Shown here one piece after another: positions 1 through 64,000 of a stretch of 64,000 bases of DNA (position 1 is its first letter; each line of letters opens with the position of its first letter). This DNA comes from Trypanosoma brucei (lineage: Eukaryota). Under the pieces are notes generated by a model that did no database searches, had not been told where the DNA came from, and was given only the letters and a program-made list of their open reading frames with translations. The stretch is from positions 512,001 to 576,000 of the forward strand of contig CP000068.1 of NCBI GenBank assembly GCA_000002445.1, given 5' to 3'. The position numbers and the translations under genes were made by a program.

Positions 1-170
1 TTTTCCTAATTTCCCTTTGTTGGGTAACGGTGGCATCTGCACTTTGCTGTGCTTTTTTTTTTTGGGGGGGGGCGTCACCTGTGTACACCTCGAGGTTTTT
101 TTGTGTTTTAGTTCGAATATTTTTGGTGCTTCCTTATCGAAGGGACTCGTCTGACCACGACAAAAGAGTT

Positions 171-190
171 GTAGTTTTTTTTTTTTGCAG
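171..190 (+). promoter_or_regulatory. poly-pyrimidine tract plus AG, a candidate trans-splice acceptor signal for the 231 gene
   Basis: The sequence gtagttttttttttttttgcag sits 40 bp upstream of the ATG. This is the typical kinetoplastid arrangement. Confidence 0.45.
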
Positions 191-230
191 AAGTAGGAAG
201 TGGAGTGACGAGAAGGACTAGTGCGTTCAG

Positions 231-989
231 ATGGAAAATAACGATACGACTCCATCCAATGCCAATTGTACTAGGGGCGATGGTGGTGTAGAGCGTGCCA
301 TGACTTGGGAGGAGTACAGAAAGAAATATGTGGAAGAGCAGCGGCGTAGGTTTCGGTTGCATCAACAGGGCATCAACAGAAATGATGGAGAAGGCGGGGC
401 TATTAGCGAAACAAATGCAAGTGCTCAAGCCTCTTCACTACCTTTACAACAGCCGACTCCTCAGCCAAATGCTCCGGAACAACAGCAACAGCAGCGGGAG
501 GAGGAGGAGGAGGGGGCGGGACAGCCAGTGCCACAACTGGTCAGAGCGGCACTGCGCCGAGGATTGACCCACTTTTTGAACGAAGAAACGGTAATTCAGG
601 GCCTCCGAGTTGTGGGACGGGCGGCGCTGGCGAGCGTACTTGTCTTTCGCTCTTTCAGTGTCTATAACGTTTTTGTGATGCTCGGGATTTACATGGGATG
701 GTGCTTGCTAAAATTCATGTTTTCCTCTGTGCGTGTGGAAGGGTCGAGTGAAAGGAAGAGAAATCAGGGAAGGGAATCCGTTCAACCGGAGGGAATCAAT
801 CCTGAAGGGACGGAGCCTCAAGCTGCACAAGCGGTTCAGCGTGTGACACCAGTTCGTAAGCTCCTTTATGTGATAACTCGCTGCGCCACCTCCTTTGTTC
901 TAAGCATATCTCCAACATATTCGGTGGAGCAGTTGGAGGCAGAGTTGGTTGCAGATGGCATAGTGGATCCTCATCTACATGTGGACTAA
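231..989 (+). CDS. hypothetical protein, Q/E-rich N-terminal half and a C-terminal hydrophobic (likely transmembrane) segment
   Basis: ATG-initiated 252-aa ORF. A poly-T tract then AG lies at 171-190 just upstream. There are no internal stops, and the hydrophobic stretch LASVLVFRSFSVYNVFVMLGIYMGWCLL is present. I recognise no domain. Confidence 0.45.
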   Translation: MENNDTTPSNANCTRGDGGVERAMTWEEYRKKYVEEQRRRFRLHQQGINRNDGEGGAISETNASAQASSLPLQQPTPQPNAPEQQQQQREEEEEGAGQPVPQLVRAALRRGLTHFLNEETVIQGLRVVGRAALASVLVFRSFSVYNVFVMLGIYMGWCLLKFMFSSVRVEGSSERKRNQGRESVQPEGINPEGTEPQAAQAVQRVTPVRKLLYVITRCATSFVLSISPTYSVEQLEAELVADGIVDPHLHVD

Positions 990-1079
990 ACAAAAATGGT
1001 TGTACCTCCATTGCAACTGTAACACCCCATGACTGAAGCGCCATGCAGTTGCTTTTCATTCACTTCTTTTCTGTGCTCC

Positions 1080-1082
<3 letters not shown>

Positions 1083-1126
<44 letters not shown>

Positions 1127-1156
1127 TATATGTGTGTATGTGTGTGTGTGTGTGTA
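1083..1156. repeat. compound microsatellite (TA)n followed by (TG)n
   Basis: A direct read shows about 19 TA units followed by about 14 TG units. Confidence 0.95.
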
Positions 1157-1640
1157 TGAGTTACGTATTGTTGAACCGCATTTTGCTTTTCTTTGTGCTG
1201 AAGGGTGGAAGCGGCATTCGAATAATGAGGTGGCGAGTAAGGGTGGACGGGTGCAAATGGTGTTTGGAAGGAGAAAAAAAAAACAGTGTCTCTATTATCT
1301 GCCTCTACTATCTTTACCTCCTCTCCTTCTTGCTGCGTCTGGTCGGATGTGTTGGGTCCCGGTTGTTGCCGACAATTCCATGATGCTAACGATGATTGCA
1401 TGTCATCTGCGTGGATGTATTTTATTTTTCCTTTGTCGCTTCACCCTTTTCACTCTATCAACTCCCTTCGCTGTCGCATGGCGTAAAGAGACAAGCAGCC
1501 ACAAGACGACACAGACAAGAAGCTAGCGAGCCTGTTCGTGTTTTTTTTTCCGTGGGTTTGAAAGGCGTGTGCGTGGAGTGACCTACGACGTTGGGTATTC
1601 ATTGTTGTACTGTGAAAGAAAAGAAAAAAACTTGCAGGGG

Positions 1641-2120
1641 ATGTCCCTCATTACTTCACCGGGCGATGCGGGGTTTGGGGTACTGCTTCTTTCCTTTGTT
1701 TGTGCATCAACGGTACTAATATTCTTGAAATTAGCTATTCGGAGAAGACAGCACTTAAAAGAGGCGGCGCCCCCAACCATTTTTATTCCCCGTGGTTACA
1801 CGGTCGAGGAACTTAGTGAGTATGATGGTGTGAAGTCGCCGCTTGCTTTTGTCGGGGTGCGGGGCATTGTTTACAACGGTGCCACTTCTTTTTACGGAAA
1901 CAATGCGCCTTACAACGCATTTGCGGGTAGGGATAGCTCGCGCCACTTTGCGAAAATGGATGTGGGACGGCAAGAAGCGAACATGGATTGGACGACACTT
2001 AGCCCATCACATATGAAAACTCTGATTGAGTGGGAGGCATTGCTGCGTAGTAAGTATGAGGTTGTGGGTTGGATTGTACCATCCGACAGTTTCTTTAAGA
2101 AGGATGAAAATTTAGCCTAA
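1641..2120 (+). CDS. membrane-associated progesterone-receptor-like protein with a cytochrome b5-like heme/steroid-binding domain
   Basis: The track ORF 1569-2120 opens with GTG; the first ATG is at 1641 (MSLITSP...). An N-terminal hydrophobic anchor (GFGVLLLSFVCASTVLIFL) is followed by YTVEELSEYDGVKSPLAFVGVRGIVYNGATSFYGNNAPYNAFAGRDSSRHFAKMD. That matches the MAPR/cyt-b5-like fold motif pattern (TxEEL..xDG ... GxxYdV... YxxFAGrDaSRa). Confidence 0.7.
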   Translation: MSLITSPGDAGFGVLLLSFVCASTVLIFLKLAIRRRQHLKEAAPPTIFIPRGYTVEELSEYDGVKSPLAFVGVRGIVYNGATSFYGNNAPYNAFAGRDSSRHFAKMDVGRQEANMDWTTLSPSHMKTLIEWEALLRSKYEVVGWIVPSDSFFKKDENLA

Positions 2121-2680
2121 TGATTCATCTGTGTGAAGGACTTTGTTTCCCGCTTTCACATTCAGTGCCCCACACGTAGGTATGAGCTACACGTGCATAA
2201 ATACCTCTAGAGAGGAGTGGCTAACGCTGACGTGCAGAAGGTACGTGTGTGAAATGGATTTATTGGACAATCAAGTTACCGTGAGCCTGCCTGTTAACCC
2301 GTAGTAGGTAGTTGCGGCTGCCACTGGCAGCAGAAGATCCTCCCACTTGCTGTTGTAATTGTGGTAGTATATTTTCTTTTCGCTGCAGCGTCATTTGCCT
2401 GATTTCTTCCACGGCATCTGTGCCTCGCCGAGTCCGCCGGACTGCCGACTCTTTGGACATGTGCTGGCCTTTTCCTCTCGCTCTTACCTGGCAACACGAA
2501 ATAACTCTCTTCCCTCCCCTGCTGCGCATATGCACACACACACACACACACACAAAGAAAAAAAAGTAAAACAAAAACAAGGACGGTACGGAGAATTCGG
2601 GTTTCCCCCATCGACTTCTTCGGCTCCTTCGCAAATTCTTTCTGAGAACCCGGTTGGTGCGGGAAATAAGCTAACAGTAT

Positions 2681-4672
2681 ATGCGCCCCAACTCGATGCT
2701 CCCAAACATTCCAAGAGACGTTTCCCCTCACGTTGTAGCGAACAATAAAACTTCTCCACGGAACACTCCTCACCACCCGGCACTTGCGGGGGTTGGGGGT
2801 CTTCCCTCCACACTTGTGGTTACTAGCGGAGAGGAGTTAACGGAGGAATCAAAAACATACACGCCCATCATCACTGCTTTGCGGGAGCGAGTTGCCAATT
2901 TGGAAGAGGCGCTACTTACTGCCTCCCGTTGTCTGGAGTTGGCAAAGTCTGTTGATGAGAATAACGACAGCTCCACACGTAACGCCGGGGTGCATCAGCA
3001 ATACTTTTGCGTTGATGAGGAACCATCACAGAATGGCGGCAACGAACTGATTAGCACCCGTGATGTAAACCTTACGGCAACATGGCCGCAAAAACTGCCC
3101 TCATGGTCACACGGAGAGAAGTTTCAGAAGTATAGGAAGGATATAACCAGCTGGTTTGGTTGCAATGAAAAACTAGTGGTTGACAGTTCCCCTGCGACTG
3201 AGATGGACGGGTCTGAGGAAGTAGTGGTGGTGCCGTGTGGTGGAAACGGGGGCGCCAGTACCAGTTGGAAGGTGCCAACGTCCTCCAACCTCCATGTTGA
3301 GCCGGTTATTGTGATAGATGTCACTGGCTTTGTGATGGCAAAAAGGGAGGCGGAGGCCAGCGCCTCGGCTGGTCGTACCGGTAACGAGGAACTGAAGGAT
3401 GATCTTACCGTGATTATTCGTGAGTTGAACGAAGAAAACGAGAGACTTCGGGAGGAGACTGCCGAGGTGGTTGTTAAACTAAGCGAGGAGAACAAGAAGC
3501 TGAAGGAAGAGACTTCCGAGGTGGTTGTTAAACTGAGCGAGGAAAACGAGAGACTTCGTGAGGAGACTGCCGAGGTGATCTACAAACTGAGCGAGGAGAA
3601 CAAGAAGCTGAAGGAAGAATCGAGTGAATTGGCTCGGCGTGTGGAAGAACGGGTAAAGCAGCGGCAGGATGAATCTGCTCAGGTGCCGTGGGATCTGACC
3701 GATGAGGAGGGCACAATACTCGGCAGACCCCCTGCGATGTGGCCGCCTTTGAGCGCCGCTATCCAGGAGGACCAATGTCGAGAAGCACAATTGGCGACGC
3801 TGCAAAACAACTTGAAAAATGCCGAGAGTAAACTTTCAGTCCTTCAGCAAGAGCGTGATGCAGCCCTTTCCGCAAGTAGTGATGCTGAGAAGTCGCTTGC
3901 ATCGTTACGAAAGGATAATGCGGCGTTGAGGGCAGAGGGCGTGCGGTTGCGAAGCGAAATGGAAAAAGCAAAAGATTTGATCTCCCAGTTAGAAACGGGG
4001 CTTAGTTCATGGTCAAGTAAGGAACGTGAGCTGCAGCGTCTTCGCATTTTGATGCGGTTCTCGGAGCTTAAGAAAGACAGCGACAGACTACCTGATGTCC
4101 TCGGGCAGGTACAGCAGCTCGAGGAGGAGCGTGGCCGCTGGTTGGAGGAGAAGAGGCGTTTCCGTGACATGATTGAAAGATACCAGCGCCGCCTGGAGGA
4201 ACTCGAGTGCGAGTGTAACGTTCTCAAAGAAGGCAAGGCAGTATACGTTGAGGCGGAGAAAAATGCGGGGAGCTCCCCGGTTGGGCCCTCGCCTGGCGTG
4301 TCGAGTTCGTGCGACTCGATGTCAGGTGGGCGTGCCCCTGCCGAGCGCACATCGGACTCAGGTCAACCACCCAGCGAAGGCAGTAGTAGCAGTGTTAGCA
4401 CTGTTCAGATATTAGAGGTGAAGCCGCAACATCGGCCACAGCGTCCCGCAACTGCCATGGTAGGAGAAAAACGACTGTCTGGAAGTGCGGCACTGAACTT
4501 GAGGAGACTTCAAAGCGTTACTGAAAGGCCGCGCTCCAGCAGACCTGTACTTTCCATCAACAAGATATACACAGCCGCCGCAAATGCCAGCACCAACAGA
4601 AGCCCAAGGCTCAGGAAGCTGCTCAATGACGTGACATCTTCAAGAAAGAAGAGGCGGTCCACAACCTACTGA
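2681..4672 (+). CDS. coiled-coil protein with internal about 22-aa tandem repeats (hypothetical)
   Basis: ATG-initiated 663-aa ORF. It contains four heptad-rich repeats, EENERLREETAEVVVKLS / EENKKLKEETSEVVVKLS, at 3421-3620. The downstream sequence is charged and coiled-coil-like (LKNAESKLSVLQQERDAALSASSDAEKSLASLRKDNAALRAEG). The C-terminus is S-rich and basic. Confidence 0.6.
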   Translation: MRPNSMLPNIPRDVSPHVVANNKTSPRNTPHHPALAGVGGLPSTLVVTSGEELTEESKTYTPIITALRERVANLEEALLTASRCLELAKSVDENNDSSTRNAGVHQQYFCVDEEPSQNGGNELISTRDVNLTATWPQKLPSWSHGEKFQKYRKDITSWFGCNEKLVVDSSPATEMDGSEEVVVVPCGGNGGASTSWKVPTSSNLHVEPVIVIDVTGFVMAKREAEASASAGRTGNEELKDDLTVIIRELNEENERLREETAEVVVKLSEENKKLKEETSEVVVKLSEENERLREETAEVIYKLSEENKKLKEESSELARRVEERVKQRQDESAQVPWDLTDEEGTILGRPPAMWPPLSAAIQEDQCREAQLATLQNNLKNAESKLSVLQQERDAALSASSDAEKSLASLRKDNAALRAEGVRLRSEMEKAKDLISQLETGLSSWSSKERELQRLRILMRFSELKKDSDRLPDVLGQVQQLEEERGRWLEEKRRFRDMIERYQRRLEELECECNVLKEGKAVYVEAEKNAGSSPVGPSPGVSSSCDSMSGGRAPAERTSDSGQPPSEGSSSSVSTVQILEVKPQHRPQRPATAMVGEKRLSGSAALNLRRLQSVTERPRSSRPVLSINKIYTAAANASTNRSPRLRKLLNDVTSSRKKRRSTTY

Positions 4673-5769
4673 TTTCGTCACGGATGTAGTTTGTATATAC
4701 CTTCAATGCGAGGGTTGTCGTTGGTTTCGTTTTTTTTGTTTTTAATCCTTCCTTTCACTTTTTCACGCTGCCATGGTCAGCTTACCTCACCCCGACAGGT
4801 GGAAGGGCATGTCAATGTATCAGTGTGCTGCCCGTGCCTTCGGCTATATGTACGAATACACATATTTATTTGTTTGATCATACGCATTGTTTTTTCTTTT
4901 GTTTTCCGACCGGTGAGGTTCAGTGGGAAAACGAAAAAGCAATATATATATATATTAAAAAACGGGTCCCTAGAAGCAAAATTCAGAGTGGAACGCTTTG
5001 CAGTAGACCAAAAGGAAGAAATACGCGCTTGCGTACTTTCCCAGTCTTGTAGATGAGTTCTCAACATCACTTTTTTCTTTGAAAATCTTCTATTTGTTTC
5101 AAGTAAAAATTTTCATTTCCACCCTGAGCCCCGTTGGTTGTGCTACGGTACCTTACTCTTCTCTTCCTCTTAGTATATTACTACTTCCACGCATTTCTTC
5201 CCGATGATCCTTTTTTTTTTTTTTAAAAAGGAATACACCTACCGTTATTTCTTACCCCCTTTCAGTGAATGTTATCAAAACTAAGCTAAGGCATTAATAC
5301 CGTTAATACCGCAAAACGCTATACAAGAAAGGCCTCCACTAGCGAAAAGCAGATATCGTAAGTTTAAAAGGAAAAAGGTGTTGCGAAGTGTATAGCAAAT
5401 ATATTGTTGTGGGAGGCACTAGCCGGTTTGACATGGTGAGGAAGTCAGTAGAAGAAAAAGACAAAGAACAGCCACATGTTCAAACTTGCGGTAACTTCAG
5501 TCGAACACAATCGACCTAGGAAACTACACCTTCCCCCTTTTTTGTTTTAGTCTACAAAACCATTTATATTCGTGCACTTGGCCGTCACCAGGCCCTGGGC
5601 CACACATCCTCTGACTCGTATCTTTTCCTCTTTCACTTATGTGTGTATGTGTTTCATTGGTCGTAATTTTACCCCTCTTCTATAGCTCAAGAAGTGTTGT
5701 AGTGCACATTAAAGCCGACCGCATCTGTTGGTGTGCTGCATTTGTGTTCGTGCCCTTCCTTTGACGGCA

Positions 5770-7821
5770 ATGAGCGGCAGTGCAACTACGGCTCTGGCCC
5801 CTCATGAGTATCGTGAGCAGTCAGAGGCCGGTGCCAATCTGTCAGATTGTGTATTTCAATCAACAGCGTCTGTAGAGGTTGAGAGCGCATCTGGTGCAAT
5901 TGTTACTCACAGGTTAGTGGATGAGGAGTCGGGCATGCGGGCAGATGCCAACTCTCGCTGCGCTAATGGGACTGAAATGCCTGAAGTAGCCCATGTTAGC
6001 GATGAGTCTCGTGTAGATGCTGCAGAGGGCGTTGCGCCTCAAGTCTCCATGAAATTGGATCAGAGAGCGGATCAAAACTGCACAGATGCGGCGGAACGTT
6101 CTGGTGGTGCTGTTTTAACTCAACCTAGTGGCGGTGGTTGCGGAACAGGCAAGAATGCCAATGATCCAGCCATGGTTTCATGTGTAGCGGCGAAAGACAT
6201 GCTTGAAGTGAAAATGGGTAAGAAGACAATGGGACGGGCAGATCCCGTACATAGTGCGGGGCTTAGTGCCATTATGCGTCCTCGTTTGATGACTGTGGCC
6301 CGTAGAGGGCAGGCAGTTGCATCTTCCCTTTCGACTGAGTCTCTGGCAGTGCGTGCTGCTTCGTCGACCAAAGATGGTCATGGTGAGCGAGTTGCAACTC
6401 ACGTGAATGCCACAACCTCCGATGTTGTAGGCGCTGCATCAGATATCCAGTCTAATAGTGTGCCAAGTGCAGAACCACGGTTGAGTGGCCGGCATAATGA
6501 TGATGAATCAAAGCAATCTAGTACAGGTATGCATGTCGCTAATCACAATAACCACGATCATCGTAGGCAGGATGCATTTGCACCCCAAGTACGTTCTTCA
6601 GGTGTTGTTACTACTGTTTCTACTGCTATTACCAATGCCGTCCCAGTGCCTGCGAATGTTACTTTCACAACGTGGGCTTCCAGCGGTAGGAACCCTCGTC
6701 CAATAGTTGCTCTTAGTGTTCATCTGTCTGAGCTGTATCGGCGCATAGATGAGTTATGTTGTCAACAAAGAAGGATGGCAGAACCAGAGCCAAAATACAA
6801 TGATGGCTTCGATGACAAGGAGGGACATTACTTGGTTCTTTATGGTGAGGAGATACTCAATCGGTACACTGTGCGTGAGTTACTGGGGAAGGGTAGTTTT
6901 GGAACTGTCGTTCGATGTTTTGATGCGAAACGACAGAAGAATGTTGCACTCAAGATAACTCGTCGTGGACTTAGTTTTCGAGCGCAGGCGGAATTGGAGT
7001 TTGACATCCTCTCGGGCCTGAACGGAAATCCCCGTCTCAATAACCTCGTTGTGAAGTTATTCAAGGCGTTTAATTGGCGGGGACACCTTGTCCTTGTATT
7101 TGAACTGCTCACCTACAACTTGTATCAACTCATCAAGCACACGGGTTACCGTGGAGTTGGACCTCGTGTGGTGCGGAAGTTTGCCTTTCAGTTGGTCCAA
7201 GCTCTACGTGAGCTGGAGGAGGCGAAGCCCAGTCCAATCATTCACTGCGACATCAAGCCCGAGAATATACTGCTGAAGTATCCCAATCGCAGCAGCATCC
7301 GCCTCATTGATTTTGGCTCCGCAACTTATACCAACAATGTTATCCATCGTTACATTCAAAGTCGTTATTATCGCAGTCCTGAGGTTATTTTATACTTGGA
7401 ATATGGAACTGCGATTGACCGATGGTCATTAGGCTGTGTGCTTGTTGAGTTATATACGGGGTTACCGCTATTTGATGGGAAAACAGAGGCAGCACAGCTT
7501 GCACGTTTTGAAGCTCTGCTTGGCCCCGTGCCAGTTGATATGTTGGAGTCATCACCGAAACTAAATGGATTTTATGAAAAAGTGGGTCGGAACTACAAAT
7601 TAAAGGAGCCTCTTCCGCCGCATCGGTCCCTGAAAGCCGTTCTCGGTCTTATGGATGGTGCCACTCCTCAAGAAGCTCGCAGGATTCCATTGGAAGATGA
7701 GGTGGAGGACGCCCTTCAGTTATATGACTTTGTTAGCCGCCTTTTGCGCTACAGAGCCTCTGAGCGCATGAGTTGTGAGGAGGCATTACGTCACCCCTTT
7801 TTAGAACCGATGAAGCGATGA
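5770..7821 (+). CDS. DYRK-family dual-specificity protein kinase with a long low-complexity N-terminal extension
   Basis: The track ORF opens with TTG at 5728; the first ATG is at 5770. A DH-box-like YNDGFDDKEGHY precedes the kinase domain. The domain carries a glycine loop LGKGSFGTV, VALK, HCDIKPENILL, DFGSA, an activation loop IQSRYYRSPEV (YxY) and DRWSLGCVLVELYTGLPLF. Those are canonical DYRK/CMGC signatures. Confidence 0.85.
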   Translation: MSGSATTALAPHEYREQSEAGANLSDCVFQSTASVEVESASGAIVTHRLVDEESGMRADANSRCANGTEMPEVAHVSDESRVDAAEGVAPQVSMKLDQRADQNCTDAAERSGGAVLTQPSGGGCGTGKNANDPAMVSCVAAKDMLEVKMGKKTMGRADPVHSAGLSAIMRPRLMTVARRGQAVASSLSTESLAVRAASSTKDGHGERVATHVNATTSDVVGAASDIQSNSVPSAEPRLSGRHNDDESKQSSTGMHVANHNNHDHRRQDAFAPQVRSSGVVTTVSTAITNAVPVPANVTFTTWASSGRNPRPIVALSVHLSELYRRIDELCCQQRRMAEPEPKYNDGFDDKEGHYLVLYGEEILNRYTVRELLGKGSFGTVVRCFDAKRQKNVALKITRRGLSFRAQAELEFDILSGLNGNPRLNNLVVKLFKAFNWRGHLVLVFELLTYNLYQLIKHTGYRGVGPRVVRKFAFQLVQALRELEEAKPSPIIHCDIKPENILLKYPNRSSIRLIDFGSATYTNNVIHRYIQSRYYRSPEVILYLEYGTAIDRWSLGCVLVELYTGLPLFDGKTEAAQLARFEALLGPVPVDMLESSPKLNGFYEKVGRNYKLKEPLPPHRSLKAVLGLMDGATPQEARRIPLEDEVEDALQLYDFVSRLLRYRASERMSCEEALRHPFLEPMKR

Positions 7822-8228
7822 AATTAGCTGGCAATTACTCCAAGCGCCTATCCCATGTCAGATGTTGATATGAGAAGAAAACAAAGGTGATGAAGTAAGA
7901 AATGGATGCGATCGGTAAGGGAAGTGAGAGAAAGCGAAAGAGAAAGAGAAAAAAGAAAAGAAGGAGAGGGTGAAAGCGTCACTTCGTTTATGATTGCCCA
8001 GGGCTGAGAGTAACAACAGCAGCAACAAAGTAATAAACACCGATGCTAACGAACGGGTGAAGGGAGTTGTTTGGGAATCTGATGAGTAAAGAGAGGATGA
8101 GGAACGCCGGCGGTGAAATAAAAAAAATGTCTGGCAGCTGCAGGGTGACTTGAAGTGAAAAAAAGAAAAAAAGAAAAGCAAAATAGTACCCATCCAATAT
8201 GCGTTCCCTGGGAGTCTGAGTGAGGGGT

Positions 8229-8302
8229 GAGGAGAGGAGAGGAGAGGAGAGGAGAGGAGAGGAGAGGAGAGGAGAGGAGAGGAGAGGAGAGGAGAGGAGA
8301 GA
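8229..8302. repeat. (AGGAG)n pentanucleotide microsatellite, about 15 units
   Basis: A direct read shows gaggagaggagagg... through 8302. The track ORF 8227-8526 (RGEERRGEE...) is its translation. Confidence 0.95.
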
Positions 8303-10403
8303 GGAACTCCATAATTGTTGGTTTTCTTTTGTTTTCTTTTTTTTTTTTAAAGGAAAACCCCCTCTTATATTGCCGTTGCGTATCACTGGCTGATAAAGAT
8401 TTTGTGTCGTCAGGTTGGTTCAATGCTGTTTTTTTTTCCCCCTTTCCTGCCCGCATCTTCGATCCTGTCGGCGGTCACTTTCACTTTTGCTCTCACTGTC
8501 GCTTTCGTTTTTTTCTTTTCTTTTAAGGGTTCGTCACATTAACCACTGAAAAGGAGCAATCCCTGTATGAAGAATGGCTGCCTTCCTACTGTTATCATAA
8601 TTGTTATTGTTTGGAATCATGGGAAGAAAACATATGCGGGAGAAAAGGGATGGTAATACGGTAGTACACATCAGGGGCAAATAACTAAACAGCTGAGTTT
8701 GCGAAGTTTCTTTTTTTCTTTTTCTCTTTTTTTTTCCCCCCTCTCTCTCTCTCTCTTTCTAATTTATCCGTGAGTGGGGGTGATTATTGGCTTTCTTATA
8801 TCAGCGATGGCTCATTGCGTGTTGATTAGTATTTAAAAAAAAAAAAAAAGCAAAAACAAGAAGAAAAAAAAGCTCGAGATCACCAACGGTAAACAAGCAA
8901 TAAAACAAAACAGAAAAAATAAAAGTAAAAAAAAAATATATATATGATATTCAAACTCGGAAAGCGGAGGTCATGGACCACCCAAGCAACCGCAACAAAA
9001 GTAAAATAATGGAAAAAGAAGAAAAAAAGAAAGAAAAGATAGAAGGCGAAGCCAACAGGGGAAGTGACAGAATGAAACGTCTGACGAAACAAAAAAGATG
9101 AACTGAGGAAATAAAATGGAGACACAGAAGGGGAAATATATAAAAAGTGAAAGTGAGAAAAAAAGAAAGAAAAGAAGCCCTTCACGATGGCGGTGGAATG
9201 GATTGCAGTGAGTGGAACCTAAATAAATATAAATATATATATATGTTTGTTTGTGGGTGTTTGTGGGTGTTTGGAAATAGCCAAACGATATCGAGCAGAT
9301 GCTGAAAGGAAGTTGTCATGCAAATAAAGTGAAGGCAAATAACAAAGGAGAGGGAGCGAGGGAGGGAGAAAAAGAGAAAAAAAAAAGAAAAAAGAAAAAA
9401 AGAAAATAGAAAGAGACATTCAAAGACGTAAAGCAGAAAACACAAAACAGAAAACAACAACAACAACAATACCATTAATAAGTGGGAGAAATGCGTAAGT
9501 AATGAAATGCGCCGTGGTCCTGCGTGCGAGGTCGTGGTTTCAGTGGTTGACCATTTTGTTTATGTTTTTACCCCCTTCCCTTTTTCTTTTTTTTTTTAAA
9601 AAATATCTGTCGTGGATGGGTTTCAGTTCGGCTAGTGCGTTTATATTTAGATATTTATGTTTTTTATGTATGCTTCATACATGTAAACATATATATATAT
9701 ATTATTTTTTTTTTTTGAAAGAAAATATATGTGCGTGCGCGGTGCCGACTGATAAGAAAAAAAAAAGAAAAAGAAAATTTATTAACATTACGAGCGTAAA
9801 TTTCGACATTTTTGCGCCGTATTTGAGTGCTTTAAAGTTATCCATAGATTTCCATGCTTCCGGCGTGTGTGTGTGAGAGAGAGTGTGTGTGTTTTGTGTT
9901 TTGTGTTTTGTGTGCGTTATTTGGAGTATGCGGCCGCTACGCAGGAAGGTAGCTGGAACTTCTTTTTGTTTTTTATTTTTAAAAAGTTAAAAGTTAAAAA
10001 GAATCGGGGAGTGTTTAACCAAAAGCAAAGGGAAGGAGAGGAGAGGAGAGGGGAGGGGGCAAAAAAAAAGTTCGTTACGGCAGAAGAAAGAGAGGGAGGA
10101 AAGAGGAGGAAACTAAACATGAATGTCAGGTTTTGCTTCTTTTCATTTTTTAAATTTAAATTTCGCTGCCACAGTTGCGTGCCGTTTCGCTCATTATTTT
10201 CCTCTCGTTTTCCCATATATATTGATATATACATTTCTTATTATCACTATTGTTATCATTTTAGTGGTTTAAACCCCTTCTTTTATTCTTATTGTTATTA
10301 TTACTTTCCTTTCCCCCATTCTTTTTCTCTACTGTTTGTCCTTGAGGGATTATATTAGTAACCCTCATACTTCGCCTTTTTCACTTTTATATGTTATATA
10401 TAA

Positions 10404-10404
<1 letters not shown>

Positions 10405-10443
<39 letters not shown>
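10405..10443. repeat. (TA)n(TG)n compound microsatellite
   Basis: Direct read. Confidence 0.9.
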
Positions 10444-11393
10444 AAGGTTACATAAATTTTAAATAATATATTATCAAATTTATTGTCCAAAATTTGTTTC
10501 TTTTCTCCCTTTAGTTTTCTTCCTACAAAATTTTGAGTTGCCCCTCCGAGTGGTCAGCACCGATACGTGGCCGCCTTTTTTTTTTTTGAATATAAATAAA
10601 TAAATAAATAAATATATATATATATCTTATCTTTTTATTGTTTGGTCTTATTTGTATATGCTTCCATTCCATTCCATTCCCTTCACTCACCTGTCCTTTA
10701 CCATCTAATTCAATCCAATCCGTTTCTTTTTTTTTATATAAAATTATCATATCATCCTGCAGGCGTATATATATATATATATATATTTATAATTATTGCT
10801 ATTGTGATCGATGTTATAAACGGCGAAAGGTGAGGGGGAAAAAACAACAACAACAACAACAACAAAAGAAAAAAAAGAAAAAGAAAGTGAAAAATTCCCA
10901 TTATTGCCCAGGGTTGCAAGGTTCATGTGAGGGAGAGGAAAATTAATGTGTGTGCGCTTGTATATATATATATATATTTATTTATTTATTTATTCATTTA
11001 TATAATGCATTTATATGTTTTTTCCCGTTATATTCAAATATATGTGTGAACGTGTTGTGTCTGCGGAAACAAACAAATAAACAAAAAAAAAGGGTGAGGG
11101 AAGGAAAAAAAAATGTCTGTGAAACACTCCCCCTTTTTCTTCTAATGTGTGCATTTGCATTGTCCGCTTAGATGCGTTGCCTGCAACTAGCACCTTGGCA
11201 GCATTTCATTCATTCATTCGTTTTGTTATTATTATCATCATTATTACTATTATTTAACTTAGCGGTTTTGGATTTACTTTACTTTTCTTTTTTCCTTCCC
11301 TTTTGTGTATGTTTATTTTACCTTTCTTTCATCGCACTGACTTGTGCCAAAGCCTTTTTACCGTGTCCGGTTGTTATTATCATCATCATCATC

Positions 11394-11394
<1 letters not shown>

Positions 11395-11444
<50 letters not shown>
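11395..11444. repeat. (TTA)n trinucleotide microsatellite, about 16 units
   Basis: A direct read shows ttattattatt... ending in gcgctt at 11445. Confidence 0.95.
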
Positions 11445-12197
11445 GCGCTTCCCGAGTTCTTTCGTGTGTACTTTTCCCACTTTAAGTAGTGACGTATCGC
11501 CTTCATTTTGCTGCAATATTCCCCTTTTTCCTTTTCTTTTCATTTGTGTGTTGCGTCGTCTAATTTTTTTTTAATGTTTTTTTTTTCGCCGCTGTGCCCA
11601 CCACAACAATTTGTTTTGTTTTATATTATTTGTTTGCCAGTGAGATAAGACTTAGTGCTGAAGGGAAGTAAAACATTAACGAAACAGAACAAAAGCTAAA
11701 GCAAACTAAAGTGTAGCTATTTAAATTAAAGCCAGAATAAAGTGAAAACAAAAACAAAAAAAAGAAAAGGCATCTCTCACGAAGCCAGTAGGGCATAGGG
11801 AATAACAGAAGTATTAAAAAAATTAAAAAATAAGATCAAAAGAACCATTCAAAAAGGTGTGGTAGAGAAGCGCAGTGAGGTTATATAAATATCACATAAG
11901 TTAAGCAAAAAAGAAAAGAAAAAAGGAAAAAAAAAAGAAGACCATAAAGAGAGGGAGCAAAAAAATAATAATAATAATAATAACAGGGGAAGACAAAAAG
12001 GAACTTTTTTTTTTTTAAAAAGAAAAGAATTATCAATAAAGGAAAACATTCAGATACAAGAGGGGTTTCGGTTTCACGGGTTGGGTGTAGCTAACGAAAA
12101 AAAAAACGAAAGACACGAAAAGGCAAAGCAGAAAAGGAAGATTTTTTTTTTTTCGTTCCAGGGAGGGGGGCGAGAATATAGGAAGTTTACGCCACTA

Positions 12198-12217
12198 TTT
12201 TTTTTTCTCCTTCTTTG
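12198..12217 (+). promoter_or_regulatory. poly-pyrimidine tract, candidate trans-splicing signal for the PP2C gene
   Basis: The sequence tttttttttctccttctttg lies 70 bp upstream of the ATG at 12286, and AG dinucleotides follow it. Confidence 0.4.
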
Positions 12218-12285
12218 AAGCTACACCGAGATTGATTATCAAGTGTGAGGCTTCAAAATTACGCTAGTTGAACGTTATTTTTGAG

Positions 12286-13563
12286 ATGCCACCCAAAAAT
12301 AGGAATCGGGCCGCGACTGCTGACAGCGCCGCTATCGCCTCTTCTGGCGCCAAACTAATTAACAACCCCAAAAGTAACAGTAGCGGTGTAAAGGGAAAAA
12401 ATAACAACAAAAGTGCCCCCGTTGCAGCGAAGGCAAGAAGGCAAAGCGAAGCGGACGATTTTGAGCGAGTACTGGCAGATCTGAACCGAGCCACAGCCGC
12501 CGTGGGAAAGGAGCGGGAAAAGCAGGTAAAGCGCGAGAAACCACGTAAGGAGCGACATGAGGATGTCCGCGCCTTGGCGCAGAAACCGGAAGGAATAGAT
12601 GAGGAATTCAGCATGATGTTACGCAAGAAACAACAACAGAAGCAGTTTCAGCAACTAATCCAGCAGCTGCTGGCAGCGCGGAGTCCATTTCTCGACGCGC
12701 CAGAGAAGGAGGTGCGTTGTGAAGTGGCGACGGAGAACCCGAATTTTGATGTGGCTGTGGGTGAAATGCAAGGCTGGCGGGTGAGTATGGAAGATAAGCA
12801 TGCCATTGATGTTACTTTTCCCTCTGGAGCAAAGGACAGCAAGGAGGGGTTCTTTTGTGTCTTTGATGGTCACTCGGGTGACGGGTGTGCCAAGAAATGC
12901 AGTGAACTCATCCCAAAAGTTTCACGTGCCCACATGGTGGAGCATACGGACGGTTTTATGGAGATTGACTTTGAGGCAGCGTACATGGAAGTGGACACAC
13001 TTTTAGAAAAGGAGCTGACGGATCAGTCTGGTTGCACAGCAGTGACGGTACACATCACACCAACACGCATTACATGCGCCTCCGTGGGTGACTCCCGTGC
13101 TGTACTGTGCCGTAATGGAATAGCCGTTGCGCTCAGCGAAGATCACAAACCGGACAGGGAAGCGGAGCGAGCCCGTATTGAAGAGGCTGGCGGCCACGTT
13201 GCGGAAAACCGCGTGAATGGTCAGCTGGCTATGAGTCGGGCAATGGGTGATTTCACATACAAGACACAGAAGGAACGTGGCCCACGGCAGCAGTTGGTAA
13301 TTGCCGTGCCTGATGTGGTAATGGTCAATCGTGAGGCCGATGATGGGTTTGTGGTACTTGCCTGCGATGGCATCTTTGATGTAATGAGCAACGATGAGCT
13401 CATCAAGGCAGTGCTTATCAGGAAGGCTGAGAATAAACCAAATAGTGTCATCTGCGAAGAAATTTGCCACGAGTGCCTGGCGCCACCTGCGGAGGAGGGC
13501 AAGTACGCACCGCGGCCGGAGGGTACGGACAATATGACAATAATGATTGTGGATCTTAAGTAG
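12286..13563 (+). CDS. protein phosphatase 2C (PPM family)
   Basis: The track ORF opens with TTG at 12268; the first ATG is at 12286. PP2C motifs are present: MQGWRVSMEDKH, FFCVFDGHSGDGCAK, SVGDSRAVLCRNG, LSEDHKPDREAERARIEEAGGHV, RVNGQLAMSRAMGDF, DGFVVLACDGIFDVMSNDE. Confidence 0.85.
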   Translation: MPPKNRNRAATADSAAIASSGAKLINNPKSNSSGVKGKNNNKSAPVAAKARRQSEADDFERVLADLNRATAAVGKEREKQVKREKPRKERHEDVRALAQKPEGIDEEFSMMLRKKQQQKQFQQLIQQLLAARSPFLDAPEKEVRCEVATENPNFDVAVGEMQGWRVSMEDKHAIDVTFPSGAKDSKEGFFCVFDGHSGDGCAKKCSELIPKVSRAHMVEHTDGFMEIDFEAAYMEVDTLLEKELTDQSGCTAVTVHITPTRITCASVGDSRAVLCRNGIAVALSEDHKPDREAERARIEEAGGHVAENRVNGQLAMSRAMGDFTYKTQKERGPRQQLVIAVPDVVMVNREADDGFVVLACDGIFDVMSNDELIKAVLIRKAENKPNSVICEEICHECLAPPAEEGKYAPRPEGTDNMTIMIVDLK

Positions 13564-14247
13564 AATAAGAAGAATAATTTAATGTGGTGTGTGTGTGTGT
13601 GTGTGTGTGGCGGTGGAGGGAGAGAAAAGGGGGAGGAAAGATGGAGGGAGACATCTTTGTGATTGAGAGGTGAGGGGTGATGGGATTCATTAGTTAGTTG
13701 GATGAGGCAAGACAAACACAGCAAGGTAACGAAATGGGTTTGGAACGAAGTGTATACATGTGTGTTGTTAACCGTGGGAAAGGGATGTAGAAGACGAATA
13801 GTGAAGAGGACTGGAGGTTCCCGTTACTTCTTTAGTGCTGTTGGCGATGGCGCACACAACACGCGCGCATTGGCGCCAAAGCTATGAGTGAATTGAAGAG
13901 AGAAGGTTTTACTTGGAGTGTCCGTTTTTGGGGGGAGGGAAACGGGAGCTTGCAGGGATGTATGCACCAGACGGTGGTGTGAATGGTGAGAAAATAGGAT
14001 AGTTCAAGGAATGGGGGAAAGGGAATTTCAAATGCATGGATTGTGATTATGATTATTGTGTTTTTTTTTCGTGTGTTCCTGCTTTTTCGGTATGGTTTGA
14101 TGTTCTCGGTTCTTCAGTTTCTTTTTTTTGAAGCAGGTCGCAGACTGTTGTGGGGAGCTTTGGAACGTATGCTTCTTCCGCATTCTCCCCATCGGTTTCC
14201 CCATATTTTTCATTTTAGGTGCTTGGGTGCTCTGCGTTGCCTGGAGT

Positions 14248-14265
14248 GTGATGATGATGATGATG

Positions 14266-14296
<31 letters not shown>
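14248..14296. repeat. (GAT)n then (TG)n microsatellite
   Basis: A direct read shows gatgatgatgatgatgatg followed by tgtgtg... . Confidence 0.9.
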
Positions 14297-14298
<2 letters not shown>

Positions 14299-15090
14299 GG
14301 AGTGGGAGTGGAGTGGTGAACTTCTTCGCGGACTTATCATTTTGTTTCGCATGCATTTCCCTTTCTTCATGACTTTTCCTTCTTATTCTTCTTGCGTGCG
14401 TGTTTGTGTTTGTGTTTTTGTGACATACCATTGTGTGCCATCTCTTCTTCTTTTTCTTCACCATCAATTTCTTTTTCCCAGTGGGGGAGGAGTAGGAGGA
14501 GGATAACTCAAGGGAAATTGCGGGATCTTTTACTTTGGTCTCTTTCCATCTCTAATTCTACCTTTGCGTGCGTGACCACTGGGTTTTTTTTTCGTGCGAG
14601 TTCGTGTGCGTGTTTGCACTGTTCCCATGATGGCATTGCAGTATGTGTTGTACTTGCCGAGGGTTGTTATTTTCCTCCACAGCATTGTTGAATCGGTTCC
14701 TCTTTTTTTTTTCTTTCTTTCTTTTTTATGTTTTTAACAACAGTGTCATGCGCACCAAATAGGTGTGCACGTGCGCTTCAAATCACATTGGCAAAGTATA
14801 TTTTGTTTGTGCCGCTCATCCCAACGTTCGTCACCCGCTTCAACACGTGCATTTATAAGTGCCCCCTTTTCTTATTATGTCGGTTCTGCTTACTGTCTAT
14901 ATTTATATCTCTCTTCTTTTTTTTTCCTCTCTCTCTCTCTTTCTGTGTGTGTGTGTTTGCGTGTGTCTGTTTGTTTCCATCGCTTCTTTACTGTGCGGCT
15001 GGCACTTTTATTGTCCCCATTTCATTTCATTTCATTTCATTCCCTTTTCTTTTAATATATATATATATATATTGTTCTGGTGTTCAAGTC

Positions 15091-16137
15091 ATGTTAACTT
15101 CCACTGCTTATGGCATGGAGCTCCAAGCGCGTGCTATTGCACCGTTTTACCACTCCTCAAATAACAGCAGCAGTACTCATCGGTTCGTTGCCGGAACGGC
15201 ATGCTTCGCTGGTGGGAATGTTATCCGATTGCTCACCTTCCAGGAGGAGTCGCAACTACTGGAGTGTACGGCAACGTGGTCTCATGAGGAAGAGATTTTT
15301 GGTCTGTGGAGTTCTCCATCGGTTGCCGGCCCCAGTCTTTTGGCTGTGGGGGCTTCTTCTTATTGCCGCATCTTTCGCGTGTCGGATGATGTCTCTGGTG
15401 AGTTGGAGCCTGTTGTTAATTTTAATGCGGCTGCTGCGCAAGTTCTTTGGGACCTGGAGGGGCTGCAGAATGAGGTGAAGTTAATCTCTGAGGACTCCCT
15501 TCGTATTTATTCTCTTACTGAAGGTAAGATGGGGGAAGAAATTGGCCGCTTCCGCGTTGACGGTTGTGCGGAGCTGCGGTGTGCTGCATTGGACCCGCAT
15601 CACTCCTCTGTGTGTCTTGCTGCGGGTGAGGGAATTGGAATCGCTGTTATAGATACACGGAGAAAAGGGCCAATTGTAATGCCAAACACCACCACGCTCC
15701 ATGGTTTAGGAATGATACAAAGTATCGATTTCAGTAATGCTCGCGAGGGCCTTTTCATGACGGCAGGAACCGATGGAGTTATCATGTGGCATGATTTTCG
15801 CATGGATGGGGAAAAGAGCGTGGTTGAAAGGAGGGGATACTTGGACGCACATGATCACTGTGTGCAACGGTCGTTGTTTAATCCTTTCCACGACGAGTTG
15901 TTGATTTCTTGTGGATCGGATCATACGCTAAAGCTGTGGGACACCTCGAAGAAAGGGGCTGACGGCGAATGTGCCGTATGTGTGTCAAAACTCTCTGACT
16001 TTGCGGAGTCTGTAGTGGCTTGTTGTTGGAGCAATTCTAATCCATGGGTATTTGCTGGATTGTCTTACAATGGTAGGGTCCTTGTAGATAGTGTACCTGA
16101 AGAGTGTAAAATGCAATTTATTGGAAAGGAGGGTTGA
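15091..16137 (+). CDS. WD40-repeat protein (hypothetical)
   Basis: The track ORF starts at ATG 14728, but its first 120 codons translate pyrimidine/(TG)/(TA) low-complexity DNA that looks like intergenic spacer. A plausible start is ATG 15091 (MLTSTAYGMEL...), with an alternative ATG at 15115. It carries WD-like units (LISCGSDHTLKLWD, GVIMWHDF) spaced by beta-propeller-like segments. The start is uncertain. Confidence 0.55.
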   Translation: MLTSTAYGMELQARAIAPFYHSSNNSSSTHRFVAGTACFAGGNVIRLLTFQEESQLLECTATWSHEEEIFGLWSSPSVAGPSLLAVGASSYCRIFRVSDDVSGELEPVVNFNAAAAQVLWDLEGLQNEVKLISEDSLRIYSLTEGKMGEEIGRFRVDGCAELRCAALDPHHSSVCLAAGEGIGIAVIDTRRKGPIVMPNTTTLHGLGMIQSIDFSNAREGLFMTAGTDGVIMWHDFRMDGEKSVVERRGYLDAHDHCVQRSLFNPFHDELLISCGSDHTLKLWDTSKKGADGECAVCVSKLSDFAESVVACCWSNSNPWVFAGLSYNGRVLVDSVPEECKMQFIGKEG

Positions 16138-16936
16138 GAGGTAAACTCCCTTTTGATTCCTTTCCTTTATACGTGCTTCGCCGTTACTGAAACCTATCGA
16201 CGGCGGTGTGTACACGCCTGTGTGTGTGTGTGTGTGTGTGTGTCTGCTAAGATCCTTGGCACTGCTAGTGACGACATTTGTTGGTTTTATCAGTGGAAAT
16301 TTGTCTTCTTGCTATCGTTACCATCGCTGCTCTTCTTTCACCTGTCGCCACTGTTTTTTTCCCCCTCTTGCCGGCACCCGTTTTCCAACTCGAATGCAAA
16401 AGGGTGTGGTGGTGGTGGTGCAGCATAGGTGATTGGGCGCCAGCCGGGGCGTAAGGGCGTTACAGGCAATTTTTTTGTGCCTTTTGTTTCCCCTTTCTTT
16501 TCCTGACATATGTGGTGGTTCACGCGTTACGATGCCCAGTAGAAAGGAAAATGGAATGGTAGTACTGCCTGCTCTTGTCTAACGATTCTATGTGTGTATA
16601 TATATATATTCTTCTTGGCATTCTCCTTTCGCCCCTTTCCCGTTTTCTCTGTTTTCCCGTTTACGGTGCGAAACAACCGAACACATCATCACTTTATATG
16701 TATTAAGAGGGGAAAAGGAAGAAAGATTTGACATAGAACTGAGTTATCTTGACAGGTATTCACCCCTTCGGCCGACGAAGGGAAGTAGAAAGAGGCGTAC
16801 AAATAAGAGCAGCAACCTCTACCTTGGAGGTGGGATTGATAAGGGAGGTGACGGCTTCCCATCCTTTATTGCCATTATAATCCTCTTTCATCTAACAAGT
16901 TACTTCCCGCTGTAGTTTATCTATCTAACAGTCGTT

Positions 16937-19900
16937 ATGCCCCCTAAGCTACGACAACATTTTCACCAGAAGGCTGCCGCCGCCGCCGCCGCCGCGGAAG
17001 TGGAATCAGGGATTGCTGGTGTTGAGGAAACTCTCCGACGCCTTGGGTTAGTTGGGGGTGCGGATAAAGCGGGTCGCAACTCAACGAGAGCGAAGGACTC
17101 TGAGGAGTACCTGGCATCCATCAGAAAGGCAAAAGAAGAGGCTGCCAGGCTTCTGCGTGAAAGAGAATGCAGACAGTATGCCGTGGAGGAACAAAAGCGA
17201 GAGGACGAAGTTACACTCTCCGGTAATGATAGGGAGAAGGCGCTGCAAAGTGTTATTGAGGAGGCACGCTTTATTTTAGAGGAGGAGAAGCGAAAGGCGA
17301 TGGAGTCTGTTACAAGGCAGCTTGGAAAGTCTGATGATCGTGTCATTAGGGCAAAGGAACTCAGAGCCGCGTTGGCTGTGCGTGATCGGGAAGTGATGTT
17401 GATGGAAGGTGTACATAGTCCCGCGGTATGTGGAGAATCAAAAGATAGCATGGTTGTACCAGATGTGAAGGAGCGGAGAAGGGCATTAAAAGCCGCTGCC
17501 GCAAGAGAGTACTGTAACATCATTGCCAACGGAATTGTTGAGTTGGCGATTCGGGTCTTTGACAACATGTACACTCCCATAGTCTACAACAACATTCCTT
17601 TGCGTCGATTTCCACAGGATCTCGGTGTGACGAAGTGGCGAGCATGGGTGGAAGAGTTAATTTTCTCCAAGACAGGAGCCAAACCTTTGAGCGATCTTCT
17701 TGCCACGACAAGTCTTCGGGAGCTGCGTAATACAAACTACAGGGCTGTGAAGAATTTGGTGGGGGCGGCGGAATCTGCGAATGATGTGAGCCAGTCCGTT
17801 GAGTTTGACTGCAGGGAGACTGTTGATGGCAGGGATGCAACGGAAACCTTTGACGGAAATGCCTTTGATGCGGAAACTGTTATGAGGAAGGTTACGGAAT
17901 TGCAGTGTAGGCATAGATCGGGACTTATCGCCAAAAGCGTGCAGGAAGCCACTCTCCTCCTCCGATGTGAAGAAGAGAAGGAACTTGAAGCCCAACTAGA
18001 TGATATCCGTCGAACACACGAGGGGGACGCTGCAGAGGAGACAGTGCCCGGATGGACACACAAACTACCGCCGGTGGGTTGTTTTTTGTTCGGTGATGAG
18101 TTAAGTGGACTCAAGCAAATGGCGGAGGCGCTATATAGTGATGTCCCACTGGAAGCAACGGTCTTGTCGGGCAAACAGCGCACAAGCAACTCGCAACTGG
18201 CAGATGTGACAAGGAATACGTTCGACTGGGATACCACCAGTGGTGACTGTATGGCGCATCGGGTTATTTTGGCGTCTCAGCTTATTCGAGGGCATCAAAT
18301 GCACTCCGGTCAGGGAGGATCCGGCTCTGCGTCAACCAGCGGCGCAAAGGTGTATAAAGGCGCGGGTGCGTCGAGCACCGGAACTAGTCGACTGAAGGAT
18401 GTTAAACAAGCCGAAGACTTTGTGGAGTCCAAACAGTACATCGACGCCCTTTGCGAAGCTCTTGTGAAGGAGCTCGTTGCGGTGTACCAATACAATATTA
18501 TGCTCGTCCTACGTCCCTCTGCTGATGCCTCTGAGGGTGTGACGGAGGCGCCTCCGATGATGCGTTTGCTGTTTCTAGTCGGCTTTCCAGACACAGAGGT
18601 GTTTTTACGCACTCTGCACCAACGACTTCATCTGGCCCTTGAGGTACTTGAACACGAAGTTACACGAATGCTTAGAGAGGAGGAGTGCGGCGATGAATGT
18701 GGGTCTGTTACACTGTTGGCTAGCAAGCACCCCATGCGCCAGACGTTATCCACTACCGCGTCCTCTACCCGCAAAAAGGGGAGCCGGCTCTGTTTGTCCC
18801 CATCGACGAGGAGGTGTGGCAACTCTAGGTCATCAGTTATTGAAGCTGAGGAGACACCTCCACCACGGCTGCGTGTGTTCCCGCCATTGTGTCTAGTGGG
18901 GGTATTTCTGCAATATGACATTCCCTCCCGCTACAGGCGGATGCGGCATGCGAGGAACCGCTCCACACTGACCATGTCTGAGATCCTTAGTCAAACTCCA
19001 TCTCCCCTTCTTTCGCAACCTTTTTCAGGCCCAACCCCGCCACAACATGGGGAAGAGGATACCGGCGATTCTTTTGCGGAGTGGCCAGTGTGGCGATTGC
19101 GAATGGAACTCATTCAACAAGACCGGAAGATGCGTCAATCCTGGAAGACGTGGTGTGCGCGCGTGTCTAAGGCTGGTTTATCTCACATTTCTGAGGGAGA
19201 ACGAACCCCGCATGTGGAGAAGGTAAAAAGGCGGGGACGTTCGTCCGTAACACATGGAAAATCTAACGAGAATGTAAGTTCAAACATAAGCCAAACTCCT
19301 ATCCCGCCAGGACTTGCGGTGCCGAAGGTTCTCTTCTTCGAACGGAGGGAAAACCTTCCCGAGAACACAGAACATGGGGATCTCGTACTGTACCTTATTT
19401 TGAACCTAAAATATGAACTGAGGCCCATTGCTAACGTTCTTGCTAATAAGTCCCTAATACCAGGGCAACTGGCTTCTCCATTGAAGCTCAGTGACTACCG
19501 ATTACCGTTGACCGTGCTTGCTCAGCTGGTGGAGGTTCACGACCGATTCCATGCTCGTTGGAATGACTTAATGGCTCTTACCCCCCAGGTGGTGCAGGAT
19601 TCAGTGTTGACTGGGTCATCAACACGGGTGCAAAGCAGGTGTGCGACCGATGAAGGCAACGACGGGGAGGGGCCCCCGAGGTGGGAGACCGCAATAGCTC
19701 TCGAAGCCGAAATGCATCGCGTCTTTCATGTAATTTTATCGGATTTGTTGGATTTTCTGACGGATGAGGTTTTTCCACCATCTCTTTGGGGTGGGAGAAC
19801 CGATTCGATCCCCCCCGTCACCCCGACTAATGTATCCTCTGGCGATAGACTCAGTCGTACTTTGCACTTCATGACTTTAGATGATAATTATGGCGTTTCG

Positions 19901-22192
19901 CGCGAGGCACTGTATGGCTTAATGTCCGAGGGATTAACCAAGCTTGACACTGTTAGTGCCTTGTTACTTCGTCAGGTTCTCGAAGTTGCGTTGGCAGATG
20001 TGGGGGAAGCGCTTTCTGGTCTCTGCGCGTGGGCCCATAGTCACATGCTGTCCGCTCCGCGGATTCCCGCAGAAAAGGGGAATACAACACCCAGTCCAGG
20101 GAGCCCAACGTTTTCACCTGTCCGCAATCATTCTCTTCCGAGCAACTTTTCAACCTATGATTTTGTAAAGAGAGACTTTCTTCGCGCCGCCCCACGTATT
20201 GAATTTGATGAGATACTGCATGCCGTGCAGCAATTAGATGGTAGAGCCGAGGCGGTCGAGAATTTTCAGTATTTCATGTGGGCATATTCGTCGCGTGTTC
20301 ACGAGACGGCGCTGTCGTGTTTGTTGGACTCTATAGATGGTATTAGCAAGAGGTTAAGCGTTGAGGTCTCTAACAGTTGGGATGTTACGGCTCCCCGAGT
20401 TATTCGTCAATTGTTGTCCGAGCTGTTTGCTGTTCCGCCACTGGAAGGGAATGATGGATTTGAAGGTGGCGCAGCGGAAGAAAGGCGCTGCGATACTGTT
20501 TATACCCCTACTCAGAATAATGTACTTCCTGTAGACTCACCATCGCCGCCGTCGCCTCCCGCAATCTCAGTGTCTGTGGGGCGTTTGGTGGCAGCCATCG
20601 CATTACTGCGCCGCTGCTGCATGACATCTGCAATGTGTGCGGCCCGTTGGGTGGATGACATGTACGCGGCGTCACTTAGAATTCCACCTAATGGTAGGTT
20701 TCCATCCGCGTGTCGCCCGTCTGACGTTGCGGGCATCTTCCTACCGCCTGTTGCGGCTCAGGAGGAGATTGCCTCGCGGTCGTCACTGGCAGTGCAGTTG
20801 ATGGAACAGTTGGTCCCAACGTTCAGCATCGACTCGGTGAAAGATCGGAACTGCTGGGAAGAGACTGGAGTTGAGTTAGTTTTGCAAAACTTTTCCATGT
20901 ACCAAAAGGGCACTGTGAACGAAGATGAGTTCACCCACTGTGTTCTTCAGGCGCAGCTCAACTGCATTTGGAAACTGCTACCCGAGGGGTTGCATACGAT
21001 CGCCAGGGACATTGGTTTTACCCTTCCCTTCGCGCCAAAGGATTGTAGCGGTGAGTCGGCGCATATTAAAGGTGTGTCGGACTCCATGTTCTCATGGATG
21101 AGGCTCAGGCACTGCAAGGGTGTAGCTGAGACGCCCGTGCTAACTGGAGAGGATTGCGCTCGCATCTTCCGCAATGCGGTTCGCTGCCAGAAGTATGTTT
21201 TACTTCAGATGGAGTACTCCTCGAGGGCACGACGGACTACACTTTCATCCACCGTCACCCAGAGTGGCATGATGGCGCGGTGGTGTAAAAGACCCGTGCT
21301 TCATCTGCAGCAGTTTCTCGTGGATCTTCTCTTTCGTCAGCCCTATCCTTCCGGCGCATCCAGTGCCGACTACACGAAGGAGTGTAGCCTGGTGAACGAA
21401 CCTTCCACCAAGGAGTTGCGTGAGATGGTGCAGTCGTTCCCCCCAGAGTTGCGGGAACAAGGACCTGATCAGGTGGACGGCACTGCATCTATAACAATGG
21501 AGGCCTGGCACCGCATCAAGTGGTGGCATTTTTCCACGAATGCTTCCAAGGCAAGTTGGGAAGACTTCTTGAAGTGCTACCTTTTTCGTGTTCTTACCGT
21601 TTCGTTTGAACTCAAGAATGGCGTCCTGTGCTCACGTCTGTTGCCGCGCCTTCCAGACTTGTTGTCTGCCATCGCGCGCACACGGGGGGCTCAGGCGACT
21701 GTGGAGCGCTATTATCATGCCCTTGTTGCGCTGGACGCTGCACGGACGAAGAAACTGCGTCATTCCCAGTTGGTAGAAACGCCACTGCTGGCCGAAGCGG
21801 GACAAAATCATGCATATACATTAGCCTCCATAAAGGGTTCATTGTTGGCCCTCTCTCCGCTATCGGTGTTTGATCTCACGTTGTCGGTGAAGGAGGCTTT
21901 GTACTTTTTTCGACCGGCGTTCGACAGCTGCGCTCCAGGTTGGAGTGCGGCGACACAGGGCAATGCTGAATCGACTTCGCCGTATCGTTCCGTGCGTGGC
22001 AGGTATTCACTTGGTGGTGAAGGGAACAGCAAGATCAGCGAGGATGAGGAAAGTAGTGGCGAGTATACCATTTCCCTCGAGGAGGACCTCATCCTTCTGC
22101 TGGAGATTGAAGGCCGCACAGCACTGTCTTTGCCCCTACTGAGTTCCTCACACTGGGGGCGGCACGTATTGCCACGTCTGACGGTCATTTAA
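16937..22192 (+). CDS. large hypothetical protein (1751 aa), no recognisable domain
   Basis: It is ATG-initiated and one continuous frame of 5.2 kb, which random sequence would not produce. A poly-Ala stretch at codons 14-21 is encoded by (GCC)n. Composition is uniform and codon-like. The minus-strand ORFs inside it are short. Confidence 0.7.
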   Translation: MPPKLRQHFHQKAAAAAAAAEVESGIAGVEETLRRLGLVGGADKAGRNSTRAKDSEEYLASIRKAKEEAARLLRERECRQYAVEEQKREDEVTLSGNDREKALQSVIEEARFILEEEKRKAMESVTRQLGKSDDRVIRAKELRAALAVRDREVMLMEGVHSPAVCGESKDSMVVPDVKERRRALKAAAAREYCNIIANGIVELAIRVFDNMYTPIVYNNIPLRRFPQDLGVTKWRAWVEELIFSKTGAKPLSDLLATTSLRELRNTNYRAVKNLVGAAESANDVSQSVEFDCRETVDGRDATETFDGNAFDAETVMRKVTELQCRHRSGLIAKSVQEATLLLRCEEEKELEAQLDDIRRTHEGDAAEETVPGWTHKLPPVGCFLFGDELSGLKQMAEALYSDVPLEATVLSGKQRTSNSQLADVTRNTFDWDTTSGDCMAHRVILASQLIRGHQMHSGQGGSGSASTSGAKVYKGAGASSTGTSRLKDVKQAEDFVESKQYIDALCEALVKELVAVYQYNIMLVLRPSADASEGVTEAPPMMRLLFLVGFPDTEVFLRTLHQRLHLALEVLEHEVTRMLREEECGDECGSVTLLASKHPMRQTLSTTASSTRKKGSRLCLSPSTRRCGNSRSSVIEAEETPPPRLRVFPPLCLVGVFLQYDIPSRYRRMRHARNRSTLTMSEILSQTPSPLLSQPFSGPTPPQHGEEDTGDSFAEWPVWRLRMELIQQDRKMRQSWKTWCARVSKAGLSHISEGERTPHVEKVKRRGRSSVTHGKSNENVSSNISQTPIPPGLAVPKVLFFERRENLPENTEHGDLVLYLILNLKYELRPIANVLANKSLIPGQLASPLKLSDYRLPLTVLAQLVEVHDRFHARWNDLMALTPQVVQDSVLTGSSTRVQSRCATDEGNDGEGPPRWETAIALEAEMHRVFHVILSDLLDFLTDEVFPPSLWGGRTDSIPPVTPTNVSSGDRLSRTLHFMTLDDNYGVSREALYGLMSEGLTKLDTVSALLLRQVLEVALADVGEALSGLCAWAHSHMLSAPRIPAEKGNTTPSPGSPTFSPVRNHSLPSNFSTYDFVKRDFLRAAPRIEFDEILHAVQQLDGRAEAVENFQYFMWAYSSRVHETALSCLLDSIDGISKRLSVEVSNSWDVTAPRVIRQLLSELFAVPPLEGNDGFEGGAAEERRCDTVYTPTQNNVLPVDSPSPPSPPAISVSVGRLVAAIALLRRCCMTSAMCAARWVDDMYAASLRIPPNGRFPSACRPSDVAGIFLPPVAAQEEIASRSSLAVQLMEQLVPTFSIDSVKDRNCWEETGVELVLQNFSMYQKGTVNEDEFTHCVLQAQLNCIWKLLPEGLHTIARDIGFTLPFAPKDCSGESAHIKGVSDSMFSWMRLRHCKGVAETPVLTGEDCARIFRNAVRCQKYVLLQMEYSSRARRTTLSSTVTQSGMMARWCKRPVLHLQQFLVDLLFRQPYPSGASSADYTKECSLVNEPSTKELREMVQSFPPELREQGPDQVDGTASITMEAWHRIKWWHFSTNASKASWEDFLKCYLFRVLTVSFELKNGVLCSRLLPRLPDLLSAIARTRGAQATVERYYHALVALDAARTKKLRHSQLVETPLLAEAGQNHAYTLASIKGSLLALSPLSVFDLTLSVKEALYFFRPAFDSCAPGWSAATQGNAESTSPYRSVRGRYSLGGEGNSKISEDEESSGEYTISLEEDLILLLEIEGRTALSLPLLSSSHWGRHVLPRLTVI

Positions 22193-23064
22193 TGAGATGG
22201 CATCTGCCACACATGTGTGTTTTTGTATGTGTTTGACGCTACACTCTATTTGTGTTTTCATTTTTTAATTTATTGGGTGCCCTGTCGCTTTGGGTTGCGG
22301 TACAGGCGATTTTTATGTACGCCTATTGTGTGCAACTGCGTGAAGGTGGTGTCTGAGTGGTTAAATACGGAGTTGGTGTGGTAACAGAATATGTTTGTCC
22401 AATACATGTTCCTTTTCTTTTACCTCTGTGTGCATATTTTTGTTATATATATATATATATATAACTTGTTGGTGCACATACGTGTAGACACGGTGTGATT
22501 TCTTTGTGTGTATGTGTGTGTGTGTGTGGGGGGGGTGTATATGGTATGTACAGGTTTGAATTCATTCATTCATTACTTAGATCTTCATGTGATTGCTCGC
22601 GTGCCGTCTACACAAGAGCTTCGCTGTTACTCTTGTAATAACCGTCACTTTTTTTTTGGTTCACTACACCTGGCATTTTCGTCACTCCCCCGATTCTACT
22701 TTCATTTTTTTTTGTTATCTCTCGGTTCTTTTTTTTTGTTTCCTTTTTTCTTTTTCGCCCTCCATTGCTGTGAAGTTTCTTACTATTCCCCCCAGCGCAC
22801 TTGCGAAGCGGGACGCGGAGGGGTGTGTGAGGGGTAATACGGAATATACTGGGGCAGAGGTGTGTGTGTATCAAAAACAAAGAAGCCATCATCTAGATTT
22901 ACAAAGGTAGCGGCAAGAAGGGAGAGAGAGTGAAGGGAAGGGAAGGGAAGGGAAGGGGAGAGGGAGTGCACGTATAAAAGTGGAAACGTAAATAAAATCC
23001 CCTGATCAGATACGGCAACAGGTTTTTTTTCTTCGGTGTGGTTGTACAGTGAAGCGGGGAAAAG

Positions 23065-24453
23065 ATGGAGAGCTACAAGGATGTGATTCTGAGCCAACCG
23101 CCGGCAATGTACCAGCGACTGCCCCAGCCTTCTAATGTCGCCGTAGAAAACTACAAGGGCATTCTTTTATGTGCCTGCCCTGTAAATATTCCCAATGGCG
23201 CCTCCATGGAGCTTCGGGGGAACAATGCCACTGCCCCGACCGGCCCCGTATTCGTACCGGCTGGTGGGTCCAACACGCCACTGGGCTTAGGGCCCTCTGC
23301 GGAGGAGCGCGCAACAATGGAGCGGAACCACCGCCAGCGTGTAGAAAACCTGAAGTCGCAGCGTGCCAATGTCTGCGCAGTCGTTTCACAGCATAAGCGC
23401 TGGCTTCGCAGCTTCGCTAAGCAGATGCGACAAATGAAGGAGGAGGAAGTGGTGCGTGAGGTTGAGCGCGCCCGACGTGTGGACCAGATGAGGCGCAAGT
23501 GGGCACAGAAGGCAAGCGAAGCAACTGCGCAAGAGCAACAAGAGCGCGGTGCAGCGTTGGATGCCGATAGAGGGGGACAAGGGGGCCAACAGCAGCAACA
23601 GCAACAGCAAAGACTCAGTGAAGGAGCAATGGGGAATGTACCTTCAGCACCTGAAGCAAAAGAAAAGAAAAAGGTAGGGAAGAAAAAGAAGAAGCCCAAG
23701 TGGGCCCTCACAGAGGATGAAGCCTTGGAAGATGAGATTGCGGAGGCGGACGACCTGCTTGAGTTCGCAAAGAACCTCGACTATGACAAATTCATCAGTG
23801 ATTACGAGGTGGCTGGCGCTCTTGCCATCATGCGGGACAGGGTGGAGGAACTCACACGCGAGAATAATTGGACGAAGGAATCCGTGGAACGGGCGGCTAA
23901 AGAGAACGCCGACGACGAAGATGAGCATGAATGTGATTATGAAGGAGAAGCTGAGAAGAAGGGTGCATACGATGCAGAGGCGCGTGGCCAAAGGAGGAAG
24001 GAACTCCAACAGCAGCTGTCGAGCACAGCTGTGGCGCGTAAGGCGGCTCCAGCGCAGGTGGCGGCTCATGATAAGGAATGGAGCAATTCAACCTCGATTG
24101 CTGGTGCTTTACGGCGTGCAATCATGCGCGACGCCTTACAGCTTGCGGAGCGTATTCTCGCGTCTTCTGAATCAATGCAACGGATTCACACAAAGTTCAG
24201 TTTGGCTCGCATTCTGCAGTACTGTGCCGTGTGCGGCGAGGATCCGCGAGAGGCAATGCAAAAACCGTCCATTGGTGGGAAGAAAGGACTTGAGAAGGAG
24301 CCACAAATTGTAAAATTACACCCCGATGCCACTGGACTGGAGACTGAAACTAGTGATGGTCAAGGGGGTCAGCGGCGCGTCCTTTTGGATCTTCAGCGCT
24401 CTAAGGAAAGGACTCAGGGGTTGCCGTATTTGTATCGTTGCCCTGCCATATGA
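23065..24453 (+). CDS. hypothetical protein with a charged/coiled central region and a lysine-rich patch
   Basis: ATG-initiated 462-aa ORF. It has an RK-rich putative coiled coil (NLKSQRANV...RKWAQKASEA), poly-Q and KEKKKVGKKKKKPK. No domain is assigned. Confidence 0.5.
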   Translation: MESYKDVILSQPPAMYQRLPQPSNVAVENYKGILLCACPVNIPNGASMELRGNNATAPTGPVFVPAGGSNTPLGLGPSAEERATMERNHRQRVENLKSQRANVCAVVSQHKRWLRSFAKQMRQMKEEEVVREVERARRVDQMRRKWAQKASEATAQEQQERGAALDADRGGQGGQQQQQQQQRLSEGAMGNVPSAPEAKEKKKVGKKKKKPKWALTEDEALEDEIAEADDLLEFAKNLDYDKFISDYEVAGALAIMRDRVEELTRENNWTKESVERAAKENADDEDEHECDYEGEAEKKGAYDAEARGQRRKELQQQLSSTAVARKAAPAQVAAHDKEWSNSTSIAGALRRAIMRDALQLAERILASSESMQRIHTKFSLARILQYCAVCGEDPREAMQKPSIGGKKGLEKEPQIVKLHPDATGLETETSDGQGGQRRVLLDLQRSKERTQGLPYLYRCPAI

Positions 24454-25823
24454 TGGACTTTTCCGATTATTAACTATTTTTACGCATCGTTGTGACGGAC
24501 TTGTTGAGGCGGTGGCTTCCGTGGTTGGACCACTGTGCGGATAAATTTCCGTAACTCAGCTCTTATAGTCTCCGGTTTCCCGTTTTTCCACAACCGATTT
24601 GCGTCGGTTGTGTCTCTTAGTGGTGTAGTCGAAATGTGGGGTCCTTCTCGTTTTGTTTCACGCACCTTCAATTTTTTGTTTGTTAGAGGTTTCTTGTGCC
24701 TGCTTTTTTTTTTTCCTTTGCCAGAGCTTAGGGAAACTAAAAGTATGGAGAAAAACAATTGGGTGGCTCGAGGCAGAAGGAAGAAGTGAAGAAAAGGAAA
24801 AGGAAGAGGGGAGATGTGCAGGGAGCTGCATACACACACGCACGTATATAACAATATACTCTTATATGTGTTAACAGGGCCATCGGGCTAGTGATAGTTG
24901 ATGCTGTTAGTGTTTGTCGTGTGCTGCATGAAATACGTCAACAATATGAGGATGTTGTCGGTTAATTTAGATAAAACGTGTGTGTAGTTGCCTCAGAGAG
25001 TTGGGGTGGTGGTGGTTGTGGCGGTGATGCTGCTGTGTGAATAGGAGGAGAGTAGGGGTAGCGGTGGAAGTTGAGGAACCCATGTATATTTTTTTTTGTT
25101 CATGTATTAAGACAGCGGTTTCCATTCTTGTAATTGAAGCACCTACGGGGAAAAAAAGAAAAAAAAAGGAAAGATTGTGTAGGGAACAAAAAGTCTTTGA
25201 GAAGTTGGAGACATTTTCACCCTTACTCTTTTTTTTTCTCTGGGGAGGTTTCCCGTATCACTCTTTGGGAGCCTTTGTCGTTTTTTTATAAAAAAAAATT
25301 GGTGTGCATATATGTGTGTTGGGGGCAGGAGGGGATGAGTTGGCTGCTCCTTCACACGTATAATCTCAACGTCTCCCTTTTTCTTTTGTTGCCTTGGCTT
25401 CCTTTTGTGTTTCAGTTGCTGTGAAGTTGTACCATTGACTGTTGTGCTTTCAGTAGACTAAAGCAGGCTTCATCTTCGGTTGTTGTCAAAGGCTTACTTC
25501 TTCCCCCTTATTTTACACACATTTTTTACATGTGCTCAAGAAACTTGGTGTGCTTTCGCATTTTTCCTTTTTTTTTTTTTTAAATGGTCTCCTCTTGTCG
25601 TTCATTTATTCAGTGCACATGCACTTAAAGTATTGAGTGCTGAGCTACCTGTTTTCGTCCATCCCTCGTCCTTGTTTCTTTTCTTTTTCCTTCGCCCCCT
25701 GTTTATTATGGATAGCGTCGTGGTAACGTGAACAGCGGCAGCAAACGGCAGAAGGGAAAAGAGATAAATATATATATATATATATATTTTTTTTTGTTTT
25801 TCAAAAAGAAAGAGTAGAAGAGA

Positions 25824-26591
25824 ATGGAAGGAAGTGGAAGTAACTTCTTTACTGGTGCCGCGGCGAACTCAAATGCCGCCACGCAGCAGCGGCGGGTGCA
25901 CCCGATCCGCCCCGTCACAATTAAACAACTGCTCGAGGCTCAACGTGTGGGTGAAGGTGTGACGGTTATTGATGGTCGTGAGGTGACACAAGCAACTGTT
26001 GTGGGGCGAGTGGTGGGCTACGAAAACGATAGCGACAACCGCTTCAGTGGCGGTGCCCTCACGGCTAAACACCACGGCTACCGAATTACTGATGGCACTG
26101 GTGTTGTTGTGGTGCGGCAGTGGATGGATGCCGACCAGCAGGATGATCCGCTGCCATTGCAATGTTATGTGCGGGCAGCCGGTACAGTGAAGATGTGGCA
26201 AAACTCTCCTATTGTTACGGGCACGGTGCGGCTTGTGTCAGACTGTAATGAACTAAACTATCACTTTCTTGACGTGATTCTCACACATCTACGACTCACG
26301 CAGGGGTCGCGACGTCCCAGCTCTGCTGCTCCCGCTGCAGTTCCCAATACGGCGAGTGCAGTCGGTGTTCAGAACATGTTTCCTGGTGGTGATGGAAAGG
26401 TGTTCACGACTGATGTTGTCATCAACACAATCAGGCAGAAGGCACGGGGGGAGGAGGGACTTTCCATGGATGAAATCTCTGCGGCTGCATTGCAATATGG
26501 TTTCAGTGGTCAAGACGTACGCAACGCCATACGTACGTTGATGGAGGAGGGAAAGATTTACCAAACACATGATTGTAAGTTTGGCATTTAA
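25824..26591 (+). CDS. replication protein A 32-kDa subunit-like (RPA2/Stn1-type OB fold plus C-terminal winged helix), tentative
   Basis: The layout is a disordered N-terminus, then an OB-fold-like VTIKQLLEA...VTVIDGREVTQATVVGRVVGYE...YRITDGTGVVVVRQW, then a C-terminal helix-rich tail DEISAAALQYGFSGQDVRNAIRTLMEEGKIYQTHD. That matches the RPA32 architecture. The match is by pattern, not by alignment. Confidence 0.45.
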   Translation: MEGSGSNFFTGAAANSNAATQQRRVHPIRPVTIKQLLEAQRVGEGVTVIDGREVTQATVVGRVVGYENDSDNRFSGGALTAKHHGYRITDGTGVVVVRQWMDADQQDDPLPLQCYVRAAGTVKMWQNSPIVTGTVRLVSDCNELNYHFLDVILTHLRLTQGSRRPSSAAPAAVPNTASAVGVQNMFPGGDGKVFTTDVVINTIRQKARGEEGLSMDEISAAALQYGFSGQDVRNAIRTLMEEGKIYQTHDCKFGI

Positions 26592-27057
26592 AACAAAATG
26601 AAACAATAAAGAGGGGGGAAAAAAAAGAATAGTAGTTCTTGCACGTAATTTTTTCACCTATGCCTGTTGGTGTTGTGGTGTGCTTGCGGCCGGAGGAGGA
26701 GGAAGAAGAGGAGTTGGGGATGGGGTGTTGGGCTTAGACTATGGGAAAAAAAAAATGCACGTATTTGCATATGCATGTATTTATTTATGTATGTGCCTGT
26801 GGTGTCGGGGGAGAAAAATTTTGTTTTTTTTTTTTGAGTCTGGGCGTGGGTGATGCGGGAAAAGGGGGGGGGTGAAAAAAGAAGAAAAATGGGAATAACT
26901 TGCAAAATAGGAATGGAGGTAGTGGAAGGGAAAGGGGAGAAGCCAACAGAAACGTTTTTCTTCCTGTCACTTTATTTCTTTGTGCTTGTTTAGCAGGCTT
27001 TCCTTTGTTACCTGCTTTAACGGTCAGTGGCGGATAGAATGGTATGAATATAAATAA

Positions 27058-27088
<31 letters not shown>

Positions 27089-28812
27089 TATACGTATGCG
27101 TACCTATATACATCTGGAGAGAAGGCTGAAGTAATTTTTGTGCTTCCTTTTTCCTTTAGCTTTATTGATTTGTGCAGATGCCAGCCACTGGGCGTACAGG
27201 TGAAAGATTAAAAATTGTGTCTGGCGCACCGTTTAAATAAGTGTGACTCATCTTTATGCATTATATACATTATATATATATATATATATACAGAATAAAA
27301 CAAACTATAGAAATGCCCCTTCCCCTCTATTTTCAACTCTCTATTTTTACCATCAGTATGAGGCACTGCCGCTGCAAAAATTTTCCCTCCATTGTTGTGA
27401 CCATGGTGGTGAATAGCAGCAGAGGGCGTTACTTGTGACAATAATAATAATAATGATAATGATAATAGTAATAGCCGTAATGAGAGGAATAATAATGAGA
27501 ATAATATGTTGCAACACCATGACACATGTGCGAGCGGGCCGCGCAGTGGTGTGTTTCATAGCGGATGGGAGGGGGGAGGTGCGGCGGCAGGGGAATAAAA
27601 ATTGTGTTTGTTTGTTTTTTATTTTGCTTTTCTTTCTCTGTCATTGTTGCAGTCATTTGTTGGTATGTTTATTATCATTTTGAAGAAGATACTTTTCTTC
27701 CCATTCATTTTTCCTCCATTTTTTTTTTCTTGTTTATATTGTGTGAGTCCTCTGCCCTATCCCGCGTATCATATTGGGGCTTTCCATTTTGTTCTTTTAT
27801 TATTGTTTTAATTCCCGCTAATCTGTACCGTTTATTATATTGTCACGAGTAACGTGTGTTGCTGATAATGTCATGTGCGCACGCATGTTAGGGACTTTTC
27901 TTCCCCTCCCCCCCCCCATTCGAAGAGTTGTGCGCTGCGTTTTTTTTTTTACTATTTTGTTTTTATGCGTATTTGTGCGAAGGAAGCGGGGAAGGATTGG
28001 TGAGTTTGGTTGGTTGAGGAAAAAAAACAAAACGAAGGGAAATGATACACCTTAAGAAGAAATACGGGGGAAAAAAGAAAAAGAAGGAAAGAAAGACGTT
28101 GGAGGACAGGAGGAGAGTATTTATCTGCTTATACATATATATATATATGTGTGTGTGTGTGTATGTGTGATATATTTGTGGAAAAGGCAGCATTAGTTAA
28201 GTACTGTGTTTTTTTTTTTCCGCCCCAAGTTCTTACCTGTCTTTTGCCTTTATCTCTTCACATATCCCTCACATATGTGAGTACGCATTTGTGTGCTGTC
28301 CATCACCATTTTCCACTGAATGGGGTTGGAAGTGCTTTAAAATGGATTCACCTCCTCTCTTCCATCCTTACTTTCCTCCATTTTCTTTTTTCTTTTTTTT
28401 CGTTACTGCGCGCTTTTTTTCTTTGAAAGCCCCAAAGATGGATGATGTTGTTTCCCTTTTGTTGTTGTTGTTTTTTCTGTCCAGTCCTTAATTTTGTGTC
28501 CCGTGTGGTCACACTTTCTTTCCCTTTGTTTTTTTCGTACTTTTCTATTTTGGCTTCTCTCATCCTTTTTTTAAAATTTAATTCTTGTGGCTCAATGCGC
28601 TTCGTTTTTCTCCCTTTTCACTGCAACTTATTACATCCTCTTCATCATCAACGTGGTAAGAGAGGCGAAAAAACTAAAAGATAATTTAGTAACTATCAGT
28701 CTATTGGTAGGAGAAAAGTTAGTTCGTTACGCACGTAAGATTATTTACAAAATAAATCTACATACAGGTTTTAAAGTAAAGGTTTTTTTGTTTTTGAAAG
28801 GAGGGAAACAAA

Positions 28813-28813
<1 letters not shown>

Positions 28814-28843
<30 letters not shown>
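28814..28843. repeat. (ACA)n trinucleotide repeat immediately 5' of the 28867 gene
   Basis: A direct read shows it. A similar (CAA)n/(AACAA)n tract at 33449-33497 abuts the ATG of the 33498 gene. Confidence 0.9.
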
Positions 28844-28866
28844 TAAAACCAAATCGAAGTGGAAGA

Positions 28867-29433
28867 ATGATGCGCCGTGTTTATGCCCCGGTGTTTTGCA
28901 GTGTTGCCGCTGCCCGCTTTGCCGCCACCAGCGCCGCGAAGAAGTATGATTTATTTGGTTATGAGGTGGATACCAACACTGCACCATGGATTGAAAAGAT
29001 CAAGAAGTGCAAGTATTACGACGAAGCCGGGGAGGTGCTCGTAAACATGAACGTCAGTAACTGCCCGCCGGATATCGCCACATATAATGCCACACTCCAG
29101 TGTATTTACCAGTCCCCCTCGAAGCAGTCGACACCCGTGGATAATGAAAGTAAGTTCTGCGCGATGATGGATTTGTTGGAGGAGATGCAGCACCGTAACA
29201 GGTTAAAACCTAACGAAGAATCCTGGACATGGGTGATGAAGGAGTGCGTAAAGAGTGGCCAGTTCCGCCTCGGCTACTGCATTCAACAGGTGATGGAAAC
29301 GGAATGTAAGGGATGCCCAGCAGATCTCGTAAAGGCCAATGAAGCCAATGCACAGAAGGCGAAAACAGAGGGGAAAGAACATCCAGGGCACCTTTCACAG
29401 CAGGCAGGATTGTTTGATGTAAAGGTAGAGTAA
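28867..29433 (+). CDS. small protein with PPR-like helical repeats and an N-terminal presequence-like region (possible mitochondrial)
   Basis: The N-terminus MMRRVYAPVFCSVAAARFAATSAAKK is basic/hydroxylated and acid-free. The segments PDIATYNATLQCIYQS and KPNEESWTWVMKECVKSGQFRLGYCIQQVME resemble pentatricopeptide motifs. Confidence 0.4.
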   Translation: MMRRVYAPVFCSVAAARFAATSAAKKYDLFGYEVDTNTAPWIEKIKKCKYYDEAGEVLVNMNVSNCPPDIATYNATLQCIYQSPSKQSTPVDNESKFCAMMDLLEEMQHRNRLKPNEESWTWVMKECVKSGQFRLGYCIQQVMETECKGCPADLVKANEANAQKAKTEGKEHPGHLSQQAGLFDVKVE

Positions 29434-29815
29434 AAGTACCTCCCCACACACGCAATAGAGGATTCTCTTTTTGACATTCTTCTTGTGTTTAGGTTTTGTG
29501 GGTGTGGTGTGGTGTGGTGTGGCGCCTCTATTTGTATGTTTATTTATTTGGTCGCGTCGGGTAGTTGGCTTGCGCACTCGCAACATATTGACCTTTTTCT
29601 CGAATAAACATAAATATATATATATATATATATTTTCTAGTACGTAGGTGTGTGTGTGTGTGTGTATGTATGGGTGTGTTGGGGTGGCTTTGTTTGAGAA
29701 GGGGCGTGTAGTAATGCTGTGGGAGTTTGGATAGGGAAAGGTTTCGTCTCTCTCTCTCTCTCTCTGTGCGTGTGTGTTTATAATATGCATGCATGGAGTG
29801 ATTGGTGTGCGGAGG

Positions 29816-29862
29816 TGGGACGGGACGGCGCGTGGCGGGACGGGACGGGACGGGACGGGAAA
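29816..29862. repeat. (GGGAC)n G-rich pentamer repeat
   Basis: A direct read shows gggacgggacggcgcgtggcgggacgggacgggacgggacggg. Confidence 0.9.
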
Positions 29863-31012
29863 AAAAAGAACACAAGGAAGGTAAGAAGGAAGGGAGAGTC
29901 AGAGGTAAGTTGCAAGGCAATACGCGCATCTTGTCGGTTCGTTACCATGCGTGTGTGGTGTGTGGTGGGGTGTGGCGACACATTATTTTCTTTCGTTTTA
30001 TTTTTTGTTTCACCACCGCCGCAAGTGCTTACCATCACCATCACTCTCTCTCCACATACAAGCTTCCTCTTTATCTTCTCTTGTTTAACAATAATAATAA
30101 TTTATCATTATTATTATGAAAATTTCTTATTCCTAAAAATTCTGTCGGTTGCCGTTCGTAATGTGTTGTTGTTAGTTTGGTACTAGTAGCGGTGGAAAGG
30201 GAGATTCTGGGAAATGTTGAGGTAATGCATGTGCATGCGTGTATACGAACACTTTGCGTATGTGCATATGTGCGTACCGCTTCCCTATATCTTCCTCTAT
30301 CTCTCTCTCTATATTTATATATATATATATATTCGTATGCGTGTGAATGATGCTTATTTGTCTTGCATTCCTCCTGTGCCGGGGGGAGTGCGCGAGTAAT
30401 GTGATCCGTGTGTGCGTATGAAGGAAGTATAGTAATGGTCGATAATTCATTTTGTCCCTCTTCTCCTCTTTTTGGTTGCTATTGGCTTTGCCATTCTTAT
30501 TTTATTTTTTAGTCTCGCAAACATTAGAGCATAGATATTCCTACATGCATGTCGTCTTTTCCATATACCTACCACCCTTTTAGTATCACGCGACTGTTAG
30601 GGCTTCTGGAAAGTATGCTTGTATTTGTTCGAATATACTTGAGGGGGAGGAGTTGGACTTTGAGTTTATTTATCTGTAGCGTTCTTCGGCCTATTTTCCT
30701 TATTCCGTTACATGCAAGAAGCGCTGAGCTGCGGTAGAAGGAACAGCAACACATTACAAACTGCCACTGACACCATCTTTAACACAATGGTTGTTATTTG
30801 TTGTTGTCATTATGATTTTTATTATGTATGACCAACCTTTTTGTTTTTCCCTACCCCACGCCATGTCGTGTTCACAGCGGTAACATTCGTAGCAGCGGCG
30901 TCAGTTATTATCAACTTTAGTTTTACTCTGTTTTCTCTTTCTCTTTCCTTATTTGTTTCTTTAACTTTCGAGCAAAAGGAGGAGGAGGAGGGGGGGGGTA
31001 TCGGAGTTGAAT

Positions 31013-32902
31013 ATGAGGGGGTCTTTGCCTCTTTTATTCAACCCTGTGCTACCGCCAAGTACCGCCCGCTTGCGTTTGCTGACGTACCCGATGGCTCTCG
31101 CTCAACCTCATGCCTCTGTGCCTCTCATTCAGCCAACTATTGATGGCACACATGACGGCCGAAATGGTGCGACCGTTTCATTAAGGACACAAGCAAGAAT
31201 GCATGGCACTGCAGATAGCACGATGGCAACTGCGGGGGATAGCTCACAGAACAACAGTGTTATGGATTCGCCGCGCTGGTTGCGTAACCCCGATGAGTTG
31301 TGCGTCGCCGCGCTACGGCGCAGTAGGGACGTGAACAAAATTAACTCCTATGTCGCCACGTATAAGTTCGATGATCCTCAGTGGGCTCCGCTGCTTCTGC
31401 CGGAGGTAACGCTACGGCCACAAGTGAATTCAACTGGTGACAAACCAAACGGTGGGAATGAAGCAGCAGCCGACGTGGTTTCGGTTGGTCCCTCTGTTTC
31501 AGCAACTCCAGAATCCACCCCACCGCCGCCGCCGTCATCATCATCATCGTCACCGTATTCCTGCCACGCTGATTGTGTATCGATAAGTCACAACAAAATG
31601 ATCATGTTGGAGTGTATGTCCCGCCATGTGAATTTCTCACTGCGGCATATTGTACAAAAGGGACACGGTATATATCTTATTTACCATGCGCAGCATAGTA
31701 TTTTGCAACCAAAAGGCTTGGTGGAGCAATCCTTTGTGACGTGTTCATTTGGCATCCGTGGGGAGCGCTTGCGCACAGACATTGTGCACGTGGGTCCAAT
31801 TGACGCTGCTGATGTCATGGAGTTGCAACCCTCAGAGGGGCATGACCATCCACGATGTTGTTTCAACCTATACCAGAAGTCAGATGTGAGGCGCGGTGTT
31901 ATTGCTGTCTCTCAAGTGGAGGGATATGGTACCTGGTTTCAGCGGAAGCCGATGTTGTGGCAGCGCTCAAGACGAATTGGGGCACTGCAAAGCCAGCTCG
32001 GGGCCTTTGCGTACGATCTAGTTGACCCGCATGAAGTGGGAAAGTGGCGTGATTGTGAGGTTTCTCTTTTAGCACCGCATATGCGGTTCTTCCGCAACGG
32101 CTTGAATGGCGCCGAGGCAGTGGGTATTATTGCCTCCTCACAGGTCGCACAGCAGCGGCGCTTGTACCTGGGCGAGTTTGAAGCCCCAGCCATAACGGCA
32201 CTCGATGCTGTTCAACAGCTGGCACATGCATCCGCCCTGCGCTGCAAATTGGTCACACCTGTTGTAGATCCTAATGGAGTGGGGGGTACCGGCAGTGGGA
32301 GTTTAGGGGACGAAAACATGGATAAGCATATCGATATGGAAACACTCCTTCCTCTTAGTTGGGCAACGCGTACTCCACCACCTTATGTTCCACTGGAGGC
32401 CGATCTTCCTTTTAAACTACAAATGTCGCGGCCGACTGTATTCGCCGAGAGTCATCAGCAGAATCAGGCGTACCCAACAGGTGGAACGGTGGGTTCTCCC
32501 TTTGTTCGTGGGGCCCCGATGATGATGTTTGAATACAACATGCATCAGGGTGTGGATCATTATGTTTACGATGACGCGCCAAGTGCGCGGCCCATGAAAT
32601 GGTGGTCGCAAAAAAGCAACATGCCTTACAGTGGATACATGTACTTCGCGCGGAGTGGTCTCGTTGATCGATTTACACCATCAGAGGACATACCAAATCC
32701 GCTTGAACCCACATCAAAGCGCAAGCCTCTGCATGCCGTTGTCCCACCAACAAAAGTTGTACAGGAACGTCTAAGAAAATACAGACGAAAGCAACAGGAG
32801 GGACACAAGCAGAGAAGAAGGGCATCAAGTGGAAGTGGAGTGAGCAATGAACCCGATGCAGTGAATCGCCAAGAATCCGTATCGAGGGGAACATGTGAAT
32901 AA
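31013..32902 (+). CDS. hypothetical protein
   Basis: The track ORF begins at a TTG two codons upstream; the first ATG is about 31013. A poly-pyrimidine tract at 30915-30965 precedes it. The 1.9-kb frame is uninterrupted. It has a poly-Pro/Ser segment (PPPPPSSSSSSP). No domain is recognised. Confidence 0.5.
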   Translation: MRGSLPLLFNPVLPPSTARLRLLTYPMALAQPHASVPLIQPTIDGTHDGRNGATVSLRTQARMHGTADSTMATAGDSSQNNSVMDSPRWLRNPDELCVAALRRSRDVNKINSYVATYKFDDPQWAPLLLPEVTLRPQVNSTGDKPNGGNEAAADVVSVGPSVSATPESTPPPPPSSSSSSPYSCHADCVSISHNKMIMLECMSRHVNFSLRHIVQKGHGIYLIYHAQHSILQPKGLVEQSFVTCSFGIRGERLRTDIVHVGPIDAADVMELQPSEGHDHPRCCFNLYQKSDVRRGVIAVSQVEGYGTWFQRKPMLWQRSRRIGALQSQLGAFAYDLVDPHEVGKWRDCEVSLLAPHMRFFRNGLNGAEAVGIIASSQVAQQRRLYLGEFEAPAITALDAVQQLAHASALRCKLVTPVVDPNGVGGTGSGSLGDENMDKHIDMETLLPLSWATRTPPPYVPLEADLPFKLQMSRPTVFAESHQQNQAYPTGGTVGSPFVRGAPMMMFEYNMHQGVDHYVYDDAPSARPMKWWSQKSNMPYSGYMYFARSGLVDRFTPSEDIPNPLEPTSKRKPLHAVVPPTKVVQERLRKYRRKQQEGHKQRRRASSGSGVSNEPDAVNRQESVSRGTCE

Positions 32903-33497
32903 TTTCATCTTCAAATATGCAGTGACAGACGGCAGGAGAAAGCCAGGTAATTTAAAGTGGCTGCGATGGCGGCGGTATTTGGTGAGGAGCGTTCACGTAT
33001 CGTAGTGGGCATGGTTGGTTTTTTTATGTTCCCTTTCCTTTGACTCCTTTGCTTCTCTTCGCTTTTTTTTTTACTGCGGAAGACGTTTACGGAGCGAAAA
33101 AAAAAAATGGGGAATGTATGAGGGACCTGCTCACGGGAAGATCAACACAGGGATTAGTGTGGTGTTAATCCTTCAAAAGTTTCTTTTTTTTTTTAATTAA
33201 AAAAGAAAAAGATGAAACTTGGGGGTTAATAGAATAGTCCTTGTGGCGTGCGTATTATCGCCTTATATTTCATGTGTTTGTTTTGTGACATGTGCCGCTC
33301 CTTCCTTCTCTATGCGCATTTATTATCATTTTCCTTTTCCCCCCTTTCTGCTACAGAGGTTACTTATCTCCTTTCGAGTGCTTACCTCACTGCCTCGTTG
33401 AAGGAGTTGCGTGTTTATCCCGTTCGCACAATACTGACAAAAGTGGAATAACAAAACAAAACAAAACAACAACAACAACAACAACAACAAAAACAAA

Positions 33498-33995
33498 ATG
33501 TTTGGTTCCCGGAAGGCGTCTCGACGCAGGTCGTACAGGAGCAGGTCGACAATGGGGTCACGTGTGGATATTGATTTTTGTAAGTTTGAGGAACCTCCGT
33601 CACCACGGGAAGGGGAGAGACGCTGCTTATTTGTACTTGATCCACTTGAGCACTACGTGGAGAGCAAAGATCGCATGGTGGAATTACTACCGGGACGTGT
33701 GGAGACGGTTGATGGTGTGAATACATATTACATCAATGGGTGTACCACAGAAGAGAAGTTTCCTGGACTTGATTACACTTGTTACAGGGTGGATCTCCGA
33801 GACACGTACCGATCGCGATGCGCAGTACCACCTGAGGCCACACCTGAGGAGAAATTTATTTCACATCGACACCGAAAGTTGATCCCGTACAACAGTCGGA
33901 AGCCGGTGGTGGTTTACCTGCCCGAGGACGCCCAGTTGCACTACCGTATTTGGACGGGTGGCCAGGAGGTGGTGGCCAAGAAAGCCGAAGAATAA
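33498..33995 (+). CDS. hypothetical protein (165 aa)
   Basis: It is ATG-initiated directly after a (CAA)n tract. The N-terminus is basic and the composition is balanced. No domain is recognised. Confidence 0.4.
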   Translation: MFGSRKASRRRSYRSRSTMGSRVDIDFCKFEEPPSPREGERRCLFVLDPLEHYVESKDRMVELLPGRVETVDGVNTYYINGCTTEEKFPGLDYTCYRVDLRDTYRSRCAVPPEATPEEKFISHRHRKLIPYNSRKPVVVYLPEDAQLHYRIWTGGQEVVAKKAEE

Positions 33996-35333
33996 TGATT
34001 TAAAAAAAAAAAAGAAGGAGAGTCGAAAATATATGCGTCATGTGTGCCTATGTGCTTTTTTTTGTTTTTGTGCGTTGAAAACACATTTTCTGCTCGCCAC
34101 TTTCGCTCGTCTTCCTTCATTTCAGTGGGAACAACCGACATTCTCCTTGTCTTTTTTTTTTCTTTTCCATCTTGCTCTCCTCCTTACTTTCCATATTTAC
34201 ACCACCGTGATGTACATGTTTGAGTTTGCGTGTGTAGTGGTAGGAGAACCCTTCTCAACCCTGTTATAACTTTTCAATTCACTACATGTGTATTGGTTCC
34301 TTCAATCAAAGATGGGAAGTGTGCACATATGTATTTTTTTTTCCTGTGTATGTGCGAGCGTGTATGAGGGTGGAACGCAGAGAAAAAGGATGGAAAGAAA
34401 ACAAAAGAAGACCCGTTCGATGTACAGTTTTGTTGTTTTTTTTTTCAAAAAAAGAAAGGATTTTACTGCCGTTTTAACTTCTTTCCTTTTCTTTCCTTTC
34501 CTTTCTTTTTTTCTTTTTTGTCTCCTCTCCTTTGTCCCACCTACTTCTCAGGACGTGATAAAGTGTATATTTACGGGAGAGCATCACAAGAAAGCGACGG
34601 AAGCTTGGGGGACAAGCGCACACATAAACATACATAAACACACACACACACACAAAAAGAAGGAAGCGATGAAGGGGAAGGCAAAGGAGGGGAGTGAAAG
34701 GAGTTGTATAAAATTTGCAGGGCTGTTAGTGAGTGTTGCATGCTTGATTAGCTGCGGTATGGAGTGATGGCTCTGTATTGCAATTTGTTCTAGTGATGTC
34801 GTTTTGTTTTTTTTGTCTTTTAACTGTTTTGGTTCTCCTTTCCATTTTTTCCATCTTACGGTATGGTTGGTGGTATGTAATTCTTTTGAAAGGGCGCTCA
34901 TTGATGTGTTATGAGTGTTGGCGTACAATTTGCCGTCTTGAGGTGTGTTAAACCTCTTTATGTTTCTTTCCTCCTCCTTTCCCCGTCCTCCCGTTCATTC
35001 TTTTGGTTGTCTGCTTTTTGTGTTTCCGCAGGAAGGAAGGGTGCGTGAATTTTCATTATCTTGTTTTTCTCATGGTCGAAATTTATATTATCCTCCTTTT
35101 TGTTTTGTTTTCTTTTTCTCTTTAGTAGCGCTCGCCACTCCTCTTCCCGGGTACTCCGCACACCAACGGCGATAATAATAATTTAAAAAAAAAAGAACGT
35201 GTGATTGGCGGACGGGCAACGGAGTTTTGCAGAGGGGCAATATAGTGAAACCAAAAAAGAGTCACAGCCGGTAGATAGTGCACGGTGTCAACGAGTTTGT
35301 GTGCGCGTGTGCGTGGTTTCTTCATTGCTCCTT

Positions 35334-36830
35334 ATGTACGCAAAGGGTACGCGAGGTTTGCGTAACCTTGATGAGACACTCGCGGCGCTACGGCAGAATG
35401 CCCGCCAGGAAGCGCGTTTGACTCGGGAGGAATTACGACGCTACGTAATCCGTGAGGACATTCGCCGCCAGAATGCGGAACGTCGGTTTCAGCAGCAGGG
35501 GGAGTTGCTTAATGGTGCCCGCTCCGGTAATGTCACTTCGGCTTCTGTTGGGTGCGAGAGCGATGCGGCGCTGCCTGGTTGGTATGATGGCCAATTCGCC
35601 CCCCCTGATGCGGGAGATATGAACTCTGATGCCGCCATCCATCACGGTGATGCGGGTGATATCGTGGAGGATGTGACGGAACGGGTATCCCGGGCTGCAC
35701 ACACGCTTTACCCTCAGCTTCTCAATGAGATAGATGCTTGTGCTGTTGACCTATGGCCTCGGCAGCATGACTGTGTAGATGGAGATGAGGATGAAGAAAG
35801 CGTGCAAGTATTTAGTGGTGACTGTGTGGTGGAATGGAGTGGAAATAGATCACCTCTTTTGCTACGTTGCACGCGTCCTTCGAGTACCGGCTATCTTCCA
35901 CTAGTACCATCATCTACAGGGAAGGAAGTGCTGCCTCGCGGGCGGAGCGGTAACACATCGAAAGTAACCGAAACCAAACCACCGGTTGTTTGTTTTGATG
36001 GGGATATGTGTTCGAGGTTGTATGAGTATGATGGTGGGGCTGATCCACTGAAGTCTGCTCTGCTTTCCGCCAAACGAATGTGTGAAGGGCGAGGAGTTGT
36101 GTCGGGTAATTCACCCAGCGAAACGAAGGGTCCTTTAGCCCCCCAGCGGCCAACGAAGCGTTGTTGGGACCCACGAGCTGCCAACAAGCCTGTGCTACAC
36201 AGCGTAGGCACTGCTGTAGCTGAGAGCTCTGCGAAGTCTATTGCGAAGAAGATTCGCCAGTCAGTGAAGCAGCAGCCGCATGGTACGGGTGACAAGGGGA
36301 GTCAGGATGTATCGGAGCGCATTTTTGTTGAACCGCGAAGCTTCGTTACGGAGCCCAAGGGTGAAGAAGTTATTTATGTCCAAGTCGCACAACCGCTCAT
36401 GGCTCACTTCTGTGATGGTTGTGGTGCTTGTGCGGCGCGGGACGTAACCACCGGTCTGCCGGATTCGTGCACATCATGCGGTGAGACATTTGGTCCCGTG
36501 GCACCGATGCGGCGGTACATTTCATCAGATGATGATGGTGAGGGGTATTCAATGAACCGCACTGCGGCGCGCGGGAGGTCGGGGTCTTCAGAAGTGAAGG
36601 CGGATGTGGGAGTTGGTGGCTTGGAGGCGCACGGTGTTCCCCCTGATGTTTCACGTGCCAAATCTCACAGGGCAGCAACGATGGGAACTGAGGTGCAGAG
36701 GCCCTGTTCCGTTGGCGGTTCCGCTGTTGCCACACAGGCTGGTGCAAGAAATGGTCCAAAGCCCCTTCCGCTGACTGCAAAGGGACTTTACTTCCTTTAC
36801 TTGTGGGACCAAGCGGTGTCTCGCAGCTAA
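35334..36830 (+). CDS. hypothetical protein with a Cys cluster (possible zinc-binding)
   Basis: The track ORF opens with TTG 35205 and reads through a (GT)-rich tract. The first ATG is 35334 (MYAKGTRGL...). It contains CDGCGACAARDVTTGLPDSCTSCGETF. Confidence 0.45.
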   Translation: MYAKGTRGLRNLDETLAALRQNARQEARLTREELRRYVIREDIRRQNAERRFQQQGELLNGARSGNVTSASVGCESDAALPGWYDGQFAPPDAGDMNSDAAIHHGDAGDIVEDVTERVSRAAHTLYPQLLNEIDACAVDLWPRQHDCVDGDEDEESVQVFSGDCVVEWSGNRSPLLLRCTRPSSTGYLPLVPSSTGKEVLPRGRSGNTSKVTETKPPVVCFDGDMCSRLYEYDGGADPLKSALLSAKRMCEGRGVVSGNSPSETKGPLAPQRPTKRCWDPRAANKPVLHSVGTAVAESSAKSIAKKIRQSVKQQPHGTGDKGSQDVSERIFVEPRSFVTEPKGEEVIYVQVAQPLMAHFCDGCGACAARDVTTGLPDSCTSCGETFGPVAPMRRYISSDDDGEGYSMNRTAARGRSGSSEVKADVGVGGLEAHGVPPDVSRAKSHRAATMGTEVQRPCSVGGSAVATQAGARNGPKPLPLTAKGLYFLYLWDQAVSRS

Positions 36831-37452
36831 GATTTTTGTACTCATTCATGAGTAGAGAACTGTGGCTCCCTAATTGTGCCTCTAGTTTTATGGTTGATGC
36901 GTTTTATTTTTCCCTTTTCCCCCTTCTTGTTTGTTGCTTTGTTTTGTGGGAATTTGCAGTAGGGGAGGAATTGAGTGGTTGGACTGTGGTGGGGTGTCTC
37001 AACTTGCGTGAACGTCTAGCTGTACTGTGACGCTAGCAGTGGTGTACTTGACTTTGCGCGTGTTCATTGGTAGCGCAGAGAGGTGGAGTGATATTTCCTA
37101 ATCTGTTGTGTATACCTCCATCGCTTAACATAGGCGTGTGTGTGTGTGTGTGTGTGTTTCCGTCTGTTTTTCGTTGGTCGCTTCTCGTAAGCATTTTCTT
37201 TCTTTCCTTCCTGTCTTCTTTGATGAACCTATATGCACGTGTCAGAAGTGTTGGAACGTGTTAGTGGTGGTGTGCAGGGATTCAACCGGGGGTGCGCTGA
37301 AACGCGTGGAGCGGATAGGAGATCTTTGGTAATTCACCATATTTTGCCTCTTGTATTCTGTTGGCATTCTTGGGCGGCGGTATAATCGCGCTGAGTCTGT
37401 GCGTACTAACCCATCCTCGTTCTGTTTTTCTCCGGTCTTCGGCGTTCGAGCA

Positions 37453-39438
37453 ATGCGGAGTTATGTATTTGGCCAACTGTGTTGGATATGCAGGGTCACG
37501 GTGGAGCTCCTCATGGCGATGGGAACGGGGGCAAAGTGGATGTTCATGCTTACGCGCCTAGTCATCTTTGCTTTTATGAGCTTCTCGTACTTTGTTCCGA
37601 TGGTTTATTGGTACTTCTCTTCTCCCAACATCATTCATCGAGTGGCGTATCGGTCCGCCAAAAGAAGCAGACAACGTGTTCCGAGGATAGAGCCCGGACG
37701 TGCACTGGGATCGAAGAGAACTGTGGGGAGCACAGGATTTGAGAACTGTCCGAAGGTGGAGGAGCCGGATGACATTGATACCCTGAAAAGCTTGGTGACG
37801 CCGCTCCTGTTGTCACGGGATGGTAGAAACTCGGAAGCGACATGTTCAGTTGAATGTGCGGTAAATGACGATCCAAAGCAGGGAACTACTTCCTCTATCC
37901 TTTCTGACGAGTTGCGGGGCTCGTGCGGAGGCTCGGTGGCTTTCAGTTCGGTGTATTTGGGTGGGGAAAGGAATGGGAATGGGACAATCAGCGAAAGAAC
38001 AAAGGAAACCCGGTGTGACAATCCACTGGAGGACGTTGTTTCAAGCGATGATGATGAGGATAGGCAGAACTTAAACAATCGCGCCCGCCTCGATATATAT
38101 CTTCCCGTGTCACCCGATTCGTCGTCCAACCCAACGGAAGGCGAAGGAACCCCTTCCGCGGGAGTAGAAAATAAGAAATCTCCTATCGTTATTTGTATTT
38201 CTGGTGGTGCGTGGATTGTTGGGTGCTACCTGTGGAGCGGGTTAGTAGCGAGGCTTCTAGCGACTCGGGGCTATGCTGTGTTTTGTCCCGACTATCGTAA
38301 CTTCCCCCAAACAGACATGGAAGGGATGGTTGTTGACATTTCCGATGCCATTGCTTGGGTGGTGCACAACGCCGACCGGTACAACGGGGATGTAAGCAAC
38401 ATAACCCTTGTGGGGCAGTCCGCTGGTGCACATCTTTCGCTCATGTCACTTCTCTCACAAGCGCATCTACACGCTGAAGAGGCCTCCGGAGGGGAACCAC
38501 CAAGCGGCGCAGCGTATTACGTCAAGCGGTACAACCCCCGTACTTCCATTCGCCGATACATTGGGCTAAGTGGAATATACAATCTTCAAGAGCTTGTTCC
38601 TCACTTTGATAAGCGCGGTCTCTACAGCAGCGTGCTCTATAGAATCGCTGGTGGGGAGGATAAATTGGCGAACTTCTCACCTACTGCGTATTTTGGTCCG
38701 AAAGTGCTCGGTAGCACCGAAGAGTCGCTTCCAGAGAATATATTTGACTTTCTCCCGAGGTATATATACTTTCTTCATGGTGATGCAGACGAGAGTGCAC
38801 CCCTGTCTGAGTCAGCGGATATTGCTTTCGCCATGCGTGAGAAGCAGCGGCTCCTGACAAGGCGTAGGTGTGGGAAAAGTGTGGGAAGATGTGCCCCATT
38901 TTTCACTTGCGACTCCTCGAGTTCTATCCCGTGCCAACATACTCATTGTTCGCCCTCTCATATGAGTTCCGATGAGAATGGTATGACCAGCATTAGTCCC
39001 TGTGCATCATTTGCCAGTGGGGAACCGAAACATCAGTCCAATGGCGGAATACGTGGGCGGGGGTCGTCGGAGTCGAGTGACAAGGAACACAGAGCTTCAG
39101 CGGTTGAGATTCGGTGGGTGAAAATACCGGACGCTTCCCACACCGATCCTTTTGTGGAGGAGGTGTTAGTGGGTCATCAGAGCTCACTTGTGGAATTTAT
39201 TGTCAAACAAGATGATTACCTGGTGCCGGGTCATCGGTGGGAAATAGAGGCAGAATCCAGCGAACCAGACGAGGATGAGTGCAACGGCGCAACTGTTAAC
39301 ACGCCTGGGGATTCCCCAGCAGAGTATTCGGATTCTGTGACCCCAGTGATGCTTCCCGATGCCATTTTGCCACTTCGTGTTCCTCACGAGTCGCGCCCGC
39401 TGTTGATGCGAGCTGCTTCATACGTGTGCCCATTCTAG
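37453..39438 (+). CDS. alpha/beta-hydrolase, isoprenylcysteine-methylesterase-like / carboxylesterase family, with N-terminal transmembrane helices
   Basis: The track ORF opens with TTG 37351; the first ATG is 37453. Hydrophobic N-terminal helices are present (LTRLVIFAFMSFSYFVPMVYWYF). The HGGxW-type oxyanion motif appears as ICISGGAWIVGCYLWSG. The nucleophile elbow is VGQSAGAHL (GxSxG). The architecture resembles plant ICME / arylacetamide-deacetylase-type esterases. Confidence 0.65.
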   Translation: MRSYVFGQLCWICRVTVELLMAMGTGAKWMFMLTRLVIFAFMSFSYFVPMVYWYFSSPNIIHRVAYRSAKRSRQRVPRIEPGRALGSKRTVGSTGFENCPKVEEPDDIDTLKSLVTPLLLSRDGRNSEATCSVECAVNDDPKQGTTSSILSDELRGSCGGSVAFSSVYLGGERNGNGTISERTKETRCDNPLEDVVSSDDDEDRQNLNNRARLDIYLPVSPDSSSNPTEGEGTPSAGVENKKSPIVICISGGAWIVGCYLWSGLVARLLATRGYAVFCPDYRNFPQTDMEGMVVDISDAIAWVVHNADRYNGDVSNITLVGQSAGAHLSLMSLLSQAHLHAEEASGGEPPSGAAYYVKRYNPRTSIRRYIGLSGIYNLQELVPHFDKRGLYSSVLYRIAGGEDKLANFSPTAYFGPKVLGSTEESLPENIFDFLPRYIYFLHGDADESAPLSESADIAFAMREKQRLLTRRRCGKSVGRCAPFFTCDSSSSIPCQHTHCSPSHMSSDENGMTSISPCASFASGEPKHQSNGGIRGRGSSESSDKEHRASAVEIRWVKIPDASHTDPFVEEVLVGHQSSLVEFIVKQDDYLVPGHRWEIEAESSEPDEDECNGATVNTPGDSPAEYSDSVTPVMLPDAILPLRVPHESRPLLMRAASYVCPF

Positions 39439-40899
39439 CTGGTAGTTTACATTCTGTTCTTGTCAAGGTTGCTTCATGCATATACACGCTCTCACATGTA
39501 TATATATTTATATATGTGATTTCGCTGTTTTTTTTTCTTTAGCTGTTGTGGGACGCTACTTTCGTTTAAGCAGAATATTTCATGTTTTAGCGATCTCGGT
39601 TAAATATTTGTTGTTGTGGCCAACATCACCCTCTCCGTTTGTTTTTCGATTCACCTCTATGAGGTTTTGGCTAAATGTGTTGGTAGGGCCTAATCAACGC
39701 TACGTAAGGGTGCCCATTTGCCCTATCCTTTTTTCAAAGTGAGTCTAGGTTCTCTTCGTCTGTTTCCACGCAGTCTGTAAAGATTGATTTCTCACTCCTG
39801 AGTTTTTTTTTCCCGCCCCTCTTCCTTCCTTCCTTCCTTCCTTTTTTTTTTCATCGCAGCGGTTTAAGGAAGGCATGCGTTTTTCCAGTACTAACTTTTG
39901 TCCCCGTAGCATTGTACGCGCGTGTGTGTGCCGACGCCTTGGCCTCTTCTTTCTTCCCGTAGACACTTCAAAATTTTATTGTTCTTTGTTGCAATGTTTT
40001 AGTACGATGCTTTGGTGTACACATAAATGTATTTCGGTGTGCACATATATTTATATAAGTGTATGTATATATGTTTGTTTAATTATAATTGATGGATGTT
40101 GATGCGACACCTTTCTCTTGTTGTGGGATATATATGTCCTCCAGTTTTTTTTTTTTTTTACAGGGGCAGCGTGTTTGTAAGTGGGGAATAAGGCAAGCCA
40201 AAGTCACCCGAGGCGACTGTGGAAGACATTTATTACCACTACCATCATCATTGATTACCTTTTCTTATTAGTTTTGGTCGGCAATGCTTGAGGTCATTTC
40301 TGATATCTACTGTTATTTAATTTCTCTCATGTGGCACGTTCGATGAAAAGGGAAATAATGTAATTTGAAGAAACTCACACGCTCAGGCAGGAGAGTTAGT
40401 AAATGGCTGTTGCGCTGATGTGTGTTTCGTGGCCGCTAATTATGAGACGGTGTCAAACCGTGTTGCCTTCGGTGTATATTTGCGTTTTTTTTGTTTTTAT
40501 ATCCTGTTTGCGCCTTGTTTTTGTTTTTGTTTTTGTTTTTGTTTTTTTTCTTTTTACACGCTTACTTTTGAAGCGATTCAGCCACCTCCTCCCTTTCCTT
40601 TTCCCTCTGTGTTCCCGCAGTTGTCTCTCCCGGGAGAGAAATCACTTGGTCGTCACCGTTTAAATAACCTTCGTGTGTGACGTTTGTTGAGGTTCGTTGC
40701 CGCTTTATGTGGTTTTAGTCGGTTCGGAAGAAGGGAAGTGGTACAGTGAGTGTGGTGTGGGTTATCTGTACCTCTGTTGCTATCGTTGTTGGTTCCTTAT
40801 ACTTTACCATACGCCTCGCATGCGTTTTGAGTCGTCCACGCCCGAACGTATTTCAGGGAGGAAAGTAATTAGTGTGCGTGAGGTCCTCGGTGCCGTTGC

Positions 40900-43002
40900 A
40901 TGGACAACCAAGGTGATGCTGATACTCAGTATGTACCAGGTGACCGATATCCTCTCGAGTTGGCAGCAACGGAAGACTCCCAGTTGGTGTCTACTCGCAA
41001 CAATGAGTTGCCGCGGCGCATTTTAGTTGTGTGTCCTTACCGTTATACTTACCGAGCTCCCGTGAAGGGAAGGTGGGTGGGCTTACCGTTGCTCACGGTG
41101 TTTGTCAAGGAATTTGCGTACATTCCCGAAGCGTCGTCTGCTTGTTTGGCGGCAACTTTTAATGCTCCACAAGCTTGCCTCGACCCGCGTGTAACTATTC
41201 CCGCGTACGTCAATGAACTTGTGAACGGTGCGCTCAGGCTTCACGGACGGGAAGCAGAATGCCGCGCAGCGGGGCGTGCCTACACCGAGGAACTGAGCCG
41301 TATTTTGCATTCCACAACGTTAGCGCTGGCGACACGGGAGAGCTTTCCTGCGAGCGTGGGACATGAAGGAGCGCTCTGTGTCCGCGAAACCCAGCGAGTG
41401 CAAGATGGTGAGAGGGGCGAGGCACTGGGGGAAGGATCTGAAGTGGACTTGATCTCCTTGTTAAACACATTTCCACCTCGTCTTGTGCTTCGTCAGCGGG
41501 ATGTTATCCTGCACGATGTGCAGAGGCATGAGGCTCCCATGCCGTTTGGCGAGCCGCTTCTTATCCTGCGCTACGATCACACCACTCATGGGGCGTCAGG
41601 GCATCGTTTATTGGTACTGAAAAAGCCCTGTGGCATACCGGTTCACCCTTCCGGTCGTTGTCGCAAGAACACCGTCACTTCCATTCTTGAAGACGTGTTC
41701 GGTGGTGTAGACGCCCACCGCTATCATGCTGTTCCGCACGACGGAGATGATGGTGGGTCAACCCTAGAACCTGGAGTACAAAGTATTGCGATACGACATA
41801 AGTTGCATGATTTTGAGCTCATTCGTGTATGGGTGGGCGAGGGTTACGTAAGTTGCTCGGCATGGGAGGAGCTGCAAGCCATGATACAGCAGGAAACCAG
41901 CCCCGTTGGTGGTGGGAATGCCAAACTTAAGGTATACGTTGTTCATCGACTTGATAGTGGTACAAGTGGTGTACTGTTATTTGGACTTGACTCCACGAGT
42001 GCGCGAATGACGGCGGAGTTATTGTCGCAGAAGGATGATAAAGACGTAGCTGAGATCTCTTCTTCTGAGGGTGTAGCAGCAAATTCGACCGCTCCGACGA
42101 AAGAGCTAGGGTGTACAAAACAATATCTTGCTAGGGTTCACGGTCGCTTTGATGCTGCGAAGATTGCCGAAGATCAGCACAACTGTTCCCTTGTTTCTTA
42201 CACACATTCCTCACAACGAAGTGCTTGCAATAGCGGCTCCGTTGGCTGGCTGTGCATCGATAGACCCATTGGATGTTACTCTTACCACGACAGTTTGTAC
42301 TGGTGCCCTGGTGCACCCCAAATCAACTCGTGGTTGGAAGAGCGTGAAAAGAACGGAATGGTGGAATCTTCGGAGCGAAACCACAAAGAGAGTGAAGAGA
42401 CGTCAGAACGTCCATCTCCAATCAGGGGTAAGCGACCCAAATACAAAAACACCGATGAGCTGGAGGCCAAGCACACACGAATGAAAAAGTTAACAATCGG
42501 TCTACGCGGTGCGCATCTAACTGGCGAAGAAACAGACTATGATGAAGGAAATATTGAATGCCAAACCTCAACAGGGGAACGACAGCTACGTGAAACATTG
42601 AAACGAGCTACAACCCTTGTTAGACGTTGGTCATATGATGAGGACCTCGACGAATCGGTGGTGGAGTGTGTTCTGTTGACTGGACGCACCCATCAAGTGC
42701 GTGTCCACTTGGCGTCTGTTGGACATCCTATAGTCGACGACCACAAGTATATTCACCACCTTTCAAGGAATACACCATTTACGGGGAATTACCGGAAGGA
42801 AGTAAAATCCCGGTCGCCGCCCTATCCTTCAACGATCCCACACGTAGCAAGCAACTGTTCATCGGTAACCACTCAGGGAATATTTCTCCATGCCTGGCGA
42901 TACACATTGCAATATAAAAACAGCGAAACACCTGAAACATTAGAAGCCCCGCTTCCTGCATGGGCAAAGAATGCAGACCTCCGATCGGATGGAAACCACT
43001 GA
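40900..43002 (+). CDS. RluA-family pseudouridine synthase
   Basis: It is ATG-initiated. The catalytic motif is HRLDSGTSGVLLFGLD (HRLDxxTSG) and the motif III is LLTGRTHQVRVHLASVGHPIVDDHKY. Both are diagnostic of RluA/TruC-type psi synthases. It has long insertions typical of trypanosomatid orthologues. Confidence 0.8.
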   Translation: MDNQGDADTQYVPGDRYPLELAATEDSQLVSTRNNELPRRILVVCPYRYTYRAPVKGRWVGLPLLTVFVKEFAYIPEASSACLAATFNAPQACLDPRVTIPAYVNELVNGALRLHGREAECRAAGRAYTEELSRILHSTTLALATRESFPASVGHEGALCVRETQRVQDGERGEALGEGSEVDLISLLNTFPPRLVLRQRDVILHDVQRHEAPMPFGEPLLILRYDHTTHGASGHRLLVLKKPCGIPVHPSGRCRKNTVTSILEDVFGGVDAHRYHAVPHDGDDGGSTLEPGVQSIAIRHKLHDFELIRVWVGEGYVSCSAWEELQAMIQQETSPVGGGNAKLKVYVVHRLDSGTSGVLLFGLDSTSARMTAELLSQKDDKDVAEISSSEGVAANSTAPTKELGCTKQYLARVHGRFDAAKIAEDQHNCSLVSYTHSSQRSACNSGSVGWLCIDRPIGCYSYHDSLYWCPGAPQINSWLEEREKNGMVESSERNHKESEETSERPSPIRGKRPKYKNTDELEAKHTRMKKLTIGLRGAHLTGEETDYDEGNIECQTSTGERQLRETLKRATTLVRRWSYDEDLDESVVECVLLTGRTHQVRVHLASVGHPIVDDHKYIHHLSRNTPFTGNYRKEVKSRSPPYPSTIPHVASNCSSVTTQGIFLHAWRYTLQYKNSETPETLEAPLPAWAKNADLRSDGNH

Positions 43003-43359
43003 GAGGGAAAGAAAAGTGGGAAGATACGAAGTAACTTACTTTAATAAGAGAAAAGGTATATGAGAAATACTCTAATAAAAAGTAATTAAACATCATTCTA
43101 AAATGGCAAAATCACATAGAAAACTGTTAACCATTGATTCCACTAATGCTTTTCTAGCAGTTTTTGCTGATTGTTACACTTAAAAGTTCTTTTTAATTAA
43201 TTGTTAATCAATTTTTTTGTGTTAAATGTTGTCAGAGTTCTGATTTTCAGAAAAGCAAGTAAACAGATATTAGTCAGTTCGAAGCTTAGGAAGCGAAAAC
43301 AAGCGTTGTGTAAAGGCGGAAACGATAATAATATTTCTGTTTTCACTTTTCTGCGAGAC

Positions 43360-44763
43360 ATGTCATCGGTGGGAATCGAGTGGAGCGCCCTTTCACTCCC
43401 TGTTGAAGGGGAAGTGGTGTTCGCTTCCTTTGTCTCGCTTATATGTCCACTGGACGGACGACGTGAAGGTGATGATGTGAGTAAGAAATGTTCTGCAGCC
43501 TCCGTTCTGTGTAATGAATGTGCTAACGCGATTGTATGTGTTCTTAAGGACCGTGAAGTTGCTTTCTTTGACCTGGCGGACGAATCTGCTGGCCCCCGGG
43601 AGGTCCGGCGCATTGGGGCTACTCCCCCGCTTCTCGTTTCCCGTTTCATGCGCAACGCCGATCCGTCAGTTGCAACGTGTGCGACGCTGCTGCCGAAGGA
43701 CGTTTCATTCATGTGCCGTGTACCGCCTGCAGCAGTGGAGAGGGTTTCCTCTTCAGATCCATCTGCTGGTCCTCACGATGGAGGTGCGGGTGCGGCGCAT
43801 TCAGTGAGAGGGACGGTGTACCTGTGTGGTGCTGTTGGTACCAGTGATGGACGCGTGGATGTGTTCTCTGAGGAGGGCTACGTGTTTGGGTTTGTCGCCA
43901 GCGATGGCCCTGTGGTTGCTGTGAGCGTCATCTACAGTACGAGCTTTTCCTCTGGCGGGTGTGCGGGTGTCAAGAGCTGGGAACAAATTCAACCTTCTGG
44001 TGTGTCGCTACCTGCGGAGGGTAGTGACGAGGAGCGTACTCTGGATCGTGCAACGGCAAACCTGGGTTTCGTGACGACTAATGCAGACGGTGTTGTGTCT
44101 GTTTGGCGCCAGGACGGTTGTGGGTTGAAGCCTGCTGTGTTTGGCAGCAGCGCGCTTTTCTCTCGGGTGTTTTGCTCGCGTGTAGTGCAGCCAAGCAGTC
44201 GTGACTGGCTGCTGAGTGGTACGGAAGTAACAAGGACACCATTCATTGTACACACATCGCCAGGTCTCACGGCTGACTTGTGTGCACGGAGCGCAGTGAC
44301 GTTTGAGGATGTGGAGAGCCGAGTGCGCCTCCCCGGGAATATGTTGACACGCACAACCGCGATTGCGTCGGATGGGGACTCGGCACTAGTGGCGAGGGGG
44401 CGATCAGTGTTCCACGTTACATTCTCTGGCTCTTCCTGCGACCTTGTTTGCACGGCCGACTGCAACGTGGACGGCCTGCACTTGCCTGGCAGTGGTCCCC
44501 AGAAAGAGGGCGGAGCGGCCCTAGCAGCTGCATGCGATGTGAAGGGGACGGTATATGTTCTGTGTGGGCAGCCGCTCTCTGTGCTTGGTCGCTACAGTGC
44601 TACGGGCGGTGGTCCTATTCGTTCCTTGTCTATCTGTGCGGTGTCGCGGCTTGTTACGATTGTTGGCGGCGATGGCACGGTGGATGTTGTACTGGTGCCT
44701 ACGGATGCCGATTCTGTTCCAACCGCGACCGTACACCAAGCCCTCGCATCGCTTCCTCGTTAG
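43360..44763 (+). CDS. hypothetical protein
   Basis: The track ORF opens with TTG 43201 in an AT-rich spacer; the first ATG is 43360 (MSSVGIEW...). The coding-like frame is about 1.4 kb. No domain is recognised; it may be beta-rich. Confidence 0.45.
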   Translation: MSSVGIEWSALSLPVEGEVVFASFVSLICPLDGRREGDDVSKKCSAASVLCNECANAIVCVLKDREVAFFDLADESAGPREVRRIGATPPLLVSRFMRNADPSVATCATLLPKDVSFMCRVPPAAVERVSSSDPSAGPHDGGAGAAHSVRGTVYLCGAVGTSDGRVDVFSEEGYVFGFVASDGPVVAVSVIYSTSFSSGGCAGVKSWEQIQPSGVSLPAEGSDEERTLDRATANLGFVTTNADGVVSVWRQDGCGLKPAVFGSSALFSRVFCSRVVQPSSRDWLLSGTEVTRTPFIVHTSPGLTADLCARSAVTFEDVESRVRLPGNMLTRTTAIASDGDSALVARGRSVFHVTFSGSSCDLVCTADCNVDGLHLPGSGPQKEGGAALAAACDVKGTVYVLCGQPLSVLGRYSATGGGPIRSLSICAVSRLVTIVGGDGTVDVVLVPTDADSVPTATVHQALASLPR

Positions 44764-45957
44764 TAATAGTTTCCGCTGTTAGTACATGTGGTGAACTTGT
44801 GGGGTGGGGTGGCTGAAGAATACCCCGCTTCTCATCATCCTCCTTTTTTTTCCCTTTTATTTTTAGTTCACTGTTTAATTTGTTCCTCATTCCAAGTGTT
44901 TTCTTTCTTGTGGCATTACCGTGTCGGTGAAAGAATGGCTTTGTTACAGTGGCACCCGCAGTACAGTGTGCTGTTGTAATGCAATTCCTTGGCTTCGCAG
45001 CCTTAACTATGACGTCTGTGAAGGGTTGTGATTGCGGCGCCGTTTTGTTTACTGTCAATCCTTCAATTGCATTACACCTTTCGCACAACTGGGGTGAGGC
45101 TGCATAGTAATAAGTATAACATTGGTTTCTAAACTCTGAATATGGCATGGGAGCCCAAGGGTCGTAAGTCCCTTGCCGCAACCATTGCGTCCTTTTCCCC
45201 CTTCATATGTTCTTTCATCTTTTTGAATGCCTAATTGTCTTTACGGGATTGCCGATAGTGCGATGTGTGGTGTGTGGCGGTTTCTTCGCTCGGAATGCGC
45301 ACTTACTCGCGGGTGCACACTCACATGGTATTATGTATTTACTGCCCCCCCCTTGTTTTTGATCATGATTTTCTTGCTTAACCCGCTTCCTCCCTCCACC
45401 ATTAGTGACTTCCCGTTATCTTTTCTACGCTGATCTGCTCTAAGTGTACATTCCCGCCCTTTACAACTTAACCAGTGTTTTTAGGGTTGCATGTGACACG
45501 TACTTTCGGCCGCTGTGTTCGTTCGTTGGTACTGTGCTAATCGCAGCTCTAAATGACTGCTACCTCGGGAGCAGGGAATGATTTCTGCGGGTTATTGTGC
45601 AGTGCTCACAGCTTATCCTTGATTGCCGACCTAATGGTGTTAGTGGTGAGACTTCGTTCTCTTGGCGCTGTTGTTGGTCACTCAACTCTTTTGTATTGAT
45701 TGCCCACAGTATGCAACCACTTGCTGTGGTTGTGGCTTTTTCATTTTTTGCTCCGTGGTGTTTCTGCAGTGTCGCTTCCACTACCTTGTTCTTTCTCCCT
45801 CTGTCTTTGCCCTCCCCCTCTTTGTCCTTGTCCTCGCCCGTCTGCATGTATTGCTACGGACGCTGAAATGTTTGAGCATATGTCCTACAATGGTGTTGTG
45901 ACGTTTATAAGTTTTGTTAGGGTTAGGGGTGTGTATAATAGGTAGTGCCGGCGGTGC

Positions 45958-47853
45958 ATGTTCCGTCGTGCGATTCCCCTACTCTCTGCGAACATCCCGC
46001 GCAGCGTGTGGGATCCCGCACAGCACAACCCCAACTGGTCCGACAGCTACGGTCACGACATAACTAACCGACGAGCGTGGCCGGCGAGGAAGTGGACGGT
46101 TGGTCTGGAACCTTGCACTCCTCGGGAGTGGCTTCAGTTCTCACACCGCAATCTCGCTTATGCGTACAACGGAGCTCTCCGTGCGTGTCATTCGCTGCCG
46201 TCGATGCTTCTCTTGTATAAGGAGATGAAGCAGCGCGGAGTGAAGGTCGACGTTGACACCATGAATGTGTTGCTAACGCGCGCTGCCCGCCATGAGCATA
46301 TTCAAGTAGATGACGTGTTCCTGCTATTCGACGAGCTAGTGGCGCTGGGCGCGCGGCCAGATCTTGCTGCTGCTGAGACATTGCACACTGTGCTCAGCCA
46401 CAGTGCGTCGATGCCTGAGGAGTGGCGTGAGGCCCGACGGCTGCAACTTGTTGAGCTATACAATAATCTGGCGATGGAGGAGGTTGAACGCCTGGCACCA
46501 CACCGTGCGGATCGGCTACTGAAAGAGCAAATGAAGCGGTTTCGTGGCAACCTGCAGCAGCTTGGTTCTGGGCTCCGTCCCACTGTGTACTGCCGCTACT
46601 TACACACCACGCATACGGCTGCAGTGCTTCTTGAGGAGGTGCACAATTTCCTGTGGGAGCTTGTCCCAAATGACCACCCCGCAATGGAAATTCCCGCCCT
46701 GCAGTTGCGTGTTCCGTTCGTTGCATCTGTATTGAGACGTCCATCAGTTAATCCCGGCGTTTCATTAGCATCTGTGAGTCGTGCGGAGTTTGGGGACACG
46801 GATGTGTGTGCCGTTTTTCTTGCAGCCGCGGAGCGCATGGTGGACGCGGATTTTGATGACCAACGGCCTGTGTCTGAGCGCCGCTTGTTCCTCTCTCTTC
46901 TGACAATGATTTCATACAGTGGTGTTTTGTATACATCTGACCTCATGGCACAACTAATGGAGATGGTGAAGTACAGCAATAATGACGAGACACGAGACTC
47001 GGACGCGCAACGTGTGCTGCGGTATGCACTGCGCGGCTCTAGTGCGGCACAAGACAGTGCAAGCCGTACTCTATGGCACAGTGTGGAAAAAGTTGCTGAC
47101 TGCCGCGTTGTTGGGCGCTATATTGGGGCACGCAACCCATGGAATCCTATCCGTGTCTGCTTTGACGAGCAAGGTGTATTTAAGGCTTACCCAATCTCCA
47201 CCACTACTACTACAAGGGAAGTGTCCCCACCTGAGGGTAGCAGTGCGGTGACACAGGAGCAGCGCGCCTCATGTGTGGAAGGTCGGACTCTGGAGGCACT
47301 GAACATGCGATGGGATGATGTGCGGCGTCTTATTGAGTGTACCGGTGTCTTGGTGACGCCGCCATCGGAGCGGTGCCCACAACAGCAGAAAATGGAGGTC
47401 TTCACTGGAATGGCTGTGTATCTGCGCACTGTTGCTACAGGGCGACGGTATGAGGGTGGAGAAGATGTGCTGAGTGATGGTGCCGTAGCCACTTCATCAT
47501 GTGAGCAGCGTCGGCGTGGGACCCTGTTCGCTGAAGGTTATGACTTTGATGTATGGGTTCGACTCTTCTCGCTTGTGCAAGAAGTCCGGCATGATATGGA
47601 AAAGTTCATGGCAGATCATACTCTGCAGTGTGTGGAACCCGAGTTCGAGTGCTGGGAAGCGCTGCTTGTCACGCTTCGGTGCGCCTTAGACTTTTGCGTG
47701 GTGCAGATGCAAGGTGGTGGTGCGCGTGGTACTGAACGTGAGGTGGTGGAGAGGTTGTTTCGGGACGTTGTGGCACTCCGTGAGGAATTAATTGAGGAGA
47801 GCCGTACACGATTCGGAGGGCGGATGCGGGTGCTCTGGCTACAGGAGGCATGA
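45958..47853 (+). CDS. pentatricopeptide-repeat (PPR)-like protein, probable mitochondrial
   Basis: It is ATG-initiated. The N-terminus MFRRAIPLLSANIPRSVW looks like a presequence. Clear PPR-type units follow: SMLLLYKEMKQRGVKVD / VDTMNVLLTRAARHEHIQVDDVFLLFDELVALGARPD / LAAAETLHTVL. Confidence 0.55.
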   Translation: MFRRAIPLLSANIPRSVWDPAQHNPNWSDSYGHDITNRRAWPARKWTVGLEPCTPREWLQFSHRNLAYAYNGALRACHSLPSMLLLYKEMKQRGVKVDVDTMNVLLTRAARHEHIQVDDVFLLFDELVALGARPDLAAAETLHTVLSHSASMPEEWREARRLQLVELYNNLAMEEVERLAPHRADRLLKEQMKRFRGNLQQLGSGLRPTVYCRYLHTTHTAAVLLEEVHNFLWELVPNDHPAMEIPALQLRVPFVASVLRRPSVNPGVSLASVSRAEFGDTDVCAVFLAAAERMVDADFDDQRPVSERRLFLSLLTMISYSGVLYTSDLMAQLMEMVKYSNNDETRDSDAQRVLRYALRGSSAAQDSASRTLWHSVEKVADCRVVGRYIGARNPWNPIRVCFDEQGVFKAYPISTTTTTREVSPPEGSSAVTQEQRASCVEGRTLEALNMRWDDVRRLIECTGVLVTPPSERCPQQQKMEVFTGMAVYLRTVATGRRYEGGEDVLSDGAVATSSCEQRRRGTLFAEGYDFDVWVRLFSLVQEVRHDMEKFMADHTLQCVEPEFECWEALLVTLRCALDFCVVQMQGGGARGTEREVVERLFRDVVALREELIEESRTRFGGRMRVLWLQEA

Positions 47854-48297
47854 AGACTTTCTTTCACTTACATCATCACAGTGCGGGGGTTTGTATTCAC
47901 TCTGTGTAGATATCGGGCGAAACAGTGGGGACACATTGTAAATTGTGGTACCGTCTCTTCACAATGTTTTCTTATCTTCATCAGCTGGTAATTGCCACTT
48001 TTTGCATGAGGTGTGAGGTAGTGGCTCGTGAAATCTGTAGGTGCACTTCATCTGAGGTGTGTATGAGAAGTCATGTGACTGAATAAGATATCACTGTGTG
48101 GAACATATCGTTGTTTATTATGTTGCTTGCATGTACTGCTGTGTTGTGATGTTCATAATTAATTAATACCTTGCTTTCTCTGCCTGTGCACCTCTTTAAC
48201 TTTTCCTCTCCCCCGTTTCCTCCCGCATGGTATAGTGATACCTAACTCCTCTCGGTACCAGAGGCTGCACTCACGTCAGCACACGGGTTGTGGTGCA

Positions 48298-48669
48298 ATG
48301 GTGAACCTGCATGAGCTGGGAGGGCAGCAAGGCTGCGGGGGACCTCAATTTACTCCTGTGGGAGTGTCGTTGACACCGCTGTTGCAGTATTTCTCGCTGC
48401 TCGTTCATGTAGTTGGAAAGCTACCCGGATTTGCTGCCGGGTTCGTGACCGTGTGGCTAGTTTACATTATGTTTATAGGGCGTGATGTGCTTTTGAACAC
48501 GTGCGTTCCTGTTGCTGGGTTCCACATTACTGCACTGTTACTGCTGCGTGAACTATTGACACCATGGCAGGAAGGAATAGCTGGGGCTGCTGAGGTACGT
48601 CGGCGTGTGGCAGCACAGAGGTCGTTTGTGCGGGATGTGCAGTTACAATGGGGAGCAAAACTCGATTGA
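48298..48669 (+). CDS. small hydrophobic hypothetical protein
   Basis: The track ORF opens with GTG 48235; the first ATG is 48298. A poly-Y tract at 48170-48226 precedes it. It has two or three predicted transmembrane segments. The call is weak. Confidence 0.25.
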   Translation: MVNLHELGGQQGCGGPQFTPVGVSLTPLLQYFSLLVHVVGKLPGFAAGFVTVWLVYIMFIGRDVLLNTCVPVAGFHITALLLLRELLTPWQEGIAGAAEVRRRVAAQRSFVRDVQLQWGAKLD

Positions 48670-48904
48670 CAGTCATGGAGGTGGACATTACATGTGTTAG
48701 TGGTGTGGCTTTCTTTTAGGTGATGCCCTGCACCCTTTCCATTGCACAGTGTGCAAAAGAGTGATATTTTTCAGGTACTGCTGTTGTTATTGTTGTTCCG
48801 CTATGGATTGAGTGCTTGTGAGCAGCGGCACCTGGCTACGCAGGATTGTGAGAGCAGTGTGCTTACCCTTATAGTCACTGTTTGTATATAATTATGCACT
48901 CGTG

Positions 48905-51750
48905 TGTGTATGTGTGTGTGCTATTGATGTGCTTGCTTCCAACAACACTCGTTCTGTCTACCTTTGTTTACTCTTGTTAGACTCTCGAAGCGATTACCGT
49001 GCAATATTTCGTTGATAACAAGGTGGAATGATGTGTACCGCAACCGTTATGAGGACTCCCTCTGCGGTTTTGTGCCTGCTGCTTGCGGCAACCCTGACTC
49101 TCAGCACTCCCGTTGCCGTTCGCGGGGAAGTGCTTAAGGATGCGACCCCTACAGTTGTGACAGTCTGGTATAACGCCACGAGCGGCGGTTTCTATGCTAC
49201 GGATGGTCTTGCATCTGGTAAGTATGCTGCAATCGTGAATGTGAGTAACACTTTCAACAAGACCGGTTGGGACGTTGTGACTGCTGTGGCAAACGATGGT
49301 TTCATGCATTTGCCTGGAGAAGCGGAACCGTCAGCAGAGCGCGTGCTACTGGCATACAAGGCTGTAGGTTTTGGTGAAGGCTACGCCACGTATGAGAGCA
49401 TGAAGGCTTCCATAAACAATACGTTTGAGGGTCCTGAGGGTCTCTCTGCGCTTTTGTCTGATGCGCCGCAGGCACAACACTGGATTGAAGAGCACGTTCG
49501 GTATATGGACGCTGCGAAGTTCGAGAGCAGTGCATTCTACACCCAGCTGCGAAACATGTTAGCTCTCATTGATGGTATGGTTGCTGGTTACAACGCTCGT
49601 GCCCCTGCTGACGAACGGTTGGATCGGATGAAGCTGTTAATGTACAACATGCAAGCAGAGATTGGTGACATTGTGAGGGCCACATCCCCTGCGGAGGTAT
49701 TGGATGATATGCGTCAGATGATGCCGCGGTGGTTTGTTGACACCCACTGTTCTGCCTTTGTAAAGGTCGTAAAGGATGACATCTACTTTGGTCACGCCAC
49801 GTGGAGCAGCTTCAATACTATGTTGAGGCAGTACAAAACGTATGCCTTCGGCGGGCGCTTCGTTACCATGTCATCTTACCCAGGTTTGGCGCACAGTGTG
49901 GATGATTGGTACATGACACACAAGCGCCTCGCAGTCATGGAGACCACCAACGTCATACACAATGCAACGCTGCTGCGCAACCATGTCGGTTCCTCTAGCG
50001 TGGCTACGTTTCTGCGTGCGATGATCGCGAACTTCATTGCGGTGGACGCCCCCTCATGGGTGTCGAACTTCAGCAGGGAAAGCAGTGGGGCGTACAACAA
50101 TCAGTGGATGGTGCTCAACATGGGTGCAGTGGAGTCCGAGGCGATGTTTAAAAACATGGCACCCAACACCTTTTGGGTGTTAGAGCAGCTCCCTGGTACT
50201 GCTCCTCCGTTGGGTATAACATCTAAGGATATGACCAGCGTGCTGAACACCACTGGGTACTGGGCGAGTTATAACAGACCGTACTTCCCCAATGTGTACA
50301 ATCTTTCAGGTACGCTGAAGATGCAGGAGGAATACGGTGACTTCTATTCTTACAAGAATTACTCACGCGCCCGGATATTTGAACGTGATCAGGGTTCTGT
50401 GGTCGATATTGAAAGCATGAAGAGGCTGATGCGTTACAACAACTACACGAAAGACCCATTTTCTCTTATTCCCAACTGCACTGGTGCTGTTGGTATGGAT
50501 GACGATGGTAATGTGACTAATGTCTGCAAGCCTCCATACAGTGCGATGCTTTCAATCGCAGCACGTGGTGATTTGAACCCTCCTGGTAATGCGACCGAGT
50601 ACGGCCCACTTGTCCGAAGTGTAGGACACGTAAATAGTGGAGCTATCGATGCAAAGATAGCGACGTGGACGGGGATGGTGAAGAATCCTGAAAGTTATAC
50701 TGCTCATGTTGTCTGTGGCCCGACGACCGATAATCAACCACCGTTTCAGTGGGTGGACGGCATGTTCGATCCCATGCCCCCAACATATGGGTTGCTGAAA
50801 TTGTATAACTTTAGCTTCGTAGTCATGGAGACGCCGATCCGACCTTCCGGTGGTAGTAATAGTTGGAGGAGCACTGGCATCATTGCTGTTGTGGCGGCGC
50901 TGGTTGTGGGTGTGATTGCCGTCGTCCTCATGCGTCCGAGGCGGCGTACCGAAGAGGATGAACTTCTTCCCGAAGAGGCTGAAGGTCTTATAGATCCTCA
51001 GAACTAGAAGCTATGATAATGACGCACTTACCTCTCCTCTCTTCCCGAGGTGTAGATATTGCTGAACTGATGTGATGTGCGGTGGGGAGCTGAGAGGTGC
51101 ACCAGATGCAATGTACCAATGCTTTAAATGAACATTGTGTCTCCTCTGCTATGTAGGTAGTAGTTTTTATACTTGAGGGAGTAGCGTGTCTGTGTGTGGT
51201 TGCTCTGTGCTTGAAAGGGAGTGTGATGAGCGCTCCGGTTCCCGCAGAATCGGTTACAACTAAGGTAACTCTCTCCCTGATTTTGCTTGCTTCCTACGGG
51301 GATTCATATGAGGCCCGTAATGACGGAAAAAGAAGGTGCGAGAAAGAATGGTAAGTGTAAAAAATGGGAATGGTAATAAGCGATGGATGTAGGAAGTGAG
51401 GTGTATAGGAATAGAAGAGATGAATGTGCCCGCGCGTGAATATGTTGTGGTGGTACCAGCGATGTGGCATGTAGTGTTGGGGCGCAGTGTAGAGAAAGGA
51501 AGAGATCAGTTGCCGCATAGTTGATGCAGCACTCCTCCCCATATCTTCTACATCCTCCTCTAGTCGTACGTTAACGCGTGGTGATTCCCTCGCATGCCAT
51601 TGCCGCTGTTGCCAGTGCTGTGTTCCGTCCGTTCTGTGCGTCCCGTGAGTAATACACGGCGTAGTGTTGCATTGTTTTTGTTTTTGTTTTTGCTTACCTT
51701 CCTTTTGTTCCAACGCACATTCCAATGCGTGTGTTTTTTTCGTGTAGCGA
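48905..51750 (+). repeat. direct duplication, copy A (about 2.85 kb: 5' flank, p67 CDS and about 740 bp of 3' flank)
   Basis: It is near-identical to 52975-55818, with an offset of 4070 bp that becomes 4076 after a 6-bp indel. Outside the cassette the p67 coding region differs only by one substitution (49151 A vs 53221 G, giving T41A); the flanks were compared only at their boundaries. The exception is a replaced cassette at 50836-50952 vs 54906-55028. Confidence 0.9.
49028..51007 (+). CDS. p67: lysosomal/endosomal type I membrane glycoprotein p67 (phospholipase-B-like family), copy 1
   Basis: The layout is a signal peptide (MMCTATVMRTPSAVLCLLLAATLTLS), a large lumenal domain with many N-x-S/T sequons, a single C-terminal transmembrane helix (IIAVVAALVVGVIAVVL) and a short cytosolic tail RPRRRTEEDELLPEEAEGLIDPQN. 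The tail has two acidic di-leucine-type motifs. This matches what I recall of T. brucei p67. Confidence 0.8.
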   Translation: MMCTATVMRTPSAVLCLLLAATLTLSTPVAVRGEVLKDATPTVVTVWYNATSGGFYATDGLASGKYAAIVNVSNTFNKTGWDVVTAVANDGFMHLPGEAEPSAERVLLAYKAVGFGEGYATYESMKASINNTFEGPEGLSALLSDAPQAQHWIEEHVRYMDAAKFESSAFYTQLRNMLALIDGMVAGYNARAPADERLDRMKLLMYNMQAEIGDIVRATSPAEVLDDMRQMMPRWFVDTHCSAFVKVVKDDIYFGHATWSSFNTMLRQYKTYAFGGRFVTMSSYPGLAHSVDDWYMTHKRLAVMETTNVIHNATLLRNHVGSSSVATFLRAMIANFIAVDAPSWVSNFSRESSGAYNNQWMVLNMGAVESEAMFKNMAPNTFWVLEQLPGTAPPLGITSKDMTSVLNTTGYWASYNRPYFPNVYNLSGTLKMQEEYGDFYSYKNYSRARIFERDQGSVVDIESMKRLMRYNNYTKDPFSLIPNCTGAVGMDDDGNVTNVCKPPYSAMLSIAARGDLNPPGNATEYGPLVRSVGHVNSGAIDAKIATWTGMVKNPESYTAHVVCGPTTDNQPPFQWVDGMFDPMPPTYGLLKLYNFSFVVMETPIRPSGGSNSWRSTGIIAVVAALVVGVIAVVLMRPRRRTEEDELLPEEAEGLIDPQN

Positions 51751-51965
51751 AGTGAATTCTCTCCCCCTCGAGTGGTGTGGGAGGACGACTGAGTGCCTTT
51801 CTTTGTGTGCTCAGAAGCCCATGTACCCCATTGTATTGGCTGTGCCGCTACTTTTGTACGGGTTGCATGCATGAGCAAATATATATCCCCTTTTCTTCGC
51901 CTCTAATTTGCATGGAAGTGGAACGAGCACATTTCACTCACACAAGGATTTGATTAAAGGAAGAA

Positions 51966-52289
51966 ATGTCGCAGCAGCTTGCATGCACATACGCCTCCTT
52001 GATACTCTCTGGCAGCGGGAATGTTGACGCCGCGAAGCTGCTTGCCGTAACAAATGCTGCTGGCGTTACTGTCAGTAAAGGTATGGCAGAAGCTTTTGCC
52101 TCAATTCTTGGTGGTATTTCCATTGATGAGGTTCTTGGCAATATTGCGTTCGGTGGTGGTGCGCCTGTTGCGTCTAGTGGAGGCGCCGCTGCTGCTGCTC
52201 CTGCCGCCGGTGGCGCACCTGCTGCCGCTGCTCCTGCAAAGGAGGAAGAGGAAGATGATGATGATATGGGCTTCGGTCTTTTTGACTAA
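51966..52289 (+). CDS. 60S acidic ribosomal stalk protein, P1/P2 family (most like P1)
   Basis: This 107-aa ORF has the P1-like N-terminus QQLACTYASLIL...AAGV. A flexible Ala/Gly/Pro hinge follows. The invariant stalk C-terminus is EEEEDDDDMGFGLFD. Confidence 0.88.
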   Translation: MSQQLACTYASLILSGSGNVDAAKLLAVTNAAGVTVSKGMAEAFASILGGISIDEVLGNIAFGGGAPVASSGGAAAAAPAAGGAPAAAAPAKEEEEDDDDMGFGLFD

Positions 52290-52974
52290 GCGCGCTCCTA
52301 GCAGTGTGATTGTTGCTCGCACAGAAAGAGAGTTTGTTTCATTCCTTTTTTTAATTTTTATTTGTTCTTTGTTTTCAAGTAACTGGTACACGCTGTGGCC
52401 ACCCTGTTGACAGTTTAAAAAAAAACCTATTGTGTTTTAGTGTATGTTTTGTTTTGCAAACACGAAACGCTGCTTTCTAAAAAAAAAAATCACTTTTAGC
52501 ACCTTTTAAACGACACCTCCTATCACTCTCCAGTAAGGCAAAAAGATAGAAGATATATAATGGCGATCATACACCTGGTGGCTTTCTTTTCAAAGACTTT
52601 GCGTATCAGTTAATTACGTTTACGACATGACGTCTTTGCGAGTGCAACCTACTTGTTGGGTAAGTGTGCACTTGGCTGTTTTTGCTTATCGGTTCTTGTA
52701 TTGTGTTTAAAGGGCAGTGCCTCTGATGTCAGAATGTGTGGTGTGTGTTGCTGTGATCCGTCATCATACGCTACAGTTTTGTATGGTCGATGGCCGTATT
52801 TATGTACAGTAAAGAAAATGTGAGCGATGTCTGCAATATTATTTACTGGATACTCTGCCCAAGTGCTGTTTGTGGACGTGATTCTATGATGTTTGTAAAC
52901 TGTTAATTGTCGCTGTCACTAACCGTACATAATGCTCTACTGTGTGGACACGCTTGTTTACTCTAGTGTGTATG

Positions 52975-55818
52975 CGTGTATGTGTGTGTGCTATTGATGT
53001 GCTTGCTTCCAACAACACTCGTTCTGTCTACCTTTGTTTACTCTTGTTAGACTCTCGAAGCGATTACCGTGCAATATTTCGTTGATAACAAGGTGGAATG
53101 ATGTGTACCGCAACCGTTATGAGGACTCCCTCTGCGGTTTTGTGCCTGCTGCTTGCGGCAACCCTGACTCTCAGCACTCCCGTTGCCGTTCGCGGGGAAG
53201 TGCTTAAGGATGCGACCCCTGCAGTTGTGACAGTCTGGTATAACGCCACGAGCGGCGGTTTCTATGCTACGGATGGTCTTGCATCTGGTAAGTATGCTGC
53301 AATCGTGAATGTGAGTAACACTTTCAACAAGACCGGTTGGGACGTTGTGACTGCTGTGGCAAACGATGGTTTCATGCATTTGCCTGGAGAAGCGGAACCG
53401 TCAGCAGAGCGCGTGCTACTGGCATACAAGGCTGTAGGTTTTGGTGAAGGCTACGCCACGTATGAGAGCATGAAGGCTTCCATAAACAATACGTTTGAGG
53501 GTCCTGAGGGTCTCTCTGCGCTTTTGTCTGATGCGCCGCAGGCACAACACTGGATTGAAGAGCACGTTCGGTATATGGACGCTGCGAAGTTCGAGAGCAG
53601 TGCATTCTACACCCAGCTGCGAAACATGTTAGCTCTCATTGATGGTATGGTTGCTGGTTACAACGCTCGTGCCCCTGCTGACGAACGGTTGGATCGGATG
53701 AAGCTGTTAATGTACAACATGCAAGCAGAGATTGGTGACATTGTGAGGGCCACATCCCCTGCGGAGGTATTGGATGATATGCGTCAGATGATGCCGCGGT
53801 GGTTTGTTGACACCCACTGTTCTGCCTTTGTAAAGGTCGTAAAGGATGACATCTACTTTGGTCACGCCACGTGGAGCAGCTTCAATACTATGTTGAGGCA
53901 GTACAAAACGTATGCCTTCGGCGGGCGCTTCGTTACCATGTCATCTTACCCAGGTTTGGCGCACAGTGTGGATGATTGGTACATGACACACAAGCGCCTC
54001 GCAGTCATGGAGACCACCAACGTCATACACAATGCAACGCTGCTGCGCAACCATGTCGGTTCCTCTAGCGTGGCTACGTTTCTGCGTGCGATGATCGCGA
54101 ACTTCATTGCGGTGGACGCCCCCTCATGGGTGTCGAACTTCAGCAGGGAAAGCAGTGGGGCGTACAACAATCAGTGGATGGTGCTCAACATGGGTGCAGT
54201 GGAGTCCGAGGCGATGTTTAAAAACATGGCACCCAACACCTTTTGGGTGTTAGAGCAGCTCCCTGGTACTGCTCCTCCGTTGGGTATAACATCTAAGGAT
54301 ATGACCAGCGTGCTGAACACCACTGGGTACTGGGCGAGTTATAACAGACCGTACTTCCCCAATGTGTACAATCTTTCAGGTACGCTGAAGATGCAGGAGG
54401 AATACGGTGACTTCTATTCTTACAAGAATTACTCACGCGCCCGGATATTTGAACGTGATCAGGGTTCTGTGGTCGATATTGAAAGCATGAAGAGGCTGAT
54501 GCGTTACAACAACTACACGAAAGACCCATTTTCTCTTATTCCCAACTGCACTGGTGCTGTTGGTATGGATGACGATGGTAATGTGACTAATGTCTGCAAG
54601 CCTCCATACAGTGCGATGCTTTCAATCGCAGCACGTGGTGATTTGAACCCTCCTGGTAATGCGACCGAGTACGGCCCACTTGTCCGAAGTGTAGGACACG
54701 TAAATAGTGGAGCTATCGATGCAAAGATAGCGACGTGGACGGGGATGGTGAAGAATCCTGAAAGTTATACTGCTCATGTTGTCTGTGGCCCGACGACCGA
54801 TAATCAACCACCGTTTCAGTGGGTGGACGGCATGTTCGATCCCATGCCCCCAACATATGGGTTGCTGAAATTGTATAACTTTAGCTTCGTAGCCATGGAG
54901 ACGCCGTTTTTTAAAAGCGATGTTGTCGACGTAGTTTGGTGGATTATTTCGGGAATTGGAATAGGAGCTACTATTTTATTACTATCTATTGTTCTTTATT
55001 ATAATACCGAGTGTAGTGTCGGTGTTGATGAGGATGAACTTCTTCCCGAAGAGGCTGAAGGTCTTATAGATCCTCAGAACTAGAAGCTATGATAATGACG
55101 CACTTACCTCTCCTCTCTTCCCGAGGTCTAGATATTGCTGAACTGATGTGATGTGCGGTGGGGAGCTGAGAGGTGCACCAGATGCAATGTACCAATGCTT
55201 TAAATGAACATTGTGTCTCCTCTGCTATGTAGGTAGTAGTTTTTATACTTGAGGGAGTAGCGTGTCTGTGTGTGGTTGCTCTGTGCTTGAAAGGGAGTGT
55301 GATGAGCGCTCCGGTTCCCGCAGAATCGGTTACAACTAAGGTAACTCTCTCCCTGATTTTGCTTGCTTCCTACGGGGATTCATATGAGGCCCGTAATGAC
55401 GGAAAAAGAAGGTGCGAGAAAGAATGGTAAGTGTAAAAAATGGGAATGGTAATAAGCGATGGATGTAGGAAGTGAGGTGTATAGGAATAGAAGAGATGAA
55501 TGTGCCCGCGCGTGAATATGTTGTGGTGGTACCAGCGATGTGGCATGTAGTGTTGGGGCGCAGTGTAGAGAAAGGAAGAGATCAGTTGCCGCATAGTTGA
55601 TGCAGCACTCCTCCCCATATCTTTTACATCCTCCTCTAGTCGTACGTTAACGCGTGGTGATTCCCTCGCATGCCATTGCCGCTGTTGCCAGTGCTGTGTT
55701 CCGTCCGTTCTGTGCGTCCCGTGAGTAATACACGGCGTAGTGTTGCATTGTTTTTGTTTTTGTTTTTGCTTACCTTCCTTTTGTTCCAACGCACATTCCA
55801 ATGCGTGTGTTTTTTAGC
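52975..55818 (+). repeat. direct duplication, copy B
   Basis: See copy A. Confidence 0.9.
53098..55083 (+). CDS. p67: p67 lysosomal membrane glycoprotein, copy 2, with a variant stem/transmembrane cassette
   Basis: It is identical to copy 1 apart from T41A and the segment FFKSDVVDVVWWIISGIGIGATILLLSIVLYYNTECSVGVD replacing IRPSGGSNSWRSTGIIAVVAALVVGVIAVVLMRPRRRTE. The ...EDELLPEEAEGLIDPQN tail is retained. Confidence 0.8.
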   Translation: MMCTATVMRTPSAVLCLLLAATLTLSTPVAVRGEVLKDATPAVVTVWYNATSGGFYATDGLASGKYAAIVNVSNTFNKTGWDVVTAVANDGFMHLPGEAEPSAERVLLAYKAVGFGEGYATYESMKASINNTFEGPEGLSALLSDAPQAQHWIEEHVRYMDAAKFESSAFYTQLRNMLALIDGMVAGYNARAPADERLDRMKLLMYNMQAEIGDIVRATSPAEVLDDMRQMMPRWFVDTHCSAFVKVVKDDIYFGHATWSSFNTMLRQYKTYAFGGRFVTMSSYPGLAHSVDDWYMTHKRLAVMETTNVIHNATLLRNHVGSSSVATFLRAMIANFIAVDAPSWVSNFSRESSGAYNNQWMVLNMGAVESEAMFKNMAPNTFWVLEQLPGTAPPLGITSKDMTSVLNTTGYWASYNRPYFPNVYNLSGTLKMQEEYGDFYSYKNYSRARIFERDQGSVVDIESMKRLMRYNNYTKDPFSLIPNCTGAVGMDDDGNVTNVCKPPYSAMLSIAARGDLNPPGNATEYGPLVRSVGHVNSGAIDAKIATWTGMVKNPESYTAHVVCGPTTDNQPPFQWVDGMFDPMPPTYGLLKLYNFSFVAMETPFFKSDVVDVVWWIISGIGIGATILLLSIVLYYNTECSVGVDEDELLPEEAEGLIDPQN

Positions 55819-55920
55819 GTACTGTAGTTGATTCATTTGTGGCGGTCGTTTTGCGTTGGTGTCATTTGTTCGTGTAATTTGTTGTTGTTGTTGAAGCAGC
55901 CTGCAGTTGCCAATTTTTTG

Positions 55921-56017
55921 TCTTTGATTTTTTTAAAAAATTTTTCGTTTGTTATGGTTTTGTTGTTCTATATCTTTTTTAAAATTTCTTTCCTTTCCTT
56001 TTATATTTCTTCGTTAA
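55921..56017 (+). promoter_or_regulatory. extended poly-pyrimidine/T-rich tract, a candidate trans-splicing signal
   Basis: The sequence ttttgtctttgatttttttaaaaaatttttcgtttgttatggttttgttgttctatatcttttttaaaatttctttcctttcc lies immediately upstream of the 56018/56042 ORF. Confidence 0.35.
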
Positions 56018-56041
56018 GTGGCTTTCATTGTGGTGGTGCTA

Positions 56042-64000: not shown

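What the first reader, a model, noticed from the sequence alone, without database searches (positions are those of the whole stretch)
48905..55818. Tandem p67 duplication whose two copies are identical except for a swapped stem/transmembrane cassette
Blocks 48905-51750 and 52975-55818 are essentially identical, with one substitution in the first 1.8 kb of CDS. This implies recent duplication or ongoing gene conversion. Identity breaks for about 120 bp at 50836-50952 vs 54906-55028. Copy 1 encodes the stem IRPSGGSNSWRS, the transmembrane helix IIAVVAALVVGVIAVVL and the stop-transfer MRPRRRTE. Copy 2 encodes FFKSDVVDVVWWIISGIGIGATILLLSIVLYYNTECSVGVD. It has a different helix and no RRR stop-transfer, and the segment is visibly more AT-rich than its surroundings. 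Identity then resumes exactly, through the di-leucine tail (EDELLPEEAEGLIDPQN) and about 740 bp of 3' flank. A precisely bounded, compositionally distinct replacement inside otherwise homogenised copies looks like a cassette exchange rather than point divergence. It could give two p67 isoforms that differ in membrane anchoring, turnover or sorting.
Basis: partly seen in the sequence, partly recalled or inferred. Interest (0 to 1): 0.7.

Follow-up and report, generated by a model that had tools for sequence, protein, structure and literature searches.

The report
Two p67 genes, two ancient anchors
The two neighbouring Trypanosoma brucei p67 lysosomal-hydrolase genes are kept almost identical by gene conversion except for a ~120-bp stem/transmembrane segment; that difference is already published, and here it proves to be an old two-form system shared with T. 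congolense, not a recent cassette swap.

Summary
Blocks 48903-51740 and 52973-55815 are ~99.8% identical. They carry p67 copy 1 (49028-51007, exactly XP_844855, Tb927.5.1810) and copy 2 (53098-55083, exactly XP_844857, Tb927.5.1830). They differ in a codon-exact island: 50837-50953 (39 codons, GC 59%) versus 54907-55029 (41 codons, GC 33%, GC3 22%).

It is not an assembly artefact. The type-2 island occurs in four independent T. brucei-group assemblies.

It is not a recent cassette exchange. T. congolense has the same two island types at the same position, with the same right-hand neighbours (type 1 then ribosomal P gene; type 2 then the 161-aa gene orthologue). Same-type islands are 65-68% identical between species, like the rest of the gene; cross-type islands are unrelated. 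Either side of the island, the copies are 97-100% identical within each species, non-coding 3' flank included.

So an old duplication evolves in concert, and both anchor modules are retained under purifying selection (omega about 0.2-0.3). T. vivax, T. cruzi, T. rangeli and T. theileri show a single anchor.

Koeller et al. 2020 already state that the paralogues differ only in the TM domain. I found no report of the cross-species conservation or the synonymous AT bias. What the two anchors do differently is untested.

The parts
48903..51740 (+). Repeat block 1: 125 nt of 5' flank, p67 copy 1, and ~733 nt of 3' flank
   Evidence: Self-BLAST and global alignment
52973..55815 (+). Repeat block 2: 125 nt of 5' flank, p67 copy 2, and ~733 nt of 3' flank
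49028..51007 (+). p67 copy 1 CDS (659 aa, type-1 anchor). Identical to XP_844855.1/AAZ11296.1 (Tb927.5.1810). Phospholip_B domain at aa 68-600, C241/S242, 14 sequons.
53098..55083 (+). p67 copy 2 CDS (661 aa, type-2 anchor). Identical to XP_844857.1/AAZ11298.1 (Tb927.5.1830). Same luminal domain features as copy 1.
50837..50953 (+). Type-1 island, 39 codons: IRPSGGSNSWRS stem, 19-21-residue Gly/Ala/Val helix, RPRRR stop-transfer. GC 59%, GC3 0.56. The T. congolense orthologue is 68% identical at the nucleotide level.
54907..55029 (+). Type-2 island, 41 codons: FFKSDVVDVV stem, 24-residue helix VVWWIISGIGIGATILLLSIVLYY, then NTECS with no basic stop-transfer. GC 33%, GC3 0.22. The T. congolense orthologue is 65% identical at the nucleotide level. 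The island is base-identical in T. b. gambiense DAL972.
50954..51007 (+). Shared acidic cytoplasmic tail EDELLPEEAEGLIDPQN plus stop codon, copy 1. Contains two [DE]xxxL[LI] motifs.
55030..55083 (+). Shared acidic cytoplasmic tail plus stop codon, copy 2. Identical to copy 1.
51008..51740 (+). Homogenised 3' flank of copy 1. Three differences from copy 2's flank.
55084..55815 (+). Homogenised 3' flank of copy 2
51966..52289 (+). 107-aa acidic ribosomal P-protein gene inside the unique spacer (51741-52972). It also follows the type-1 copy in T. congolense, so it serves as a positional-orthology marker.
45958..47853 (+). Upstream neighbour (631 aa). Synteny anchor conserved in T. congolense, T. 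vivax and T. theileri.
56018..56503 (+). Downstream neighbour (161 aa). Its orthologue follows the type-2 copy in T. congolense and T. b. gambiense, and follows the single p67 in T. vivax.

Best explanation
The two genes are Tb927.5.1810 and Tb927.5.1830, the known p67 (phospholipase-B-like, NTN-hydrolase) paralogues of T. brucei TREU927 chromosome 5.

They descend from a duplication that predates the T. brucei/T. congolense split. In each lineage, repeated gene conversion or unequal exchange homogenises everything that is still homologous: the luminal domain, the di-leucine tail and ~0.7 kb of 3' flank.

The ~120-bp stem/TM/juxtamembrane module has no homology between the copies. It has been kept in both forms, most likely because selection removes arrays that lose either form.

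The result is one hydrolase domain and one AP-1 sorting tail mounted on two alternative membrane anchors:
- Type 1 has a short 19-21-residue Gly/Ala/Val helix with an RPRRR stop-transfer.
- Type 2 has a longer 24-residue helix with Trp-Trp and Tyr-Tyr belts, no basic stop-transfer, and a conserved juxtamembrane Cys.

Inferred, not shown: the two anchors place or process p67 differently in the endolysosomal membrane system. Candidates are partitioning by membrane thickness, stem cleavage or shedding, and possible acylation.
For: Shown here:
1. Identity. Copy 1 equals P0121 and copy 2 equals P0124 exactly. Pfam Phospholip_B scores E ~1e-157 over aa 68-600. C241/S242, 14 sequons and two di-leucine motifs are present in both copies.
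2. T. congolense IL3000 encodes both tails.
3. Partition test:
- Luminal amino-acid identity is 99.7% (Tb1-Tb2) and 95.5% (Tco1-Tco2), against 67-68% between species.
- The 17-aa tail is 100% identical within species and 65% between.
- The 3' flank is >=96% identical within species and ~45% between.
- The islands show the reverse. Tb1-Tco1 scores 115 (z 14, 68% nt identity) and Tb2-Tco2 scores 103 (z 12, 65% nt identity). Cross-type comparisons are at chance (z 0-2).
4. T. congolense DNA has the same architecture: 97.7% identity, then a ~125-bp break, then 99.1% identity over 697 bp. The downstream boundary falls at the same codon, just before ED[ED].
5. Positional orthology. Type 1 is followed by the ribosomal P gene and type 2 by the 161-aa gene orthologue, in both species and in DAL972.
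6. Age and constraint. Island pS between species is 0.63-0.66, which is saturated like the rest of the gene. Omega is 0.19 (type 1) and 0.29 (type 2). Within-species dS is 0 and 0.03.
7. Outgroups have one tail, always with a basic stop-transfer. The orthogroup table in PMC10361982 lists 2 T. brucei, 9 T. congolense and 1 T. vivax genes.
8. Conversion appears to be ongoing. Residue 599, 14 nt from the island, is V in all type-1 copies but A or V among type-2 alleles of different strains.
9. Helix length (24 versus 20-21 uncharged residues) and the motif LY[YL]Nx[ED]CS are conserved in type 2 of both species.

Literature: the TM-only difference is noted in PMC8053727. Concerted evolution of T. 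brucei tandem arrays is described in PMC1855330.
Against: - No experiment or isoform-resolved expression data distinguishes the two proteins. RNAi screens and proteomics treat them as one.
- Persistence of the island could be partly mechanical, because heterology blocks conversion, rather than selected.
- The T. congolense IL3000 draft is fragmented and probably collapses the array. L001 joins the upstream neighbour directly to a type-2 gene. The exact T. congolense array structure is therefore inferred from two contigs.
- Single copy in T. vivax rests on two assemblies. Loss cannot be told apart from never having had the second copy.
- The island's synonymous AT bias is not explained by this model.
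Confidence: 0.8

Rival explanations
1. Neutral persistence. The two anchors are functionally interchangeable. Both genes are kept for dosage, and the island survives only because a non-homologous block stops heteroduplex extension and mismatch repair rejects tracts that reach it.
For: - The island boundaries coincide with the loss of homology.
- Koeller et al. assume the paralogues have the same activity.
- Omega below 1 is expected for any functional TM anchor, whether or not the two differ.
- Jackson 2007 notes that divergent regions can escape conversion.
Against: - Homology flanks the island on both sides (1.9 kb and 0.8 kb), so tracts or unequal crossovers spanning it should occasionally fix one type.
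- Yet both types survive in two lineages separated by saturated synonymous divergence, and in all four T. brucei-group assemblies examined.
- Type-2-specific features are conserved between species: 24-residue span, WW/Y belts, NxxCS.
Confidence: 0.14
2. Recent cassette exchange. A foreign or ectopic AT-rich segment recently replaced the stem/TM of one of two freshly duplicated genes.
For: - The replacement is sharply bounded and in frame, with anomalous composition.
Against: - An orthologous type-2 island sits at the same position in T. congolense, with 65% nucleotide identity and saturated synonymous sites.
- The AT bias is present in both species, so it is maintained rather than inherited from a donor.
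- No similar sequence occurs elsewhere in the window.
- A profile search with the type-2 tail retrieved no other protein.
- The type-2 helix keeps some resemblance to the p67 helix of T. rangeli, WIGIGIGIGA (z 5.5). This fits divergence in situ.
- An ancient replacement in the common ancestor cannot be excluded.
Confidence: 0.04
3. Assembly chimera or sequencing artefact in the reference.
For: None beyond the general difficulty of assembling near-identical tandem repeats.
Against: - The same island is found in TREU927, DAL972 (base-identical), T. equiperdum OVI and a T. b. equiperdum assembly.
- A diverged orthologue is present in T. congolense.
Confidence: 0.01

Closest known systems
T. brucei p67 paralogues Tb927.5.1810 / Tb927.5.1830 as described by the Bangs laboratory (Koeller et al. 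2020, PMC8053727)
   Same: These are the very genes. [quoted passage not shown] It describes type I topology, 14 N-glycans, a 19-residue TM, a 24-residue cytoplasmic domain with di-leucine motifs, and the C241/S242 junction.
   Different: In the text I read, the paper does not discuss any of the following:
- that the divergent block also covers the stem and the stop-transfer;
- that both forms are conserved in T. congolense;
- that the rest of the gene evolves in concert;
- that the type-2 block has an extreme synonymous AT bias.
All experimental work used the type-1 sequence.
T. brucei phosphoglycerate kinase array (PGKA/B/C) and hexose transporter THT1/THT2 arrays. These are tandem genes homogenised by gene conversion that keep isoform-specific segments (summarised in Jackson 2007, PMC1855330).
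   Same: Tandem paralogues in one polycistron are largely homogenised by conversion. A short retained segment gives isoforms with a different cellular location or role.
   Different: - In PGK the distinguishing element is a C-terminal extension, and the middle gene is a chimaera.
- Here the retained element is an internal, fully non-homologous stem/TM module flanked by homogenised sequence on both sides.
- An unrelated gene (ribosomal P protein) lies between the copies.
- A location difference is proven for PGK and not for p67.
Mammalian PLBD1/PLBD2 and other phospholipase-B-like NTN hydrolases (Pfam PF04916)
   Same: Homologous luminal hydrolase domain, with autocleavage at a Cys/Ser junction and lysosomal residence.
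   Different: Most are soluble. The mammalian paralogues are only ~32% identical to each other and differ throughout. The p67 pair differs only in the anchor.
Concerted evolution with segments that escape conversion: the general model for tandem arrays (Jackson 2007, PMC1855330)
   Same: Conspecific paralogues are more alike than positional orthologues, non-coding flanks are homogenised, and a sub-region keeps cross-species orthology.
   Different: Jackson's survey text does not mention this pair. Here the escaping region is a complete structural module and is totally non-homologous between the copies, rather than merely more divergent.

Membership tests
Phospholipase B-like / NTN hydrolase (PF04916) | Significant full-length match to the Pfam Phospholip_B profile | tested here: met
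   Both copies score E ~1e-157 (523 bits) over aa 68-600, covering profile positions 1-487 of 487.
Phospholipase B-like / NTN hydrolase (PF04916) | Conserved Cys/Ser dipeptide at the alpha/beta autocleavage junction (C241|S242 in p67, per PMC8053727) | tested here: met
   DTHCSAFV, with C241 and S242 in both copies. Definition taken.
Phospholipase B-like / NTN hydrolase (PF04916) | Hydrolase activity and autoproteolytic maturation | not testable with these tools
   Needs biochemistry. According to PMC8053727, the substrate of p67 is still unknown.
T. brucei p67 lysosomal type I membrane glycoprotein | Exact sequence identity to the annotated p67 genes | tested here: met
   Copy 1 equals XP_844855.1 and copy 2 equals XP_844857.1.
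T. brucei p67 lysosomal type I membrane glycoprotein | N-terminal signal sequence, 14 N-glycosylation sequons, one C-terminal TM helix, and an acidic tail with two [DE]xxxL[LI] motifs | tested here: met
   Both copies have 14 sequons, a hydrophobic N-terminus, one hydrophobic span (19-21 or 24 residues), and EEDELL/DEDELL plus EAEGLI. No dedicated TM or signal-peptide predictor was available.
T. brucei p67 lysosomal type I membrane glycoprotein | Lysosomal localisation of the type-2 isoform | not testable with these tools
   Published localisation work used type-1 constructs or antibodies to the shared luminal domain. Spatial proteomics lists only Tb927.5.1810.
Concerted evolution by gene conversion with a conversion-resistant segment | Paralogues within a species are more similar than positional orthologues between species, non-coding flank included | tested here: met
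   99.7% and 95.5% within species against 67-68% between. The 3' flank is >=96% within species against ~45% between.
Concerted evolution by gene conversion with a conversion-resistant segment | Conserved gene order showing that the loci are orthologous | tested here: met
   Type 1 is followed by RibP and type 2 by the 161-aa gene orthologue in T. brucei, T. congolense and DAL972. The left-hand side in T. congolense is ambiguous.
Concerted evolution by gene conversion with a conversion-resistant segment | A sub-region that groups by type across species rather than by species | tested here: met
   Islands: same type z 7-14, cross type z 0-2.
Recent cassette exchange / ectopic replacement | The island is absent from the sister species, or a donor is identifiable elsewhere | tested here: not met
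   The island is present in T. congolense. No donor was found in the window or by protein search. The whole T. brucei genome could not be searched.

The most novel reading that the evidence does not exclude
The type-2 module defines a functionally distinct p67 pool that arose in the ancestor of Trypanozoon and Nannomonas.

Its features are a longer aromatic-belted helix, no basic stop-transfer and a conserved juxtamembrane Cys that could be acylated. Such a pool could sit in a different endolysosomal or flagellar-pocket membrane, or be shed or turned over differently.

In addition, the extreme AT-rich codon island is actively maintained in both species, and it is the only RNA feature distinguishing the two mRNAs over at least 2.8 kb. 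It could act as an isoform-specific control of translation or mRNA stability, for example a stage-specific isoform ratio, despite identical proximal UTRs.
Probability: 0.15. Interest if true: 0.55.

Novelty: already known. Interest (0 to 1): 0.3.

Why it matters
p67 is essential in bloodstream trypanosomes and affects sensitivity to suramin and to human serum lytic factor (PMC8053727, PMC4022737). All trafficking work has used the type-1 anchor.

Both anchors have been kept in two species against constant homogenisation. This argues that the second isoform is not redundant and gives a concrete, cheap experiment: anchor-specific add-backs.

It is also a clean textbook-style case of concerted evolution sparing a whole structural module. 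And it warns that odd base composition is not evidence of a recent foreign insert.

It does not reveal a new kind of system.

Tried and rejected
1. Profile search of the 5.8-billion-protein collection with the aligned type-2 tails, to find other carriers or a donor. Only 2 candidates shared words and none scored, so this was uninformative.
2. Exact look-ups of the TREU927 copy-2 protein in the contig index failed twice, although the cluster table lists it on a 1.6-Mb contig. I used DAL972, T. congolense, T. vivax and T. theileri loci instead.
3. BLAST of both islands against the whole window gave only chance 10-12-mers.
4. The four-way MAFFT alignments (protein, DNA) put the type-2 islands out of register and understated their similarity. 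I replaced them with pairwise alignments and shuffle controls.
5. I considered a GPI-signal reading of the type-2 hydrophobic segment. I rejected it because a 26-residue acidic tail follows the segment.
6. I considered type 1 and type 2 in T. congolense being separately assembled alleles; the phylome paper warns of this. I rejected it because their 3' flanks diverge to different genes after ~640 bp, matching the T. brucei paralogue order.
7. I considered GC-biased gene conversion in the flanks as the cause of the contrast. This is insufficient, because the flanks have ordinary GC3 for this region (0.57 against a window mean of 0.52), whereas the island is abnormally low.
8. The cell-surface phylome and spatial-proteomics papers gave no isoform-level data.
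9. Structure prediction was not used. The island lies outside the folded domain, starting 3 residues after the end of the Pfam match.
Full report
**Observation**

A self-comparison of the window finds two direct repeats, 48903-51740 and 52973-55815, 4070 bp apart. A base-by-base alignment shows 1934 nt at 99.85% identity. That stretch covers 125 nt of 5' flank and the first 603 codons of a 659/661-codon ORF.

Identity then collapses over 50837-50953 in copy 1 (117 nt) and 54907-55029 in copy 2 (123 nt). Both segments start and end exactly on codon boundaries.

Identity resumes through the last 17 codons (EDELLPEEAEGLIDPQN) and the stop, and through ~733 nt of 3' flank with three differences.

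**Composition of the island**

The copy-2 island has 33% GC. That is the minimum of the whole CDS and lower than the intergenic DNA of this window, which is 40-47%.

The bias is synonymous:
- GC3 is 0.22, against 0.51 expected when the same amino acids are drawn from the gene's own codon usage (0 of 5000 simulations reach it).
- The island lies at the 0.1 percentile of 8772 41-codon windows from 15 ORFs of the window.

The copy-1 island is compositionally ordinary (GC3 0.56).

**What the genes are**

Both proteins match Pfam Phospholip_B over aa 68-600 (E ~1e-157). The island therefore begins three residues after the folded domain ends.

Both copies keep the following:
- the C241/S242 autocleavage dipeptide;
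- 14 N-glycosylation sequons;
- two [DE]xxxL[LI] motifs.

Copy 1 is residue-for-residue XP_844855.1 and copy 2 is XP_844857.1 of T. brucei brucei TREU927. These are Tb927.5.1810 and Tb927.5.1830, the two annotated p67 genes on chromosome 5 (PMC4022737 and PMC5790291).

The unique 1.2-kb spacer between the repeats carries a 107-aa acidic ribosomal P-protein gene at 51966-52289.

**Prior knowledge**

[quoted passage not shown] The core observation is therefore already published.

I found no paper that describes the cross-species pattern below. The cell-surface phylome explicitly excluded lysosomal proteins. The main text of Jackson's 2007 survey of tandem arrays does not mention this pair.

**Not an artefact**

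The type-2 tail is present in four independent assemblies:
- TREU927;
- T. equiperdum OVI;
- a T. b. equiperdum assembly;
- T. b. gambiense DAL972, as a gene fragment, where the 123-nt island is base-identical.

**The decisive comparison**

T. congolense IL3000 encodes both tail types:

| Species | Type | Tail |
|---|---|---|
| T. congolense | 1 | ...SRTGIIAIVAALVVGAIAVVLMRPRKDSE-EDDALPEETEGLVDPIE |
| T. congolense | 2 | ...EFDVVWWLISGIGIVCTVVLLIIVLYLNIDCSSKK-EDDALPEETEGLVDPIE |

I split the genes into three parts:

| Part | Within T. brucei | Within T. congolense | Between species |
|---|---|---|---|
| Luminal domain (aa identity) | 99.7% | 95.5% | 67-68% |
| 17-residue tail | 100% | 100% | 65% |
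| 3' flank | >=96% | >=96% | ~45% |

The island behaves the opposite way:

| Island pair | Protein score | z | nt identity |
|---|---|---|---|
| Tb1-Tco1 | 115 | 14 | 68% |
| Tb2-Tco2 | 103 | 12 | 65% |
| Any cross-type pair | - | 0-2 | chance level |

At the DNA level T. congolense repeats the T. brucei architecture. It shows 97.7% identity over 707 bp, a ~125-bp non-homologous gap, then 99.1% identity over 697 bp. The downstream boundary falls at the same codon, immediately before ED[ED].

The right-hand neighbours are conserved by type. Type 1 is followed by the ribosomal P gene. Type 2 is followed by the orthologue of the 161-aa gene at 56018-56503. This holds in T. brucei, T. congolense and DAL972.

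**Age and constraint**

Between the two species, synonymous differences in the islands are saturated (pS 0.63-0.66), as in the rest of the gene (0.73-0.78).

Omega is 0.19 for type 1, 0.29 for type 2 and 0.09 for the luminal domain.

Within species, dS is 0 in T. brucei and 0.03 in T. congolense.

Each island type is therefore at least as old as the speciation and is under purifying selection. Everything around the island is continually homogenised.

Residue 599, 14 nt upstream of the island, is V in every type-1 copy. In type-2 alleles it is A (TREU927, OVI) or V (T. b. equiperdum, DAL972). This looks like conversion tracts ending at slightly different points in different strains.

**Outgroups**

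T. vivax and T. theileri each carry a single p67 at the syntenic locus.

The following sequences all show one tail type, always with a basic stop-transfer:
- two T. vivax assemblies;
- eight T. cruzi entries;
- two T. rangeli entries;
- T. conorhini;
- T. cruzi marinkellei.

The published orthogroup table lists 2 T. brucei, 9 T. congolense and 1 T. vivax genes (PMC10361982 supplement).

Type 1 is the closer of the two to the outgroup tails (z 5-7 against T. cruzi, T. vivax and T. rangeli). Type 2 is similar only to some of them: T. rangeli WIGIGIGIGA at z 5.5, but T. cruzi and T. vivax at z ~1.4.

Type 2 is therefore the derived form. It arose after T. vivax branched off, or was lost there. 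Whether it arose by rapid divergence in place or by an ancient replacement cannot be decided here.

The sharp boundaries are where homology ends, so they are also where conversion ends. They are not the scars of a recent insertion.

Synonymous sites have turned over completely since the two species split. The AT-richness therefore cannot be a memory of a foreign donor.

It recurs in the T. congolense type-2 island: GC 37%, GC3 0.37 against 0.67 expected, 0 of 5000 simulations. It must be maintained by some local force.

GC-biased conversion in the flanks does not explain it. The flanks have ordinary GC3 for this region while the island is abnormally low. This remains unexplained.

**How it most likely works**

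Shown: one hydrolase domain and one di-leucine sorting tail are combined with two alternative anchors that both species retain.

Conserved physical differences:

| Feature | Type 1 | Type 2 | Outgroups |
|---|---|---|---|
| Uncharged span | 20-21 residues | 24 residues | 23 residues |
| Helix character | Gly/Ala/Val-rich | Trp-Trp at the luminal end, Tyr at the cytoplasmic end | - |
| After the helix | RPR(R/K) | Nx[ED]CS with a conserved Cys; no basic cluster in T. brucei | basic stop-transfer |
| Stem | Flexible Gly/Ser/Pro | Hydrophobic and acidic | - |

Inferred: the anchors influence one or more of the following.
- Which membrane or domain the enzyme occupies. TM length is a known sorting determinant in eukaryotes; this rests on my own knowledge.
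- How readily the luminal domain is cut from the membrane. The C-termini of the processed fragments are unknown, according to PMC8053727.
- Whether the protein is acylated.

Published trafficking data show that p67 sorting is stage-dependent. It needs the cytoplasmic di-leucines in procyclics but not in bloodstream forms. A TM-dependent route is therefore plausible.

None of this has been tested for type 2. A neutral alternative stays open at roughly 0.14: heterology merely blocks conversion and the anchors are equivalent.

**Comparison with known systems**

The pattern is a member of a well-known kind: concerted evolution of trypanosome tandem genes with a segment that escapes it (PMC1855330).

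The closest analogy is the PGK array, where conversion-homogenised tandem genes keep the short element that makes one isoform glycosomal.

It differs in three respects. The spared element is an internal, completely non-homologous structural module. That module is bracketed by homogenised sequence. An unrelated gene sits between the copies.

**Verdict**

The gene pair and its TM-only difference are already known.

The 'recent duplication / cassette exchange' reading is wrong. The 'two anchoring isoforms' reading is strengthened by conservation across two species.

Modest new points:
- the trans-species dimorphism;
- the conserved type-2 features;
- the unexplained synonymous AT island.

Interest is 0.3.

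Noticed in passing
window 59292-62464 (ORF open from 57780 to the window end): A 105-bp unit is repeated 30.2 times at 98% identity. It encodes a 35-aa repeat inside a very long ORF (over 2000 aa) that runs off the 3' end of the window. DAL972 has a 1523-aa gene at the corresponding place.
   Followed up: partly
window 51966-52289; L003 2881-3207; L002 1791-2114: The acidic ribosomal P-protein gene sits between the two p67 copies in T. brucei and after the type-1 copy in T. congolense. In T. vivax it lies three genes upstream, between the pseudouridine synthase and the 433-aa gene. The gene moved, or the duplication unit originally included it.
   Followed up: partly
L002 2738-3382 vs L001 4514-5158 (T. 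congolense IL3000): Sequence downstream of the ribosomal P gene on the type-1 contig is 99.7% identical to the 3' end of the pseudouridine synthase gene plus the upstream region of the 448-aa gene on the type-2 contig. This suggests that the T. congolense duplication unit is larger (448-aa gene, 609-aa gene, p67), or that the draft assembly collapses the array. A published table lists 9 p67 gene models in the long-read IL3000 assembly.
   Followed up: partly
L004 2251-2350 and 9889-9988 (T. b. gambiense DAL972, FN554968.1): The type-2 p67 gene of DAL972 is split into a 224-aa N-terminal fragment and a 364-aa C-terminal fragment. Two 100-N gaps and ~7.5 kb of other sequence lie between them. 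This is probably a scaffolding error in a repeat region.
   Followed up: no
window 50823 / 54893 (codon 599): V599A, 14 nt upstream of the island, is fixed as V in type-1 copies but polymorphic (A or V) among type-2 alleles of different T. brucei-group strains. T. congolense also differs here (V in type 1, T in type 2). The ancient island may once have extended a few codons further upstream and been eroded by conversion.
   Followed up: partly
window 48367-48666: A small ORF between the 631-aa gene and p67 copy 1 is 49% identical to a 119-aa gene called at the same position in T. vivax. A 125-aa gene is called there in T. theileri. It lies just outside the left end of repeat block 1.
   Followed up: no
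window 54907-55029 and L001 11723-11851: The synonymous AT bias of the type-2 island (GC3 0.22 in T. brucei, 0.37 in T. congolense) is maintained in both species although synonymous sites are saturated between them. No explanation tested here accounts for it.
   Followed up: partly
window 51294-51878 (- strand): A 194-aa TTG-start ORF lies antisense to the homogenised 3' flank of copy 1. It is low-complexity and was not examined further.
   Followed up: no
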